DNA of 64,000 nucleotides from Alkalispirochaeta sp. (GTDB lineage Bacteria; Spirochaetota; Spirochaetia; DSM-27196; Alkalispirochaetaceae), in assembly GCA_965601925.1 (NCBI GenBank), contig OZ271854.1:1088001-1152000 (forward strand), written 5' to 3'. A program made the translations under genes and the position numbers. The notes under the pieces are model-generated. The model worked only from the letters and a program-made list of their open reading frames with translations, had not been told where the DNA came from and did not search any database. The first letter of the stretch is position 1; each line of letters opens with the position of its first letter. Of the stretch, positions 1-64,000 are shown piece by piece.

Positions 1-119
1 CACGCGTGAGGGGGCGGGTTCCCCTTCTGCGCCCCGGTCGCCGCCTCGCTTATAACGCATCGACGGATATCGAGCGCACACTACTTCTCTCGCGGGAGCG
101 ATACCGTTACCGTTATGAC

Positions 120-503
120 ATGGACAGTATCTCCCTCGAAGTACGCGACTATGAGTTGGACGCACAAGGCATTGTGAATAACGGGATCTATTTCGGCTAT
201 TTCGAACACGCCCGTCATAGGTGGTTAGCGGACCGCAACATCGACTTCGTGGCCTTGCACGAACGCGGCATCGATCCGGTTGTGGTAGAGGCGAACATCG
301 TCTATGTGCGCCCGTTGAAAAGCGGTGATCGCTTTCGGGTCGTGACGGCTGTCAGAAAGCGCGGCGCGCTCCGTTACATCTTTGACCAGCGTATCGAGCG
401 TATCGAGGACGATGCCGAGTGTGCTCGAGCGGAGATAACGGCGGTGAGCCTTAAAGACGGCCGGCCGGCAAAAATACCCGCGCTGGAAGAGGCGTTTGCC
501 TGA
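120..503 (+). CDS. acyl-CoA thioesterase (4HBT/YbgC-FadM hotdog family)
   Basis: Motif 'VRDYELDAQGIVNNGIYFGYFEHAR'; ATG at 120 gives ~127 aa, typical size. Confidence 0.9.
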   Translation: MDSISLEVRDYELDAQGIVNNGIYFGYFEHARHRWLADRNIDFVALHERGIDPVVVEANIVYVRPLKSGDRFRVVTAVRKRGALRYIFDQRIERIEDDAECARAEITAVSLKDGRPAKIPALEEAFA

Positions 504-535
504 GGCGCGTCGGAGCGGTTGAAAGGGAGCGTGTT

Positions 536-946
536 TTGAAAAGGCCGATCGATGTGGTTGCCCTCGCAGTCGTGCGGAACGGAAGGCTTCTGTTAGCCCG
601 GAGCCGCGGAAAGACGGCGTTTTATCTACCGGGCGGAAAGCGCGAACCGGGCGAGTCGGACCTTGCGGCGTTGCGACGCGAAATCGTCGAGGAGCTGGGT
701 TGTGAGCCCGATATGGCCCAAACGACGTTCTTCAGAACGTACGACGCGCCGGCGTTCGGCGAGAGTGTGGGAACGCGTGTCGTTATGAAACTATTTCGCG
801 GACCTCTTACCGGCCGTCCAGCACCGCGACGAGAGATCGAAGAGATCAGGTACTTCACCGTTGCCGAGTACGCCGATATGGTGGCCAGGGCCCCGGCCTC
901 CGAGCTCGTGTTGGAAGATTTACGCGCCATTGGTGTCGTCGATTGA
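536..946 (+). CDS. NUDIX hydrolase
   Basis: Nudix box 'PGGKREPGESDLAALRREIVEELG'. Confidence 0.9.
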   Translation: MKRPIDVVALAVVRNGRLLLARSRGKTAFYLPGGKREPGESDLAALRREIVEELGCEPDMAQTTFFRTYDAPAFGESVGTRVVMKLFRGPLTGRPAPRREIEEIRYFTVAEYADMVARAPASELVLEDLRAIGVVD

Positions 947-981
947 CGTAAGGTTTCGACGAATCACGTATAATGGGTATC

Positions 982-2631
982 ATGGAAGGAGGCGAGGCGA
1001 CGGTGTCGAGCAAACCGGAATCGCCGAGCATACCCGACGACCCGGGCAACCCGAGCGAGCGAACGGTAGACACGTCATCGGGCGGCGCTCCGCCGGAGGA
1101 CGTACGCTGCTCTCTTAGAGCCCACGGGGCGACTCAGCTCCAGATTAAGACGTCATATCCCTTCGAAGACCGAAGACGCAGCGCATTTCAGACGAATGTG
1201 TACATCATCGTGCCGCGACAGTTCAGTATTCGATTAGACGAACGGGGTCGTAGGGCACTTCTCGAAGACACCCAATCGGCGACTCGCTTCACCGTGATCA
1301 ACATGGGGCTGGCACAACTGGTCGACCCCGACGCTCGAGACAGCCCCCTATTCCGCATCGCCGCGGAGCTGAATCGCGCTTCGCGAGCCGGTCGTCCCGA
1401 TCATCGACGCATCGACTACGAGATCCGCACGTTCTGTAACGTATTCACATTTCAAATAAAGTCGATGGTTCGGTTCATACGGTCGATACCGACCCCGATC
1501 CACACGCCCACGGAGATCGCAACCGCCGCGAAACACTTCATACGAGACGCGGCCAAAACGCTCACGGTCTTTCGTGACATTCGCACACGACTCCTGGATC
1601 CGTCGATCCCGGAGTCGGTTCGACACACCCACGTCGTCGCGGACGAGTACGTGGGAGACCAGTTCGTGCGCCATCTGCTCGACCTCGCCGCCCGCTTCCG
1701 AGATATGGACGATGCGGACAATATCCGGCGTCGCCTCGAACGGGCGGTGGAACGGGAGCTTGCGTACCAGACCGAGCGCGGCTACTCCGCGGTTCGATCC
1801 GACACGATCTCGCCCGGGGACGAGCGATCGCTGGAACGGCTCGTCGTTCGCGAGAGTCGCCTAAAGAAGTGGGTACAGTCGGTGCTGTATATGGATGTAG
1901 AAGAGTCGGGAACCCCGCGAAGGGTCGGTCACGCGATCGCTTCGGTCGCCGCGGCAACGGCAATGAGTATCGCGGTCGTCGCGGCCTTTTTTGCCGATCG
2001 CTGGTACGCCAGCTACAGCGTTCCGTGGGCGTTGCTCATTGTCGGCTCATACATCCTGAAAGATCGTATAAAGGAGATGCTACGTTCCGCCCTGGTTCGG
2101 TACGTACCCGGGGTGATATCCGATCGCACCCGCATACTCAACGATCCGGCCACTCAGCGACGGGTCGGAAGTGCGCGACTCAGTATTCGAAGCGTAGATG
2201 TCGGTGCGGTGCCCGATTTGCCCTCCGGAGAAACGACACGTGAAGACGATATCCTGTCGGAAACGGTCGCACGGAGTTGTGTGATGTTTTCTACGGCGGT
2301 GCGCCTCAACGGGCACAGACTCCTAAGCCGCCATCGGCGGGTGAACGGCATAACCGATATCACCCGTATTCGTTTGGACAGGTGGCTCCGCGATATGGAT
2401 GCGCCGACAAAGGAGGTTCGTCTCTTTGTAGATCGCCGCCACGTTACGGTCACCGCACCGCGTACGTATCGCTTGCAAATCGCGGTGCGCGTCTCACAAT
2501 TCGGAGAGCGATCTCCGAGCACTCGGTTCTGGACCGTTGTCCTTACCCGCACCGGCATCGTCCGCGTCGAGGCGGGACACGGAACTCGCGAGGCGGAAGA
2601 GGTCGACATATTCGATCTCGAACACGATTGA
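982..2631 (+). CDS. hypothetical membrane-associated protein (~550 aa, two-TM hairpin)
   Basis: Long ORF with typical codon usage; hydrophobic hairpin 'IASVAAATAMSIAVVAAFF...WALLIVGSYIL'. Start 982 chosen because TATAAT (969-974) overlaps the ATG at 973. Confidence 0.7.
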   Translation: MEGGEATVSSKPESPSIPDDPGNPSERTVDTSSGGAPPEDVRCSLRAHGATQLQIKTSYPFEDRRRSAFQTNVYIIVPRQFSIRLDERGRRALLEDTQSATRFTVINMGLAQLVDPDARDSPLFRIAAELNRASRAGRPDHRRIDYEIRTFCNVFTFQIKSMVRFIRSIPTPIHTPTEIATAAKHFIRDAAKTLTVFRDIRTRLLDPSIPESVRHTHVVADEYVGDQFVRHLLDLAARFRDMDDADNIRRRLERAVERELAYQTERGYSAVRSDTISPGDERSLERLVVRESRLKKWVQSVLYMDVEESGTPRRVGHAIASVAAATAMSIAVVAAFFADRWYASYSVPWALLIVGSYILKDRIKEMLRSALVRYVPGVISDRTRILNDPATQRRVGSARLSIRSVDVGAVPDLPSGETTREDDILSETVARSCVMFSTAVRLNGHRLLSRHRRVNGITDITRIRLDRWLRDMDAPTKEVRLFVDRRHVTVTAPRTYRLQIAVRVSQFGERSPSTRFWTVVLTRTGIVRVEAGHGTREAEEVDIFDLEHD

Positions 2632-3151
2632 GGATGGTGTCGTCGACATCAACTCGGAAGAGGCGGTTGAAGACCTCCTCTCCGCCGTATCTCCGATAAA
2701 TCATTTAGTCTTGACCGTTTCGGCTCCCGGCGCAGCGTCCGGCATCGTCGATACCCCTGTCGATCAGGCGAAGGCGGCCTTCGAGCGATTCTGGATGAAC
2801 TACAGGATACTGCATCGTGCCTCGGACTACCTCGTGCGAAACGGCTCCGTTACGCTGATTTCAGGGAGCAGTAGCAAAACGCCCCGTAAGGGCTACGGCT
2901 TCTGGGGCACCTTGCACGGCAGCATTGAAGCGTTGGGAAGGAATGCGGCGCTGGAGCTGGCCCCCATTCGAGTCAACGTCGTGTCGCCCGGAGGCATCGG
3001 ATTGCCACCCGATCGACAGTTAGCTGAACACCACGGTCGACCGGAGGACGTAGCAACGATGATCCTGGCGATAATCCGGAACCCGGCGGTTACCAATGCG
3101 AAAATCGATGTGGACGGCGGTGAACGTCAGGGAACATGGCCGTCCGGTTAG
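2628..3151 (+). pseudogene. 5'-truncated short-chain dehydrogenase/reductase (SDR)
   Basis: SDR core and C-terminus are recognisable ('GSVTLISGSS', 'ALELAPIRVNVVSPG', 'IDVDGG'), but there is no N-terminal GxxxGxG motif or credible start; similarity begins at the stop of the upstream gene. Confidence 0.6.
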
Positions 3152-3363
3152 CGCACCGTCACTTCACCCGTGCACGAAGCGCCCCAAACGTCGAAATCGC
3201 CGGAGCTACGCACCCGATGAGCGCGACGATGCTGTAGTACAGCAGTCGGGCGTGAGACATACCGGAGTCGTGTGTTCACGTGCCGACCGTGTCCGGAGCG
3301 GCGGAACGCCGATATGAGAGCGAGGGGCCGTCGGCGCCGTATCGCCCGGTCAGATGAGCATAG

Positions 3364-4260
3364 TCAGTGTGGGCAAGTGCGCCCACGGGGCCGGTCGGCC
3401 CGTCGGCGAAATCGCGTCAAATACACGCCCGGCGTTACCCCGATATGTACCGAAAAATCGCGGATAAAGTGCGATTGATCGGCATATCCCAACTCAGCGG
3501 CCAACGCCGCCCAATCGACGCGGTGCGAGGCGTCAAGACGCGCAACCGCCTCCATGAGACGATACCGATTAATGATCCATTTGAGCCCTACTCCGACGTA
3601 GGTATGAAAAAGATGCTGGAGCGTTCGCTCGGTAATGGAGAAGTGCTCGGCGATCTCGCGGACTCGCGTGATGGTTCGATCTCCCACGACCCGGTCGATA
3701 ATCGCGTTGATCATCGTGATCCGATCGTCTCGTGCGGGGAGCACGGGGCGCAAAAAGGCCTCGACCGTTTTAATCATACTCGCCGGATCGGGTGTCGCGA
3801 GTACAGCGCGCTCGATTCGCTCGTCATAGGTCCGAAAGACGTCCTGTACTTTCATCGTCTCGTCGGTGAGGTCCGAAACGGGTCGGCGAATGAATGGATG
3901 AAAGGCGCCTGGGCGAAACGTGACGCCGAACACGCCCCCTGCACCGCGAAGGTCGTAGCTGAACCTTCCGGTGATTACGCCGAAGACGGCCGTCTTTCCT
4001 CTGTCGAAAACCAATTTTACGCACGGGTGAGGCAGAGTCTCCGACGTATACACCTCACCTTTCGGAAGATCCCAGCGCACAATCCAGTAACGCTCGACGA
4101 AGAACGCGAGGTCGTCGGTTGGAACAAACCGATCGAGCTGAAAAAAACGCCGCCCACGCACCTGATGGAGGAGTCCGTGGGGTTTGGCGGTATGCGATGA
4201 TCCGCTCTTTTCGTCGGTGACGTCCGATTGCGTATTGCGGATTTCTTCAATACCGGCCAC
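3364..4260 (-). CDS. AraC family transcriptional regulator (DUF6597-type N-domain)
   Basis: 'FVERYWIVRWDL...LPHPCV' N-domain; C-terminal 'ERTLQHLF...GYADQSHFIRDF' HTH pair. Confidence 0.9.
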   Translation of the reverse strand: MAGIEEIRNTQSDVTDEKSGSSHTAKPHGLLHQVRGRRFFQLDRFVPTDDLAFFVERYWIVRWDLPKGEVYTSETLPHPCVKLVFDRGKTAVFGVITGRFSYDLRGAGGVFGVTFRPGAFHPFIRRPVSDLTDETMKVQDVFRTYDERIERAVLATPDPASMIKTVEAFLRPVLPARDDRITMINAIIDRVVGDRTITRVREIAEHFSITERTLQHLFHTYVGVGLKWIINRYRLMEAVARLDASHRVDWAALAAELGYADQSHFIRDFSVHIGVTPGVYLTRFRRRADRPRGRTCPH

Positions 4261-4306
4261 GGCAGCTCAAATATACTGACGTTGAATCGTTCATGGAGGA
4301 AGCACT

Positions 4307-4618
4307 ATGTACTACGGTCTGCATGGAAAACTCGTCGCGAAGCCGGGCGCGCGCGACGCCGTCGCCGCAATACTCACGCGCGGAGTGGATGAGCTCGTCG
4401 CCTTTGGATGCCTACTTTACATCGTGAGTCTCGACCCCGAACATTCCGACGTCATCTGGGTGACCGAAGTCTGGAAATCCGCCGACGGTCACGCCGCATC
4501 GCTTGAGTCGCCGTCGGTCAAGGAAGCCGTCGCCGAGGCAATGCCGATGCTTACCGGAGCGTTCAGCGGAACGACGCTCTCGGTCCTCGGCGGGCTCGGT
4601 CTGCCGGAGAACGCATAG
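4307..4618 (+). CDS. antibiotic biosynthesis monooxygenase (ABM) domain protein
   Basis: 'GCLLYIVS...IWVTEVW...HAASL'; RBS GGAGGA; divergent from AraC. Confidence 0.85.
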   Translation: MYYGLHGKLVAKPGARDAVAAILTRGVDELVAFGCLLYIVSLDPEHSDVIWVTEVWKSADGHAASLESPSVKEAVAEAMPMLTGAFSGTTLSVLGGLGLPENA

Positions 4619-5012
4619 TTGATACGCACGCGACGGCGAAGAAGGTAGGCGGTTCGCGCTACAGTCCGCTCACGAGTGCTCCCTTCGCGAGTCCTCCCGT
4701 CGACGTCGAAATGGGAGGGAAGGACCAAGGGAAAGTTCCATCGCCGCGCACGCAGCAGCGTGTGCGGAGCCGGGTACCGAAGCCGCTTCTTGACTGCCGA
4801 ATGTCCTTTCGCTACAACCGAACCGATCCTCGACAACGTCATCGCACCGATATATCGTTGGCGGACGACGGATCCGGAACGAGGTAAGACTGTTATTAAA
4901 ACCGGCACCGTGAGATGAGTGTCTGAACAGTGACCGCGCGACCATCCCGATGACCGACGGTAGCGTGAGTGCGGAGCGATCGACCGCGCGGAAAAAGAAG
5001 GGGGCGAACGGG

Positions 5013-6029
5013 ATGATGAACATGTTACATGCCTGGAGACGCTTGCGCCGTCGCACCAAAGCAGCCCTGATTGTACTGACCGTCCTCTGGCTCCTCGCGG
5101 GCTCGCTGACGGTGGTGACGTCGACGGAGGCGAGAGGCGTCGGAGCGGTCGCGGCGATTCTATTCGTCTGCGCCTTGGTGTTCCATCTGGGGCGCAGCCG
5201 TCCGTACGCACGAGATCTGCCGGATATGGTTACCGTCTCACTCCCTCGATTGAAGTACCTACCGGCGCTCGCTTTGACCGTGGGCGTGCTCCTCGCCCTC
5301 TTTTGGGTGGGAGGCCTCTTCCATCCCTGGTTGGTGTTGGTAACGGCCTTAACGTCGATCGCCCTTTGGGTAATCGGCACGCGGCGACGGCAGCTCTCTC
5401 ACCGTCCGGTGCTGCTCGGAGTAGCGGCCGGCGCCCTCTGTCTACTCCTTGCGCTCCTCGGCAACCGTCTGGACGGTTACCAAGCGTTTTATTTGGCGTG
5501 CGTGCCGCTCCTGTTCATCGCCGGCGTCCTCCTTACGCGCGAGAGTAATCTCGCCCGAGTCCGCAGCGCCGATGGTGCGTGGCGGCTCTCGCTGAGAGGA
5601 TTCGCAACGGGTTGCCTCTTGGCGGTGCCGGCCGCGCTTCTCAATGTTGCGGACGGAGCCTCGACGAGCGACGCGTGGGTCGACCGACCCTGGGAGCCGT
5701 TGATTGCCCTGGTCCCGGGCATCGCCGAAGAGACGTGGGCCCGACTCTTCATGACGACGCTCATCTACGCGATCCTGCGCCCTCGGAGTAGGCCACGACC
5801 GACTCGAGCGGTGACGGCCGCCGTTTTGATCGCCGCGTTCGCCCACAGCCTCGTGCATCTGTCCGGGTCGATGATTTTCAGTCCGGCGGCGATTCCCGCT
5901 CTCCTGAACGGTCTTCTCTTCGGTGTACCCTTGGGGCTCCTCTTCGTCAAGCGCGATTTCGAGCACGCGGTGGGATACCACTTCTTCATAGACTTCGTAC
6001 GCTTCGGTGCCGCGTTGGAACAAGCATAA
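5013..6029 (+). CDS. CPBP/Abi family intramembrane glutamic endopeptidase
   Basis: Multi-TM protein with 'EExxxR' (IAEETWAR), 'FAHSLVH' and 'HAVGYHFFID' motifs; start uncertain (4950 or 5013). Confidence 0.8.
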   Translation: MMNMLHAWRRLRRRTKAALIVLTVLWLLAGSLTVVTSTEARGVGAVAAILFVCALVFHLGRSRPYARDLPDMVTVSLPRLKYLPALALTVGVLLALFWVGGLFHPWLVLVTALTSIALWVIGTRRRQLSHRPVLLGVAAGALCLLLALLGNRLDGYQAFYLACVPLLFIAGVLLTRESNLARVRSADGAWRLSLRGFATGCLLAVPAALLNVADGASTSDAWVDRPWEPLIALVPGIAEETWARLFMTTLIYAILRPRSRPRPTRAVTAAVLIAAFAHSLVHLSGSMIFSPAAIPALLNGLLFGVPLGLLFVKRDFEHAVGYHFFIDFVRFGAALEQA

Positions 6030-6106
6030 CGCGCGGTGAGATGGACCCTGTCGAAGCACGTTGCGCTCCATCGACGGGAAATACGTGTAGAGCTCGGGCG
6101 AAACGA

Positions 6107-6135
6107 TTGACACTTACTTACATGTAAGTTATTAT
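6107..6135 (+). promoter_or_regulatory. sigma70 promoter TTGACA-N17-TATTAT with TetR operator ACTTACATGTAAGT (6116-6129) in the spacer
   Basis: Near-consensus -35/-10 and a perfect 14-bp palindrome directly upstream of tetR. Confidence 0.85.
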
Positions 6136-6141
6136 GTGTGT

Positions 6142-6717
6142 ATGCGAGAAGAGATTTTGCGTTTGGCACGGAACCAACTTATGTCCGGGGGGTACGACAA
6201 TCTCAGTTTCGCCGCGATTGCGGACTCGCTCTCTACGACGCGCGCCAATATACACTATCACTTCAAGAACAAAGAGGGATTAGCGACCGAGGCGACAAAG
6301 GCGCACATCGCCGAGGAGCTCGATCTCATGAAGTCCGTAGCACAGCGATACCACGACGATTTCGCCGCCTTCATTGCGGATGTCGAAGCGCGGTTTGTCT
6401 CCATGATCAAGAAGAAGAGGGACAAAAAAATAGACATCTGCAGTCAACTGATCCGCACGGACGGTGTGCCCGCTGAGCTTACCAAGCTCGCGCAAGATCA
6501 CTTCAAGGATGTTCATGATCTCTGTGAAGAGGTGATCGTCGCCTCGCAGCGGGCGGGAACGATACAAAGCGATATCCGTGCATCCGACTTAGCGGCCCAA
6601 GCGGTTGCGATGATGTTGGGAGTGATTCAGTTGGCGATCGTGTACCACGACCGCGGCGGTGACTCGTCGGAACGGATCCGCGGCCTTTTGACCGGCTGGG
6701 TTCGGAGCTATGTATAA
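6142..6717 (+). CDS. TetR/AcrR family transcriptional regulator
   Basis: 'GYDNLSFAAIADSLSTTRANIHYHFKNKEGL' HTH; ATG at 6142 lies 7 nt after the -10. Confidence 0.9.
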   Translation: MREEILRLARNQLMSGGYDNLSFAAIADSLSTTRANIHYHFKNKEGLATEATKAHIAEELDLMKSVAQRYHDDFAAFIADVEARFVSMIKKKRDKKIDICSQLIRTDGVPAELTKLAQDHFKDVHDLCEEVIVASQRAGTIQSDIRASDLAAQAVAMMLGVIQLAIVYHDRGGDSSERIRGLLTGWVRSYV

Positions 6718-6736
6718 AAAATTTATCGACATACTT

Positions 6737-6750
6737 ACTTACATGAAAGT
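6737..6750 (+). promoter_or_regulatory. second TetR operator copy ACTTACATGAAAGT
   Basis: One-mismatch copy of 6116-6129 in shared context ACTTACTTACATGwAAGTTA, upstream of the redoxin operon. Confidence 0.75.
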
Positions 6751-6820
6751 TAGCAGAAGGAGGCTCATCACATCGTAACGCTCAGATTGCAACCGACCAC
6801 CACCAAGAAAGAGAGGAAGT

Positions 6821-6928
6821 ATGATACGCATTAACAAACGCACATTCGCTACCGCTTCCGGCAGCGACGATTTTTTCGGTCCGTATGACGCAACCAACGT
6901 TCGAGGCGGTCGTCATGTCCGCGTTTAA
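6821..6928 (+). CDS. 35-aa small ORF (MIRINKRTFATASGSDDFFGPYDATNVRGGRHVRV), possibly a gene remnant
   Basis: Purine-rich RBS-like GAGAGGAAG before the ATG; overlaps the redoxin start; below the ORF-track cutoff. Confidence 0.35.
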   Translation: MIRINKRTFATASGSDDFFGPYDATNVRGGRHVRV

Positions 6929-7442
6929 CCGACTAATACCCGGCGCACCCTTCCCCGACATCACGCTTTCCGCAACCGACGGCTCACGGATTGTCCTTGG
7001 GGAGAGAGGGTGGCGCGCGATCTTTGTGATACGCGGCGCCCATTGCGGAATCTGTCGCGCCTATCTCGGCCAGCTTGAAAAGAGACGCTCCGCGTGGGAG
7101 ACGAGGGGCATCGATGTCCTCGTTGCCAGCGCCGACTCGGTGGAGAAGAGCCGCACATTCATAGCCGAGGCGGGGTACCGGGGACGCGCGGCGTGCGACT
7201 TGGACGTGCCCGCCATGCGGGCCCTCGGCCTGTGGATGACCGGGCCGGAGGCGTCGGAGCTCGACTACGTTCATCCCGAGCCCGGCTTTTTTCTGATCGA
7301 TCCCGACGGCAACGTGGCCGCCGCCGAGGCGTCGACCATGCCCTCGGTTCGACCGGACCTCGAGTGGCTCGATAAAAGTCTGACATACGTCGTCGAACAC
7401 GATGTGCGGCCGCCCTACGGCCGCTATGGGGTGGCGGCATGA
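6915..7442 (+). CDS. peroxiredoxin-like redoxin (AhpC/TSA) protein
   Basis: 'PGAPFPDITL', CxxC motif 'RGAHCGIC', 'EPGFFLIDPDG'. Confidence 0.85.
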   Translation: MSAFNRLIPGAPFPDITLSATDGSRIVLGERGWRAIFVIRGAHCGICRAYLGQLEKRRSAWETRGIDVLVASADSVEKSRTFIAEAGYRGRAACDLDVPAMRALGLWMTGPEASELDYVHPEPGFFLIDPDGNVAAAEASTMPSVRPDLEWLDKSLTYVVEHDVRPPYGRYGVAA

Positions 7443-8347
7443 GCGGACCACTGACGCGTAACGGAGAAACGGTCCTGCTCACCGGGGCGACGGGGTACGT
7501 CGGATCGGTTGTCGCCGAGAAATTGTGCAAAGCGGGATATGTGGTGCGAGGCCTCACGCGCTCCGAACGAAAGGCGCCCATCCTCGAGGCGGCGGGAATC
7601 GAGCCGATCGTCGGGGATGTCGGAGATATCGACCTCATGGCCGAGGCGGCAGCGGGCGTAAACGCGATCGTTCACACGGCGGCGCCGAACGCCCCGGTCC
7701 CGGGGGAGAGTATGGCGCAAATAATCGCCGGAGCGGCTCGCGCCGTGGAGCTGGCAGCCGATTTGGCCGCCACGAACAACGCCCGCCTGATCGTCACGAG
7801 CGGGGTCTCGTTATACGGGCCGACCGGGGGCCGCGTCGTAGACGAGACCGCACCGCTACAAACACCGCCGTTCGCCGCCCCCCTTGCCGAGGCGGAGACC
7901 ACATTTGCCGAACGGGGCCGTGCGTATGTCCTCCGGTTAGGCGTCGTGTACGGCCGCGATCAGAGCGCCCCGATGCGCGCGCTCATCGACGGCGTCCGTG
8001 AACGGGGTGCACCCGTCATGATAGACCACGCGAATCGACTTTCGGTTGCGCACGTCGACGATCTCGCGGACCTCTATACCGCTATTCTTGAGGCCGACGC
8101 ACCGCCGACGGTCGTGAACGGCGTCACCGCTATCCTCACGTGGCCCAGGGTGATGGACGCCGTCGCCACGGCGGCGGGTATCTCGGCGGAACCGGAAACC
8201 ATCACGGCGGAGGAAGCGGGAGCGTTGGGCGGTCCGGCGATATACATGGCTATGGATATGGCCGTCTCGGGCGAGCTGGCACGGCGGACCCTTGGATGGC
8301 TACCGAAAGCGCCGGACTTTGAAACCGATCTGACGAGAGGATCGTGA
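7439..8347 (+). CDS. NAD-dependent epimerase/dehydratase family protein
   Basis: 'VLLTGATGYVGS', 'RLGVVYG', 'HVDDLADLY'; ATGA overlap with the redoxin gene. Confidence 0.9.
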   Translation: MSGPLTRNGETVLLTGATGYVGSVVAEKLCKAGYVVRGLTRSERKAPILEAAGIEPIVGDVGDIDLMAEAAAGVNAIVHTAAPNAPVPGESMAQIIAGAARAVELAADLAATNNARLIVTSGVSLYGPTGGRVVDETAPLQTPPFAAPLAEAETTFAERGRAYVLRLGVVYGRDQSAPMRALIDGVRERGAPVMIDHANRLSVAHVDDLADLYTAILEADAPPTVVNGVTAILTWPRVMDAVATAAGISAEPETITAEEAGALGGPAIYMAMDMAVSGELARRTLGWLPKAPDFETDLTRGS

Positions 8348-8459
8348 GGAAGCGTCCGCGGGTACGGAGCGCGACGCGCGGCCCGCTCCGCGGTTCTCAG
8401 CCTTCGCCGACGAGAGCGGATTCACTCCCCGCCTCGCCGGCGCAATGAACTCGCAGTAG

Positions 8460-9374
8460 TTACACGCGACGGTATGAGAGGGCGCGCGCCTTCTCGTACC
8501 CCAATATCTCGTCCCGCTTCAACTCCCCCGGATCGACCGAAGAGCCGAACCGAGCGGCGAGCTTAGCCTGCACCGTATCGCGAAACGCCTCCAAGGTCGG
8601 GCGCGCGCCGGTGAGCTCCTCGACGGAGGTCATCGGTTCGACAACCTTGTCCTTCACCTCCGGTGTCACCCATACCACCTTGAAAAAGTCGTCGGTTTTT
8701 AACGGAGCGAGGAAGACGACGCAGTTCACCACATAGAGATTCTCGATCTCGCTAACGAGAATCGTTGCAAGTTTTCTTCCGCGGGCGCGCACACTACCGC
8801 GATGTTTGTACCACGCCTCTTCGGCGCCCAGCTCGTGGAGCGTTTCGACCAACAGCTCACCGGCGGCGCGGAACGCCCCGTCGCCGGAGCCGAATGTGTG
8901 CTTGTCGACGACGAACTGGACGTTGGCGGTCGCCTCCGGGGTAAGGAAGACGAGCGTACGCTGACCGGTGATGATCACATGTTCCAACGCCGGCGTGTCC
9001 TCCCGGATCTCGTTGATCAGGTTGACGGAGCTCGCCAGGGTCACGATGGCACGGGCACCGGAGTCGTTGAGGATATGGGTGATCTCGCGCCCTTTGTACG
9101 TGGTATTGAAAGGCACCGCCGTACCGCCCAACTTCTGGATGCCGAAGAAGGTGTACACGAACTCCGGGATGTTGGGAAGCATGATCGCGACGCGATCTCC
9201 CGGCTCGATTCCGAGGCCGACGAGACCGTTTGCGACGCGATTGGCATTTTTATCCAACTCCTGATAGGTAATCGTCCGCCCGGCGACGCGCAACGCCTCT
9301 TTTTTCTTGTACGCGGCGGTGACGGTCTCGAGCATTCGGCCGATCGTCATCGGTTCGGTTACGGGGGAACTCAT
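8460..9374 (-). CDS. fusion: acyl-CoA synthetase N-terminal part (aa 1-137) + C-terminal half of an LplA/BPL-like domain (aa 138-304)
   Basis: aa 1-137 are classic AMP-binding N-terminus ('TYQELDKNANRVANGL..GIEPGDRVAIMLPNIPEF...LEHVIITG') with no P-loop. The rest resembles LplA ('LVETLHELG', 'RGRKL', 'KDKVVEPMTSVEELTG', 'GELKRDE'). Confidence 0.75.
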   Translation of the reverse strand: MSSPVTEPMTIGRMLETVTAAYKKKEALRVAGRTITYQELDKNANRVANGLVGLGIEPGDRVAIMLPNIPEFVYTFFGIQKLGGTAVPFNTTYKGREITHILNDSGARAIVTLASSVNLINEIREDTPALEHVIITGQRTLVFLTPEATANVQFVVDKHTFGSGDGAFRAAGELLVETLHELGAEEAWYKHRGSVRARGRKLATILVSEIENLYVVNCVVFLAPLKTDDFFKVVWVTPEVKDKVVEPMTSVEELTGARPTLEAFRDTVQAKLAARFGSSVDPGELKRDEILGYEKARALSYRRV

Positions 9375-10918
9375 GATGCATCTCCTTGGGCGTCGGCTAC
9401 ATCGGATGAACGCTCGATCAGCCGGTCGTCGGTCGCCTCTCCGGTGAGCTCGCGGCGTAGGATTTTGCCGGTCGCGCTCTTTGGAAGGCTTTCGACGAAC
9501 TCGACGAGCTTGGGAACCTTGTACGCCGCCAGGTTGGCGTGACAGTACTCGGTGATGGCGCTCGTCTCGATAGTCTCTCCCGGTTTCAATACGACGAACG
9601 CTTTCACCGCCTCGCGGTCGCGCTTGTCCGTCACCGCGACGATCGCCGCCTCTTCCACCGCGGGATGGGTCATGATCGTCTCCTCCACCTCCCGCGGGGA
9701 GATGTTAAACCCGCCGCGAATGATGAGATCCTTCTTGCGATCGGTAATGAAGTAGTACCCGTCAGTGTCCCGATAGCCGAGATCGCCGGTGTGAAACCAC
9801 CCCTCCACGATCGCCTCCCCGGTCGCCTCCTCGTTTTTCCAGTAGCCCGGCGTAACGACTGCGGCGCTGATGACGATCTCGCCGACCTCGCCGTCGCCGA
9901 GGATGGTGCCGTCGTCGTCCATGATCGCCATCTCGACCGGTCCCGCGGGCGGCCCGATCGATCCCTCCTTGTACGCATCGCCGCTCGGATTGAGGCTGAC
10001 CGCGGAGGTCGTTTCAGTGAGGCCGTACCCCTCGTTAATGCGCGTCTGAAAGAGCTCCTCGAACTCGCGGATCGTCGTGACCGGAAGCGGCGCACCGCCG
10101 GAGACGCACGTATGGAGCGAGGTGGGGATCGATGTGTTTCGCACGCGCGCAAACTGCAACAGGTGCTGGTACATCGTAGGAATCGCGATGAGAATCGTGG
10201 CGTGATTCTCGCTGATCGCATCCAGAAGATTGCGTGGGGAGTAGTGCGAAACGAGGATCATCGTCGACGCATTGAAGAGTCCCGCAACCAACCCGTTGGA
10301 TAGTCCGTAGACGTGAAAGAGCGGCAGCACGAGCACGACACGATCGTCTTTGGTCATCTCGAATATCGTCGGGACGACCTCGGCGCACTGCGAATGGAAG
10401 TTGCGGTGAGTGAGCATCACGCCTTTCGGCTTGCCGGTCGTACCGGAGGTGTACAGCAACACGGCGGGCTGTTCGAGATCGACCTCCCTCGCCTTGAAGC
10501 GGTCGGAGGAGCGGACCATGAGCTCCGCCAAGTTGATCGTATCGACCGGCGCGGCGCCCGATCGGCCGCTTCGCGCCTGCTTCGCGACCGTGATACCTTC
10601 TTGCTGTGCGGCCTCTTGGTCTATGCGAAGGTCGGCGCCGGCTACCATACCCTTGCCGGTGACGCCCTGAACGACGACCGTGTCGGGCAACCGTTCATTC
10701 GACAACATATATTTACCGGCGATTCGCCCCTCCGCGAGGCCGGTTGCGTACGCGACGATATCCGCCGCGTCACCGTCGGGATTGTAGAGAAGTCGCCACC
10801 CCGGATGCGTTGCGTCGGATTCGGTCGAACCGTCGCCCTGTAGACTCTGCGTGTCTCGTCCCTCGGGACGCTCCGACGGGGCCGGTCGACCCTTTTTCCG
10901 TCTTCCGAATAGTGCCAT
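9371..10918 (-). CDS. fusion: N-terminal half of an LplA/BPL-like domain + catalytic C-terminal part of a long-chain acyl-CoA synthetase
   Basis: Intact ANL motifs 'YTSGTTGKPKG', 'EGYGLTE', 'WFHTGDLG', 'RKKDLIIRGG', 'LPKSATGKILR'. The usual ~135-aa ACS N-terminus is replaced by 'WRLLY...PDTVVV...IDQEAAQQEGITVAKQARSG', which resembles the LplA N-terminus. Confidence 0.8.
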   Translation of the reverse strand: MALFGRRKKGRPAPSERPEGRDTQSLQGDGSTESDATHPGWRLLYNPDGDAADIVAYATGLAEGRIAGKYMLSNERLPDTVVVQGVTGKGMVAGADLRIDQEAAQQEGITVAKQARSGRSGAAPVDTINLAELMVRSSDRFKAREVDLEQPAVLLYTSGTTGKPKGVMLTHRNFHSQCAEVVPTIFEMTKDDRVVLVLPLFHVYGLSNGLVAGLFNASTMILVSHYSPRNLLDAISENHATILIAIPTMYQHLLQFARVRNTSIPTSLHTCVSGGAPLPVTTIREFEELFQTRINEGYGLTETTSAVSLNPSGDAYKEGSIGPPAGPVEMAIMDDDGTILGDGEVGEIVISAAVVTPGYWKNEEATGEAIVEGWFHTGDLGYRDTDGYYFITDRKKDLIIRGGFNISPREVEETIMTHPAVEEAAIVAVTDKRDREAVKAFVVLKPGETIETSAITEYCHANLAAYKVPKLVEFVESLPKSATGKILRRELTGEATDDRLIERSSDVADAQGDAS

Positions 10919-10924
10919 CTTCAA

Positions 10925-10953
10925 AAATTATGCGATGAATAGGCGTAGGTCAA
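10925..10953 (-). promoter_or_regulatory. sigma70-like promoter TTGACC-N17-TAATTT for the split ACS/LplA pair
   Basis: -35 at 10953-10948, -10 at 10930-10925; ATG (10918) is the 7th base after the -10; no SD. Confidence 0.55.
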
Positions 10954-11297
10954 TAAAAAAACGGTCGCCGACCGAGTTAAAATTATAAAAGGGGTCGTTT
11001 TGTGCCCGCGGTCACCTCGATGCCGCGTTCCACCGGCGCGTCCGAAAAGTCCACCCCGAAAGTTGGAGCACGAGACGGACGCCCGGCCGGCCGCCGCCGA
11101 CTTCGCCGACGGAGCAAGGTCGCCGTCGAAGCGATTGAAAAAAGAAGGCTCGACGTGGCGCTGTCTGTACGGGATCCTCCCGGGTATGATTCGGTCATAA
11201 CGTGACGGAGGTGTGATATGCAACGAGTACTCGGCTCATCGAATATCAAAGTGAGCGCCATCGGCATGGGTGAAGTGATCTGCGTCGAGAGGGAGCC

Positions 11298-11990
11298 GTG
11301 ATGAAGGAGAAACCGGTTATCACCGCCGGGGAGGCGGTGGGCCACATACGGAACGGCGATACGATCATGGTGGGAGGCTTCATGGGAGTCGGCTCGCCTC
11401 CGGGACTTCTACGCTCTCTCAGGGAGTCGGGACGACGGGATTTAGTTCTCGTCTGTAGTGACAATGGTCTGTACCTAGGAGACGAGGACGAGGCGACCGG
11501 CGTCGCGTTGAACGTGCGGGCGCGTCAGTTTCGCCGCATCGTCTCCAGTCACATCGGCCTCAACAAGGAGACGCAGCGACAGATGATAACGGGCGAGACC
11601 GAGGTCGAGCTCGTTCCTCAAGGAACGTTGGCGGAACGCATACGAGCCGCCGGTGCCGGTCTCGGCGGTATCCTCACCCCCACCGGTATCGGGACTGAGG
11701 TTGCCGACGGCAAGGACGTGCTTCGGGTCGCCGGCCGCGACTACCTCTTGGAGCTCCCGATCCACGCCGACGTGACCCTTATCCGAGCGGCCAAGGCCGA
11801 CAGAGGAGGAAACCTCACCTACGCCGCCTCGGCCCGGAACTTCTGCCCCTTGATGGCTACGGCGGGTCGTACCGTCTTGGTGGAGGCGGACGAGATTGTA
11901 GAGGTCGGAGCGCTCGACCCGGAGGAGATCGTTACCCCCGGGATCTTCGTAGACTATCTGATTCAACGCGATGCGGGAAATGCGGTATGA
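11298..11990 (+). CDS. atoD: 3-oxoacid (acetoacetate) CoA-transferase subunit A
   Basis: 'GDTIMVGGFMGVGSP', 'PQGTLAERIRAAGAGLGG', 'NF.PLMATA', 'TPGIFVD'. Confidence 0.88.
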   Translation: MMKEKPVITAGEAVGHIRNGDTIMVGGFMGVGSPPGLLRSLRESGRRDLVLVCSDNGLYLGDEDEATGVALNVRARQFRRIVSSHIGLNKETQRQMITGETEVELVPQGTLAERIRAAGAGLGGILTPTGIGTEVADGKDVLRVAGRDYLLELPIHADVTLIRAAKADRGGNLTYAASARNFCPLMATAGRTVLVEADEIVEVGALDPEEIVTPGIFVDYLIQRDAGNAV

Positions 11991-12649
11991 CATACACTCC
12001 GGACAAGACGAAAATCGCTCGACGGATCGCCGGTATGTTTTGTGACGGTGATGTAGTGAACCTGGGGATCGGGTTACCCACATTGGTGGGCAACTACATT
12101 CCCGATGACGTGGAGATTCTCCTCCAGTCTGAAAACGGCTTCCTCGGTTTGGGGCCGCAACCGCCCGCGGGGGAGGAGAACCCCGACCTCATAAATGCCG
12201 GGGCCGTCCCGGTGACCATTCTTCCGGGCGGGTGCTTCTTTGATTCCGCAGTCTCGTTCGGTATCATCCGCGGCGGCCATATCGACTATACGGTCCTCGG
12301 TGTTTTGGAGGTCGACCAGGAGGGCAACATCGCGAACTACAAAGTACCCGGCACAATGGTGCCCGGTATGGGGGGAGCCATGGATCTATTGACCGGTGCG
12401 CGGACGGTGATTGCCGCAACGGTTCATTTGGATAAGTCGGGTAACTCCAAGATGGTTACGCGGTGCTCTTTGCCCCTCACCGCCGCCGGAGAGGTGAATT
12501 ACGTGGTTACCGATGTCGGGCTGTTTGAGGTGGGAGAACGTCACTTCATCCTCAAGGAGTATTTTGCCCCGGCGACTCCGGAATGGATTGCGGAGGTGAC
12601 GCACGCCTCGGTTGCCGTCGCCGCCGATTGCCGGGAGTACCGATTCTGA
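11987..12649 (+). CDS. atoA: 3-oxoacid (acetoacetate) CoA-transferase subunit B
   Basis: 'VNLGIGLPT', catalytic 'QSENG', 'GMGGAMDL'; ATGA overlap with subunit A. Confidence 0.88.
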   Translation: MTYTPDKTKIARRIAGMFCDGDVVNLGIGLPTLVGNYIPDDVEILLQSENGFLGLGPQPPAGEENPDLINAGAVPVTILPGGCFFDSAVSFGIIRGGHIDYTVLGVLEVDQEGNIANYKVPGTMVPGMGGAMDLLTGARTVIAATVHLDKSGNSKMVTRCSLPLTAAGEVNYVVTDVGLFEVGERHFILKEYFAPATPEWIAEVTHASVAVAADCREYRF

Positions 12650-13521
12650 TACGAAATATCGCGTTCTTTCGGTTGCCGGGATCGACGCCGAACTCGATAA
12701 GGGCGCATCGTGCTCCCGGCGCGACGGAATCCGGGACGTCCCGCGGGGGGACGAGTTAACCCTCCCCTCGGGCTCCACGCCGGTACCGTCGAGAGGTCGA
12801 AGCGTCGGAGTCGGGGTTCTCCGTGACCCGTCGGTACTAGTCTTTTCGCACGGTGCAACGTGCTCCGGTGTGTACTCCCGGCGGAAGTACGCGGTCCGGC
12901 TCACCCCGCACCGACGCCCGGGAACTACACAGCTCGGCCGCTGCGGTACGAAACACGTCGTCGGGATCGTGTCGTCCCGATCGTCTCCGTCGTAGAGGTC
13001 GCATCGTTCGTCGTAGTGCTCGATAAGCGCCGTCTCGGAACGCGACGCGATTCCCGGGGCTCTTGAGCGGGTCGGCATCGACCGGGACGCATTAGAAGTT
13101 GCGGGGGGTATGACCTCCGGCCATCGGTACATGGAACGGTACGCACCGATCGACGAACACTGGACGGCCATAGCCCACCAGTACCGCGCCGGAACTGCGT
13201 ACGCGTACGTCGTCTCGGGGGGCATCGATAGCGATCGCGATTCGTTACCCTCGGCGGCGCCGAGCGCCTTTGCGGAGCTGGAGGCGCTGGTGCGGAGTCA
13301 AGCGCGCGGGAGGAGTGAAGGGCACGGCCACCGATGTCGTGCGCTTCGGAACGCTCTTTCTGGAGGGCGGTCGCGACGAGTGCGCGAGTCGCATCGCTTC
13401 GCGTGGGAGGAACTCAATCCATGGTCGGCCGTCGACCGGCGGGAGGCGAGTGAGGTGAAGTCGTCGTACGATAGGCCGGCATCGGACGAGAGCGTGTGCC
13501 CCGGCGGTCGATCGTGACGAC

Positions 13522-14532
13522 CTAACGCCGCACGGCCGCCGGCGGGGCGGTCGAGTCGCGCACCAGCAGTTCCGCCTGTCCGTCGTACTCCACGTTGGAT
13601 ATCGGGCGATCGTCGACGATATCGAATAGCATCGACGCCGCGGTCCTGCCGAGTTGATGGCGTGGGACGTGAATCGTCGTGAGCGTCGGACGAATCATCG
13701 TCGCGAGGGGGATATCGTCGAATCCGGTGATCGAGACCTCGTCCGGCACACGCACGCCGCGGTCGAGGCACTCGAGCATGGCGCCGACTGCCACGACGTC
13801 GTTGTAGCACGCCACGGCGGTAACGTCGTGTTCCAACATCTCAGCCATGGCTCGACGTCCCTCTTCTACCGTGAGGCGCTCGGTCTGCACCACCAACCGC
13901 GGATCAAACGCAATGTCGTTCGCCGACAATGCAGCACGGTAGCCGTTGAGTCGTTCGCAGTTACCCTCCCGACGAAAACCGAGATGACCGATAGCGCGAT
14001 GGCCGATCTCGACGAGATACCCGGTTGTGCGATACAGACCGTCGTTTCCCGGTATATGAAGGGTCGATGCGTTCCGTGGATGTTGACTGGTGATCACGAC
14101 GACGTGGTGGCGTTCGGCAATGGCACTCAGCTCTTCCTCGCCGAGGCGTGTGCCGCACAAGATCAAGCCGTCGACCTGCTTGTCCGCCATCGTCTCGATC
14201 AAGACGCGCTCCTGGGAGGGATCCTCGTCGGTATTTCCCAGCAGGACGCTGTATCCGCCGGCCTTGCACGCCTCTTGTACACCGTTGATGAACTCCGGGA
14301 AAAACGCGTCGGTGATCTGAGGGATGATCGTGGCGATTAGATGACTCTTACCCATCACCAGCGTTCGCGCCACGGCGTTCGGTCGGTATCCGAGCTCCTC
14401 GATGATGCGTTGCACCCGTTTTCGCGTATCTTCCGATATTTCGCCTTCGCCGTTGACGACTCGCGAGACGGTACGAATCGAGACGTTGGCATGACGGGCG
14501 ATATCTTTGAGCGTGGCTCGATTCTTCGGCAT
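13522..14532 (-). CDS. LacI family transcriptional regulator
   Basis: 'ATLKDIARHANVSIRTVSRVVN' HTH, 'LGYRPNAVAR', 'SITGFDD', 'PTLTT'. Confidence 0.95.
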   Translation of the reverse strand: MPKNRATLKDIARHANVSIRTVSRVVNGEGEISEDTRKRVQRIIEELGYRPNAVARTLVMGKSHLIATIIPQITDAFFPEFINGVQEACKAGGYSVLLGNTDEDPSQERVLIETMADKQVDGLILCGTRLGEEELSAIAERHHVVVITSQHPRNASTLHIPGNDGLYRTTGYLVEIGHRAIGHLGFRREGNCERLNGYRAALSANDIAFDPRLVVQTERLTVEEGRRAMAEMLEHDVTAVACYNDVVAVGAMLECLDRGVRVPDEVSITGFDDIPLATMIRPTLTTIHVPRHQLGRTAASMLFDIVDDRPISNVEYDGQAELLVRDSTAPPAAVRR

Positions 14533-14565
14533 CGTTGTTCTTCTCTTCGGTGTAGTGTAGCCCGT

Positions 14566-14583
14566 TCCGCCGACGTTGGCAAT
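14566..14583. promoter_or_regulatory. 18-bp LacI-type operator TCCGCCGACGTTGGCAAT (probable autoregulation)
   Basis: Imperfect CG-centred palindrome just upstream of lacI; same arms as the 30-bp sites. Confidence 0.6.
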
Positions 14584-14639
14584 TTCGTATTTCAGCCGGC
14601 CGATCACGATTCCAAAACGTGAAGTATCGACATCATTCC

Positions 14640-14704
14640 TTGACAATAAACGTCTCCGTGGTAGTATGAGGATGTCCGCCAACGTAAACGTTTAGGTTGG
14701 CGGA
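14640..14704 (+). promoter_or_regulatory. sigma70 promoter (TTGACA-N16-TAGTAT) followed by 30-bp palindromic operator (14675-14704)
   Basis: TCCGCCAACGTAAACGTTTAGGTTGGCGGA is a near-perfect palindrome. Confidence 0.75.
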
Positions 14705-14753
14705 GCTTGTTTTCGCCGTTCAGCACCGATCAGGATCGAAAAAGGAGACCTAT

Positions 14754-16112
14754 ATGAAAAACCTATGGACCGTTTTTTTTGTTGCGCTGTTCCTCGTACG
14801 GTTCGCAGCGCCCGCGTTTGCAGGAGGGACCGCCGAAGGTGGTGAACAACGGGAGACGGTAGAGATCACCGTACTGCTGGCCGCCTCGGACGTCGGCGCG
14901 GATGTGCTGGAGATATACAACGAGATGTATCCTCACGTGCGCGTGAACGCCGAGCAGCACAACTGGGAGAAGCTCGGCGCCATGGTGACCTCCGGCGACA
15001 TCCCCGCCGTGACGGCCATGACCCAGACACGCGTGGCGCGCTTCGCCGCGATCGGTGCGATCGCGCCGATTGACGACTTAGTCGAGCGCTACAGCGAGAT
15101 CGAGGTGAGCGATTTCATGCCGAGCGAAGAGGGTTGGATTCTCGATGAGAACTTTCTTGCGGGCAACGGCGGATCGCGTTACGGGATCTCCAAAGACTGG
15201 AACCTTACCGAGGACTTCTTCTATCGCAGAGATATCTTCGCAGAGGCGGGCGTGGCGGAGCCTGCGGAAAACGAGCTCCTAACCTACGCGGAGTTCCGTG
15301 AGATGCTCGAGCAACTGGCGGTACGGGAGAACGACGTCACCCGACGCTGGGCCGTCGACGGGTATCTCTTTGCCGACGTCACGGCGGCGTTTCGCACGCT
15401 CCTGTACACCGCGGGAACCGATGTTTACAACGGTGAGATGACGCGCGTCGATATCTCGGGTAACGACGAGGCGTTGCGCGTGTTGCGATTTCTCCTCGAT
15501 CTCCAACGAGACTATCTTGCGCCGAGCGTGATCGACCCGGCGCCGGTGTGGGCGTTGCCGCTCATGAACAACATTGAGGAGAGTCCCCTCGCGATAATGC
15601 AGTGGGGCCAATGGGCGCTCTCTTCGATTCTGGAGGAGCCGGAGGAGTTGATCGAGAACGTCGCCTTTGCCGAGGGGCCGGTGTGGAGTACTCAGGTCGA
15701 GGTGCAACTGTTCCACCCCTCGGTGGGCTACTCCATCGGCGCCGGGCTCACGCCGGAGCAGGAGGAGGCGGCGTGGGACTTCCTGGAGTTGCTTACGTAC
15801 GGCGAGGTGGGGCGTTACCGGGCCGAGCAGGGATGGGGCTTTCCGGCCTTTCGCTCGATGATGGAGCTCGCGCCGCGAGACAACGCCCTCGCCGACCAAG
15901 TGTGGCGTGTGTCGATGCACCAAATCGAAAACCAACAGTTCGACGTCTTGGGGTGGACGCCGTACGCGTCGTTCCCGCTACAGACGGCTATTAACGCCAA
16001 TCGCGACGCGTATCTGCGCGACGAGATCTCTTTTGATGAGTTCGTCCGTATCGTGGAGACGGAAGCCAACGAGGCGTTGCGTCGCGGCATCGAAGCCTTG
16101 GCCGCCGAGTAG
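14754..16112 (+). CDS. carbohydrate ABC transporter substrate-binding protein (paralog 1)
   Basis: RBS AAGGAG; signal peptide ending 'AFAGGTAE'; 'FFYRRDIFAEAGV', 'EAAWDFL'. Confidence 0.9.
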   Translation: MKNLWTVFFVALFLVRFAAPAFAGGTAEGGEQRETVEITVLLAASDVGADVLEIYNEMYPHVRVNAEQHNWEKLGAMVTSGDIPAVTAMTQTRVARFAAIGAIAPIDDLVERYSEIEVSDFMPSEEGWILDENFLAGNGGSRYGISKDWNLTEDFFYRRDIFAEAGVAEPAENELLTYAEFREMLEQLAVRENDVTRRWAVDGYLFADVTAAFRTLLYTAGTDVYNGEMTRVDISGNDEALRVLRFLLDLQRDYLAPSVIDPAPVWALPLMNNIEESPLAIMQWGQWALSSILEEPEELIENVAFAEGPVWSTQVEVQLFHPSVGYSIGAGLTPEQEEAAWDFLELLTYGEVGRYRAEQGWGFPAFRSMMELAPRDNALADQVWRVSMHQIENQQFDVLGWTPYASFPLQTAINANRDAYLRDEISFDEFVRIVETEANEALRRGIEALAAE

Positions 16113-16168
16113 TTCGCATTGGTTACAAGCGGGATGAAGCATATGCACGGATCGGCTCATGACGCGGT

Positions 16169-17125
16169 GTGCGTCTCGCGGGAATCGGCACATTGAGCTT
16201 TCAACGCAGACGACGCAACCGGCGCGCATTCTACGCCTTCATCGCTCCGTGGTTGTTCGGTATCGTCTTCCTCAGCCTCTTCCCGCTGTTGTGGGGTCTG
16301 GTATTCAGCTTCTCCAACTATACGGGACTCACGCTCCGCAATATGCGCTGGGTCGGTTTCGAAAACTACATCGAAGCGCTCGGCGACGCGGCGTTTCGCC
16401 ACGGTCTGACGCGTACCGCCGTGATCACCGTGATCGCCGTACCGCTCAAAGTGGGACTCGGCTTGATGCTCGCACTCCAGATGCAAAAGGTCCGTCGGGG
16501 TGTGGGCGTCTTTCGCACGCTTCTCTATATACCGGTGATGCTTCCGATCGTGGCCCAGGTATTCATCTGGAACGCGATCTTTCACCCGACGGCCGGCTTT
16601 CTTAACGGGCTGTTGAACGTGTTCCTCGACGGCGTGCGCATCAACTGGGTCGCCGACTACTCGTCGACTCTGCTCATCGCGCTCTTTACGTGGGGGGTCG
16701 GTGAGACGGTCGTAATCTTCTTTGCCGCGCTGATGACGCTCCCCGACGATCTACTGGAGTCGGCGCAACTCGACGGTGCAACGCGTTTCGCCCTGCTGCG
16801 GCACGTCAAGCTGCCGTTGATGTCGCCGATCGTCTTTTTGCAGGTCGTGATGAACCTGGTGAAGTCGCTGCAACTGCTCACGCCGGCGATGTTGTTGATT
16901 CCACCGGGCGCTCCCATGGCGCGCAGTGGACGCCTCTCGACGTTGGAGGTCCCGACGCCTAACCGCCTTGCGCTCATCCACATCTACGAAGAGGCGTTCG
17001 TACACAATCGTTTCGGCTATTCACTAAGTCTGTCGTGGATCTTCTTCGTGCTCACCGCGCTCGTGGGCGTCCTCTTCTGGAGAGTCAGCCGCAACCATAT
17101 CTACTACGAGACGGACATCGACTGA
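16169..17125 (+). CDS. carbohydrate ABC transporter permease (MalF-type)
   Basis: 'FIAPWLFG', 'WVGFENY', EAA loop 'LLESAQLDGA'. Confidence 0.92.
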   Translation: MRLAGIGTLSFQRRRRNRRAFYAFIAPWLFGIVFLSLFPLLWGLVFSFSNYTGLTLRNMRWVGFENYIEALGDAAFRHGLTRTAVITVIAVPLKVGLGLMLALQMQKVRRGVGVFRTLLYIPVMLPIVAQVFIWNAIFHPTAGFLNGLLNVFLDGVRINWVADYSSTLLIALFTWGVGETVVIFFAALMTLPDDLLESAQLDGATRFALLRHVKLPLMSPIVFLQVVMNLVKSLQLLTPAMLLIPPGAPMARSGRLSTLEVPTPNRLALIHIYEEAFVHNRFGYSLSLSWIFFVLTALVGVLFWRVSRNHIYYETDID

Positions 17126-17136
17126 AAGGGAACGCC

Positions 17137-17985
17137 ATGAGTGTTACGACGACTCGGAAAACAGAAAAGATCATCGCCTACGCCGTTCTCATCGTCGTCG
17201 TCGCCGTCGTCACCATCCCCTTGATCTGGCTCGTCTTCGGAGCGCTTAAGAGCGATCGTGACTTCGCCTCGATGACGCCGCGCCTCTTTGCGCGCGAGTT
17301 TCAGTGGCGCAACTTCATCGACGTGTTCGGCCGGGCAAGCTTTCTCCAGGGGTTTCGTAACTCGTTGGTGATGGCGACGATCTATACCTCCCTCGCGGTA
17401 ATGGGAAGCAGTATGGCCGGATACGCCTTTGCCCGTATTTACGTCCCGGAGCGGCGCGCAATTTTCACCTTTCTCTTTCTCACGATGTTCCTTCCGATGA
17501 TCGTCACCCTGATCCCCTCCTACCTGCTGTTCACCTTCTTGGGAATCGCCGGTTCATACTGGCCGTGGGTCTTGTGGGGTATCGGCGGGAACCGCCTCAT
17601 CATCTTTCTCTTTCGACAATTCTTTGCCGGTATGCCGAGATCCTTGGAGGATGCGGCGATGATCGACGGGTGCGGCCCCTTTCGCACCTTTGTGGCGATC
17701 ATGGCGCCCAACGCCGCCTCGACCTACGTGCTGTCGATCATTTTTCTATTTACGTTCATCTGGTCCGACTTTCTCACTCCGTTTCTCTACCTTCCCGTGG
17801 AGCTTCTGCCGTTGGCGGTGGTCATTCAGACGGGACTCGACCCGCCCTACACCGCCTACGGCGTGATGGACATCCCGATGAAGCTCACCGCAACCGTGTA
17901 CTTCATCGTACCGATCGTCATCTTTTTCTTCTTGGTGCAAAAGAAGATCATGAAGGGCGTGGCGACCACCGGTATCAAGGGATGA
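17137..17985 (+). CDS. carbohydrate ABC transporter permease (MalG-type)
   Basis: 'MAGYAFAR', EAA loop 'SLEDAAMIDGC', C-terminal 'GIKG'. Confidence 0.92.
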   Translation: MSVTTTRKTEKIIAYAVLIVVVAVVTIPLIWLVFGALKSDRDFASMTPRLFAREFQWRNFIDVFGRASFLQGFRNSLVMATIYTSLAVMGSSMAGYAFARIYVPERRAIFTFLFLTMFLPMIVTLIPSYLLFTFLGIAGSYWPWVLWGIGGNRLIIFLFRQFFAGMPRSLEDAAMIDGCGPFRTFVAIMAPNAASTYVLSIIFLFTFIWSDFLTPFLYLPVELLPLAVVIQTGLDPPYTAYGVMDIPMKLTATVYFIVPIVIFFFLVQKKIMKGVATTGIKG

Positions 17986-18075
17986 GTAGCGGCGTGCGGG
18001 ACGCCGCTCTCTCTCCCGGTCGCCGGCGTTCGTACCGGGTGCGAGACCATCGAAGCGTACACGAGCGTTGACGCA

Positions 18076-18954
18076 ATGGTCCGCGGAGTGTTCCTGTGCG
18101 TTGCAACCGGCGCGGTGTGGACGGCCATCGCGGTCCTCTACCGCTCCGTCGCCGGCGACCACAAGACGATCGTCGGCTTTCACCTCGTCGCCAAGGTGCT
18201 GGGATTTTGCGTCAGTTGGAGCCTCTTCGTGCGCTGGAACGCCATTGACACGGGGTATTGGCGCGAGCAGGCGCCGATGCTCGGCATCATCTATATCGGG
18301 GCGTCGATCGGCGCGATCTATCCCTTTTTCATGTCCCGCGCGATGCGTCTCGGCGGCAGCGGTATCTCGTGGGCGGTGGGCCAGGCGGCGATGGTCGTCC
18401 CGCTCCTTGTTGCAATCATCGTGTGGGGTGAGGCGGTGACGCCTGCGCGGACGGTCGGCTTTTTCGCGATCCTCGCAATGGTGACCGCCCTGGGTGCCGG
18501 CGACTCCACCGGCCGGCGCGAAGGGACGTGGTACTCGATGATGGCCCTCACCTTTCTCTTAATCGGCACCTCGCAAGCGCTCGTCTCGATTCCCTCCCAT
18601 ACGGAGGCGTGGATCGACGGTGCCAATATTCGCGTAGCGACGGTGAGCACCGCGGCGCTTGCGGTGTACATCGTTCTCGGCGTCGCCGTCGGCCCGCACT
18701 TTTCCCCCCGCACCGTGGTGTTAGGGGGCGTGCACGCCCTGTTGGCGCCGTTGAGCCACCAACTGAGCTTTTCGGCGATGGACGTCTTGGGTACATTCGG
18801 AATGGTGGGGTTCTTTTTTCCGATCGCGATCGGCGTGTCGATGGTCGGGGTGGCGGCGTTCGGCATCGTGAGCGGCGACGAGCGCGCGACACCCCGAGCC
18901 ATCGTCGGTCTCGCCGTCGGCATCCTCGGCATCTTTTTGGTGTCGGTGGGATGA
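18076..18954 (+). CDS. EamA/DMT-like membrane transporter
   Basis: ~10 hydrophobic segments in two repeats; 'IIVWGEAVTPARTVG' is typical of DMT proteins. Confidence 0.65.
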   Translation: MVRGVFLCVATGAVWTAIAVLYRSVAGDHKTIVGFHLVAKVLGFCVSWSLFVRWNAIDTGYWREQAPMLGIIYIGASIGAIYPFFMSRAMRLGGSGISWAVGQAAMVVPLLVAIIVWGEAVTPARTVGFFAILAMVTALGAGDSTGRREGTWYSMMALTFLLIGTSQALVSIPSHTEAWIDGANIRVATVSTAALAVYIVLGVAVGPHFSPRTVVLGGVHALLAPLSHQLSFSAMDVLGTFGMVGFFFPIAIGVSMVGVAAFGIVSGDERATPRAIVGLAVGILGIFLVSVG

Positions 18955-19206
18955 GGAGAACGTCACGGTTGAACCCGGGGTGAGTGACAATCCGCGGAGG
19001 ACTGGATTCCATTGTACCGAGGAAAACGTGATCTGCGGCGGTGCGGCCGTCTCCTGGTTACAGGCTGTGCGCCGCGTCGACGCAACCGCGGAGTTCGAAC
19101 GGGCCGATCAGACCAACGGGGCCAGTCGGATGACCGTGAAGAGTTCGCCGAGTGTTTCTTGCTCCGACAGTTTGGTCACCGCCGGCGATTCGAGAAGATA
19201 CACCGC

Positions 19207-20820
19207 TCAAGCCGTACGTTCCGCCGATTCCTTCAGTACGTCCGGATACCATTGTGCGAAGTAGTTAAGCACGTGCTCCGGCGACTCGGGAGAACACCGG
19301 ACCGCGATATAGTTGTCGGGTCTCACTAACAGCAGAGTAGGTTGTACAAACCCATATCGTTTGTGCGCCACGCTATCCAAATCATGAAAGAGGTTAGCAG
19401 CACGATAGTGACTCGCAGGTGCCGACGAAACGATGAACTTCAGACAGCTCTGTAGGATTGGATGATCAAAGACGGCCGGGCTCGATCCCTCGCGTCCCGC
19501 ATCGAAGAAAATCACCTTCCATCGGGGAACGCAGAGCTCTCGGAAAAGGGAGACCTCTTCGCGATCCGTACCACGTTGAACGTCGGCGTCGGCAACCCGC
19601 TCCCCCGCTCGAACACCCTTTCTGCCAAGCGTTTCCAGGGTCAGAGGACTTCGATTGTACGCTAAGCCGAGCTGACTGAAGGCTTTCGCGAGCTTGGGCC
19701 AAATCCTGTCCATGATCCAGTTCCCGTACCGTCTGAGGATCAAACGATTCAGCGTAGGCGCCGGTAGCGTGAACTTGAGCGTATTGATCTGAACTTTTTC
19801 CAACGCCAGTCGGTTTGCCCGACGCTCAGCATCGTAGGTCTTCAGAAGCGCCGGCGTTGCCTTCCCCCTCACGGTATCATGCAGCTTCCACGCGAGATTG
19901 AGGGCGTCCTGTATTCCAACATTCAACCCTTGGCCCCCATTGGGTAAAATCGGATTGCAGGCATCTCCGGCGAGGATAACGCGACCGTCGACCATCGACG
20001 GGGCTACGCCGGTAAGGAGCTCGCCGTGACTGACCCACGTTTCGTCCGTCAAGGTTGCAGTCGGATCACCGCTCATCTCCCTGAGCCGATCCTGCATCTC
20101 ATGCAACGTGGGCTCGCGCTCCGGCAAGCGTCCTTTCTCTTCGAAGACCATGACCTTCGTTACGTCGTTCGGCAGATGAATGACCGCACCGAACCCTTCC
20201 GGATAGTAGTACAACCACATTTGTTTCATCGTCCGAAGGCCGGTCCATTGAAGCTTTGCATCTACCTGCCAAACATACTTTCCGGTCTTCACCGGTTCGA
20301 AATCACAATCCGAGAATCGACGGACCGTGCTTCGAGGTCCGTCGCACCCAACTACATACTTGAAGCGTGTTCTCTTCGTTTCGCCGGAGTGCTCTATCAA
20401 AGCCGTGACACCGCGCTCATCCTGCGACAACGACGCGAGTCGGTGCCCAAAGAGGACATCTGCTCCGCGGTCCGGCAAGTATTCACGGAGATTCCGGTCA
20501 ATTCGATCTTGTCCCAAAAAAATGACGTTCGGATGCGGACTCTCGTTGAGATGCATCTCTCGCGGTCCAACGTTCGAACCGTACATGTGGATCATGTAAC
20601 GAAGCATCACGCCGCCGGCCTCGTACATCCGATCCGTCAATCCGAAAACATCTAACTGCTCGAGCGTACCCGGCATTAAGTTCGTCGCCTTTGTGTGTAT
20701 AGAGGTCGATTCCCGAGCTTCGATGAGCGTACATGAAGTGCCGAGTCGGTGGAGGGCGTTCGCCAAAGCTAACCCTGTCGGCCCAGCGCCCACGATCAAC
20801 ACGTCGTTATCGAAATCCAT
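19207..20820 (-). CDS. FAD-dependent monooxygenase (PheA/TfdB-type aromatic hydroxylase)
   Basis: 'VLIVGAGPTGL', 'VVGCDG.RS.VR', 'LAGDA...PNGGQGLNVGIQDALNLAWKL', 'LLVRPD'. Confidence 0.92.
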   Translation of the reverse strand: MDFDNDVLIVGAGPTGLALANALHRLGTSCTLIEARESTSIHTKATNLMPGTLEQLDVFGLTDRMYEAGGVMLRYMIHMYGSNVGPREMHLNESPHPNVIFLGQDRIDRNLREYLPDRGADVLFGHRLASLSQDERGVTALIEHSGETKRTRFKYVVGCDGPRSTVRRFSDCDFEPVKTGKYVWQVDAKLQWTGLRTMKQMWLYYYPEGFGAVIHLPNDVTKVMVFEEKGRLPEREPTLHEMQDRLREMSGDPTATLTDETWVSHGELLTGVAPSMVDGRVILAGDACNPILPNGGQGLNVGIQDALNLAWKLHDTVRGKATPALLKTYDAERRANRLALEKVQINTLKFTLPAPTLNRLILRRYGNWIMDRIWPKLAKAFSQLGLAYNRSPLTLETLGRKGVRAGERVADADVQRGTDREEVSLFRELCVPRWKVIFFDAGREGSSPAVFDHPILQSCLKFIVSSAPASHYRAANLFHDLDSVAHKRYGFVQPTLLLVRPDNYIAVRCSPESPEHVLNYFAQWYPDVLKESAERTA

Positions 20821-20942
20821 GCTTATGTCCCTCGCTGTCAGCCGGTTTTTGTTCGACGCTCCCCACATGCGACGGCTACATGCGCCGAAACAACCTCTTT
20901 GCGCACCGCTGATTCATGCATGGTGGTTCTGCACTAATATTT

Positions 20943-20958
20943 TGTACTGTATAGTACA
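20943..20958. promoter_or_regulatory. probable TetR operator TGTACTGTATAGTACA
   Basis: Near-perfect 16-bp palindrome in the AT-rich divergent gap between the monooxygenase and tetR. Confidence 0.65.
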
Positions 20959-20987
20959 TTTTTTTAAGAGACAAAGCAAACGTTTCG

Positions 20988-21608
20988 ATGCAGAATGAGA
21001 GCGATATGACGCCTAAAGGGTCGGCGAGAAGAGCAGCAATTCTGGAAGCCGCGGCGGCGCTGTTTTTGGAGAACGGGTATGAACGCACTTCGCTCGACAG
21101 CATTCTCGAACGCACAGGTGGATCAAAGGCTTCGGTCTACGCCAACTTTGGGAGCAAGGCAGGTCTTTTCCGAATGGTCGTTCTCGAGCTATGCGACGAG
21201 ATGTTCGCGTCGCTCTCGGGTGGCATACCGGCCAACGAAGGACCGAAGGAAGTCCTCAACAAAGTCGCCCAACGATTCCTCAAGATACTCTGGGGATCGG
21301 ACGTCCTGGCGTTGTCGCGCATCGTGTACGCCGAAGGTGGTCGAAATCCGGAGATTGCGGATGTCTTTTTTGAAAACGGCTACGAGGAAGGTTATCGACA
21401 ACTTGCCGATTATTTGGGCCTGATATCGACCGGCTTGTCCGATGATACGTTGTTGGAGCTTTCGCGGATGTTTCTTACGATGCTCCCGGGAGACGCCTAC
21501 GACCGTCTCCTGGCCGGATGCTCGGTTCAACGAAGTCACGCAGAGCTTGAGAGGCAGATCGCTATCTCTGTCGAGTGGCTACTATGGAAGCTCGGTCGCA
21601 TCGGATAA
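20988..21608 (+). CDS. TetR/AcrR family transcriptional regulator
   Basis: 'AILEAAAALFLENGYERTSLDSILERTGGSKASVYANFGSKAGLF'; start could be 21006. Confidence 0.9.
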   Translation: MQNESDMTPKGSARRAAILEAAAALFLENGYERTSLDSILERTGGSKASVYANFGSKAGLFRMVVLELCDEMFASLSGGIPANEGPKEVLNKVAQRFLKILWGSDVLALSRIVYAEGGRNPEIADVFFENGYEEGYRQLADYLGLISTGLSDDTLLELSRMFLTMLPGDAYDRLLAGCSVQRSHAELERQIAISVEWLLWKLGRIG

Positions 21609-21737
21609 TCAACGCAGGGAGATCTGCCGTGCTACGTTTCAAACCGGCGGATGACCGGACGAACACCCCGCACGGCGCTCACCGAGCACGCAGAAGCGGA
21701 GCGCTCGTGTAACACCGTCGCCGCGTCACCGCTCCCC

Positions 21738-23339
21738 TCAATCGGAACCCGGCACGGAACCGTCAATGGCCCCGTGAACACTGTCAGGGACTCCGCGATA
21801 TCGAAAGCGGTGGAAACGGGCGTGCCCGGCGCCGTAGGCGCACAATGCAACCCGCAGGCTCAAGAAGCAGCCCAGTACGTTGTGGTGAAAACCGGACACC
21901 TCGAACCCGCGAGCAAGACGCACCGGCGCCTCGTTCTCACCCCCAGCGTAGAGGTCGATCTCGTTACAATCGTTGACCAGGCGCAGCGTGCATCGCCGTG
22001 ATGCGACCTCACGACCGATGGTGCGCCCATAGTGACTCACGGCGTAGACGGTGTCGCCGGCGTACGATACCCCGACCGCCGCGCGCTCGTTGTAGTACAG
22101 CAGAAGCGCGGCCTCGCAGCTCTCGCTCACCTCGACTTCCACCTCTACCTCGTAGGCGTGGTGGCGCGGGATCATCGCTACGGGAGACGAGGTGAGGTGT
22201 GACTCGCCGACGGCTTGCAGGGTGAGCCCGTTACCGGTAGAGAGGCGCCGGAGCGCCTCGCCGCGCCACGCGCGCCAATGGGGGCCGAGCTCGACGTGCC
22301 GGAACTCGTCGACAAACTCGGTGAAGCGCGCTTCGGGCGATGCGTTGGTCATAGTGCCGCGCGGAGCTTCGGCCTCGTAACGATCCGCTTCGATTTCGGT
22401 CGCAAGAGCGGTGGGCGCTCCAAGGGGCGTAGCGTTCCGCATGTCGTCCGGCCACGCGCCGGTGGCGGGTCCTTCGCCGGCCGCCGTACCGTCCGGAGTC
22501 GAGCCTGCGACAGGCCAGCCGTCGGCGCTCCATGTGATCGGCTCGATCAGCGTCTGGCGGCCGAGATTTCGATATTCGTCTTCGTAGGCGTGGTAGAGGC
22601 AGTACCAGCGTCCGTCGGGCCCCTCGACCAAGGAACCGTGTCCGCGGGACCGCCAGCGTTCCTCGCGCCGGGAGGTATGGATGAGCGGGTTGTACGGCGA
22701 GTCGCGCCACGGCCCGAGAGCGTCGTCGGAACGCGCTACGACGACCATGTGGCTCGTCGCCGGCCCCGCGGTGCCGCCCATCGCCGAGAGCATGTAATAG
22801 AATCGGCCTCGCCGCAGAAGCTTAGGTCCTTCCAGACACCTCCCTTCGATACGCCACGCGGGAGGAATAGACCACCCCTCGTACACGATTCGGGGCGCGC
22901 CCGTTACCGAGAGACCGTCGTCGGCGAGCGGTACGACGTTGCCGCCGGAGAGATAGAGGTAGCGCCGGCCGTCGGCGGCGACGACGTGCCCCGGATCGAT
23001 CAGCCGGACATCTAAGTCGACCGGATCGTCCCACGGCCCGTGCGGAGTCGGAGCGGTCACAACCCAATTCGTGCCCCCCGCCGGAAAGTAAATGAAGTAG
23101 CGCCCGCCGTGTTCGACAAGGTCCGGCGCCCACACCGAGCCGATGTAGCGTGTAAGGGCGTAGCCGATCGACCGCCAATGCAATAGATCGCGAGAGTGCC
23201 ACATGAGGAGTCCCGGCACGTACTCGAATGACGAGTGGGTCATGAAGTAATCGTCGCCCACTCGCAGGACCGTCGGATCGGGAAAGTCCCCGGGAACGAT
23301 CGGGTAGGGAAACTGCAGCGTATGCTCGCTCATCGTCAT
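21738..23339 (-). CDS. GH43 glycoside hydrolase (beta-xylosidase/arabinofuranosidase-like) with C-terminal beta-sandwich
   Basis: 'FPDPTVLRVGDDYF', 'WAPD', 'IDPGH', 'LEGPKL', 'GHGSLVE', 'LGRQT'; RBS GAGGAGG. Confidence 0.92.
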   Translation of the reverse strand: MTMSEHTLQFPYPIVPGDFPDPTVLRVGDDYFMTHSSFEYVPGLLMWHSRDLLHWRSIGYALTRYIGSVWAPDLVEHGGRYFIYFPAGGTNWVVTAPTPHGPWDDPVDLDVRLIDPGHVVAADGRRYLYLSGGNVVPLADDGLSVTGAPRIVYEGWSIPPAWRIEGRCLEGPKLLRRGRFYYMLSAMGGTAGPATSHMVVVARSDDALGPWRDSPYNPLIHTSRREERWRSRGHGSLVEGPDGRWYCLYHAYEDEYRNLGRQTLIEPITWSADGWPVAGSTPDGTAAGEGPATGAWPDDMRNATPLGAPTALATEIEADRYEAEAPRGTMTNASPEARFTEFVDEFRHVELGPHWRAWRGEALRRLSTGNGLTLQAVGESHLTSSPVAMIPRHHAYEVEVEVEVSESCEAALLLYYNERAAVGVSYAGDTVYAVSHYGRTIGREVASRRCTLRLVNDCNEIDLYAGGENEAPVRLARGFEVSGFHHNVLGCFLSLRVALCAYGAGHARFHRFRYRGVPDSVHGAIDGSVPGSD

Positions 23340-23403
23340 CTCTTCCTCCTCGCAGCGCGAAATCCCTTGACAGTAGAACGCCCTCAGTATACCGTAAAAT
23401 TGT

Positions 23404-23433
23404 TCCGCCAACGTATGCGATAACGTTGGCGAA
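23404..23433. promoter_or_regulatory. 30-bp LacI-type operator TCCGCCAACGTATGCGATAACGTTGGCGAA
   Basis: Second copy of the 14675 element, downstream of TTGACA (23367-23372), between divergent GH43 and cupin genes. Confidence 0.75.
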
Positions 23434-23533
23434 ATCGTAAGGAGACACTATGCGATGTACCGCACAGGTGCAACCCGTTTTCGGCATTCCTACTGCACGG
23501 GACGGGTGCCGAGGACGGCAAGGAGGCGTAACG

Positions 23534-23950
23534 ATGGGTGTGTACAAAGTCGGACGGATGGATACCGCGCTCCACGGCGAGTTTCTGGAACCGCCGCGCG
23601 ACGTCTTCGTCTATTTCACGAGCGAAGATAATGACGCTTTGGGGGCCGGGGTATGTCGCATACCTCCGGGGAGCAGCAACGCCGAGCACGCCCACGACGA
23701 CGCCGATGAGGTGATCTACGTCATTGCCGGCTCGATGCGGATCGTGTGCGACGGAGAGGAGATCCTGCTCAACCGAGCCGATGCGGTCTTCGTCGGCCGC
23801 GGTGTCGTACACCAGATCTTTAACGCCAGCCGCACCGAGGAGGTGATTCACACCTTTACCTTCAACCCGCCCCATCCCTCGGATGCAATCGGTAAGGGAT
23901 ACGGTAACGATGCAAACTTCAAAATTCACCACCCGGCGGGCGGGGCTTAG
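23534..23950 (+). CDS. cupin domain protein
   Basis: 'HAHDDADEVIYVIAG...GVVHQIFN'; RBS AGGAGG (alternative start at 23450 also has AAGGAG). Confidence 0.85.
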   Translation: MGVYKVGRMDTALHGEFLEPPRDVFVYFTSEDNDALGAGVCRIPPGSSNAEHAHDDADEVIYVIAGSMRIVCDGEEILLNRADAVFVGRGVVHQIFNASRTEEVIHTFTFNPPHPSDAIGKGYGNDANFKIHHPAGGA

Positions 23951-23958
23951 GAGAGGGT

Positions 23959-25035
23959 ATGAATACTATGGAAAGCCTGAATCGCACCGTAGAAATCGAG
24001 TCCCCGCCGTCTGAGTGGGAGCGGTTGGGAAAGGTGCTGAGTCACGGTCCCGAGGGCACCTACGACGCCCACGTAATCGGAGATCCGTGTATCGTGTGGG
24101 ACGACCGACTGGGGCGCTACCGCCTCTACTACTTCGGCCAGAACCACGACGGTGCAGCCGAAATCAACCAAACCGCTACTGCGGTCGCGATGGGAACCGA
24201 CGGGTATGGAACGGGGAGCTGGCAAAAGATCGGCTTGTTGGAATACGCAAACCGCGAGGTGATCGGGGTACAGGGCCACAAGGTTTTTGTGGTGCAGGAC
24301 GCGTTACGTCCCAACGTCGCGGCAAAGATCAACGGTGAGTACTGGCATTTCCTGGCTCACTACCGCGGCTACAACAAGGTAATCCTCCTTGCCAAGTCGG
24401 AGAGCTTGGTCGGACCGTGGGTCGTGCAGGAGGAGCCTGTGATCGACCTCGGCGGCGAAGACGAGTTCGACGGCTACAACTGCGATAGTCCGACGGCGTA
24501 CTGGTTCGAGGACCGTCAAGAAGTGCTTATCTACTACAAAGGCTATCCGCGCGTTCCGCAGCCCGACCAGCCGCACTCGCCCCTTGGATCGACGCCCGCC
24601 GCAGCGGTGATGAGGGCCGACGATCGCGTCGCGACCAAACTGGGTAAGATTCTCTCCCTGCCGGAGGTCGAGGGACATTGGGCGTCCGGCTGGATGTCGA
24701 CACCACAAATCGTGAAGGCGGCAAAGGGTGGATGGTACGGAATCGCGAACGGCAGTGTTACCACCCCCGCGCCGGTCGAAGAGGAGCCGGCAATGCGTGA
24801 GCCGATGCCGGTACGCGGCGGGTGGATGTATACGCCCGAGGAGTGGCCCGTCGCAGGATGGACCGTCTTCGATCGCCCCTTCGATTGGGTAGAGGCGGCG
24901 CTCGAGGCCGGCGAAGGTCCGAGCTTTTGGAAACACGGCTTCCTCTTCGATCCCGACGGCTCGCTTTACCTCTACTACCATTGCGGCCACTACGGCGACG
25001 AGCACTTCTTTGGTCAAAGGGCGCGATGGAGGTAA
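23959..25035 (+). CDS. putative five-bladed beta-propeller glycoside hydrolase-like protein (GH32/43/130-like)
   Basis: Repeated blade motifs 'D.HVIGDPCIV..YRLYYFG', 'EFDGYNCDSP...LIYYKG', 'LYLYYH'. Confidence 0.55.
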   Translation: MNTMESLNRTVEIESPPSEWERLGKVLSHGPEGTYDAHVIGDPCIVWDDRLGRYRLYYFGQNHDGAAEINQTATAVAMGTDGYGTGSWQKIGLLEYANREVIGVQGHKVFVVQDALRPNVAAKINGEYWHFLAHYRGYNKVILLAKSESLVGPWVVQEEPVIDLGGEDEFDGYNCDSPTAYWFEDRQEVLIYYKGYPRVPQPDQPHSPLGSTPAAAVMRADDRVATKLGKILSLPEVEGHWASGWMSTPQIVKAAKGGWYGIANGSVTTPAPVEEEPAMREPMPVRGGWMYTPEEWPVAGWTVFDRPFDWVEAALEAGEGPSFWKHGFLFDPDGSLYLYYHCGHYGDEHFFGQRARWR

Positions 25036-25120
25036 CGGCGATCTTGCCGTCCGGTGACGCGACGGGCGGACCCGCGCCGGCGTTGCGCGCTCCGGACCCT
25101 CGCACGGCGGGAGTGTACGT

Positions 25121-25936
25121 ATGATCGGGGTGCAGATCGCCGCTCCGGAGAGCGGTGTCACCGATGAATTTCGACGCCTCCTTGCCGACATACGCGGCAC
25201 CGGCGCCGAAAGTGTGGAGATCAACGTCGTCGATCCCGAGACGTTCGGCGTTGCCGACCTTGCGCACGCACTCGACGACGTCGGACTCGTAATGACTCAC
25301 TACGCGACCGGCGCCGACGCAAACCGCAACGGTCTCTCCCTCGCCGCGGAGTCCGCAGAAGCGCGACATCGCGCCGTGGAACGCTGCCGGCGGTACATCG
25401 AGGTTGCCGCTCGTTTGGGCGCCGGCATCATCATCGGGCTCCTCAAGGGCGGACCCGGAAGCGACGCGGCCGTGGCGGCGCGTTACGTGCAGGAGTCGCT
25501 CGCGGCCGTAGCCCCACATGCGCGGGGGGCGAACGTGCCGGTCTATCTGGAGGCGACCAACCACTACGAGGCGTCGGTTGCACGCACCCTCGACGAAGCG
25601 TGGGAGATTATCGCGCCGTTGGGCGAGCCGTTGCTTCAGATCCTCCCCGATACGTACCATATGAACATCGAAGAGACGAACGTGTACGCCGCGCTGGAGA
25701 GACACTTCGGTCGATACGGCAACGTTCACGTGTCGGACAATACACGCCGCTTTCCGGGATGCGGACGGATCGATTTCAAGGAGCTCCTGGGCTTCCTGGC
25801 GAGCAAGGGTTACGAGGGCGACTTCGCGATCGAGGGTGTCGTCGATGGACCGTTCCGTGACGAACTGTCAAAGGCGATGCGTTACCTCGAAGCGGTGGCG
25901 CCGACGTCGACGATCAAGCAACCAACGACGAAATAA
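25121..25936 (+). CDS. sugar phosphate isomerase/epimerase (xylose isomerase-like TIM barrel; IolO/D-tagatose 3-epimerase-like)
   Basis: 'LEATNHYE', 'DTYHMNIEE', 'VHVSDNTRRFPG.G.IDF', 'IE' metal ligands. Confidence 0.88.
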   Translation: MIGVQIAAPESGVTDEFRRLLADIRGTGAESVEINVVDPETFGVADLAHALDDVGLVMTHYATGADANRNGLSLAAESAEARHRAVERCRRYIEVAARLGAGIIIGLLKGGPGSDAAVAARYVQESLAAVAPHARGANVPVYLEATNHYEASVARTLDEAWEIIAPLGEPLLQILPDTYHMNIEETNVYAALERHFGRYGNVHVSDNTRRFPGCGRIDFKELLGFLASKGYEGDFAIEGVVDGPFRDELSKAMRYLEAVAPTSTIKQPTTK

Positions 25937-25947
25937 GGAGATACGAC

Positions 25948-26910
25948 ATGACCAAAGACCAAAAGTTTGACCGCGCCTACGGGTCACTCATCGGCCTGGC
26001 GATCGGCGACGCGTTCGGCGACCAGGGGCGATCCGATGACTTCCACGAGCGCTTCGGGTTTCAGTTGGACTTGCGTGTCGGGGGCGATTGGAGTACCGAC
26101 GACACCGAGTTTGCCCTCTTGGTCGCCAAGGAGCTCATCGACAGCGGGGGCGAGCTCACCCCCGAGGTGGTGACCGAGGCGTGGCTCGAGCACGTCGTAA
26201 CCGAGGACTATCTCAATAAGGGCGGTCCGAGCGAGCGCGGGGCGGCCTACAACGTGCGGCGCGGACTTCGACCGCCCTACTCCGGCATAGACAACGGCAA
26301 CAACGACAGCGACGGCGCGGCAATGCGGATCGCCCCGGTGGGCATCGTCTACGCCGGCGACCCGGATAAGGCGGCGAAAGTGGCCGCCGTGGACGCTGCG
26401 ATCAGCCACGCCCGCGACGGTATCTGGTCGGCCCAGGCGATCGCCGCAAGCGTCGCCGTCGCGATGACCGGGGCCGACACCGACGAGATCATCGCCACAG
26501 GCCGCCGCTTTATCCCCGACGACTCGTGGATGGGGCGCTGGTTCGACCGCGCGATGGAGATCGTCGATGAGTCCGCAGGCGACATCTGGACGGCGTGGGA
26601 TCCGCTGCATATCGATCTGCGCGCCGAGTACCGGGCATCGTCGGCCGAAGCGGTCAATCAGATGTATGCGGTGCTGAGGCTCACCGACACCGACTTTCGC
26701 AACGGGTTGGTCTACGGCGCCAACTTCGGTCGCGACGCCGATACGATCGGGGCGCTTATCGGCGCAATCGCCGGCGCACGGTGCGGCGCCGAATCGATAC
26801 CGTCGCAGTGGATCGAGAAGTGTCGCTATCCCGGCGGCAACTGCCTCAGCTTTACCAAGGGGAGCGATATCAAGGACGTCGCCGAGCAACTGGCGCGCAT
26901 CATGCGATAG
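25948..26910 (+). CDS. ADP-ribosylglycohydrolase family protein
   Basis: 'GSLIGLAIGDAFG', 'STDDT', 'DGAAMRIAP', 'GRDADTIGA'. Confidence 0.92.
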   Translation: MTKDQKFDRAYGSLIGLAIGDAFGDQGRSDDFHERFGFQLDLRVGGDWSTDDTEFALLVAKELIDSGGELTPEVVTEAWLEHVVTEDYLNKGGPSERGAAYNVRRGLRPPYSGIDNGNNDSDGAAMRIAPVGIVYAGDPDKAAKVAAVDAAISHARDGIWSAQAIAASVAVAMTGADTDEIIATGRRFIPDDSWMGRWFDRAMEIVDESAGDIWTAWDPLHIDLRAEYRASSAEAVNQMYAVLRLTDTDFRNGLVYGANFGRDADTIGALIGAIAGARCGAESIPSQWIEKCRYPGGNCLSFTKGSDIKDVAEQLARIMR

Positions 26911-26919
26911 TTCCGCCGT

Positions 26920-28383
26920 ATGTCGAACGCGGACAAGCGGCCCAATATCGTCTTTCTTCTCCCGGACCAGCAGCGGCACGACTTTTTGGGGTGCTACGGT
27001 GCACCGTTCGTGCGCACCCCCAACATCGACGGCCTGTGCACCGGCGGCACACGCTACACGCACGCCTATTCGCTGCACCCGGTGTGTGTACCGGCGCGCT
27101 GCGCCCTGTTGACGGGAATGCACGGGATGCGCACCGGGGTGTTGGAAAACGGTTCTTTTCTGCCGGCCGACCGTACCGATCTCGGGATGCGCACCTGGCC
27201 CGAGATCCTCGCCGATGCGGGCTACGATACGGCCGCGGTCGGCAAGATGCACTTTTATCCGTGGGACTCCACTCACGGGTTCGCCTATCGCGACATCGCC
27301 GAGGACAAGCGTTGGATTCATATTCAGGACGACTACGCGACCCATCTCCGAAGCAAGGGATTGCGCAAAACGCACGGGAACGAGCACGCCGAATACCACG
27401 AGCACGGGGGAGCGGTCGTATCACCCCTGTCCCATGAGGACAGCGTCGACCGCTACGTGGGTGAGGCGGCGTGTCGATACATCGCCGACCGCGAGGCGGG
27501 GCGCCCCTTTGCGCTCATGGTCGGGTTCCCGAGTCCTCACTGTCCCTACGACCCGGTGCTCGAGTTCGCCGAACGCTATGCGCCGGAGGACATGCCGCCG
27601 GCGATCGAGGACGGCCACGCCGATCTACCGCGCCTCCACGCGCGCTTCATCGAGGCACATAAGGCGCCGTGGTGCGACCTCGACTACTCGACGCTGTCGC
27701 CGAAGACGAAGGCGGTCATCCGCGCACATTACGCGGCGCTCGTGGAGCAGATCGACGTCGAAGTGGGAAGGATCATCGACGCCCTCAAGGTGTCCGGCGA
27801 GTACGACAATACGGTCATTATCTACGCGTCTGACCACGGCGATCTCCTGGGTGACCACGATATGGTCGGCAAGTCGGTCTTCTACGAGTCGAGCATCCAC
27901 GTACCGCTTATCGTCCACGAGCCGTGGCGTACCGACGCTGCCGTATGCGATCGCCTCGTGTCGCTCCACGATATCACCGCCACGATCCTCTCCTACGCGC
28001 GGTGTGAGAGACCGACGGCGTGCGACGCGCGCCCACTCCCGGGATTCGACGCCGGCGGTGCCGACGGGGACGGTGGACGCAACTACCTCGTAGGTGCGCT
28101 TTCCGACGGCTGGATGTGTTTTGACGGCCGTTATCGCCTGGCGCTGTACGGCGCGGGCGAGGCGCTCCTCTTCGACCTCGACGACGACCCGCAGGAGGTG
28201 CACAACCTCTATACGCTACGCGAGTCGGCGGAAATACGATCGAGGCTTGCGGCGCGCCTCGCCGCAGAGATGATGGACCACCTCGCGGTGCGTAACCGGA
28301 CCCTCAGGTTGCCCCCGGGACTCTCGGTCAGTGCGGAGTTCGGTCGGCGCGGGTGGCGTCGCCCCACTCCGTCCTCGCATTAG
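26920..28383 (+). CDS. sulfatase (formylglycine-type)
   Basis: 'RPNIVFLLPDQQR', CxPxR 'CVPAR', 'GKMH', 'SDHGD'. Confidence 0.92.
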   Translation: MSNADKRPNIVFLLPDQQRHDFLGCYGAPFVRTPNIDGLCTGGTRYTHAYSLHPVCVPARCALLTGMHGMRTGVLENGSFLPADRTDLGMRTWPEILADAGYDTAAVGKMHFYPWDSTHGFAYRDIAEDKRWIHIQDDYATHLRSKGLRKTHGNEHAEYHEHGGAVVSPLSHEDSVDRYVGEAACRYIADREAGRPFALMVGFPSPHCPYDPVLEFAERYAPEDMPPAIEDGHADLPRLHARFIEAHKAPWCDLDYSTLSPKTKAVIRAHYAALVEQIDVEVGRIIDALKVSGEYDNTVIIYASDHGDLLGDHDMVGKSVFYESSIHVPLIVHEPWRTDAAVCDRLVSLHDITATILSYARCERPTACDARPLPGFDAGGADGDGGRNYLVGALSDGWMCFDGRYRLALYGAGEALLFDLDDDPQEVHNLYTLRESAEIRSRLAARLAAEMMDHLAVRNRTLRLPPGLSVSAEFGRRGWRRPTPSSH

Positions 28384-28437
28384 ATAGTTGCGGCCTCGCG
28401 GTCCGACCGAGACGCGAGGCGCATAGGGAGGCTGGTC

Positions 28438-28968
28438 GTGCACTTGATCGAACGCGACACCGGAGTATCGGTACGGACCGATGCGGATCGCCAACTATTC
28501 TTCGTTTCCACCGACCGGCGCTATCGCACTCACATACACCCGCTGAACGTTCCCGGTTGCGATCGACCGTTGACGCGCTTCCGCCCCGTCGACCACCCGT
28601 GGCAGTACGGCGTGTTCACCGGCCTCAACGGTGTAAACGGCATAGACTTCTGGTGTTCCGGCGACGCCTACTACGAGAGAAGTGTACGCGGCACGATGCG
28701 CAACCGCGAGTTGAAAGTCCTTGAGGCCGGACCGGCACGAGTCACGGTCACCGACGTATATGAGACGGAACCGCTCCCCGACGACGACCCGATCCTGGGA
28801 CGCGAAAATGTCATACATCTGCCGCACATCGCCGGCAGAACGCGCGACGCCAATCTGCGTCTCGCCGACATCTTAGCCGACGACATACTCCGCGTCCTAA
28901 ACGGCGTCGCTCCGACCTCGGTTCTGACGGCGGAGGCGATTGCGGTGCGCACCGGAAAAAGGCCGTAG
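28438..28968 (+). pseudogene. chimeric ORF: DUF6807/'PmoA-family' N-terminus fused in frame to a D-2-hydroxyacid dehydrogenase C-terminus
   Basis: aa ~20-105 'HIHPL...LTRFRPVDHPWQYG...VNGIDFW'; from ~28753 'DVYETEPLP..DP..GRENVIHLPHIAGRT'. Both parts are far shorter than their parent families. Confidence 0.6.
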
Positions 28969-29042
28969 CGCCCGGACGATCGGCAGCCGCGATCGAGCGT
29001 TCCAAACGGACGCCTTTTTCCTACTAAACGAGTAGGTTTTTC

Positions 29043-29105
29043 TTGACAGGCCCACGGCGGCATGGAATACTGAGTTCCGCAAACGATAACGACATCGTTG
29101 GCGAA
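29043..29105 (+). promoter_or_regulatory. sigma70 promoter (TTGACA-N17-AATACT, extended -10) followed by third 30-bp operator (29076-29105)
   Basis: TCCGCAAACGATAACGACATCGTTGGCGAA matches the other two copies in length and arms. Confidence 0.75.
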
Positions 29106-29162
29106 ACGTTATTTGCGCCGTTATCTTTGACCAATGTGAGAAGGTGGAGCTAAGGAGGACGT

Positions 29163-30506
29163 ATGAAGTCGATATTTCATCACAAGACGATCCGAACACT
29201 CGGCGCGGTCTGCGCGATCATCGTGGTAGCTGCCGGTTGTGCCCGACCGGAAGGGGAGGAACAAGTCACGCTCGAAGTGCTCATCCAACCCAATGACTTC
29301 TCCGAAGCGCACGCCGCCGCGTTCATGGAGGAGAATCCTGACATCGAGCTGATTGTCCAAGGTTTCGACTGGGAAAACTTGGCGACGCGGCTCACATCGG
29401 GACAGGCTCCGGATCTCTCAGGATTCTTCAGTAGCCGCGTACCGCAATACGTCAACAACGGATGGCTGGAACCGCTCGACGAGTGGATCGACTCGAGTGA
29501 GGTAATCAACTGGGACGATCTCCAGATCGTTTCCGACGCGTGGCGCTACGATCCACAGACGCGGGAGCACCTGACGGGTCCCAAGTACGGTATGACCAAA
29601 GACTGGAACATTACCAGCGCTTACTTCTACCGTCGCGACCTCTTCGAGGAGGCCGGGTTACCGCTGCCGGAGCCGACCGAGACGATCACCTACCAAGAGT
29701 TCTACGACAACTACGTCAGTCAAATCGGTGTGCGCGAGGACGGCGTGACGACGCGATGGGCGCTCGACGGCGCGCTCGTACGGACTGCGGAGGTCTCCAT
29801 TCGCAACATGTTGGCGACCGCCGGCACCGACATCTATAACGAGGATCTCAGCGAGATCAACCTCGTCGACAACCCCGAAGCGATGGAGGCGTTGCGATTT
29901 ATCGCCGACCTGCCCAAGGACCGCTACTTCCCCAGCGTGATCGATCCGGCGCCCAACTGGGGTGCACCCCTGCTTGCAAACTTGGAAGAGTCGCCGCTCG
30001 GCATCTACCAGTACGGGTACTGGGCCGTCGCCTCGATCGTCGCGATCAACCCGGAGGCGGCCGACCAGATCGGCTACGCGATCGGCCCTGCGTGGAGCAC
30101 CGACGTGGACGTTCAACAGTTACCGCTGATCGTCGGCTTCACCATGTTCGCCGACAGCCCGGACGAGGAAAAAGAGGCGGCGTGGCGGCTCATGGAAGAG
30201 TTGGTAGCCGGGTCGGTGGGTATCGAGCGCGCCCGAAGCGGTTGGGGCATCCCGGCGCTGCGGTCGATGTTCGACCTTCTACCGGAGGAGAACTCCCTGG
30301 CACGGCAAGTAAAAGAGGTTACGGCGTGGCAGATCGAAAACCAGAATCTGGTCAATGAGCAAGTAAACCCGTATGCGAGCGATCCGTTCTCAATCGCGTT
30401 CGAGCAACACCTGCCCGCCTACCTCCAGGATGATGTAACCTTTGAGGAGTTTGCGCAGATCCTCGAGGACGAGGCCAACGCGCTCATCGCCGATCAGCGT
30501 AATTGA
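29163..30506 (+). CDS. carbohydrate ABC transporter substrate-binding lipoprotein (paralog 2)
   Basis: RBS AAGGAGG; lipobox-like 'AAGC'; shares 'KDWN', 'RWAxDG', 'PSVIDPAP', 'EESPL' with 14754-16112. Confidence 0.9.
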   Translation: MKSIFHHKTIRTLGAVCAIIVVAAGCARPEGEEQVTLEVLIQPNDFSEAHAAAFMEENPDIELIVQGFDWENLATRLTSGQAPDLSGFFSSRVPQYVNNGWLEPLDEWIDSSEVINWDDLQIVSDAWRYDPQTREHLTGPKYGMTKDWNITSAYFYRRDLFEEAGLPLPEPTETITYQEFYDNYVSQIGVREDGVTTRWALDGALVRTAEVSIRNMLATAGTDIYNEDLSEINLVDNPEAMEALRFIADLPKDRYFPSVIDPAPNWGAPLLANLEESPLGIYQYGYWAVASIVAINPEAADQIGYAIGPAWSTDVDVQQLPLIVGFTMFADSPDEEKEAAWRLMEELVAGSVGIERARSGWGIPALRSMFDLLPEENSLARQVKEVTAWQIENQNLVNEQVNPYASDPFSIAFEQHLPAYLQDDVTFEEFAQILEDEANALIADQRN

Positions 30507-30545
30507 CGTTGGTCCGTTCACGTCGATAGACCTATGGGAGGTGCG

Positions 30546-31508
30546 ATGCGCCGCTTGGGCAATCGAAAACAATCAGGCTTGATGGAGCGCGCCGAGCGGC
30601 GCGCTTTCTACGCGTTCATCGCACCGTGGCTCTTCGGCACGGTGGGGCTCCTGGCGTTTCCCCTCATATGGGGACTCGTCATCAGTCTCTTCGACTATAC
30701 CGGCCTCAACATCAACGCCCTCAATTTCGTCGGGTTGGAAAACTATCGACGCGCCTTCTCCGATCCGCAGTTTTTCCACGGCCTTCGACGTACCCTCTAT
30801 CTCGCCTTTGTCGCGGTACCGCTGAGAATCGTCATCGGGTTCGTCATCGCCGGTGCGATGATAAAGGTCAACCGCGGCGTCGGCGTGTTTCGGACGATCT
30901 TCTACCTGCCGGTGCTGATACCGGCGGTCGCCGCGGTGCACATCTGGGCGGCGATCTTCAACCCCAACGCGGGGCTGATTAACAGCTTCGTGCGCATCTT
31001 CGGCCTCCCGGGGCGTACCAATTGGATGTTGGAATACCCGTCGGAGCTGTTGGTGCTGCTCTTTGTATGGGGTTTGGGCGAGACCGTGGTGATCTTTTTC
31101 GCCGCGCTCCAGGGCATTCCCGACGAGCTTACCGAGGCGGCGGCGATCGACGGCGCCGGTTCGCGGGCGATCCTCGCGCGTCTTATCCTACCGCTGGTGA
31201 CACCGATCATATTCTTTCAGTTCCTCCTGAACCTCGTTCGCGGTTTCCAGTTACTCGCACCGGCGCTCTTGCTGGTGCCGCGCACCGCCGGCGGGCTTGC
31301 CGACTCGGGAGTCCCGGTCTCGCAGGTACCGGTACCCAACCGGCTCGTACTTATTCACATCTACGACCACGCCTTTCAGCGCAACAACTTCAGTTACGCC
31401 TTGGCGATGTCGTGGGTGTTCTTCGTGCTGATCGTCGCGCTTGTGTTGCTCAACTGGCGACTGTCGAAGTACTGGGTCTATTACGAGGTCGACGCGGACG
31501 ATGCGTAA
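30546..31508 (+). CDS. carbohydrate ABC transporter permease (MalF-type, paralog 2)
   Basis: 'RRAFYAFIAPWLFG', 'EAAAIDGA'. Confidence 0.92.
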   Translation: MRRLGNRKQSGLMERAERRAFYAFIAPWLFGTVGLLAFPLIWGLVISLFDYTGLNINALNFVGLENYRRAFSDPQFFHGLRRTLYLAFVAVPLRIVIGFVIAGAMIKVNRGVGVFRTIFYLPVLIPAVAAVHIWAAIFNPNAGLINSFVRIFGLPGRTNWMLEYPSELLVLLFVWGLGETVVIFFAALQGIPDELTEAAAIDGAGSRAILARLILPLVTPIIFFQFLLNLVRGFQLLAPALLLVPRTAGGLADSGVPVSQVPVPNRLVLIHIYDHAFQRNNFSYALAMSWVFFVLIVALVLLNWRLSKYWVYYEVDADDA

Positions 31509-31517
31509 GGGGGTCGT

Positions 31518-32375
31518 GTGATGAAACGTTCCTTGTATGCCGGCGAACGGATAGAGCACGCCGCGATCTATCTCTTTCTCGTCCTCTTGGCGGCTCTGTT
31601 CCTCGTACCCTTCTTTTGGATGATCACCGGTGCCCTAAAGACGGAGATCGAGTTCGGTAGCATGACGGTGCGGCTCCTTCCGGCCGAGCCGCAGTGGGAT
31701 AACTTCGTCGAGGTGTTTCGGCGCTCCAACGTGCCTCGCGGCTTTCTCAACTCGTTTAAGATGGCGTTTATCTATACGGTGCCGGTGCTCATCTCGAGCA
31801 GCATGGGCGGCTATGCATTCGCACGCATGAGGGTGAAGGAGAAAAACACGCTCTTCGGTGTGCTGTTGGCGACGATGATGCTGCCGCGAATCGCGACGTT
31901 GATTCCTTCCTACATGCTCTTTTCAACGCTGAACCTGACCGACACGTTTTGGCCGTGGTTTCTGTGGGGCGTCGGAACCGCGGCGGTGCTCGTGTTTCTC
32001 TTTCGCCAGTTTTTCTCGACCCTGCCCAAGAACTTGGAAGAAGCTGCGCTCATCGACGGGTGCTCGCGATTCGGCACCTTCTTCCGCATTATTGCGCCGA
32101 TCTCGACCTCGGCGTTCGTGTTGGGAACGATCTTTTCGTTCAACTGGATCTGGTCGGACTTTTTGACGCCCTTCATCTATCTGACGACGCGGCGCCTCCC
32201 GATGGCGGTTATCATCCAGACCGGCCTCAACCCGCCGTTCAGCCCGATCTCGCAGGGCGACGTGCCGGTCAAGCTCGCGGCGACTACCTTTTTCATTTTA
32301 CCGATGATCGTGCTCTTTTTTATCTTACAGAAGAACATCGTTAAGGGAATCACCACTACGGGGATGAAGGGGTAG
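31518..32375 (+). CDS. carbohydrate ABC transporter permease (MalG-type, paralog 2)
   Basis: 'MGGYAFAR', 'LEEAALIDGC', 'GMKG'. Confidence 0.92.
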   Translation: MMKRSLYAGERIEHAAIYLFLVLLAALFLVPFFWMITGALKTEIEFGSMTVRLLPAEPQWDNFVEVFRRSNVPRGFLNSFKMAFIYTVPVLISSSMGGYAFARMRVKEKNTLFGVLLATMMLPRIATLIPSYMLFSTLNLTDTFWPWFLWGVGTAAVLVFLFRQFFSTLPKNLEEAALIDGCSRFGTFFRIIAPISTSAFVLGTIFSFNWIWSDFLTPFIYLTTRRLPMAVIIQTGLNPPFSPISQGDVPVKLAATTFFILPMIVLFFILQKNIVKGITTTGMKG

Positions 32376-32452
32376 GTTCGAAGGTTGCCTGATATCGAGA
32401 TCGCCGGTCACATGAACACGCCGAGGCTACGGATCGGCGGTGCGATCGGTAC

Positions 32453-32794
32453 TTAGTCGAAGGCCCGGTCGTCGTCCAGGGAATCGAGCCCCTCGAAGAC
32501 AGGTCGCATGAAGCTGCGGTCGACGCTGTAGACGATCTTGTGCGCGCGTAGATACTCCCACGACGCGAGGCAGTCCGGGTCGGTCTGGGAGGCGATGCGA
32601 TACTGCTCGTACTCGGCAAGGCTCGGAAAACTAAAGAGGGTCACCGCGACGTTGCTCGGACCCTCATGGGGCAGAAAACAGCCGTGATGCGCGCCCCCGA
32701 AACGCTCGATCAGGGTGATCCAAAAACGGCTGTAGCGCTCGAACTCCGCTACCTTCCGGTAGTCGATCTCATAGCGCAAATAGCAGGTGACCAT
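32453..32794 (-). CDS. NIPSNAP family protein
   Basis: 'TCYLRYEID...FERY...HHGCFLPHEG..NVA..LFSFPSLAEYEQYR'; RBS GAGGAGG. Confidence 0.88.
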   Translation of the reverse strand: MVTCYLRYEIDYRKVAEFERYSRFWITLIERFGGAHHGCFLPHEGPSNVAVTLFSFPSLAEYEQYRIASQTDPDCLASWEYLRAHKIVYSVDRSFMRPVFEGLDSLDDDRAFD

Positions 32795-32864
32795 CGGTGC
32801 CTCCTCGATCGGTGGTATCGACCGTCAGCATAGCCCATTGGAGCGGCGGCCGAAAGGAGACGCG

Positions 32865-33488
32865 ATGCTGTATGATATTACGCGCACCGTGGCGAGTGAC
32901 ACCGCGGTCTGGCCGGGACACACCCCCTTCTCGTACCGGCAGACCTTGGACATACGCGCCGGGGACGCGGTGAACCTCACAGCGATCACCATGAGCGCTC
33001 ACACCGGGTCGCACGCCGACGCGCACTACCACTACGAAGCGGACGGCGCGCACCCCGCCCAGATGGCGCTCGACGCCTATATCGGGCAGGCTACGGTCGT
33101 CACGACGACCAAGTACAACGAAGCGCTGACGAGCGCCGACTTCCCGACGTTACAGCGTGTCGAATCGGTCGAACGAGTCTTGATCCGCAGCCACGTGAGC
33201 GATCGGCCCGATACCACCTTCCCCACCGAGTATCCTCACCTCTCGGTTGAACTCGTCGAGTGGCTGGCCGAGAAGGGCCTCCGCCTCGTCGGGCTGGATT
33301 CGCCGTCGGTCGATCCCTTCGAAAGCCTCGAACTACCATGTCACCACGCCCTCGGCAAACGTGGTATCGTGATCCTGGAGCTGCTCCAGTTATCGCACGT
33401 ACCGGACGGCACCTACGAACTCATCGCGCCGCCTCTTAAACTTGACGGTGTGTGCGGATCTCCGGTGCGAGCGATACTCCGCGCTTAA
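32865..33488 (+). CDS. kynB: cyclase family metal-dependent hydrolase (kynurenine formamidase-like)
   Basis: 'HTGSHADAHYH', 'GLDSPSVDP', 'ILE.L', 'YELIA.PLKL...GSPVRA'. Confidence 0.75.
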   Translation: MLYDITRTVASDTAVWPGHTPFSYRQTLDIRAGDAVNLTAITMSAHTGSHADAHYHYEADGAHPAQMALDAYIGQATVVTTTKYNEALTSADFPTLQRVESVERVLIRSHVSDRPDTTFPTEYPHLSVELVEWLAEKGLRLVGLDSPSVDPFESLELPCHHALGKRGIVILELLQLSHVPDGTYELIAPPLKLDGVCGSPVRAILRA

Positions 33489-33511
33489 GGACGATCAATG
33501 AGGAATCGCCG

Positions 33512-34456
33512 GTGATCCAAGCACGCCATCTGACCAAACGGTACGGACCGCACGTCGCGTTGGACGATGTCGGTTTTCGCATCTCTACCGGCGAGGTGGT
33601 CGGCCTTCTCGGGCCGAACGGCGCCGGCAAGTCGACGACGATGAACATTCTGACCGGTTACCTCTCGGCGACCGAAGGCGAGGTGCTGATCGGAGCCGTC
33701 AACATTCTCGACGAGCCGGAGGCGGTGAAGCGCACGATCGGCTACCTTCCCGAAACACCGCCCTTGTACGACGAGATGACGGTGCGTGAGTACCTACGAT
33801 TTGTCTGTCGTATCAAGGACGTGCCGAGGCGCGAGGTGCGCCGGCGCATCGATGACGGTCTGGAGCGCGTCGGAATCGCACGCGTGGCGGGGCGGCTCAT
33901 CGGCAACCTCTCCAAGGGCTTCCGGCAGCGCGTCGGACTGGCGCAAGCGCTCATGGGTGATCCGACGATCCTGATTTTGGACGAACCGACATCCGGCCTC
34001 GATCCGAAGCAGATCTTGGAGATTCGCGAACTGATTCGCCGGCTCGGGACCGAGCGTACGGTCATCGTCAGCTCCCACGTGTTATCGGAAGTAAGTGAGC
34101 TCTGCGGCCGCGTGATGATCATCAACGGCGGGCGTATCGTCGCCGACGGCGATCCGGCAACGCTGGGGCGGGAGCTGTTCGACACGGGGCGCATCGTGGT
34201 AACCGCAGCCGCGGACGAAGCGAGCCTCCGCTCGGCAATCGACGAGATCGCCGGCGTTACCCGCGTCGAGAGCGCGCCGGCGCCGGAGCGCGGTACGACC
34301 GAGCTCCTGGTCGAGAGTTCCAAGGATGTGCGTCGCGACGTATTTCAAGCGTGCAGTGCGAGAGAAATTCCACTGGTCGGCCTGCGAGTGAAAAACGCTA
34401 CGCTCGAGGAGATCTTTCTTGAACTTACCGACGGCGCTCGGGAGGTCGATACGTGA
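33512..34456 (+). CDS. ABC transporter ATP-binding protein (GldA-like)
   Basis: Walker A 'GPNGAGKST', signature 'LSKGFRQRVGLAQA', 'LILDEPT'. Confidence 0.92.
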   Translation: MIQARHLTKRYGPHVALDDVGFRISTGEVVGLLGPNGAGKSTTMNILTGYLSATEGEVLIGAVNILDEPEAVKRTIGYLPETPPLYDEMTVREYLRFVCRIKDVPRREVRRRIDDGLERVGIARVAGRLIGNLSKGFRQRVGLAQALMGDPTILILDEPTSGLDPKQILEIRELIRRLGTERTVIVSSHVLSEVSELCGRVMIINGGRIVADGDPATLGRELFDTGRIVVTAAADEASLRSAIDEIAGVTRVESAPAPERGTTELLVESSKDVRRDVFQACSAREIPLVGLRVKNATLEEIFLELTDGAREVDT

Positions 34457-35316
34457 TCGCAGTCATGCTACGGGAGCTCGGCTCCTACTTCCGCACGCCG
34501 GTCGGCTACATCTTCACCGGGCTCTTCCTGTTCGTGGCGGGATTCTTCTTCACCGTCGGGAATCTGTTGGCGGACAGCTCCTATTACGCGAGCTTTTTGC
34601 AGAGTATTCTCTTCCTGTACCTCTTCGCGGTGCCGCTACTCACCATGCGGCTCTTGAGCGAGGAGCGACGACGGCGCACCGACCAACTCTTGCTCACCTG
34701 CCCGATCACCGTCACGGCGATCGTTCTGGGAAAGTTCTTTGCCGCCTTTGTGGTATTTCTCCTGACGCTGTCGGTCACAGTTAGCTACGCGGTGGTGATA
34801 CACGTGTTCGGCGACTTGGAGGTGGGACGGACGGTCGGTGCGTACCTCGGATTCGTCCTCCTGGGTGCGGCGTTCATCGCCGTGGGTGTGCTGGTCTCGG
34901 CGGCCAGCACGAGTCAGATCGGAGCGGCGATTCTCACCTTCTTTGTGCTGTTGCTTATCTGGTTTCTGAACCTGGTACGCATGGTAGTGCCGACCGATGC
35001 GCTCTCCGGGACGCTCTTTGCCGGGGGAATCGCTATCGCCGTCGCGCTCTTCGTGCGCGCCCACACAAGAAACCCGATCATCGCCGCCGCGACGCTGGCG
35101 GGAGGAGCGGCGACGATCGGCGTCCTGCGTGTCGTCCGGCCGACGATCTTCGAAGGACTGATCGTCGAAACGCTCCGTCACATCAGCCTGCTCGAACGAT
35201 TCAATAGCTTCGGCCTCGGGCTCGTGGAGGTCGAACACGTCGTATTCTATCTCAGCTTCACTTCGATCGTGCTCTTTGTGACCGTCCAACTGATCGAAAA
35301 GCGACGCTGGGCGTAG
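34453..35316 (+). CDS. ABC-2 permease (GldF-like)
   Basis: 'RELGSYFRTPVGY', 'PLLTMRLLSEERRRRTDQLLLT.P', 'KRRW'. Confidence 0.88.
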   Translation: MIAVMLRELGSYFRTPVGYIFTGLFLFVAGFFFTVGNLLADSSYYASFLQSILFLYLFAVPLLTMRLLSEERRRRTDQLLLTCPITVTAIVLGKFFAAFVVFLLTLSVTVSYAVVIHVFGDLEVGRTVGAYLGFVLLGAAFIAVGVLVSAASTSQIGAAILTFFVLLLIWFLNLVRMVVPTDALSGTLFAGGIAIAVALFVRAHTRNPIIAAATLAGGAATIGVLRVVRPTIFEGLIVETLRHISLLERFNSFGLGLVEVEHVVFYLSFTSIVLFVTVQLIEKRRWA

Positions 35317-35324
35317 GAGTACCG

Positions 35325-36758
35325 ATGCGGAACGAAAAACGGTCGTTAACAGACCCCGGAGTGCGCTACGGAGGGTATGCGGTACTCCACACGCTCGTCG
35401 TGGCAACCGCGGTGATTGTGCTCAACGTGTTGGCCAACCAGTTGGGATGGCGGATCGACATGACCGACAGCTCGGTCTACACCTTGAGTCGGCAGACGCA
35501 CGACGTCATCGACCGATTGGACCGGGAGGTGACGATCTATCTCCTTGCCACGCGCAATCGGGACGACGCTCGCATCACCGAGGTGCTCGAACGGTACGCC
35601 GCGGCGTCACGCCTCATTCGGGTAGCGGAGGTCGATGCCGAGCAAGATCCGGCATTCGCGGCGCGCTTCGACCCCGGCGGCGCGGGCCTCCGTAACGGGA
35701 GCGTGATCGTGGCGAGTGCGGATCGCTCGCGCGCGATCGAGCGTGCCGACCTCTTCAGCATCGACAACCGCGACCCCCGGGCACCGCAAATTCTCGGCCT
35801 CAACGTCGAGCAACGGGTCACCAACGCGCTCCTCTTCGTGGCCGTCGGTCGCACACCGATCGTCTATCAGACCAGCGGTCACGGTGAAATCGACCTCCAA
35901 CGCGGCGGCGCCTTCGGCAGGCTGGGCGAGCAGTTCCGCCACGCCAACTTCGAGCTACGAACCTTCAATCTCGCCCAGACGACGCGCGTCCCCGGCGACG
36001 CGGCGGTGGTCGCCGTCGTGCGGCCGCGCACCGATATCTCTGAGGAGAGCGCACAAAAGCTGGTCGAGTTTCTGCGCGCCGGCGGCACCGGCTTTTTCGC
36101 GGTGGATCCGGCGGCGGGCGAGCTGTCCAACTTAGCCGGGGTGTTGCAGCGGTTCGGCATCGCCATTCCGGCGGCGATCGTGGTAGAGCCGGACCGCAAT
36201 CTCAACAACGGCGCGCCGTTGGAACTGTGGCCGCGGTTGACCGATACGAGTATCACCGCGCCGCTCATCGAGGTCGACTACCGCGTTCTGGCACCATCGG
36301 CACGGCCGGTCGTCGTGCGTGCGCCCCGGCCGCGAAACGTCACGATCGAGCCGCTCCTTACCACCTCACCGCGGAGTTTCTACCGCACCGACCTCGATCG
36401 TACCGCGTTGGAGCTCACCGTCGGGGACGTGCCGGGTCCGCACCCGATCGCCGTCGCCGCAACCGAGAGCGACTCAATCACCGACGAGGAAATCACGCGC
36501 ATCGTCGTAGTCGGTGACGTCGATTTCGTGTCGCTGGTCGATAGGGTGAACGGCAACCTCGACTTTGTGATGAACGCCTTCGGCTGGCTCGGCGGACAGG
36601 AACACGCGCTCTCGATCCGTCCCAAGACGACCATTCAATTCCCGCTGCAGACGACCGGCGCGCAGAAGCTCGTGTTCGGGGTGTTATTCGTCGTCGTCAT
36701 TCCCGTCGGGATTCTTGCAGCCGCCGTGGTGACGTGGCTGCGGAGACGCCACTTGTGA
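35325..36758 (+). CDS. GldG-like ABC auxiliary protein
   Basis: 'DMT...YTLS.QT', 'GHGE', 'N.DFVMNAFGWL', C-terminal TM plus 'WLRRR'. Confidence 0.85.
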   Translation: MRNEKRSLTDPGVRYGGYAVLHTLVVATAVIVLNVLANQLGWRIDMTDSSVYTLSRQTHDVIDRLDREVTIYLLATRNRDDARITEVLERYAAASRLIRVAEVDAEQDPAFAARFDPGGAGLRNGSVIVASADRSRAIERADLFSIDNRDPRAPQILGLNVEQRVTNALLFVAVGRTPIVYQTSGHGEIDLQRGGAFGRLGEQFRHANFELRTFNLAQTTRVPGDAAVVAVVRPRTDISEESAQKLVEFLRAGGTGFFAVDPAAGELSNLAGVLQRFGIAIPAAIVVEPDRNLNNGAPLELWPRLTDTSITAPLIEVDYRVLAPSARPVVVRAPRPRNVTIEPLLTTSPRSFYRTDLDRTALELTVGDVPGPHPIAVAATESDSITDEEITRIVVVGDVDFVSLVDRVNGNLDFVMNAFGWLGGQEHALSIRPKTTIQFPLQTTGAQKLVFGVLFVVVIPVGILAAAVVTWLRRRHL

Positions 36759-38191
36759 GACGGTGGATGAGGTTGGGCCTCCTCGTCGCGGTGACCGTCG
36801 CGATGGCGGTCACCCTACGCGTACTGCGTAGCGAGGAGGAGGCCGTAACGACCGAAGCGTCGCCGACAGACGAGAGTCAGGAAGCGCGTGCGAACCTCGA
36901 CCGCGTTGTGCTCCTCGATACGCCTCGCGACTCGATCCGAACGATCACGGTACACTCCGGCGCCGAGACGGTCGTGTTAGCGCGCGATCAAGACGGTCGG
37001 TTGACGCCGCGATACCCCCACGATGTCGCCTTCGATCGCCGACGCGTCGAGTTCTTTGTCGCCTCGGCGGCACGACTTACCAGCAGGCGCGCACTTGAGG
37101 GCGAACGGTCCGCGTACGGCCTGGATGATCCGCGCGCCGCCGTCACGGTGGAACGCACCGACGGTACACTTCAGCGGCTCGCGATCGGCGACCGGACCCC
37201 GGCGCGCGACGCATACTATGTGACGCGCCCGGGAAGCGCCGCGGTATACGTGGTCCCCGAGGCGACGGTGGCGCCGCTGTTATCCACAATCGACCAACTA
37301 AGGGCGCGCACGATGCCGCGGATTGCGCCGGAGCGGCTACAGCGCATAGTCGTGCAGACACCGTCGGGCCGCGTCGTGCGAGCCGAGTATCTCGAAGAGG
37401 CGCGGCGGCGGCCGGAGTTCAGTCTGACGACCTTCGCCGTCACCCAACCATTTTCTCGGCCGCTCCCGGCGCATACTCCGTGGATCGAGGAGTCCACGAC
37501 GCAGCTCAATGCGTTACGTATCGCGCGGTTTGTGAACGACGCGCCGACGGACCTTGCGCGGTACTCCCTGGCGCCGCCGGCTGGGCGGATCATCGCTGAA
37601 GACGACCTGACGCGACTCGACCTCGTAATCGGGTCCGAAACCGAAGACGGCCACTATGCGATGTTTGCCGACTCCACGAGCGTCTTCGTAGTCGCCGGCG
37701 CCGAGTCAATCCTCGGCACGACGCCGGACGCTGCAGTCAGCCCATTCGTGCTGATCGTCAATATCGATCTGGTGGAGGAGTTTGAAGTCCGCGTCGGCGG
37801 CGAACGGTTTATCGGCCGTATCGAACGTACACCGGGCGCTACCGGGGTCGAGGCGAGGGAACGCTATCTGCTGAACGGCGTCGAGATCGAGGAGGATCTC
37901 TTCCGCGACCTCTATCAGCGAGCGATCGGACTCCAATTCGACGCTGAGATCGACCTCACGCAGGCGCCTGCGGCGACCGGCGAAATTGCGAAGCGCGAAC
38001 CGGATGCGAGGATCGACTACCGTCTTACCGACGAGGTGGGAACGCTCACGGTCTCGTTCGTTCCGCTGGATGCGAACTTCGCGGCGGTCGTCCGCGACGG
38101 GGTGAGTGAGTTTATAATCGCCCGAGCAAAACTGGACCGCATGCTGACGGCGTTCGATCGTCAGACCGCGACCCGGATCGCCGAACCGTAA
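36755..38191 (+). CDS. DUF4340 domain protein
   Basis: N-terminal anchor; repeated 'YGLDDP...LAIGD.TP' / 'YSLAPP...LVIG'; usual position after GldG. Confidence 0.75.
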   Translation: MRRWMRLGLLVAVTVAMAVTLRVLRSEEEAVTTEASPTDESQEARANLDRVVLLDTPRDSIRTITVHSGAETVVLARDQDGRLTPRYPHDVAFDRRRVEFFVASAARLTSRRALEGERSAYGLDDPRAAVTVERTDGTLQRLAIGDRTPARDAYYVTRPGSAAVYVVPEATVAPLLSTIDQLRARTMPRIAPERLQRIVVQTPSGRVVRAEYLEEARRRPEFSLTTFAVTQPFSRPLPAHTPWIEESTTQLNALRIARFVNDAPTDLARYSLAPPAGRIIAEDDLTRLDLVIGSETEDGHYAMFADSTSVFVVAGAESILGTTPDAAVSPFVLIVNIDLVEEFEVRVGGERFIGRIERTPGATGVEARERYLLNGVEIEEDLFRDLYQRAIGLQFDAEIDLTQAPAATGEIAKREPDARIDYRLTDEVGTLTVSFVPLDANFAAVVRDGVSEFIIARAKLDRMLTAFDRQTATRIAEP

Positions 38192-38281
38192 AGCTGCCGT
38201 GTCGGTTCGCGTCGCCACGGATAGGGACTCCCGCACACCGTTCGACGCCGGCGGTCGGCCGACGGCGGGGGGCGCGATGGG

Positions 38282-40390
38282 TTATAACTGTCGCGCCTCG
38301 AGGTACCCAAAGTGCGTCCGCGACGGCGAAAGCTGCGCGAACCCATACATCCCGTAGGGGTGCGGTTCCGTATCGGTCCAGGTGAGGCGTTCGCTCCCGT
38401 CTATCGAGAGCGTGAGAGTCGATCCAACGGCGGTAATCTCGATATCATACGTCTCGCCGTGGCGCCAGGCGAACGGCTTCGACGCGACCTCACGGTAGCC
38501 GTTTTCGTTTTTGAGGATCGCCACGCGACCTTCGCCCGAAAGGCCTCCGGCGTACCCCAGACGCGTCCCTCGGGCGCGAAACACGACCAGATGCGACGAG
38601 CCGTTGTGCGGTTGTACGCGCGAACGAATATGCACGTCCGAGGTATAGTAGTTGCCCGTATAGAGCGAGCCGGTGTCGGCGGTAAATGCATGGACGCCTC
38701 CGTCTTCCAACGTCCATGCGCCTCCGCTCGTCGTACACTGAGTGATTTCACCGAACTCGACGGTCTGTTTTGAGAAATCGAGGCGATGTAGGCCGGTACC
38801 GCCTATTCTCACCGAGTCGAGGTAGAGTTTGCCCACTACCCGCGGTTCTTCGCGGTTCTCGATGATGACGCCGATCTCGTCGATAGCGGCGTCCACCGCC
38901 GAAATCGTCCAACTCCGGCGACGCCACTCGCCCGGTTCCGCGAAAAAAGAGGGCCCCTCAATGAGCTCCTTGGTATCGGTTCGACGAATATAGAACGCAA
39001 GCGCGGGATTCTCTCCTTCCCACGGCTCCCAGTAGTAATCGAGAGAGATTGTTTGTCCCTCGTAGATCAGCGGGGAAAAGGCGGGCAGATAGCGATCGTC
39101 CGAAAAATCGTCCCGTCGATAGAACGGTTTGACGTACACTCGGTCGCGCCCCGATCGCGGCATGCCGTCGACAAGAACCTCAAGTGCGCCGTCGCTCCCC
39201 TCGGTGGTCACCTCGCGTTGGTGTCGTAACCGCAAGAAGAGGTCTCCCGCACCACGGAAGCCGTGGGTCGACCCGGGAAGGTCGAAATCGAAGAAGAGAT
39301 CCTTGGGCGAACCGGTTATCGTCGCGGCGGCGGCGCTCGGAGCGGGAACCTCACCGGCCAGACGGTAACCGAGGATCGCGAGCTCTCGGGAAAAGCGCGG
39401 AAGATCGATCATATTGAGGGAGCCGGCGACGCTGCTACCGACAAAGAGATCGTTGATCGGTTCGCGATACCGCTGATCGACACCCCTCAACCCGCCCGCG
39501 ACACCGATGATCGTGCCGACATTGCCGGCATTACAATCGGTGTCCCAGCCGCACATCGTCGCGATCTCTACCGTGCGGGAAAGCGCACCCCGGCCGTAGA
39601 GCAGCGCGAGCACGCAGACTCCGGCGTTCGGAATGATATGACACGCGCCGGGATAGCGATCGTAGCCGAACTCCTGCGCAAGATACTCACGACACGAACG
39701 GAACTCCTCGGGATGGTCGGCATGAAATCGAACGACGGCGTCGACGACGCGGGCATACTCGCTCTCATCGGGTACGAATCGGCGCGACCCGGCCACGATT
39801 CTCGCCGGGTCGCTCTCTTCGAAGGCGATTGCGATCGCCGCGGCGATGAACCGAGCGCCGTACACACCGTTGCCGTCGTGCGAAACACTCGCCGCGGTCT
39901 CGGCAAGCTCGGCCGCCTGTCGGGGATCCCGAGGACTAACCAACCCCCAACAGTCGACGAAGATCTGCCCGCCGATCTGCTCGGCGACCGCCGCGCCGTT
40001 GTGTCGCATCGATCCCGAGTGCGGTGCGGTGATTCCTCGGGTAAGATTGACGTAGGCGGTGTGCTCGGTGCTCACACCGAAGCCGCCCCACCAGAAAAAC
40101 CCCTTGCCGTCGCGCGTATAATTGAGCCAAGCGTTTCCGACGTCTTCGCTCGTCACGGGGCGATCCGACGCCGAGTCGATCACGGAGCGCACGAAGAAGA
40201 CCGGGCCGTTCACGTCATCGTCCGCCGCAAAGGTGCGATAATCCTTCAGGTAGCCGTTGATCTCGCCGTATGCGTTTCGAATACGATCGTAGGTCCAGGC
40301 GATCGGCTCCACCGGTGCGCCGAGACGTACGCCGATACACTTCCCGAGCACCCCCGCGTATATCCGCTCCACATAATCGGTTTGAATCAT
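38282..40390 (-). CDS. ADP-ribosylglycohydrolase family protein with long beta-rich C-terminal extension (~700 aa)
   Basis: 'YAGVLGK.IGVRLGAPVE', 'ADDD', 'CGWDTDCNAGNVG'; C-terminal ~350 aa is beta-sandwich-like. Confidence 0.88.
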   Translation of the reverse strand: MIQTDYVERIYAGVLGKCIGVRLGAPVEPIAWTYDRIRNAYGEINGYLKDYRTFAADDDVNGPVFFVRSVIDSASDRPVTSEDVGNAWLNYTRDGKGFFWWGGFGVSTEHTAYVNLTRGITAPHSGSMRHNGAAVAEQIGGQIFVDCWGLVSPRDPRQAAELAETAASVSHDGNGVYGARFIAAAIAIAFEESDPARIVAGSRRFVPDESEYARVVDAVVRFHADHPEEFRSCREYLAQEFGYDRYPGACHIIPNAGVCVLALLYGRGALSRTVEIATMCGWDTDCNAGNVGTIIGVAGGLRGVDQRYREPINDLFVGSSVAGSLNMIDLPRFSRELAILGYRLAGEVPAPSAAAATITGSPKDLFFDFDLPGSTHGFRGAGDLFLRLRHQREVTTEGSDGALEVLVDGMPRSGRDRVYVKPFYRRDDFSDDRYLPAFSPLIYEGQTISLDYYWEPWEGENPALAFYIRRTDTKELIEGPSFFAEPGEWRRRSWTISAVDAAIDEIGVIIENREEPRVVGKLYLDSVRIGGTGLHRLDFSKQTVEFGEITQCTTSGGAWTLEDGGVHAFTADTGSLYTGNYYTSDVHIRSRVQPHNGSSHLVVFRARGTRLGYAGGLSGEGRVAILKNENGYREVASKPFAWRHGETYDIEITAVGSTLTLSIDGSERLTWTDTEPHPYGMYGFAQLSPSRTHFGYLEARQL

Positions 40391-40636
40391 GATCTTCAAG
40401 CTACCATATCATAGGACAACGTGCAGCGATCGACCGAACCGTCGAGGACGTTCAGACCGACCCGGACGCATCTGGATGCGTTCCTCAGGGCGTCGCCCCT
40501 CCGGTACGCATCCGCGCCGAGCAACAGCCGAAGGCTGTGACCAGCCCCGATATTGCGGCTCTTGCAAAATTGCATTTTACAAGAGCCTCTCCAAAAAACG
40601 TTAGTAAAACCGACGAGAGTGCGTATCATATTGTGT

Positions 40637-41959
40637 ATGTTAAAACGAATTTGGCGGGGTTACGCTACCAGCGGGTACGGGGAGGCGCTGCCTCTCGGCG
40701 AACTGGAGAAAGTCATGTTCGTCAACACGTTTTCTATTATCGGAAACGTGAGCCTTCTGGCCTTTAGCGGATTTCACGCGCTTCGGAGCAACTACCTCTT
40801 CGCCGTCATCGAGCTCTCTTTTTTTGCGATCGGGCTGCTCAACATCATTGCATTACGCAAAACACGCAATGCGGATCTCGCAAGCTCGATCATTCTTTTT
40901 TTCATGATTGGAGTACTTGTGTTTCTCTACGCTACGGGAGGTACCGGAAACACGGGATTTCTGTGGTACTTCACCTACCCGCTACTGGCCTTTTTCCTCA
41001 AAGGAAAGAAACACGGAACTTTGTGGCTCCTCGCATTGGTCGGCACTACCCTCATGGTGTTTCTACTGCAGCGTACGGGTGTCGTGCCGTTTCAGGCGTA
41101 CTCAACGTTGGAGACGGCGGTGCTGACCATCACGATCCTCGTCGTCGCCTCACTGACGGCCTTCTACGCCAACGTACAAGACAGACTCGAGGAAGTGAGG
41201 GCGATGCGCGAGGGCGAGCGCTTGCAGGCCCGAATAATGGAGAGTCAGCTCGATGTGGCAAGAGGATTCCAACGGGTACTCCTGCCCGCCCAAGACATCG
41301 CCTATGAGGACGTATCCGTGTCGGCAGCGTATCGGACCGTGGGGAAGGTGGGGGGAGACTATTTCGATTTTGTGCCCATCGACGAGAATCGCATTGCCGT
41401 CATCCTGTGCGATGTGTCGGGTCACGGTGTACCCGCCGCGCTTGGGATGGTGAACATCAGAGCGATATTCCGCACACTACTGAAAAAAGATGTGCGGTCG
41501 CCGGCACAGATCATGAGAGAAATCAACAACACACTTGTCGGTGAACTGCAGGATGACTACTTCATAACTTCCTTTTTCTTCATATATGACAGAGAGCGTC
41601 GAGAGGTTATCTACTGCAATGCCGGACAGCCGCCCGCAATCCACTACTCCGACGGCACGCTATCGGAAATCACGTCCGTGGCGCTGCCGCTCGGCGTTAC
41701 GCCGGAGAATCCGTATCGTGACAAAACGATGGCGCTCCGGCGCGGCGATCTTTTCATCATCTATACCGACGGAATCGTGGAGGCGATGAACGAAGCCCGC
41801 GACGCATACGGACCGAAGCGGCTGTTTCGTACGATAGCAAAGAGCCGCCACCAAACTGCAACCCAGATTAACGAAGCCGTCATCGACGATGTAGATGTCT
41901 TCCTCAACGACCATCGAATGAGCGACGACATTTCGATCGTGACTCTCAAGGTGGAGTAG
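40637..41959 (+). CDS. membrane-bound PP2C/SpoIIE (RsbU-like) Ser/Thr phosphatase
   Basis: N-terminal TMs; 'VGGDYFD', 'CDVSGHGVPAAL', 'NAGQPP', 'YTDGIVEA', 'DDISIV'. Confidence 0.92.
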   Translation: MLKRIWRGYATSGYGEALPLGELEKVMFVNTFSIIGNVSLLAFSGFHALRSNYLFAVIELSFFAIGLLNIIALRKTRNADLASSIILFFMIGVLVFLYATGGTGNTGFLWYFTYPLLAFFLKGKKHGTLWLLALVGTTLMVFLLQRTGVVPFQAYSTLETAVLTITILVVASLTAFYANVQDRLEEVRAMREGERLQARIMESQLDVARGFQRVLLPAQDIAYEDVSVSAAYRTVGKVGGDYFDFVPIDENRIAVILCDVSGHGVPAALGMVNIRAIFRTLLKKDVRSPAQIMREINNTLVGELQDDYFITSFFFIYDRERREVIYCNAGQPPAIHYSDGTLSEITSVALPLGVTPENPYRDKTMALRRGDLFIIYTDGIVEAMNEARDAYGPKRLFRTIAKSRHQTATQINEAVIDDVDVFLNDHRMSDDISIVTLKVE

Positions 41960-42225
41960 AGCTACGGTCATTCGGGACGCGCGCCGGACCGGTTGTAACC
42001 GTCGAGACGCCGTCTCGTCGAAGACGTCGGCGACCCGGAGCTCGACCTAACGGATCGCCTACACGAGCGCGTGCTATGTTCGATTGATCGCGTTCTACTC
42101 TGAACGCCTCCGCAGGCCTTGCGCCCCTTCCTCTTTCAAAGCGTACTCTCTCGGCCTTGTTCCGCGTCGGCCACCGGGCCATCGAGAAGCAACCGAAGCG
42201 GTCAAAACGCCGAAGAACGGCAAAA

Positions 42226-42280
42226 AACCATCATATTTCAACAATTAATTATTGATAAACAGTAATTATTATGATACATT
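42226..42280 (+). promoter_or_regulatory. promoter TTGATA-N17-(TG)TACATT overlapped by tandem 21-bp operator-like units
   Basis: AATTATTGATAAACAGTAATT (42247-42267) imperfect palindrome plus a degenerate copy at 42226-42246; matches the 45178-45219 site. Confidence 0.6.
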
Positions 42281-42329
42281 GGGCTCCGAACAACGGTGCG
42301 GTCGCCGCTCCGTTATAGGGAGAAAAGCC

Positions 42330-44237
42330 GTGAAACGAATCTATACGAAGACACTGTTGCTACTCGCTCTAGGAGGCTCGCTCTTCGGTGCGCCGCGAGA
42401 GATAGATGAAATCCTAAGGCCCCTTCGCCGGCGATATGACATGCCCGGTGTCGCGGCCGCCGTCGTGGTCGGCGACCGGATTGTCGCGTCGGGGGCCGTG
42501 GGAGTTCGAAAAGAGGGCAGCGGAGTTTCGGTCACCGTCGACGACGCGTGGCAAATAGGCTCCTGCGTCAAGTCGATGACCGCCACGGTCGCCGGGCGCC
42601 TTGTCGAACGGGGCGTCATTCGGTGGGAGACGACGCTTTTTGAGAGCTTCGGGCACCTCGTCGACCTCCATCCGGACTACGTCGACGTCACCCTGGATCA
42701 GCTTCTCTCCCATTCCGCCGGCGTGCCCGACGACCCGACCCTGGAGCAGGACCAGGAGGGTGACCCCTACGACGAGTTGGTCCTTTCCGGAATCCCGCTG
42801 ACCGAGCAGCGATTCCTCTTTGCCCGGAATGTGTTGTCCCGGCCCCCTCAGGCGACACCCGGTACCAAGATGATCTACTCGAATGCGGGCTATATCATCG
42901 CCGGCGCCATGCTGGAAGGGGCTACCGGCAAGAGTTGGGAGGCGCTGATGGAGGAGGAGCTCTTCGAACCCCTCGGCATGCACTCCGCCGGATTCGGCGC
43001 ACCGGCGACTCCGGGGCGCGTCGACGGACCGTGGGCACACGGACCGTGGAACGGGCCGATCGACCCGAGGGAGAACCTTTTCGATCAGGCGCTCATCATC
43101 GGCCCCGCAGGCCACGTCCACTGCTCCATCGAGGACTTCGCGCGCTACGCCACGGTACACCTGCACGGCGAACCTCGAGCGACCAACGGCGGAGAGTACC
43201 TTACGCCGGAGACCTTCCGAAAGCTTCACGCCGCCATGATAGAGGTCTCGAGACTCACCGGAACCGACTACGCTCTCGGGTGGGGCAACGGGGAGCACCG
43301 GGAGCTGGGGCCCTATTTGATACACACCGGAAGTAACGGCGTCTTCTACGCCGCTATGGTGCTTCTACCGGAGCGCAACGGTGCGATCGTCGCCGCAACG
43401 AACAGCCTGCGCGAAGAGGGAGTTCACCGCGCCATATTTGAGCTGGGTCGTGAGTACCTGGAGGAGCCTGTCGACATTCTTCCGGTCCAACCGACTTGGT
43501 CGTTGACCGTCGGCGCCGGCGGCGGCCTCGGTCCGACCTATGCCGGCGCCGGTGAGACGGGTGTAGACTTCCTCCCGCTCCTGGATCTGGAGTACCGTCG
43601 CCACCGTTTCGGCGCCTTCGTCGGTTTGACACACGGGCTCGGTGTCACCTTCAGAGAGGAGCGGCTTGCCGGACTCGAGATCGCCGTCGGTGTCGATCTT
43701 GTCGAGGGACGCGACCCCAACGAGGCCCCCACAAAGGAGCTCTTGGAGGGTACCCCGACCCTCGAAAGCAACGGTGAGCTCTTCGCCTCGGTGGGATTTA
43801 CCTTCGAGCTCTTTGCACTCTCTTCGACCGTTAGCCTCGCAACAATCGACGCCGACTACGACGAAGCGGATCGCCGGGACGCGCGATACGACAGCGTCTG
43901 CGTCGATTTCGATGTGACGACCGCTCTTCCCTTTACCGAGAGCCTCTTTTTGACTGCGGCTCTCGGCACGACCTGGATGAACGGCGACCATGCAGAGGCG
44001 TTGTACGGGGTGCTCTACACCACCGATAGGCTTGACCTCTTCGACGCCGACGGGGGATTTGAGACGATCCACGGCAGCTTGGGACTCGTCTCTCTCTTTA
44101 CTCCACGCCTCGGTTTGGTCGTGGAGGCGGAGTTTACGTACCCCCTCGACAGCGCAGCCGACAGCCCGATCACGGAGCGGCCGTTCTACCCCGGGATCGG
44201 CGCCACCCTCTTCTACCAATGGAGGTCCCGTGGATAG
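42330..44237 (+). CDS. serine hydrolase (class C beta-lactamase-like) fused to a MipA/OmpV-like outer-membrane beta-barrel
   Basis: Signal peptide; SxxK 'GSCVKS', 'YSN', 'HTGS'. From ~43497: 'WSLTVGAG..LGPTYAGA....LPL', 'LYGV', 'AADSPI', terminal 'YQW'. Confidence 0.8.
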   Translation: MKRIYTKTLLLLALGGSLFGAPREIDEILRPLRRRYDMPGVAAAVVVGDRIVASGAVGVRKEGSGVSVTVDDAWQIGSCVKSMTATVAGRLVERGVIRWETTLFESFGHLVDLHPDYVDVTLDQLLSHSAGVPDDPTLEQDQEGDPYDELVLSGIPLTEQRFLFARNVLSRPPQATPGTKMIYSNAGYIIAGAMLEGATGKSWEALMEEELFEPLGMHSAGFGAPATPGRVDGPWAHGPWNGPIDPRENLFDQALIIGPAGHVHCSIEDFARYATVHLHGEPRATNGGEYLTPETFRKLHAAMIEVSRLTGTDYALGWGNGEHRELGPYLIHTGSNGVFYAAMVLLPERNGAIVAATNSLREEGVHRAIFELGREYLEEPVDILPVQPTWSLTVGAGGGLGPTYAGAGETGVDFLPLLDLEYRRHRFGAFVGLTHGLGVTFREERLAGLEIAVGVDLVEGRDPNEAPTKELLEGTPTLESNGELFASVGFTFELFALSSTVSLATIDADYDEADRRDARYDSVCVDFDVTTALPFTESLFLTAALGTTWMNGDHAEALYGVLYTTDRLDLFDADGGFETIHGSLGLVSLFTPRLGLVVEAEFTYPLDSAADSPITERPFYPGIGATLFYQWRSRG

Positions 44238-45207
44238 GAGAGTGCGAGGGGACGTCCTGGAAACGATCCTGAAGCTGCTTGTCCTAACGGCTTTGCTTGT
44301 CGCTCCGCCGCTACTCCTAACCGCCGAAGCGGAACCGGAGGGAGCGCATAGCTGGTCGTTAAGCGCACGGCGCGGTGTCACTCTTGTCGCCGCCGCGGCG
44401 TGGGCGCTGGTCGTGAGACGCCGATCGGTCCGTCGTGCCACATATCTCGCGGTCATGGGCGGGGCGGCCCTCGTATTTCTTACGACGAGTGAGGAGCTCT
44501 TCGGCCGGAGACTCTTTGCCGTGCCGGCCGCACGTTCCATCGACCACCTGCTCATTGGCGGCGGGTTGTTGACCGCTACGATCGGACTACTGCTCGCCCT
44601 TCGGGAGCTACGCGGCGCCGTCGAGGGACTCACCGAACGCGCGGACGAGTATCGCAGGCAGAGTATCACCGACAACTTGACCGGCCTCTACAACGGCCGC
44701 TACCTCTTTCAAATAATCAACGGCGAGGTACGGCGCGCCGAGCGATATCGCAGGGCGCTCTCGCTCCTTCTCGTAGACATCGACGATTTCAAATCGTTCA
44801 ACGACACCTACGGCCACCTCGCGGGGGATCGATTATTGGAGGCCGCCGGCGCGGTACTCCAAGGCGCGTGCCGAGCAAACGATATGGCCTTTCGGCTGGG
44901 CGGCGAAGAGTTCATCATTCTGCTGCCGGAAACCACGCTCCGCGAGGCTTCGGTGATCGCCGACCGTGTGCGAAAGGTGATGGAAGGGGTATCGCTCACT
45001 CTCCCGAGCGGCGAGGTCGTCGGGCGGACGGCAAGCGTCGGGGCCTCCACCCTGGGAGAGGCGATACGATCGGCCGACGACCTCATTGCCCAGGCGGACT
45101 CGGCGATGTATCGGGCAAAGGCCATGGGTAAGAATCGCGTCTCCACGGCCGGGTCTATCAATATACGAAACGACGGAAAATACTGTTTATCATTAATTAA
45201 TGATTGA
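44230..45207 (+). CDS. membrane-anchored diguanylate cyclase (GGDEF)
   Basis: 'TDNLTGLYN', 'DIDDFKSFNDTYGH.AGD', 'RLGGEEF', 'ADSAMYRAK..GKNR'. Confidence 0.92.
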   Translation: MDRRVRGDVLETILKLLVLTALLVAPPLLLTAEAEPEGAHSWSLSARRGVTLVAAAAWALVVRRRSVRRATYLAVMGGAALVFLTTSEELFGRRLFAVPAARSIDHLLIGGGLLTATIGLLLALRELRGAVEGLTERADEYRRQSITDNLTGLYNGRYLFQIINGEVRRAERYRRALSLLLVDIDDFKSFNDTYGHLAGDRLLEAAGAVLQGACRANDMAFRLGGEEFIILLPETTLREASVIADRVRKVMEGVSLTLPSGEVVGRTASVGASTLGEAIRSADDLIAQADSAMYRAKAMGKNRVSTAGSINIRNDGKYCLSLIND

Positions 45208-45232
45208 TAAACAACAACATACATGCTATGGT
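45178..45232 (+). promoter_or_regulatory. promoter TTGATA-N17-(TG)TATGGT with tandem 21-bp operator-like units
   Basis: AAATACTGTTTATCATTAATT plus AATGATTGATAAACAACAACA overlapping the -35, upstream of DUF2975/XRE. Confidence 0.6.
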
Positions 45233-45262
45233 GAGCGTAGTTACTCGCCGGAGGAGTTTGTC

Positions 45263-45796
45263 ATGAGCAACATTGAAAGAATTCAAAAAATGAGTCGCGT
45301 ATTTAAGTACTTCTTCCTCGCCCTCTTTGGTCTGTTGCCGCTTTTGGCCCTCGCGTTCTGGCTCTTTTATAACGCGTTGCCCGGACCGCTGAAGGGCGCC
45401 GGCGCCCTTGAGGTCGCGGACCACCTTTCATTCAGGCTGCGCGCCCTGGGATTCGTCGCCACCTCCCTCGATATGGGCATCGGCATGGCGACACTCTGGA
45501 CCCTCATGCGCCTCTTCGCCCTCTATGAGGAGGGTCGAATCTTTACCTCGTCGAACGTCACGCTCTATCGTAGGCTCGGCTGGCTCCTCATACTCGGTGT
45601 CGGCAGCAACGTTCTCACCATCGCTCTCTACACACTTATCGTAACGACGCCCGATCCCCAGGGCCTGAGCGCGATCGAGGCGGCCTTCGGCTCCATCGAC
45701 GTCGCGGCCCTCGTTATCGGATTGATCGTTCTGCTGATCTCGGCGGTGATGAAGGTGGGCGCCGAGCTCCAAGAGGACCGGGACCTCACGGTCTAA
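45263..45796 (+). CDS. DUF2975 (YoaS-like) membrane protein
   Basis: Four TMs, 'G.IFT..NV', C-terminal 'GAELQEDRDLTV'; paired with an XRE HTH gene. Confidence 0.85.
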   Translation: MSNIERIQKMSRVFKYFFLALFGLLPLLALAFWLFYNALPGPLKGAGALEVADHLSFRLRALGFVATSLDMGIGMATLWTLMRLFALYEEGRIFTSSNVTLYRRLGWLLILGVGSNVLTIALYTLIVTTPDPQGLSAIEAAFGSIDVAALVIGLIVLLISAVMKVGAELQEDRDLTV

Positions 45797-45806
45797 CGGG
45801 GTTGTC

Positions 45807-46046
45807 ATGGCAATAGTAGTCAATTTGGACGTGATGTTGGCCAAGCGAAAGATGAAGTCCAACCGGCTTGCCGAGTTGGTCGGCATCACCGAACAGAACC
45901 TCTCCATCCTCAAGACGGGAAAGGCTCGGGCGATTCGTTTCTCCACCCTGGAGGCGATATGCCGCCACCTGGAGTGCCAGCCCGGGGACATCCTGGAGTA
46001 CCGGCGGGAGAGCGACGAATCGGCGGACGATACAGGAGCACCGTAA
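45807..46046 (+). CDS. XRE-family HTH regulator (YozG-like)
   Basis: 'MAIVVNLDVMLAKRKM...GITEQNLSILKTGKARAIRFSTLEAIC..LECQPGDILEY'. Confidence 0.92.
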   Translation: MAIVVNLDVMLAKRKMKSNRLAELVGITEQNLSILKTGKARAIRFSTLEAICRHLECQPGDILEYRRESDESADDTGAP

Positions 46047-46047
46047 C

Positions 46048-46737
46048 ATGGCTGTTATCGAGTTGAATGGAGTAACCAAGGACTACCCTCTTGGCGACAC
46101 CACCGTCCACGCCCTGAAGGGTGTAGATCTCTCCATTGAGGCGGGGGAGTTTCTCTCCGTCGTCGGACCCTCGGGCAGCGGGAAGACGACGCTGCTTAAT
46201 ATCATCGGGTGCATCGACCGTGCGACCTCCGGTAACGTCGCTATTCACGGGACCGATGTCACTACGATGAGCGACCGGGACCTCACCGACCTCAGGCTTC
46301 GCCGCATCGGCTTCATCTTCCAGACCTTCAATCTCATCCCGGTGCTCTCCCTCGTGGAGAACGTCGAGTTTCCCCTCCTTCTCATGAAGGGGGAGCGTTT
46401 ATCAAAGCGGGAGATCAGGCGGCGGGCCGAGGAGCTGATCGAGGAGGTCGGCCTGGCGGAGCAGCAAAAGCAGCGTCCGCACGAGCTCTCAGGCGGTCAG
46501 CGCCAGAGGGTCGCCATCGCCCGAGCGCTCGTTACCAAGCCGGACATCGTTCTTGCCGACGAGCCGACGGCAAACCTCGACTCCGCCACCGGGGAGCGCA
46601 TCCTCAAGCTCATGAAGCGTCTCAACGAGCGGGAGCGGACCACCTTTCTCTTCTCCACACACGACCCTGAGGTACTGCGGTACGCCGGTCACGTACTCGG
46701 GGTGCGGGACGGTCTCTTAACGCAAGGGGCCGCGTGA
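46048..46737 (+). CDS. ABC transporter ATP-binding protein (LolD/MacB-type)
   Basis: 'GPSGSGKTT', 'LSGGQRQRVAIARAL', 'LADEPTANLD'. Confidence 0.93.
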   Translation: MAVIELNGVTKDYPLGDTTVHALKGVDLSIEAGEFLSVVGPSGSGKTTLLNIIGCIDRATSGNVAIHGTDVTTMSDRDLTDLRLRRIGFIFQTFNLIPVLSLVENVEFPLLLMKGERLSKREIRRRAEELIEEVGLAEQQKQRPHELSGGQRQRVAIARALVTKPDIVLADEPTANLDSATGERILKLMKRLNERERTTFLFSTHDPEVLRYAGHVLGVRDGLLTQGAA

Positions 46738-48311
46738 TGTTGACGCTCAAGCTGGCTACCCGGAACCTCCTGCGCCATCGGGGACGGAGCCTCGTGATCG
46801 GATCCATCCTCTTCTTGGGCGCTCTCCTCATGATCGTTGGGAGCAGCGTTGTGGCCGGCGCTCGGGTCGGGCTGGAAGAGAACGTGGTGGAGCGCTTCAC
46901 CGGCCACCTCGTACTGGTATCGCCGCATCAGCGAGAGAGGAGCGTCTTCTTCTCCGAACGGACCCTCCGGATGATTCCCGACTATCCCGCAGTCGCACAG
47001 GTGCTCGGCGGCCTCGACTTCTTGGAGGGCTATCTGCCGATGATGCGGGGAACGGCCCTCGTCTTAAGCGAAAACAGCCCCACCGAACCGATACTCGCCT
47101 TCGGTGTCAACTTCCAGGACTACCAAGAACGCTTCGGTCACAACGTCGTCGCCATAGAGGGTCGGCTTCTGGAAAACGGTGAACGGGGCTTCCTCCTCTC
47201 CGAGGCGACGCGGCAAAGAATTCTCGAGAACCACAACGTCTGGATGGCGCCCGAGGGGGCGACTTCGGTGGTGCACGGCAGCGACGATGCTTCAGTACCG
47301 ACGGCGACGACACTCGGGGAGCGTGCCGGGACAGACCGCATTCCCCGCGGCCCGTCGGCGCCGGGCGGTGCAATCCCGGTTGTCAACGAGCTGGTGCTGA
47401 TGGGGCTCTCCAGCGACTCCCTGGAATCGGATATCCGGCTAACGGTTACCGGCATCGTGCGTTTCGAACGAATGGACACCCTCTGGGAAGGGGTCAGCTT
47501 CATGGATATCGAGTCCTACCGCGAGTGCTTCGGCCACGTGACCGCCGCCGCCCGGTCGATGGAGCTTACCGATACTCAGACGACGCTTCTCGGGGCCGCC
47601 GCGCCGGAGGATCTCTTCGGCGGAAGTCTCATTATGGAGAGTCCGGCCACGGCGGAGGAGTACAGGGAGGGCGCATTGCGCGCTCAGACGGAGCGCAGCG
47701 ACCGGCCTCTCGATCTGGACGACGGCGCCTGGGGGCTGATATCGGTACGCCTCCGAGAGGGACTCTCTGTGGAGGAGGGGCGGGCGCTCCTCAGGGAACG
47801 GCTTAATCGAGCAGGTATCGATCTCCAGGTGCTGCCATGGAGCGACGCGGCCGAAGAGGTAGCGCGTTTCGCCCTCATCACCCAGAACGCTCTTTCGGCC
47901 TTCATCTTCTGCCTCTTCCTCGTGGCGGCAATCGTTATCATGAACACCCTCTCCATGGCTGCTGCGGAGCGTACGACCGAGATCGGTACCATCCGGGCGA
48001 TCGGTGGAAGAAGGGGGTTTGTCGGCCGACTCTTCCTCGCCGAGACCTCCCTGCTCGCCGCGCTCTTCGGTGGCGGCGGCATGGTCGTCGGTTCGGTCCT
48101 CATGCTGATCCTCGCCCGTCTCGGCATCGACACCACCACGACGCCGATGACGACCCTCCTCTTCGGCGGCGACACCTTTCGACCCGTCGTGGGCGGCGAT
48201 CAGTTGGCCGCGGGAGCGCTCAGGCTGGCATTGGTCACGATCGTCGCCATGATCTATCCGGTCGTGCTGGCCCGGCGCGTCACGCCTTTGGACGCCGTTG
48301 CACGAGATTAG
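46734..48311 (+). CDS. FtsX-like (LolC/E-type) ABC permease
   Basis: 'LATRNLLRHRGRS', large periplasmic region, 'ERTTEIGTIRAIG'. Confidence 0.88.
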   Translation: MMLTLKLATRNLLRHRGRSLVIGSILFLGALLMIVGSSVVAGARVGLEENVVERFTGHLVLVSPHQRERSVFFSERTLRMIPDYPAVAQVLGGLDFLEGYLPMMRGTALVLSENSPTEPILAFGVNFQDYQERFGHNVVAIEGRLLENGERGFLLSEATRQRILENHNVWMAPEGATSVVHGSDDASVPTATTLGERAGTDRIPRGPSAPGGAIPVVNELVLMGLSSDSLESDIRLTVTGIVRFERMDTLWEGVSFMDIESYRECFGHVTAAARSMELTDTQTTLLGAAAPEDLFGGSLIMESPATAEEYREGALRAQTERSDRPLDLDDGAWGLISVRLREGLSVEEGRALLRERLNRAGIDLQVLPWSDAAEEVARFALITQNALSAFIFCLFLVAAIVIMNTLSMAAAERTTEIGTIRAIGGRRGFVGRLFLAETSLLAALFGGGGMVVGSVLMLILARLGIDTTTTPMTTLLFGGDTFRPVVGGDQLAAGALRLALVTIVAMIYPVVLARRVTPLDAVARD

Positions 48312-48320
48312 GAGCGAGCT

Positions 48321-49655
48321 ATGAATCCGGTATCGACCATTGGGCTACGAAATCTGACACGACAGAAACGACGCAACCTCTTTCTCGGCGCCGGCATCGC
48401 CATCGGGATGGCACTGCTCGTCCTCTCCGGAGCCTTTACCCGCGGTATCTCGGACATCCTCCTCAACCGTATCGTGGTCAAGATCGCCGGCCATCTGGTG
48501 ATCTCATCCGTCGAACGGTCCGAGGGGAGAGAGGATCTCGCCATCCTGCGGAATAGAACCGAGATCGAACGGATCGCGCGCTTCTCCCTATACAATGTGC
48601 GGGAGGTTCGGGAACAAATCCTCCTCTCCGGCCGTGCCTTGGGCAACGGCCGCGCCGAGTCGGTGGCAATCGTCGGTACGGACCCCTTCGGCAGCCTCAT
48701 CCGGGAGGCGGAGGTGGTGGAGGGAAGCGTCGATCAGATGGCGAGTGCTACCTGGGAGAACCCGGTTGTGCTCTACGAAGAGATGGCCGAGGATCTGGCG
48801 GTCGGCCTCTTGGACGTGATCCGCGTACGCTTCTCCACAGTCTACGGCCAGGCCCAGACCGCACGGTTCACCGTCGTTGCCGTTATCGAATCGACCAACC
48901 CTTTCTTGGACCTGGCGATCTACGCGCCCATAGACGTTCTGCGCCCCTTGGCGGGCTTCGAGGCCGACGAGACCCAGGCGCTGAGCGTCGTCCTGGATCG
49001 CGTCCGCCATCCGCGGGAGGTCTCGGCCGCGGCCGATCGTATCCACTCCGCTCTGAGCCGCCACCCGGAGGAGTCCGTCGGTCGGCTTCTCGAGCGTACC
49101 GCCACACCGGAGGAGTTAGCGCAGAAACATCGCAGTCTCGACGGTTCCGCGTGGCGGGGCAGAGTGACCGACGTCAACTCCATTTACGAGATCGCCGGGG
49201 AGCTGCTCCAGATCGAACGAGTCTTGGACAGAGTCTCCTTGGTCGCGGTCGGCCTGCTCCTCGTCATCGTGCTTATCGGCGTGGTGAACACCCTACGTAT
49301 GACCATCCGTGAACGGACCCGGGAGATCGGCACACTGCGGGCGATCGGGATGCAGCGGGCCGACCTGCTGCGGAGCTTTGTTGTCGAGATCCTGGCCCTC
49401 ACGCTTGTTGCGGGAGTCGCCGGAGCGATAGCCGCCCATCTCGCTATGGCCCTCCTCGGGCGTATCGCGGTGGCTGCAGCCGAAAGCACCTTATCGGTCT
49501 TTCTGGTTGACGACCGTCTTCACTTCGTGCCGACGGCCTCGGACATCGTAAAGAACCTCGCGATCGTTGTAGTCGCCTGCTTTCCCGCGGCCTATTTCCC
49601 GGCCCGGCGCGCCGCGCGACTCTCGGTGACCGCAGCCTTGGGCCACCACGAATAA
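48321..49655 (+). CDS. FtsX-like (LolC/E-type) ABC permease
   Basis: 'RNLTRQKRR', 'ERTREIGTLRAIG', 'PARRAARL'. Confidence 0.88.
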   Translation: MNPVSTIGLRNLTRQKRRNLFLGAGIAIGMALLVLSGAFTRGISDILLNRIVVKIAGHLVISSVERSEGREDLAILRNRTEIERIARFSLYNVREVREQILLSGRALGNGRAESVAIVGTDPFGSLIREAEVVEGSVDQMASATWENPVVLYEEMAEDLAVGLLDVIRVRFSTVYGQAQTARFTVVAVIESTNPFLDLAIYAPIDVLRPLAGFEADETQALSVVLDRVRHPREVSAAADRIHSALSRHPEESVGRLLERTATPEELAQKHRSLDGSAWRGRVTDVNSIYEIAGELLQIERVLDRVSLVAVGLLLVIVLIGVVNTLRMTIRERTREIGTLRAIGMQRADLLRSFVVEILALTLVAGVAGAIAAHLAMALLGRIAVAAAESTLSVFLVDDRLHFVPTASDIVKNLAIVVVACFPAAYFPARRAARLSVTAALGHHE

Positions 49656-49665
49656 GGAGATATCA

Positions 49666-50463
49666 ATGAAGAAAACACCTTTGAACGCACTCATTCGAGT
49701 ACTGTCGCTTCTCGCCGCCCTCGGCGGCGTCGCGGTGAACCGCGTCGACGCCGATCCGTCCGTCAACGACATCTTGAGTCGCATGGACCGGCAGTACGAC
49801 ATCCGAAGCGACCTGACGGTTCGGATGAGCCTCACCGAACAGAGGCCCGAGGAGGGTGTCCGGCTCTTCGAGGGCATCTACTACCGCCGAGACAGCGACG
49901 ACGCCTTTCTGCTGGTGATGGTTGAACCCGAGGCGGAGCGGGGCAACGGCTACCTCAGGGTCGGCGAGAATATGTGGCTCTACCGGCGAAACACCCGCAC
50001 CTTTCAGATCATGCACCGCGATCAGGCGATCGGCGGCACCGGCGCCAACGCCGAGGATTTCGAGAAGCGCAAGATGACCGAGCTCTACGAGCCGATTCTC
50101 GACGACTCGGGAGGGGAGCTTATCCGAGAGGAGACCCTCGGCCGGGCGCAGATTCCCGTCTACCGCCTCGAGATCCGGGCGTCGGTACGCGACGTCGAGT
50201 ACCCGCGACTCGTTCTCTGGGTACGAAGAGACAACTTCCTTCTCCTCAAGGAGGAGGCCTACTCCCTCTCGGGCACCCTCATGGAGACGAGTTATTACCC
50301 GCGCTACACCGAAGTGGAGGGGAGTTATATCCCCCTTCAGATGGTCTTCGTCGACGAGTTCGACGTGGGTGAACGGACCGTCGTAGAGCTCTCCGGAGTC
50401 TCTCTCGAAGCGATTGACGACGCGGTCTTTACCACCGCCTACCTCGAGAGCCTGAGCAAGTAG
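49666..50463 (+). CDS. outer membrane lipoprotein-sorting (LolA-like) protein
   Basis: Signal peptide; 'P..E.GNGYLR...NMWLY', 'GT....EDF', 'D.VFT.AYLE'. Confidence 0.8.
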   Translation: MKKTPLNALIRVLSLLAALGGVAVNRVDADPSVNDILSRMDRQYDIRSDLTVRMSLTEQRPEEGVRLFEGIYYRRDSDDAFLLVMVEPEAERGNGYLRVGENMWLYRRNTRTFQIMHRDQAIGGTGANAEDFEKRKMTELYEPILDDSGGELIREETLGRAQIPVYRLEIRASVRDVEYPRLVLWVRRDNFLLLKEEAYSLSGTLMETSYYPRYTEVEGSYIPLQMVFVDEFDVGERTVVELSGVSLEAIDDAVFTTAYLESLSK

Positions 50464-51858
50464 GTGAGAGGGATGGAGAGAGCGCAAAGGGTCGCACCGG
50501 TATGGGCTTTGTGGATCCTCTGGACCCCCATCATCATCTCGGCCCAGGAGATCTCCTTCGATGAGGATGAGCTCTTCTCCGAGCCTGGGAGCACCGTAGA
50601 GCTGGAAGAACAACCGGTACGGGAGATCACCGAAGCGTTGCGGGAGGAGTCGATCTCCTTCTCCGGTGGGATCTCCGCGGCGACCGGGATGGATCTTACC
50701 CGAAAAGCGGTCGACGGCTCCGAGAACCTCGCCCAAAGCCCCTACTCGGCGACGGTGGAGTGGGACCTCCTTTTGGATATTCGTACCGGCGGCGACACAA
50801 AGGCGTTTGCCGACCTGCTGGTCCTCTCGACGCCGATACGTGACGGCGCTGCAGGGTCCGACGGCACGGGAGACGGCTCAGACGCCGATGCGCCGTCCGT
50901 CGTGAGTACCTCGGCCGAAAGCTTCGAGTTGGACCTGCGGGAGGCCTTCGTCGACCTAAACATCGCTCGCCGAGTCTTTTTCAAGTTCGGCAAGCAGACC
51001 CTGAAATGGGGACCGGCCTACTTCTGGAACCCGACCGACCTTGTCAGCGAAGATCGCCGAGAGCTTACCGACTTGGACGGGCGGCGGGAGGGAACATTCG
51101 GACTCAAGGCGCACATACCCTTCGGTACACGGTTTAACCTCTTTGGATTTATCAATGCCGACGGCGCCGAGGAAGTCGGTGAGATCGCCTTGGCAGGTAG
51201 AGCCCAGCTCCTCATTGCCCAACGGGTGGAAGCGGGTCTCTCGGGCTGGTACCGGGAACGTTCACTGCCGGTCTACGGCCTCGATCTTCGTACTCGCCTG
51301 CGGGAGATCGATCTCTGGGGGGAGATGAGCCTCTCCTATGGGGACAACCGCCCGCGTCTCGAGGTCGGCGAGGAGGATGTTATGGGGACACCGACTCCCA
51401 TCTTCGATGAGCGACGGGTGCGAGAAGAGTGGGTCTCCCGGGCGAGTGTCGGTATCGGTCGCAGCTTCGATATCGGTGATGTCAACGACCGCCTCCGCCT
51501 TATCGGGGAGTTCTTCTACAACGGAGGGGGATACACCGAGGATCTCTTCGAAGATGAAGCGACCCGCCTGGCGTTCCTTGGCGGCGACTTCTACGAGCCC
51601 GGATTCTACGGCCGGTACTACGTAGGGCTCTTCTCCGGCTATCGTAGGTTTTTCCACCCCGATATGACGCTCGTCTTCAACGGGGTCGGTAACCTTACCG
51701 ACCGCTCCTTCGCCCTCTCGGCCGGCATCGACTACGAGATCGTCGCAAACGCCTCGGTAGGCCTGCGCGTCGACGGCTATTTGGGAGAGGAGAACCGGGA
51801 GTATACGGCGGCAGGGAGCGTGGCGAGGGTTACCGCCACGGTCAATCTCTCGTACTAA
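50464..51858 (+). CDS. putative outer-membrane beta-barrel protein
   Basis: 'LREAFVD', 'GKQTLKWG...FWNPTD', alternating strands, terminal aromatic residue; start may be 50473. Confidence 0.65.
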   Translation: MRGMERAQRVAPVWALWILWTPIIISAQEISFDEDELFSEPGSTVELEEQPVREITEALREESISFSGGISAATGMDLTRKAVDGSENLAQSPYSATVEWDLLLDIRTGGDTKAFADLLVLSTPIRDGAAGSDGTGDGSDADAPSVVSTSAESFELDLREAFVDLNIARRVFFKFGKQTLKWGPAYFWNPTDLVSEDRRELTDLDGRREGTFGLKAHIPFGTRFNLFGFINADGAEEVGEIALAGRAQLLIAQRVEAGLSGWYRERSLPVYGLDLRTRLREIDLWGEMSLSYGDNRPRLEVGEEDVMGTPTPIFDERRVREEWVSRASVGIGRSFDIGDVNDRLRLIGEFFYNGGGYTEDLFEDEATRLAFLGGDFYEPGFYGRYYVGLFSGYRRFFHPDMTLVFNGVGNLTDRSFALSAGIDYEIVANASVGLRVDGYLGEENREYTAAGSVARVTATVNLSY

Positions 51859-51877
51859 GGATAAAGGAGACCGGAAC

Positions 51878-52990
51878 ATGGAAAGAGGAACAATGGAATC
51901 GATCGGAGGAGCAATCGCCCCCGGTTCAGATAGAGCGCAACCCGGACGAATACTCTACCTCGATCTCGCCCGAGGGCTGGCGGTACTTTTCATGGTGCTT
52001 CAGCACGTGCAAATCGTCTACGGCCGCGGCGGCGGCGAGGAGACCCTCATCGGCGTCGCATCGCTTCTCTTGGGTACCGCTCCGGCGGCGCCGGTCTTCA
52101 TGCTTATCATGGGCCTCTTCTTTGCCAACTCCCGGCGCGCGGGGCTGCGAACCGGCGTGGTCCGAGGCGTCAGGCTCTTCCTTTTCGGCTACCTACTCAA
52201 CGTCCTCCGCTTTACCCTTCCCGGCCTGGTCACCGGGGGACGCGGCGGGATTTATGAGGAGTGGGGAACTCCGTGGGAGCTCTTTCTCTCGGTGGACATC
52301 TTCCATCTGGCAGGTCTCTCCCTTATCGGCCTGGGAGTGGTTAAACGCTTCCTCCCGTGGCGATGGGCACGTATGGCGCTTGCCGTAGCCATTCTGGTCG
52401 CTTCCCCGTTTCTTTGGGGCGCCGGCGGCGATTCGATTTTACTCTCGTCTCTCTGGGGCGTCTGGGAGAACGTCTACTTCCCCCTCTTTCCGTGGTTCGT
52501 CTATCCCGTCTGTGGAATGATTCTGGCCGATTTTCTGCCCGGAAAGATAGGAGACACCGGTGGGACCGGCGACGGAGCGCGAGTCCGCTTGCTTCGCAGA
52601 TGGGGATGGGCGCTCCTCGGCGTCGGCCTGCTCTCGCTCCTGCTGCCGGACCGGGGCGTCTTTGTGATCGGCGACTACTTTCGAAGCGGTGCCGGAGTGC
52701 ACGTCGCTATCCTCGGCTTTGTGCTGCTCTGGCTTCTCCTCTGCAGGCGAATCGCTCGGCAAGCCCCGACGGCGGCTCCACTGCGACTTGCCTACTCTTG
52801 GAGCCGGTGGGTCACCGAAATCTACACCGCTCAGTGGGTCATTATCGGTTGGGGCGCCCTCGTAATCGGCTATGCGACCTTGCCGGAACAGGTCGCCTTC
52901 GTCGTAGGATTGGTAATACTGGCGATGAGTCACGGCCTCGCCATCGGCTACGGGGCCGTACGGGGTCGCTTGCGAAGGACCACCGTGTAA
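51878..52990 (+). CDS. heparan-alpha-glucosaminide N-acetyltransferase-like (DUF1624) membrane acyltransferase
   Basis: 'RILYLDLARGLAVLFMVLQH', 'PAAPVFMLIMG', 'VDIFHLAG', 'FPLFPW'. Confidence 0.8.
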   Translation: MERGTMESIGGAIAPGSDRAQPGRILYLDLARGLAVLFMVLQHVQIVYGRGGGEETLIGVASLLLGTAPAAPVFMLIMGLFFANSRRAGLRTGVVRGVRLFLFGYLLNVLRFTLPGLVTGGRGGIYEEWGTPWELFLSVDIFHLAGLSLIGLGVVKRFLPWRWARMALAVAILVASPFLWGAGGDSILLSSLWGVWENVYFPLFPWFVYPVCGMILADFLPGKIGDTGGTGDGARVRLLRRWGWALLGVGLLSLLLPDRGVFVIGDYFRSGAGVHVAILGFVLLWLLLCRRIARQAPTAAPLRLAYSWSRWVTEIYTAQWVIIGWGALVIGYATLPEQVAFVVGLVILAMSHGLAIGYGAVRGRLRRTTV

Positions 52991-53724
52991 TGAACCGCTT
53001 CCACCTCCTCTTGGCGGCGCCCCTCTTCTGCTCCGTTTTGACGCTCTCCGTCGCCGAGCCGCCGGCCACTGCAGCTCCGGAGACTGCGGTTGCCCCTCTC
53101 TGGCGGCTCGCGGTGGCGATCGCAGAAGAGAATCGATTCTGGGTACCCGGGGAGATTCACACGCTAACCGAGGAGGCGGGGCGCCGGGGCACTACGGACA
53201 CCGCCACGGAGTTCGTAACCCGGCTGCTTCTTTTGGAAGACGGCGACATTCGGGAGGAGACCTTTCGAATCGTCGACAGCCGCGAGGTACCCTACGTCGA
53301 AGAGCACGGCGAGGAGGATTGGACAGGCGAGCCGTGGGAAGGCGTCGATTTTTGGAATCCGACCGTTCAGGAGCGGATCGAGGTCACCGGCGTCGGCGAT
53401 ATCACCACAGTGGTAGGGAGGCGCTGCCTTCCCCACGCATTTGTCTACCGCAACGAGGAAGAGGGGTTCACGATGCGCGGCACCGCCTGGCTCGATGAGA
53501 CCACCGGCACGCCGACTCTTGCGGAGTATACCGACGAGCCGCTCCCCCGGGGTGTCTCCGAGATGAGTACCGTCGTCACCTACTACGCCGCACGCGACGC
53601 GTGGTATCCCCGATCGGTGACGGTCGAAGGTGTCGCCCAGGTGCTTTTCATCAAGAGAGACTTCCGCATCGAAATGAACTTCCGCGACTACTGGGAGTAT
53701 CCGACCGGGGGCGACGCGCGGTAG
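52990..53724 (+). CDS. hypothetical secreted protein
   Basis: TAATG overlap with upstream stop; signal-peptide-like N-terminus; beta-rich acidic body. Confidence 0.65.
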   Translation: MNRFHLLLAAPLFCSVLTLSVAEPPATAAPETAVAPLWRLAVAIAEENRFWVPGEIHTLTEEAGRRGTTDTATEFVTRLLLLEDGDIREETFRIVDSREVPYVEEHGEEDWTGEPWEGVDFWNPTVQERIEVTGVGDITTVVGRRCLPHAFVYRNEEEGFTMRGTAWLDETTGTPTLAEYTDEPLPRGVSEMSTVVTYYAARDAWYPRSVTVEGVAQVLFIKRDFRIEMNFRDYWEYPTGGDAR

Positions 53725-53752
53725 CGGCGACCGATGCGTCGACGTCGCCGGC

Positions 53753-53781
53753 CGAGGGCGAGGGCGAGGGCGAGGGCGAGG
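53753..53781. repeat. (CGAGGG)x4.8 simple tandem repeat
   Basis: Directly visible, intergenic. Confidence 0.8.
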
Positions 53782-53875
53782 CACGCGAACGGCCGTCCAT
53801 TCGGTGTGAAAAAAGCAACTTTTGCATGGTCCGGGACGGCATGAGCCGGTACGATACCATATTGGAGGCGTCCAC

Positions 53876-54373
53876 GTGAGCAAATACAACACCAAACAGG
53901 AGCTTGTCGACGACATCGTCAAGGAGCGAGCCAAACTCGATACTCTGCTGACGGCTATCCCGGAGAGCCGCAAAACCGATGAGGTGACTGACGGAATGAG
54001 CGTGAAAGACTTTCTCGCCCATCGGACCGAATGGGGTCGCATGATGATTCGTTGGTACACCAAGGCCAAAGGGGGAGTCACACCGGCCGTTCCGTCGGAA
54101 AAGTACAAGTGGAATCAACTCAAGGGACTCAACGCCGAGATCTACGAGCAATTCAAAGACGTGCCGCTCGAAGAGATAACGGAACAGTACAACGCGGTAC
54201 ACGACGAGCTCTTTGCACTGATTCAGACGACCACGGACGAGGAGCTATTCTCCAAGAAGTACTACGCGTTTACCGGCACCTCGGATTTGGCGTCCTACTT
54301 CAACTCGGCAACCGTAGCGCATTACAGGTCTGCGGCAAAGTACATCCGCGCATGGTGGAAAACTCAGACGTAG
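53876..54373 (+). CDS. ClbS/DfsB family four-helix bundle protein (DUF1706)
   Basis: 'TKQEL', 'VKDFLAH..EW.RMM..WY', 'YKWNQL..LN', 'ELF....Y', 'SAT..HY'; RBS GGAGG. Confidence 0.8.
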   Translation: MSKYNTKQELVDDIVKERAKLDTLLTAIPESRKTDEVTDGMSVKDFLAHRTEWGRMMIRWYTKAKGGVTPAVPSEKYKWNQLKGLNAEIYEQFKDVPLEEITEQYNAVHDELFALIQTTTDEELFSKKYYAFTGTSDLASYFNSATVAHYRSAAKYIRAWWKTQT

Positions 54374-54573
54374 TCGACGGTCGACGCCGGGGTGGGACCG
54401 GGTGCGAGGCGGTAGCGAGCCTCGCCTACGATCGAAGTTTTTGAACGCGCTGCACGGCGCTACGCGCCTCGAGCGCTCTCCCGCTCAGACGGCGAGTGTA
54501 GCTCGCCTCGAAGCAGCTCTCCGCACGACTCCCGGCGTGCCGGCGAGGTGACGGTGACGGCCTCGCCCGCCGC

Positions 54574-55893
54574 TTATCCGGCCGCCGCGTCCGGCCGGCC
54601 GTCTTCGGCGTAGTACGTCGATAATCTACCGTACGCGCGTGAACGCATCGCCCCCAGCGTCACCACCAACCCTATCGCGCCCGCTACGATGAAGATTAAC
54701 GCCATCCCCCGTACGGGCCCGGTACCGAACCAGGGGCCGATCGAGTCCGCTCCGAAACCGGTGGTCATGAACGGAATCACCCAAAACTCGGCGACGGGCC
54801 CGATCAAAAAAGCCGTTATCGGCGAGGCGGCGGTCTCCACCGCCTGGGCAAACCCGAAGACGCGGCCCTGCACCTCAAACGGGACGACCTTCTGGATGAT
54901 CGTCTGTTCCGCCGCCTCGACCGCCGGGATGAGGCACATGTAGATAAGGAAACCGACGATGAGCAGCGGGATCGACGAGCGAATCGGGAAGAGTATCGTA
55001 ACGACCCACAGAACGATGTTCGAAACAAAGAGTACGCGTAGCGGAGAGCTCCCCAAACCGCGCCGTGCGACGACCAGCCCACCGACGATGAACCCGAAGC
55101 TCAGCGCGCCCCATATGATTCCCCACGCCTCGACGGTGACCAGCTCCAATCCGTACGGATCGACGAGGGACATGAAGATGCCGCCGAGAAAGTTATTGAA
55201 GGTCGAGAAGAAGATGAGACCGAAGAGTCCGGGCACGACGGCGATCGCCGCTGCCGCTCCTCTCACGTCGATCGCCGGCTCCTTCACCACGGACTCACGC
55301 TTCGGGGTATTCTCAGGTATAGAAACGGTCAACAGGTGAACGAACGCCGCCGCGATGAAGGCGACCGAGATGCCGAGAGCCCACAGCATGCCGAGGCGCC
55401 CGACGACCAAACCGCTGAAGACGGAGGTCACCGCAAAGGATACACCGTTTGCCGTACCGATGAGACCGTTGGCCCGGTCGTGCTCCGGCTCGGGAACCAA
55501 AAGCGTCACACAGGTCGATAGGGCGATCATACGCATGTTTCCGACGACCGCGCCGCATAAGATGATGACCACAAAGATCCAGAAACGGGGGCTTGCAAGC
55601 ACAAGAATGCTTCCCTCGGGGGAGACGAGAAACAGGAGCGTCGCCGCGCCGAACGCCGCGCAGGAGACGAGACTTGCGACGAGCATGACGAACTTCTTTT
55701 TGTGTCGATCGACAAAGGTACCGAAGACGAGGCCGGAGGCGGCGGATAACAACATAAACGAACCGCCGATGATCGACGTCGCCAGAACCGATCTGGTCTC
55801 CAAATACGCCCAGAAGGTGACGGCAAACCACAGAAAGTTCGTCGTGACGCTCGCGATTCCGGTGTTGATGAGGAGCCTATAGAACGGTTTCAC
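54574..55893 (-). CDS. MFS transporter (DHA3-like efflux)
   Basis: 12 TMs; 'GTFVDRHKKK', 'QKVVP...QGRVFG'. Confidence 0.88.
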   Translation of the reverse strand: MKPFYRLLINTGIASVTTNFLWFAVTFWAYLETRSVLATSIIGGSFMLLSAASGLVFGTFVDRHKKKFVMLVASLVSCAAFGAATLLFLVSPEGSILVLASPRFWIFVVIILCGAVVGNMRMIALSTCVTLLVPEPEHDRANGLIGTANGVSFAVTSVFSGLVVGRLGMLWALGISVAFIAAAFVHLLTVSIPENTPKRESVVKEPAIDVRGAAAAIAVVPGLFGLIFFSTFNNFLGGIFMSLVDPYGLELVTVEAWGIIWGALSFGFIVGGLVVARRGLGSSPLRVLFVSNIVLWVVTILFPIRSSIPLLIVGFLIYMCLIPAVEAAEQTIIQKVVPFEVQGRVFGFAQAVETAASPITAFLIGPVAEFWVIPFMTTGFGADSIGPWFGTGPVRGMALIFIVAGAIGLVVTLGAMRSRAYGRLSTYYAEDGRPDAAAG

Positions 55894-55902
55894 GATCTCT
55901 CC

Positions 55903-56739
55903 TTAGTCGACGAACGCCGCACGGTGCTCCCACACCCATTGGGCGAATGTCCGAGCGGGTTTACCGGTAACCTCTTCTACCGTCGAGAGCACGACGTCCC
56001 CGGGGATCGGCGGATTCTCGATCATTGCAAGGAAGAAGTCGATATCCTCCGCGGACCAGCCGCCGCGACTCCACCTCAAGACCATCTCGTCTCGGGAGAG
56101 CTCGACAAACGATATCTCGCGACCGAGCACCTGCTTGAATATACGCACCTTATCGATCGGAGTGAGCGCCTGAGGACCGGTGAGCCGGTACTCGCTCCCA
56201 CCGTGGCCGCTCGAGGTTAGGACCGTCGCAGCGACCGATGCGATATCGGCCTCGTGGACGCACGCACTTTTTCCGTCGGCGAAACCCTCGCGTACCTCGC
56301 CCTCGCGTCTAATCGATTCGGCCCACTCCAACGAGTTGGCCATGAACTCCACGGGCGATAGGTAGGTCCACTCCACGCCGCTCGCCTCGACCGCGAGATC
56401 GAGCGGTGTCTTTTCCACCTCGCCTCGCAGGCGCGTCACCGTGCGTACGCCGGCTCTCTCCGCACATTCCATAATCGCGGGCCCGTTCGCGAGGGGCGCA
56501 TAGCCGTCTCCAAAGCCGATGAGGTGGGCCGCGGCCACTCCGTCAAAGACTCCGGCGATACTGTCCGTGTCGCCGAGGTTGCCTTGGACGACTTCAACCT
56601 CGGCGGGAAGATTCGCTCCGGCGGGGTCGCGTGTGAGAGCCCTGACCCGCCGGCCCGCCGCCAACAAGTAAGCGACAATGTGGCGACCGACCGTACCCGT
56701 GGCGCCGGTCACCAAGACAATCTCTGAATCGCGCTGCAT
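55903..56739 (-). CDS. NAD(P)H-binding NmrA-like protein
   Basis: 'LVTGATGTVG', 'FMAN.L.W', 'HEADIA', 'LTGPQAL'. Confidence 0.88.
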   Translation of the reverse strand: MQRDSEIVLVTGATGTVGRHIVAYLLAAGRRVRALTRDPAGANLPAEVEVVQGNLGDTDSIAGVFDGVAAAHLIGFGDGYAPLANGPAIMECAERAGVRTVTRLRGEVEKTPLDLAVEASGVEWTYLSPVEFMANSLEWAESIRREGEVREGFADGKSACVHEADIASVAATVLTSSGHGGSEYRLTGPQALTPIDKVRIFKQVLGREISFVELSRDEMVLRWSRGGWSAEDIDFFLAMIENPPIPGDVVLSTVEEVTGKPARTFAQWVWEHRAAFVD

Positions 56740-56934
56740 CTGTTCTCCTCCTCACAGAGTCACCACCACGCGCTACCGTGCCCACTCACGCGGCAGGCGC
56801 GCAATCTATGGAGAGAGGATACGGGCCAATCAGGACACTATTGGCCCTATATACAAAAAAACAAATCGGATGCGGTATCCCGAGTCCGGCAGAATCACGA
56901 TCCCTCGGGCATGGACGAACCGTTCCCGAAAGCC

Positions 56935-58137
56935 TCACGGAAAGCGACGTCTCGCCCCCTTCTCGTAGGTAATCTTCTTACAGCCGTTGAAGCGTGCGAA
57001 GGCTTTAAGCTCGACGGCAAACCGATCTTTGAAGTTCTTGTCCCTCCGATACTCTTCGTAGAGGTGCAGGGCGTAGACGCGAAGGATGCCCTCTTTTCGC
57101 TCCGCCCCGGCGTCGACCAATCCGGCGAATCCTCGCCCGTTGACAATAGGCAGGCTGAAGTAGCCGTAGCGTCGTTTCTCGGCCGGCACATAACACTCGA
57201 TTTGGTAGGGAAACCCGAAGAGCTCCTCCAAGAGGCCCCGCTGAATGACAAGTCCATCGAAGGGTGAGAGAATTTTGACTCCGTCGCGATCGTCGGTCGT
57301 CCCGGCATCGCCGGTGACGCGATCGACTTCGGTGAGGAGCTCCGGTCGGCAGTACCACGTCCCCGACCCTTCGATGTCGACGGCGATGATGCGTCCCTCT
57401 TCAACCCCTTCGGCCAGGACCGTGGAGATTTCCTCACGACCGTCGCGATGCTGAAAACGCAGATAGCGGCCGCGGCTCACACCGGTATTCCGTAGACTTA
57501 AATCGATAAGGTATGCCGCCATCTCCTTGTCGCCGGGCATCGTCGTGTCGAGGTCGCCGGGAAGGACATCTTCGGGCAGGGCGTAAACCTTCTGAAAACC
57601 CATTCGTTCTTTCACGACCAGTCGGCCCTGGTGAAACAGGTGTTCGAGGGCGATCTTCGCCGGCTTCCAGTCCCACCAGCCGTTGGATGAATGCCGCTGG
57701 TCGGCGAAGTCTCTGGTCATGAGCGGTCCCTCGGAGCGGATACGATCCATGACTCGGGCTATCTCCGTGCGATTCTCTTCAAACCACTGAAAACCCTTCG
57801 TTCGCATACGCTCCATGCGCGGCAGGCAATAGCGAAAGTTCTTCGTCGGAAGATAGGCGGCGGCGTGGGACCAGTACTCGAAGACCTCACCTCGGGCGAC
57901 CGCGGCGTCCAGATCGGCGGGCCGGTAACCGTCGACGCGACTCCACAGCGAGTGGTGGTGGGCGCGTTCGACACGGGAAATGGTGTCGATTTGAACGTAG
58001 CCGAAGTCCTTCAAGGCCTTCGCGACATCCCGCGCGGGATCGGAGCGAAAGAGATGGGCAAGAATGAGCCGGCGCGCCTCGGCGAGACTGAGGGAGAGGG
58101 GCTGCGGACCCGCCGAGAGGTCGGTTCGGTTCGTCAT
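56935..58137 (-). CDS. ycaQ: YcaQ/AlkZ family (HTH_42) DNA crosslink repair glycosylase
   Basis: Catalytic QxD 'VQIDT', 'FEYWSHAA', 'WWDWKPAK.ALE', 'LSPFD', 'IECYVP..KR.YGYF'. Confidence 0.85.
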   Translation of the reverse strand: MTNRTDLSAGPQPLSLSLAEARRLILAHLFRSDPARDVAKALKDFGYVQIDTISRVERAHHHSLWSRVDGYRPADLDAAVARGEVFEYWSHAAAYLPTKNFRYCLPRMERMRTKGFQWFEENRTEIARVMDRIRSEGPLMTRDFADQRHSSNGWWDWKPAKIALEHLFHQGRLVVKERMGFQKVYALPEDVLPGDLDTTMPGDKEMAAYLIDLSLRNTGVSRGRYLRFQHRDGREEISTVLAEGVEEGRIIAVDIEGSGTWYCRPELLTEVDRVTGDAGTTDDRDGVKILSPFDGLVIQRGLLEELFGFPYQIECYVPAEKRRYGYFSLPIVNGRGFAGLVDAGAERKEGILRVYALHLYEEYRRDKNFKDRFAVELKAFARFNGCKKITYEKGARRRFP

Positions 58138-58143
58138 GGATGA

Positions 58144-58172
58144 AGCATAGGGAAAGGCGGGGCTCCGGACAA
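58144..58172 (-). promoter_or_regulatory. sigma70 promoter TTGTCC-N17-TATGCT for ycaQ (leaderless)
   Basis: ATG at 58137 is the 7th base after the -10; no SD. Confidence 0.6.
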
Positions 58173-58244
58173 GCCGTACGCAGTATTGCGGAGCCCGTCG
58201 ATGGAAGCGCCGAGAGTCACCCGGTTCGGCGTCGGGTGCAACAC

Positions 58245-58976
58245 TCAGCGATGTTGCGCCGATTTCGGCCGGCCGGAGCCGAGGCGGTCGACGAGCCGGT
58301 ACGGCGTCATCGACGAAATACTCTTTACCTCGCGACACATGTGGGCCTGATCGCTGTAGCCGGCGCGTAGGGCAAGATCGGCGTCGGGCCCGCCGCGCCT
58401 CGCCAAGGCGACGAAGGCGCGAAATCTGGCGATTCGGACGAAGTCGAGGGGCGTGACTCCCGTTACACGCCGAACTCTTCGCTCGAGGGTGCGAAGGGAC
58501 AGTCCGAACAGTCCGGCGTTTCGGGCGATTTCATCGCGGTGCGGCCGCTTCTCAAGACTGCGCATCACTCGGTCCAGCAGGGGATCGTAGTGCTCCGTGA
58601 GACGGGAGGGAAGCTCGTCGCCGGCGTACACGACGCCGCGACGCCGTCCCTCCACGAGACGATCCACCAGAGCCGTCGTCAATCGATCGGAGGCGAGAAT
58701 ATCGTGAGCGGCCGTGCAGGTGGCGGCGCTGAACTGCACACCGAGAAAGAGCTCATTCCGCTCGACACGTACTTCATAACTCACCAGATCGAACCCCGTG
58801 TAGACCGTACGAAGCACATCGCGACTCCGTCGATCGATCACGACGAGGATATCGGCCCTCGCGTCGGGCACGACCAAGTGGTGCGTCGACTCCTGGGAAG
58901 AGGGGGCGGCGCGCCACATCGTTATGCCGAATCTCGGATCGACGTCGTGCTTCACCGTTGAAAACGCCAGGGCCAT
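58245..58976 (-). CDS. AraC family transcriptional regulator (DUF6597-type)
   Basis: 'VVPDARADI', 'SLRTLERR....GVTP', 'GYSDQAHMCRE'; start uncertain (58976 or 59027). Confidence 0.85.
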   Translation of the reverse strand: MALAFSTVKHDVDPRFGITMWRAAPSSQESTHHLVVPDARADILVVIDRRSRDVLRTVYTGFDLVSYEVRVERNELFLGVQFSAATCTAAHDILASDRLTTALVDRLVEGRRRGVVYAGDELPSRLTEHYDPLLDRVMRSLEKRPHRDEIARNAGLFGLSLRTLERRVRRVTGVTPLDFVRIARFRAFVALARRGGPDADLALRAGYSDQAHMCREVKSISSMTPYRLVDRLGSGRPKSAQHR

Positions 58977-59063
58977 ACGAGATTGAATGTCGCCGACGTT
59001 CAATACGTCAAGCGTTCCTTCGGTCACACTCTATCGCAACCATATCGTAGCGGAGGACCTGCA

Positions 59064-59426
59064 ATGTCATCGAACGAATCACCCGACGCATTTCTCGAGT
59101 CTCTATCTATGAGGGCACCGGATATCGCGACCATCGTCGATACTCTTCGCGCCCTCGTGAAGGCCGAACTCGGAACGGGAGTCGAACGCGTCCGTTACGG
59201 AGGACTGATGTTCGGCCGCGAACATATCGGCGTGTTCCCGCGAAAACGTCACGTCACGGTGGAGTTTGGAAACGGCGTCGCTATGAACGACCCGTACAAC
59301 CTCCTCGCGGGAACGGGACGGTCGAGGCGTCACATCGCCGTTGCGACGACGGAGGAGATTGAGACCAAACACCTTGCGGAGTATCTACACGAGTCGCAGC
59401 GCCTCGAATCGGGTGGAGGGCCTTAG
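59064..59426 (+). CDS. DUF1801 domain protein
   Basis: 'E.VRYGG..F', 'HVTVEF..G....DP..LL.G.G..RRH'; RBS GGAGGA. Confidence 0.8.
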   Translation: MSSNESPDAFLESLSMRAPDIATIVDTLRALVKAELGTGVERVRYGGLMFGREHIGVFPRKRHVTVEFGNGVAMNDPYNLLAGTGRSRRHIAVATTEEIETKHLAEYLHESQRLESGGGP

Positions 59427-59663
59427 AGCGTCCCTACCGTCACGAAGCGCGTGGGTCCAACCTTGTCGCCAAACTCGAAAGCGAGTTCCTCGGACATCGG
59501 TTTCCGCCTCACGAAGCGGTAGCTCGGTGAATCACGGTCGACAGGATAGAGGGCACCCTCGCGCCGGTCGATATTGTGTCTATTTCGTTCCGCGGTCACG
59601 GCTTGCACGAAAAAGACGCCGCGCCTGTCGAGATACGATGAACTCGAACGACTATATGGCGAG

Positions 59664-61031
59664 ATGATCAACGCAAACATACGAACAACCCTCGCGCCCA
59701 TGGTACGAATGGCCCTACCCATTGCCCTCCAAATGCTTCTGCAAACCCTCCTCAACGTCTTCGATACCGTCATGGTAGGTCGGCTCGGCGAAGTCGCGAT
59801 TGGAGCGATTGCATTGGGGAACCAAGTCTATTTCCTCGTCGTGCTCTTTCTCTTCGGCGTAGGAAGCGGCGCGGCGGTCTTCGCTTCGCAGTACTGGGGC
59901 AACCACGACACGGGGGGTGTGCGTCGTTCCTTGGGGGCGTCACTCCTCTTCGGCCTCGTTGGGTCCGGCTTTGTCGCTCTGGTCGCGATGTTCGTTCCTC
60001 GAGCACTTCTGTCGGTGTTCACGATCGATCGGGCCGTCATTCGCGAGGGGGCACGATATCTGCGTATCGTCGGCCCGAGCTATCTGTTTGCCGCGGTCAC
60101 CATCAGCTACAGCGCCGCCTTACGCAGCGTCGGTAACACGCGACTGCCGATGCGTGCGACGGCGATCTCGATCGTCATTAACGTCGTGGGAAACTATCTA
60201 TTTATTTTCGGAGCCTTCGGGTTTCCGCGACTCGCCGTGGCGGGTGCCGCCGTGGCAACCGTGGTCGCTCGACTCGTCGAAATGCTCATCGTTCTCGGTA
60301 CGGTCTATCGCAACCAAGGACCGGTCGCCGCCCGATTGCACGATCTTCTGTCGTGGAATAGGGCCTTTTTTCGTCACTTTACCGCCCGGGCGGTGCCGGT
60401 CATCGGTAACGATCTGTTCTGGGCCTTAGGGTTTACAATGTACACCGTCGTCTTCGGACGGTTGGGAACGGAGTACCTTGCGGCCTACAATATCTCCGAT
60501 ACTATCGGCCGACTCACGTTGGTCCTGTTTATCGGCACCGCCCAGGCGGCCCAGATCATGATCGGGAATGACGTGGGTGCCGGGCGCCTCGATGACGGGC
60601 GGGAGAAGGCCGGGCTACTACTGAAGGTGATTCCCATCGCTTCGACGCTCGTCGGCCTCATCCTGTTCTTTCCCGTCGCCGCCGTAGTCCCCCAACTCTA
60701 TCGCATAGGCGAACCATCGCGAGCGCTCTTGTCCCAATTCGTCCGTTTTTATGCGCTTCTCATTATTGCGAAGGTTCTCAACATTCATATCATCACCGGC
60801 ATCCTCCGCGGCGGCGCAGATACTCGTGTTGCGTTTCTCATCGACGTCTTGCCGCTTTGGATAGTCGGGGTACCGCTGGCGTTCCTACTGGCGTTTGTGC
60901 TTCCCGTACCACCGCTGTTTACCTACGCAGCGTTCTTCGTCGAGGAGACACTGCGCTGCGCCGTCGGTATTAAACGTGTTACGTCGGGAAAATGGATACA
61001 TGTGATAATCGATTCAATGCCACATCGATAG
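59664..61031 (+). CDS. MATE family efflux transporter
   Basis: 'ALPIALQ.L....NVFDTVMVGRLG', 'NVVGNYLFIFG.FG.P.L.VAGAA.AT', 'ILRGG.DT'. Confidence 0.92.
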   Translation: MINANIRTTLAPMVRMALPIALQMLLQTLLNVFDTVMVGRLGEVAIGAIALGNQVYFLVVLFLFGVGSGAAVFASQYWGNHDTGGVRRSLGASLLFGLVGSGFVALVAMFVPRALLSVFTIDRAVIREGARYLRIVGPSYLFAAVTISYSAALRSVGNTRLPMRATAISIVINVVGNYLFIFGAFGFPRLAVAGAAVATVVARLVEMLIVLGTVYRNQGPVAARLHDLLSWNRAFFRHFTARAVPVIGNDLFWALGFTMYTVVFGRLGTEYLAAYNISDTIGRLTLVLFIGTAQAAQIMIGNDVGAGRLDDGREKAGLLLKVIPIASTLVGLILFFPVAAVVPQLYRIGEPSRALLSQFVRFYALLIIAKVLNIHIITGILRGGADTRVAFLIDVLPLWIVGVPLAFLLAFVLPVPPLFTYAAFFVEETLRCAVGIKRVTSGKWIHVIIDSMPHR

Positions 61032-61078
61032 CGTAGGGTGTAACCGAGGCGCGAGACGATACGAGAATATGCCTCCCG

Positions 61079-61105
61079 TGTCGAAATCCGGGGGATGCAG
61101 ACGAC
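61079..61105 (+). promoter_or_regulatory. candidate ECF42-type promoter TGTCGA-N17-CGAC
   Basis: Matches the ECF42 motif as I recall it (-35 TGTCGA, -10 CGA/TC), just upstream of the DGPF gene. Confidence 0.55.
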
Positions 61106-61150
61106 TATATGACAACGAAACGATCGTCGAGGTAGAGGAGGAGATGTACG

Positions 61151-61525
61151 ATGAAGTATCTGTGTGCGGTGTTTATCGACGGTGAGAAAATGAAGACACT
61201 CTCGGAGGACGAGAGGCTGGAGCTCGACCGGGGCACTATAGAGCACGATCGCAGTATGGCCGTCCGAGGCAACCTGATTATGGCACACCCGTTGGACGGT
61301 GACTCGGTTACCGTACGAATGCGCGACGGTAAGATGTCGGTCACCGACGGACCGTTTGCCGAGACGCGCGAAGTGCTTGGCGGCTTCGTCATGCTGGAGG
61401 CGGCGGACATGAACGACGCGATTCGGCTGATGAGCGACAACCCGATCACCGAGTTCAGTAGCATCGAAATACATGGAGTTGTCGAGCGCGATATTCACGG
61501 TGTGAACCGGGAGTCGGCGGAGTGA
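61151..61525 (+). CDS. YciI/DGPF family protein
   Basis: 'TDGPFAETREVLGGF'. Confidence 0.9.
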   Translation: MKYLCAVFIDGEKMKTLSEDERLELDRGTIEHDRSMAVRGNLIMAHPLDGDSVTVRMRDGKMSVTDGPFAETREVLGGFVMLEAADMNDAIRLMSDNPITEFSSIEIHGVVERDIHGVNRESAE

Positions 61526-62340
61526 GTTCGCACGACGACGAGTTGACGCGTTTCGAGGTCGACGGAGCGCCGCCGTTACCGGATCCGACCGTTCAAGGCC
61601 GTGTCGAACACAACGGCGCGCATATCTGGTACGCCACCTTCGGGTCCGGGGCGCCGGTTGTCTTACTCCACGGCGGTCTGGGACATAGCGGTAACTGGAG
61701 TTACCAGGTTCCGGTGCTGACGGCGAACGGGTATCGCGTCATTGCAATCGACACACGCGGTCACGGCCGTAGCACGTGCGATGATCGGCCCTTTTCCTAC
61801 GAGCTTCTGGCAACCGACGTTCTCGCGGTCCTCGATGTGCTCGGCGTACATACGGCGTCGTACGTGGGCTGGAGCGACGGCGCGGTCGTGGCCCTCACCG
61901 TTGCAATGCAGGCGCCGACGCGCGCCCGCGGCGTCGTGTTTTTTGCGTGCGCCATGGACCCGAGCGGGCTCAAGCCCCTTGACGGGTCGATGCCGATTCT
62001 TTCTCGCGTGTATCGCCGTCACGCAGAAGACTACCGACGCCTGTCACCGACTCCCGACCGGTTCGAGCAGTTTTCAGAGGCGGTACAGAAGATGATGACG
62101 ACCGAGCCGAACTACTCAGCCGACGAGTTACACGCCATCGCGACCCGCGTGTTCGTCTTAAGAAGCTCCAACGACGAGTTTATTAAGCCCGAACACGCCG
62201 ACTATTTGGCGCGCACCATTCCGGACGCCCGGTTGGTCGAGCTGCGCGGGGTAAGTCACTTCGCGCCGTGGCAACGCCCGCGGCAGTTCAACGAGACGTT
62301 ACTCGCGTGCTTGACCGGGTTCGAACGGGACGATGAATAG
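61522..62340 (+). CDS. alpha/beta fold hydrolase
   Basis: 'LLHGGLG', 'D.RGHGRS', nucleophile 'GWSDG', 'SHF'. Confidence 0.9.
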   Translation: MSSHDDELTRFEVDGAPPLPDPTVQGRVEHNGAHIWYATFGSGAPVVLLHGGLGHSGNWSYQVPVLTANGYRVIAIDTRGHGRSTCDDRPFSYELLATDVLAVLDVLGVHTASYVGWSDGAVVALTVAMQAPTRARGVVFFACAMDPSGLKPLDGSMPILSRVYRRHAEDYRRLSPTPDRFEQFSEAVQKMMTTEPNYSADELHAIATRVFVLRSSNDEFIKPEHADYLARTIPDARLVELRGVSHFAPWQRPRQFNETLLACLTGFERDDE

Positions 62341-63583
62341 TCCGAACGGCGTGACGGACCGGCACGTCGCCGCCGCGATCGACGAGATCTATCGCACCGA
62401 ATCGCGCCGTGTCCTGGCGACCTTGATTCGGCTTCTGGGCGACTTCGACCTGGGCGAGGAGGCGCTGCAGGAGGCGTTCGTCGCCGCGACGCGGCAGTGG
62501 CCGGTCGACGGCGTACCACGCAACCCGCGCGCCTGGTTGATCTCGACGGGCCGTTTTCGCACGATCGATCGACTGAGGCGATCGAATCGGCGGCGACGGG
62601 CGCTGCGAGAACTGGTTGAGCGCGAGACTCGGAGCGCGGACTCCGATAAGCAACCGATCGCCGACGATCGATTGCGCCTGATCTTCACCTGCTGTCATCC
62701 CGACCTCTCGCCGGATGCGCGAATCGCGCTCACCCTGCGAGAGGTGTGCGGCGTAGCGACCGAGGCGATCGCGCGCGCGTTTCTGATCAAAACGGCGACC
62801 GTCGCGCAGCGCATTGTGCGGGCAAAGGTTCAGATACGCGATCGCCGCATTCGCTACGCGGTGCCCGAGCCCGAGCACTGGTCGGCGCGGCTTGCAAGCG
62901 TGTTGCGCGTGGTCTATTTGGTCTACACCACCGGGTACGCAGCGGGCGCACGCGAGGAAGCTCGGAGTCTCTGTGTCGAGGCGGTCCGTCTGGCACGCTT
63001 GGTGCACGAGTTGGTATCGGACGACGAGGCAACGGGGCTTTTGGCCCTGATGGTGTTGCAGGAGTCACGGCGCACCGCACGCTTCACGGCCGACGGCGAC
63101 GTCGTGCTCCTTGCCGCGCAGAACCGGGCACTGTGGGATCACCAGCTGATCGCCGAGGGGCGGCGACTCGCCGCACAAGTCTCCGAATGCGAACCGATCG
63201 GACCGTACGCGATTCAGGCCGCAATTGCCGCAGTTCACGCCGGCGCCGAGTCGTACAACGACACCGACTGGAATAAGATCGTGCGATGGTACGACCTGTT
63301 GACGATAGCCGATCCGTCGCCGGTTGTGGGACTGAATCGCGCGGCGGCCGTCGGCATGCGGGACGGACCCGAAGCCGGTTTAGCGAGTTTGGCGGATGTT
63401 GAACGCGACGGCGCGTTAGGAGACTATTACCTGCTACACGCCGCCAAAGCGGACGCGCTGCGTCGCCTGGGCCGCAACCGCGAGGCGCTCGGCGCCTACC
63501 GTCGCGCATTGGCAACGGCGGCGAACGAGTCGGACCGACGATTTCTCGAACGACGCATTCGCGACGTTCGCGCGTCGGTGTGA
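62333..63583 (+). CDS. ECF sigma factor with C-terminal TPR extension (ECF42-type, DUF6596)
   Basis: 'DDRLRLIFTCCHP', 'AQRIVRAK', 'GPY.IQAAIAAVH', 'SPVV.LNRA'. Confidence 0.92.
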   Translation: MNSPNGVTDRHVAAAIDEIYRTESRRVLATLIRLLGDFDLGEEALQEAFVAATRQWPVDGVPRNPRAWLISTGRFRTIDRLRRSNRRRRALRELVERETRSADSDKQPIADDRLRLIFTCCHPDLSPDARIALTLREVCGVATEAIARAFLIKTATVAQRIVRAKVQIRDRRIRYAVPEPEHWSARLASVLRVVYLVYTTGYAAGAREEARSLCVEAVRLARLVHELVSDDEATGLLALMVLQESRRTARFTADGDVVLLAAQNRALWDHQLIAEGRRLAAQVSECEPIGPYAIQAAIAAVHAGAESYNDTDWNKIVRWYDLLTIADPSPVVGLNRAAAVGMRDGPEAGLASLADVERDGALGDYYLLHAAKADALRRLGRNREALGAYRRALATAANESDRRFLERRIRDVRASV

Positions 63584-63665
63584 CGCACAAGACTGCATAA
63601 GATGAGGCGGTAGCGCGTTCCGGCATCGGTGCCTCTCGAGCCGCCCGAAGCACGACGGAGAGCGG

Positions 63666-64000
63666 CTATCGTGACAACGCAGCCGTTCGGTGCGCGTCTG
63701 CCGATTTCAGAACGCGCAACGCTCGGAGGGTGACCCACTTGCTTGCCCGACCAAGAGGCTCCTGTTGAAACCACGTCGGGCCCTTCAGTTGGTACTCCTG
63801 TATCCACCGCCCGTCGTCGGTCCTCTTCGACTCGACCAATCGTATCGCGCCGGCAAGCCTCGGATCCGAAATCACGCCTACGCCTGTAAGGGCTTCCATG
63901 TTGTGTAACACGTCGGAGGTGTAACCAAGGGGGTATCCGAACTTGAACCAGTTCGAACTCGGCGCCTCACCGTACACCGACGGATAATCCGCCAGCGCCG
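63666..64000 (-). CDS. C-terminal part of an alpha/alpha-toroid (prenyltransferase/squalene-cyclase-repeat-like) protein, truncated by the window edge
   Basis: 'FGYP..Y.SDVL..MEAL', 'DPRL..AI.LV.SKR..DGRW', 'SKWVTLRALRVLK'; frame stays open towards the window end. Confidence 0.6.
   Translation of the reverse strand, partial: ALADYPSVYGEAPSSNWFKFGYPLGYTSDVLHNMEALTGVGVISDPRLAGAIRLVESKRTDDGRWIQEYQLKGPTWFQQEPLGRASKWVTLRALRVLKSADAHRTAALSR

Follow-up and report, generated by a model that had tools for sequence, protein, structure and literature searches.

Introduction

In Escherichia coli, the acs-actP genes pair an AMP-forming synthetase with an SSF carboxylate permease. The gene pair described here resembles such operons in that an SSF symporter gene accompanies an ANL synthetase gene, but its symporter is not ActP (the nearest models are PanF and PutP), the symporter gene comes first in the order, and the synthetase is spread over two chains. 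The best sequence family of both synthetase pieces is PRK06187, together with the FACL13-like medium/long-chain fatty-acid--CoA ligases. The pair differs from these enzymes in being split, in that neither chain alone reaches the 476-bit family cut-off, and in carrying an additional domain, termed L hereafter.

Two further kinds of system share single elements with the pair. NRPS interrupted adenylation domains carry a foreign domain between motifs a2 and a3, a6 and a7, or a8 and a9, and the a2-a3 position is a documented permissive site (PMC8341866, available part). As in these proteins, the ANL domain of the pair is interrupted between a2 and a3 by another fold. However, the NRPS case involves a single chain with a contiguous methyltransferase insert in an NRPS module, whereas the pair combines a stand-alone acyl-CoA synthetase (ACS) and an LplA/BPL-fold guest in crossed connectivity over two polypeptides; the words "lipoate" and "ligase" do not occur in the available part of PMC8341866. 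In bipartite LplA/LplB and circularly permuted Lpl(BA), parts of the LplA family are divided between two genes or occur in an altered order (PMC10332631, available part), and the L domain of the pair is likewise an LplA relative split over two genes. The breaks in LplA/LplB and Lpl(BA) lie between the catalytic and accessory domains, whereas the pair is cut inside the catalytic domain, at the RRxxGGG loop, lacks the accessory domain and has its halves fused to ACS pieces. The terms acyl-CoA, AMP-binding and Spirochaet are absent from the available part of PMC10332631.

Here, we analyze two genes within a 64,000-nucleotide window of an Alkalispirochaeta sp. genome (assembly GCA_965601925.1, contig OZ271854.1, positions 1,088,001 to 1,152,000). 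Their anatomy is crossed: gene 1 joins the first part of the L domain to the second part of the ACS (L1-A2), and gene 2 joins the first part of the ACS to the second part of the L domain (A1-L2). The initial annotation of this DNA knew of no described system with such an architecture; in agreement, we found no paper describing a crossed ACS/LplA-fold two-gene design.

Results

Organization of the gene pair

Direct reading of the sequence bore out the initial annotation of two coupled ORFs without a frameshift: both frames are open, share an ATGA stop/start overlap and contain conserved motifs (Table 1). The protein-database entry for gene 1, P0121, corresponds to the 515-aa form, and the ORF list offers an alternative in-frame TTG start at 10924 that yields 517 aa (9371..10924). 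The leader of gene 1 is not conserved, as the start sits 2 to 26 residues ahead of the WRL motif in other loci. No Rfam family matched positions 8200-11400 at E ≤ 1, and the promoter scan found no sigma-70-like site by its own rules. Current annotation pipelines name both genes "AMP-binding protein" or "long-chain acyl-CoA synthetase", generic labels that conceal the crossed design.

Table 1. Coordinates of the gene pair, its segments and its divergent neighbors in the window.
Feature	Position	Strand	Description	Source
Gene 1 (L1-A2)	9371..10918	minus	515 aa, ATG start at 10918; PF00501 and PF13193	ORF list, Pfam
Gene 2 (A1-L2)	8460..9374	minus	304 aa; PF00501 and PF21948	ORF list, Pfam
Basic leader of gene 1	10805..10918	minus	N-terminus MALFGRRKKG...; length varies among homologues	
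L1	10556..10804	minus	N-terminal third of the LplA/BPL-fold domain, RxGR end	hhalign
A2	9839..10555	minus	ACS N-terminal domain from just ahead of motif a3 to its end	PF00501, PRK06187
ACS C-terminal domain	9464..9691	minus	AMP-binding_C, with PKSATGK lysine motif	PF13193
Translational coupling signal	9371..9385	minus	GGAG 9382-9385 and ATGA stop/start overlap 9371-9374	sequence read directly
A1	8964..9374	minus	ACS N-terminus, aa 1-137, motifs a1 and a2, end LEHVIITG	PF00501, fold match
L2	8463..8963	minus	C-terminal two thirds of the LplA/BPL-fold domain, aa 138-304	PF21948, hhalign, fold
K201 codon	8772..8774	minus	counterpart of the LplA/LipB/BPL family lysine	alignment of homologues
CoA-transferase subunits A and B	11298..12649	plus	divergent neighbors	PF01144

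The synthetase halves

Pfam analysis assigned residues 17–135 of gene 2 to PF00501 positions 3–124 (E 3.2e-33), residues 124–362 of gene 1 to PF00501 positions 151–384 (E 2.9e-62), and residues 412–487 of gene 1 to PF13193 positions 1–76 (E 2.6e-19); the full combination of PF00501 and PF13193 is reached only when the two chains are counted together. The NCBIfam model PRK06187 was the best sequence family for both pieces, with gene 1 covering positions 128–523 (392.9 bits) and gene 2 positions 6–142 (104 bits; cut-off 476). Gene 1 carries every ANL core motif, a3 through a10: its translation contains YTSGTTGKPKG, GYGLTE, TGD, DRKKDLIIRGG and PKSATGK, which correspond to the a3 P-loop, a5, a7, the a8 hinge and the a10 lysine, respectively. 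The a2-like QKLGGTAVPFN lies ahead of the break and the a3 P-loop behind it; in PF00501 coordinates, the break is located between positions 124 and 151. The ACS N-terminal domain is therefore not encoded on a single polypeptide, as it lies on two ORFs that meet in the stop/start overlap.

The AlphaFold2 model of gene 2 had a mean pLDDT of 83.2. Residues 6–138 of this model, corresponding to A1, matched the N-terminal subdomains of ACS structures, including 8ivi_B (Z 15.2, rmsd 2.3, 135 aligned) and FACL13 5zrn_A (Z 15.0, 34% identity).

The complex model of the two chains scored 0.92 compared with 0.00 for the best of three controls; of 78 solved complexes, 51 attain this mark, as do 2 of 108 mismatched pairs. 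The pass may stem from likeness, however, since there are solved ACS structures that the halves of the split gene resemble. Between runs, 48% or more of the contacts agreed, and the partner pLDDT was at least 76. The confident interface engages residues 123–238 of chain 1 with residues 3–137 of chain 2, that is, the two ACS halves, and this prediction supports their reassembly across the chains. No L1-L2 contacts were among the confident ones of the model. The obligate heterodimer proposed in the initial annotation is thus backed by the model for the ACS halves; L1 was not placed with L2 with confidence, and we infer that the two complete one domain in trans.

The L domain

Residues 1–123 of gene 1, which comprise the leader and L1, matched no Pfam family. 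In hhalign, a profile of this segment built from 32 homologues nevertheless aligned to intact archaeal LplA-like proteins over their residues 1–75 (probability 97.1%, E 5e-11); the L1 fold is assigned only by this alignment. The L2 profile aligned to residues 82–244 of the same proteins (99.9%, E 5.4e-36). Together, L1 and L2 leave six residues of the intact protein unmatched, "PIGGGV", which form the RRxxGGG loop (residues 76–81 of P0168). The reciprocal split with complementary breakpoints that had been read from the translations therefore holds for both folds, by Pfam coordinates for the ACS and by hhalign for L1 and L2.

Residues 150–272 of gene 2 correspond to positions 75–199 of the 200 in PF21948 (LplA-B_cat; E 3.2e-6) with a borderline score of 27.7 bits against a cut-off of 27; the paralogue of the pair, at 22 bits, lies under it. 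Among intact proteins, L is closest to archaeal members of the lipoate-protein-ligase family (30–34% identity), and the link from L to solved LplA structures runs via these archaeal intermediates and the borderline Pfam score. Searched against PDB sequences, a nine-sequence profile of L2 returned nothing at E ≤ 1, and that of L1 only chance matches (RNA polymerase omega, E 0.66; thioredoxin, E 1.1). The modeled L2 fold matched BPL 1wnl_A (Z 14.1, rmsd 2.0, 116 aligned), BPL 2eay_A (Z 13.3, rmsd 2.7, 122 aligned) and LipB 2qht_A (Z 13.0, rmsd 2.3, 125 aligned), which allays the early concern that the non-ACS segments might lack an LplA fold. L1 folded alone from the nine-sequence alignment gave a mean pLDDT of 46.4, too poor for a structure search.

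Several hallmarks of LplA-type enzymes are degenerate or missing, as the initial annotation had noted for the motifs. EGRxAGKYxLS and RxGR are invariant in L1 (nine of nine sequences); its terminus reads A-x-x-R-x-G-R-x-(G/A/S), after which the ACS begins, with RxGR standing in place of RRxxGGG. L1 and L2 lack any counterpart of the glycine run present in the intact relatives (P0168 residues 76–81), and the GxxQ(D/N) motif is lost. The octanoyltransferases LipB and LipM form an acyl-thioester on a catalytic cysteine; across the nine sequences, neither L1 nor L2 contains an invariant cysteine. The accessory C-terminal domain is also absent, as L2 ends at the equivalent of residue 244 of the 365-residue P0168, whose remainder is Lip_prot_lig_C-like (a weak Lip_prot_lig_C match was obtained in three of seven intact relatives scanned). 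According to the available part of PMC7253636, ligases require this domain, or an LplB partner, for lipoyl-AMP synthesis.

Other positions are strongly conserved. K201, singled out early on as the family lysine, is lysine in 76 of 79 aligned homologues and arginine in the remaining three, and aligns with the lysine of G-x-K-(I/V)-(S/T)-G in the intact relatives and, through them, in solved LplA chains; in the TA06-type cluster, the lysine is shifted by one position (GKR, not GRK). The YxHxGxxRxxGxK motif is conserved in L2, and a PExK...EPxTS stretch is common to the L2 of the pair and the intact ligase-like relatives (E239, E246 and P247 in 79/79, K241 in 75/79, T249 in 70/79 and S250 in 78/79). 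At two metagenome loci of one lineage, the intact archaeal relative has a glucose-dehydrogenase-like gene, methyltransferases, TspO and an AsnC-type regulator nearby; no ACS gene lies beside it at these loci, which gave no functional lead.

Conservation and distribution

The same single-contig genome encodes a second pair, about 55% identical to the first (L1 52%, L2 55%) and with identical junctions. Independent assemblies supply 14 further loci in which the four segments follow one another in this order and meet at these junctions, a recurrence that places the arrangement far beyond chance. In the loci compared, the two genes are always adjacent, in constant order and tightly spaced. Of 31 related genomes, 27 contained L2, as did 12 of the 401 genomes of a phylum-wide sample, and protein clusters with the domain make-up of the pair include members from Thermodesulfobacteriota and candidate division TA06. 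Gene 2 homologues, at least 120 among the matches listed, all covered 95–100% of its length.

Compared with eight other pairs, identity was 53–63% for L1, 47–57% for L2, 59–69% for A1 and 49–63% for A2, so that the L halves are under constraint much as the enzyme is. The possibility raised at the outset, that the pair is unique and decaying, is at odds with the paralogue, the spread among related genomes and this even conservation. Selection has maintained the pair in one Spirochaetota order at the least, as well as in other phyla.

No fused form was present among the 29 matches from an exhaustive search of 1.84 billion representatives, in which the sole longer protein, P0176 (1364 aa), matched over just 38 residues. 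Fused forms were likewise absent for L2 among proteins of 533–2000 aa, which is weak evidence by the search's own note, and for L1 up to 905 aa. Scanning the genome contigs with gene 2 returned four true loci only, plus two unrelated ACS matches in Luminiphilus at 21% identity. One locus, G080, which seemed to carry L2 without ACS parts, was rejected, as masking hides the region upstream, and the sequence that can be read there still ends in ...LEHVILTGERT.

Genomic context

Of 14 pair loci, 13 have an SSF symporter gene (PF00474) immediately upstream (8/8 by Pfam and a further 5/5 by tblastn), the exception being the window copy, which has no symporter of its own. Against NCBIfam, the symporters scored 116–129 bits for PanF (cut-off 328) and 103–125 for PutP (cut-off 515.5), and one of the four tested scored 44.5 bits for ActP (cut-off 750), all far below the cut-offs. 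The divergent genes beside the window copy encode CoA-transferase subunits (PF01144, E 4e-58 and 9.3e-35), which were not found beside the five closer orthologous pairs checked. The symporter is the only conserved neighbor in the loci compared, with no conserved acceptor-protein gene beside the pair, and neither the pair nor its neighbors contain NRPS domains.

Discussion

Taken together, the two genes probably encode an obligate two-chain carboxylate-CoA ligase that follows an importer and carries L as a putative accessory module. In the two genes, an AMP-forming ACS of the ANL superfamily is cut in the loop between a2 and a3 and an LplA/BPL-fold domain at its RRxxGGG loop, with the four ends joined crosswise, L1 to A2 and A1 to L2. 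Because neither fold is whole in either chain, both would have to form by association of the chains, a step that translational coupling may help. Since the pair normally lies directly behind a sodium:solute symporter gene, its most likely job is the conversion of an imported carboxylate to its CoA thioester; that this carboxylate is of short or medium chain is a guess. The window copy would then represent a second, symporter-less copy beside CoA-transferase genes.

We read L as an accessory module and not as a lipoate ligase, given the loss of RRxxGGG, GxxQ(D/N) and the accessory domain and the lack of an invariant cysteine. It may lock the two chains together, and it probably still binds a ligand or partner via its conserved lysine pocket: the conservation of K201 and of the PExK...EPxTS stretch argues against a merely structural role, as a pure clamp would not need them.

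In this pair, nature has cut two unrelated folds at loops and rejoined the pieces crosswise on separate polypeptides, much as a reciprocal crossover between genes would appear at the level of protein, and neither fold would exist before the chains meet. The design bears on the origin of new multi-domain enzymes, on natural fragment complementation and on the question of which ANL and LplA loops can be interrupted. Both chimeras could have arisen at once, either by one inversion between two oppositely oriented genes or when the stretch joining two tandem synthetase genes was inserted into a ligase gene.

It is unlikely, despite the retained motifs, that L is itself catalytic, receiving the ACS-made acyl-adenylate over the shared junction and acylating a protein lysine or other amine as a "half ligase". 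This would be a physically coupled form of the two-enzyme route once proposed for mammals, with an ANL-type lipoate-activating enzyme and LIPT1. The family lysine and the conserved L2 motifs accord with catalysis, as do L halves as conserved as the ACS parts. The RRxxGGG loop lines the ligand pocket of LplA-type enzymes, and it is exactly at this loop that the ACS is joined to L; in addition, lipoate and biotin are both transported by SMVT, a mammalian member of the SSF family. ANL enzymes, however, normally keep the adenylate buried, and RRxxGGG and GxxQ(D/N) are gone from L, whose lysine is off by one position in the TA06-type cluster. Moreover, only the symporter, and no acceptor-protein gene, is kept beside the pair, and the genome already has two canonical LplA-B_cat genes (215 and 144 bits). 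The missing adenylation-related C-terminal domain would not preclude transfer, as LplA-type catalytic domains can transfer from preformed lipoyl-AMP, and LIPT1 is termed a "half ligase"; yet the same source deems the ligase role of LIPT1 physiologically misleading (PMC7253636, available part).

Spelled out as an ANL-powered protein/amine acyl ligase, with the symporter importing a carboxylate cofactor or fatty acid, the ACS adenylating it and the L half ligase, stripped of an adenylation domain of its own, taking over the adenylate at the four-way junction and acylating a lysine, the proposal is decidedly unlikely. If true, it would represent a new way to build a ligase from two unrelated adenylate-handling folds that exist only as a heterodimer; an active L domain would add an undescribed link from acyl-CoA synthetases to protein acylation.

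We regard as very improbable that the two proteins are independent, with atrophied partial domains and no assembly, or that only one of them is functional. Functional partial AMP-binding domains do exist, as in a phenylacetate-CoA ligase that lacks 67 N-terminal residues (PMC4432964, available part), but the approximately 150 PF00501 positions missing from gene 1 are supplied exactly by gene 2, the genes keep their adjacency, order and tight spacing throughout, and the complex model sets the pair apart from its controls, with the likeness caveat given above. Finally, the chance of an artefact or recent accident, whether a misassembly or a fresh rearrangement wrecking ACS and lplA-like genes, is practically nil and already refuted by the conservation of the junctions, which recur in the 55%-identical paralogue and the 14 loci of independent assemblies, within open frames with conserved motifs, and are both bridged without differences by contigs from three runs (X1–X3), all of a single sample that is the sole source of read-level data and possibly the assembly's own source, so that the misassembly considered in the initial annotation can be set aside.

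Architecture of the gene pair

Gene 1 joins the N-terminal third of an LplA/BPL-fold domain (L1) to the larger, C-terminal part of an acyl-CoA synthetase (ACS; A2), and gene 2 joins the ACS N-terminus (A1) to the C-terminal two thirds of the L domain (L2). Pfam analysis placed gene 1 residues 124–362 on PF00501 positions 151–384 and residues 412–487 on the whole of PF13193, and gene 2 residues 17–135 on PF00501 positions 3–124. PRK06187 (long-chain-fatty-acid--CoA ligase) was the top NCBIfam model for both genes, at positions 128–523 for gene 1 and 6–142 for gene 2. From these coverages, the two chains together make up one complete synthetase, split over both ORFs as the initial annotation had claimed. 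By the motif consensus, the cut lies between the a2-like and a3 motifs. Gene 2 residues 150–272 matched PF21948 (LplA-B_cat) positions 75–199 of 200 (E 3.2e-6; 27.7 bits, where the cut-off is 27). In the sequence, the gene 1 stop overlaps the gene 2 start in ATGA (9371–9374) and GGAG (9382–9385) lies ahead of that start, the usual picture of translational coupling.

Features of the gene pair, its surroundings and its relatives (plain coordinates, window; G000:C1, contig of the window's own genome; L006, locus of the second pair)
Feature	Position	Strand	Remarks
Gene 1 ORF (L1-A2)	9371..10924	-	517 aa from TTG
Gene 1, ATG form	start at 10918	-	515 aa; protein database P0121
Gene 2 ORF (A1-L2)	8460..9374	-	304 aa
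NAD-dependent epimerase/dehydratase-family gene	7439-8347	+	converges on gene 2
185-aa ORF	6885-7442	+	end overlaps epimerase/dehydratase-family start by 4 bases
Second pair, same genome	L006:4172-7072 = G000:C1 about 2339172-2342072	+	same junctions
SSF symporter of second pair	L006:2922-4571		directly upstream of pair
Canonical LplA-B_cat gene	G000:C1:1577871-1578446	-	215 bits, full-length domain
Canonical LplA-B_cat gene	G000:C1:448985-449569	+	144 bits, full-length domain
BPL-type gene	G000:C1 1989207-1989467
Intact L relatives (proteins)			P0168, P0171, P0175, P0178-P0181; 365-391 aa

The non-ACS segments: an LplA/BPL-fold domain in two halves

With L2 (gene 2 residues 138–304) as query, exhaustive HMMER searching of 1.84 billion cluster representatives (E ≤ 0.001) returned only 29 matches, comprising A1-L2 proteins of ~300 aa, fragments, the repetitive 1364-aa protein P0176 (just 38 residues aligned) and seven proteins of 365–391 aa with 30–34% identity. 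Full-length PF21948 was present in all seven, and a weak Lip_prot_lig_C match in three. Source names were available for four of the seven clusters, the other three being nameless, and all four were archaeal "lipoate--protein ligase family protein" (Freyarchaeota/Jordarchaeia, Sulfolobus, Bathyarchaeota and Jordarchaeum/Lokiarchaeia). Of the seven proteins, P0168 gave sequence matches to solved lipoate-protein ligases (e.g. 6jom, E 1.8e-13); profiles of L1 or L2 alone found no solved LplA by sequence. In profile–profile alignment, the L1 profile (32 gene 1 homologues cut at the junction) covered P0168 residues 1–75 (probability 97.1%, E 5e-11) and the L2 profile (120 homologues) residues 82–244 (99.9%, E 5.4e-36), leaving unmatched only the six residues PIGGGV, which supply the glycines of the RRxxGGG loop. 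These alignments bear out the complementary breakpoints read from the sequence: L1 and L2 correspond to the two parts of a single LplA/BPL-fold domain.

The AlphaFold2 model of gene 2 (79-sequence alignment, mean pLDDT 83.2), compared with 48,161 PDB representatives, resembled ACS N-terminal subdomains over residues 6–138 (8ivi_B, Z 15.2, rmsd 2.3, 135 aligned). Residues 139–281 resembled the biotin protein ligases 1wnl_A (Z 14.1, rmsd 2.0, 116 aligned) and 2eay_A (Z 13.3, rmsd 2.7, 122 aligned), and LipB 2qht_A (Z 13.0, rmsd 2.3, 125 aligned). L1 modelled alone was unusable (pLDDT 46).

The intact proteins nearest to the bacterial L domain form a small archaeal group (Asgard lineages, Sulfolobus, Bathyarchaeota). 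The motifs WRL, AWYKH and PEK...TSVE are common to both, and the comparison points tentatively to an inter-domain origin for L.

Recurrence and conservation

The window genome, a single contig of 5.05 Mb, carries a second pair with the same junctions, its genes 6 bases apart without overlap, that is 52% (L1), 55% (L2) and, as a whole, roughly 55% identical to the first. The order L1-A2-A1-L2 on a single strand recurred in 14 other loci; five more short loci cut before L1 (L008, L009, L010, L013, L014) read A2-A1-L2, and the contig of one further locus begins within A1. A partly masked locus (G080:C1) still has the junction ...LEHVILTGERT; N bases occur within its A1-L2 gene and upstream (L030:8358–9104), which makes its gene 1 unreadable. 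Contigs from runs X1–X3, three of four runs of one sample, cover both window junctions without difference, consistent with real junctions but not independent, as the sample is possibly the assembly's own source. Same-genome and cross-genome recurrence speak against a misassembly or a one-off: the pair is real, old and under selection.

Of 31 relatives, 27 had L2 (13 of 14 genera). In a phylum-wide sample of 401 genomes it was found in 12 (9 of 153 genera), clustering there in the order to which the window belongs and in one other family (8/17). Among the matches listed, all 120 gene 2 homologues had 288–321 aa and covered 95–100% of gene 2, and those named came from Alkalispirochaeta, Spirochaeta and other Spirochaetota. 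The L1 search gave 32 proteins, all L1-A2 of 468–515 aa except one of 337 aa with only PF00501 recorded. Two ESM Atlas clusters have this make-up, one of 108 members, most often Spirochaetota, and one of 53, most often Thermodesulfobacteriota. A candidate division TA06 protein occurs in one cluster. No fused single-chain form was found with L1 (up to 905 aa), with L2 at 533–2000 aa (weak evidence) or among the 29 L2 representative matches.

Identity to eight other pairs was 53–63% for L1, 47–57% for L2, 59–69% for A1 and 49–63% for A2, so the L halves are constrained as much as the enzyme. EGRxAGKYxLS and RxGR are invariant in L1 (9/9 sequences), as is YxHxGxxRxxGxK in L2. Across 79 gene 2 homologues, the PExK...EPxTS stretch of L2 keeps E239, E246 and P247 in all, K241 in 75, T249 in 70 and S250 in 78; K201, the counterpart of the LplA/LipB/BPL family lysine, is lysine in 76.

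Assembly of the two chains

ESMFold2, run without alignments, scored the complex of genes 1 and 2 at 0.92, against 0.00 for the best of three controls; 51 of 78 solved complexes and 2 of 108 mismatched pairs reach this mark. At least 48% of contacts agreed between runs, with partner pLDDT of at least 76. The confident interface joined chain 1 residues 123–238 (and 360–361) to chain 2 residues 3–137, that is, both ACS pieces. Many structures of the ACS fold have been solved, so resemblance to them could explain the score; the model shows that the ACS pieces fit each other, which does not in itself demonstrate binding. The model thus supports the proposed obligate heterodimer for the ACS halves; its confident contacts included none between L1 and L2. 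Complementary homology and strict co-occurrence of the halves suggest that the L domain is reconstituted when the two chains come together.

Comparison with known systems and origin

In NRPS adenylation domains, interruption between a2 and a3 is documented (PMC8341866); there a single chain holds a contiguous methyltransferase, whereas the present pair has two chains with exchanged ends. LplA enzymes exist in split (LplA/LplB) and circularly permuted forms, cut between domains (PMC10332631); the L domain, in contrast, is cut through the catalytic domain. With both folds interrupted at a loop and their ends swapped, four chain ends must meet at one point. Our literature search found no description of a crossed two-chain ACS/L design. 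Domain maps and recurrence confirm the reciprocally split, swapped pair and support its reading as crossed ACS and LplA-like folds: it represents a conserved and previously undescribed form of split or interrupted ANL enzyme, distinguished by its unusual crossed two-chain topology. Both chimeras could have arisen in one event, either by one inversion between two genes of opposite orientation or by insertion, into a ligase gene, of the stop/start junction from a tandem pair of synthetase genes; no evolutionary intermediate of the crossed pair was found.

Likely function and gene neighborhood

The L domain lacks RRxxGGG and the GxxQ(D/N) stretch, as well as the accessory domain that lipoyl-AMP synthesis requires (PMC7253636), and has no invariant cysteine. 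With these losses and the canonical genes present, we do not count it among the lipoate ligases. Given two canonical LplA-B_cat genes and a BPL-type gene, the interlaced domain is an extra copy and not the cell's sole ligase of this fold. The retained lysine and the motifs in common with ligase-like relatives argue that it may be more than a clamp.

An SSF-family sodium:solute symporter gene (PF00474) lay directly upstream and co-directional in 8/8 other loci by Pfam and 5/5 further loci by tblastn, in most of them a few bases away or overlapping by ORF ends. The window copy is the sole exception among 14 loci, and the only such symporter of its genome stands beside the second pair. The symporters are nearest the PanF, PutP and MctP models, far under every cut-off. 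PanF, PutP and MctP relatives all carry carboxylates. On these grounds we read the module as one in which the symporter would import a carboxylate and the two-chain synthetase would then activate it with CoA.

Pair neighbors other than the symporter were not conserved; the epimerase/dehydratase-family gene had no match at any of five closer orthologous loci (tblastn). The window pair faces divergent CoA-transferase A and B genes, which have a 373-base intergenic region in common with gene 1. Rfam gave no match in the gene 1 upstream region. The intergenic region contains a terminator-like hairpin, CGGTCGGCGACCG, with a T run after it, some 40 bases before gene 1 starts (10962–10974, minus strand), and a TTGACC...CATAAT pair with a 15-base spacer just before the gene 1 ATG would give a nearly leaderless mRNA.
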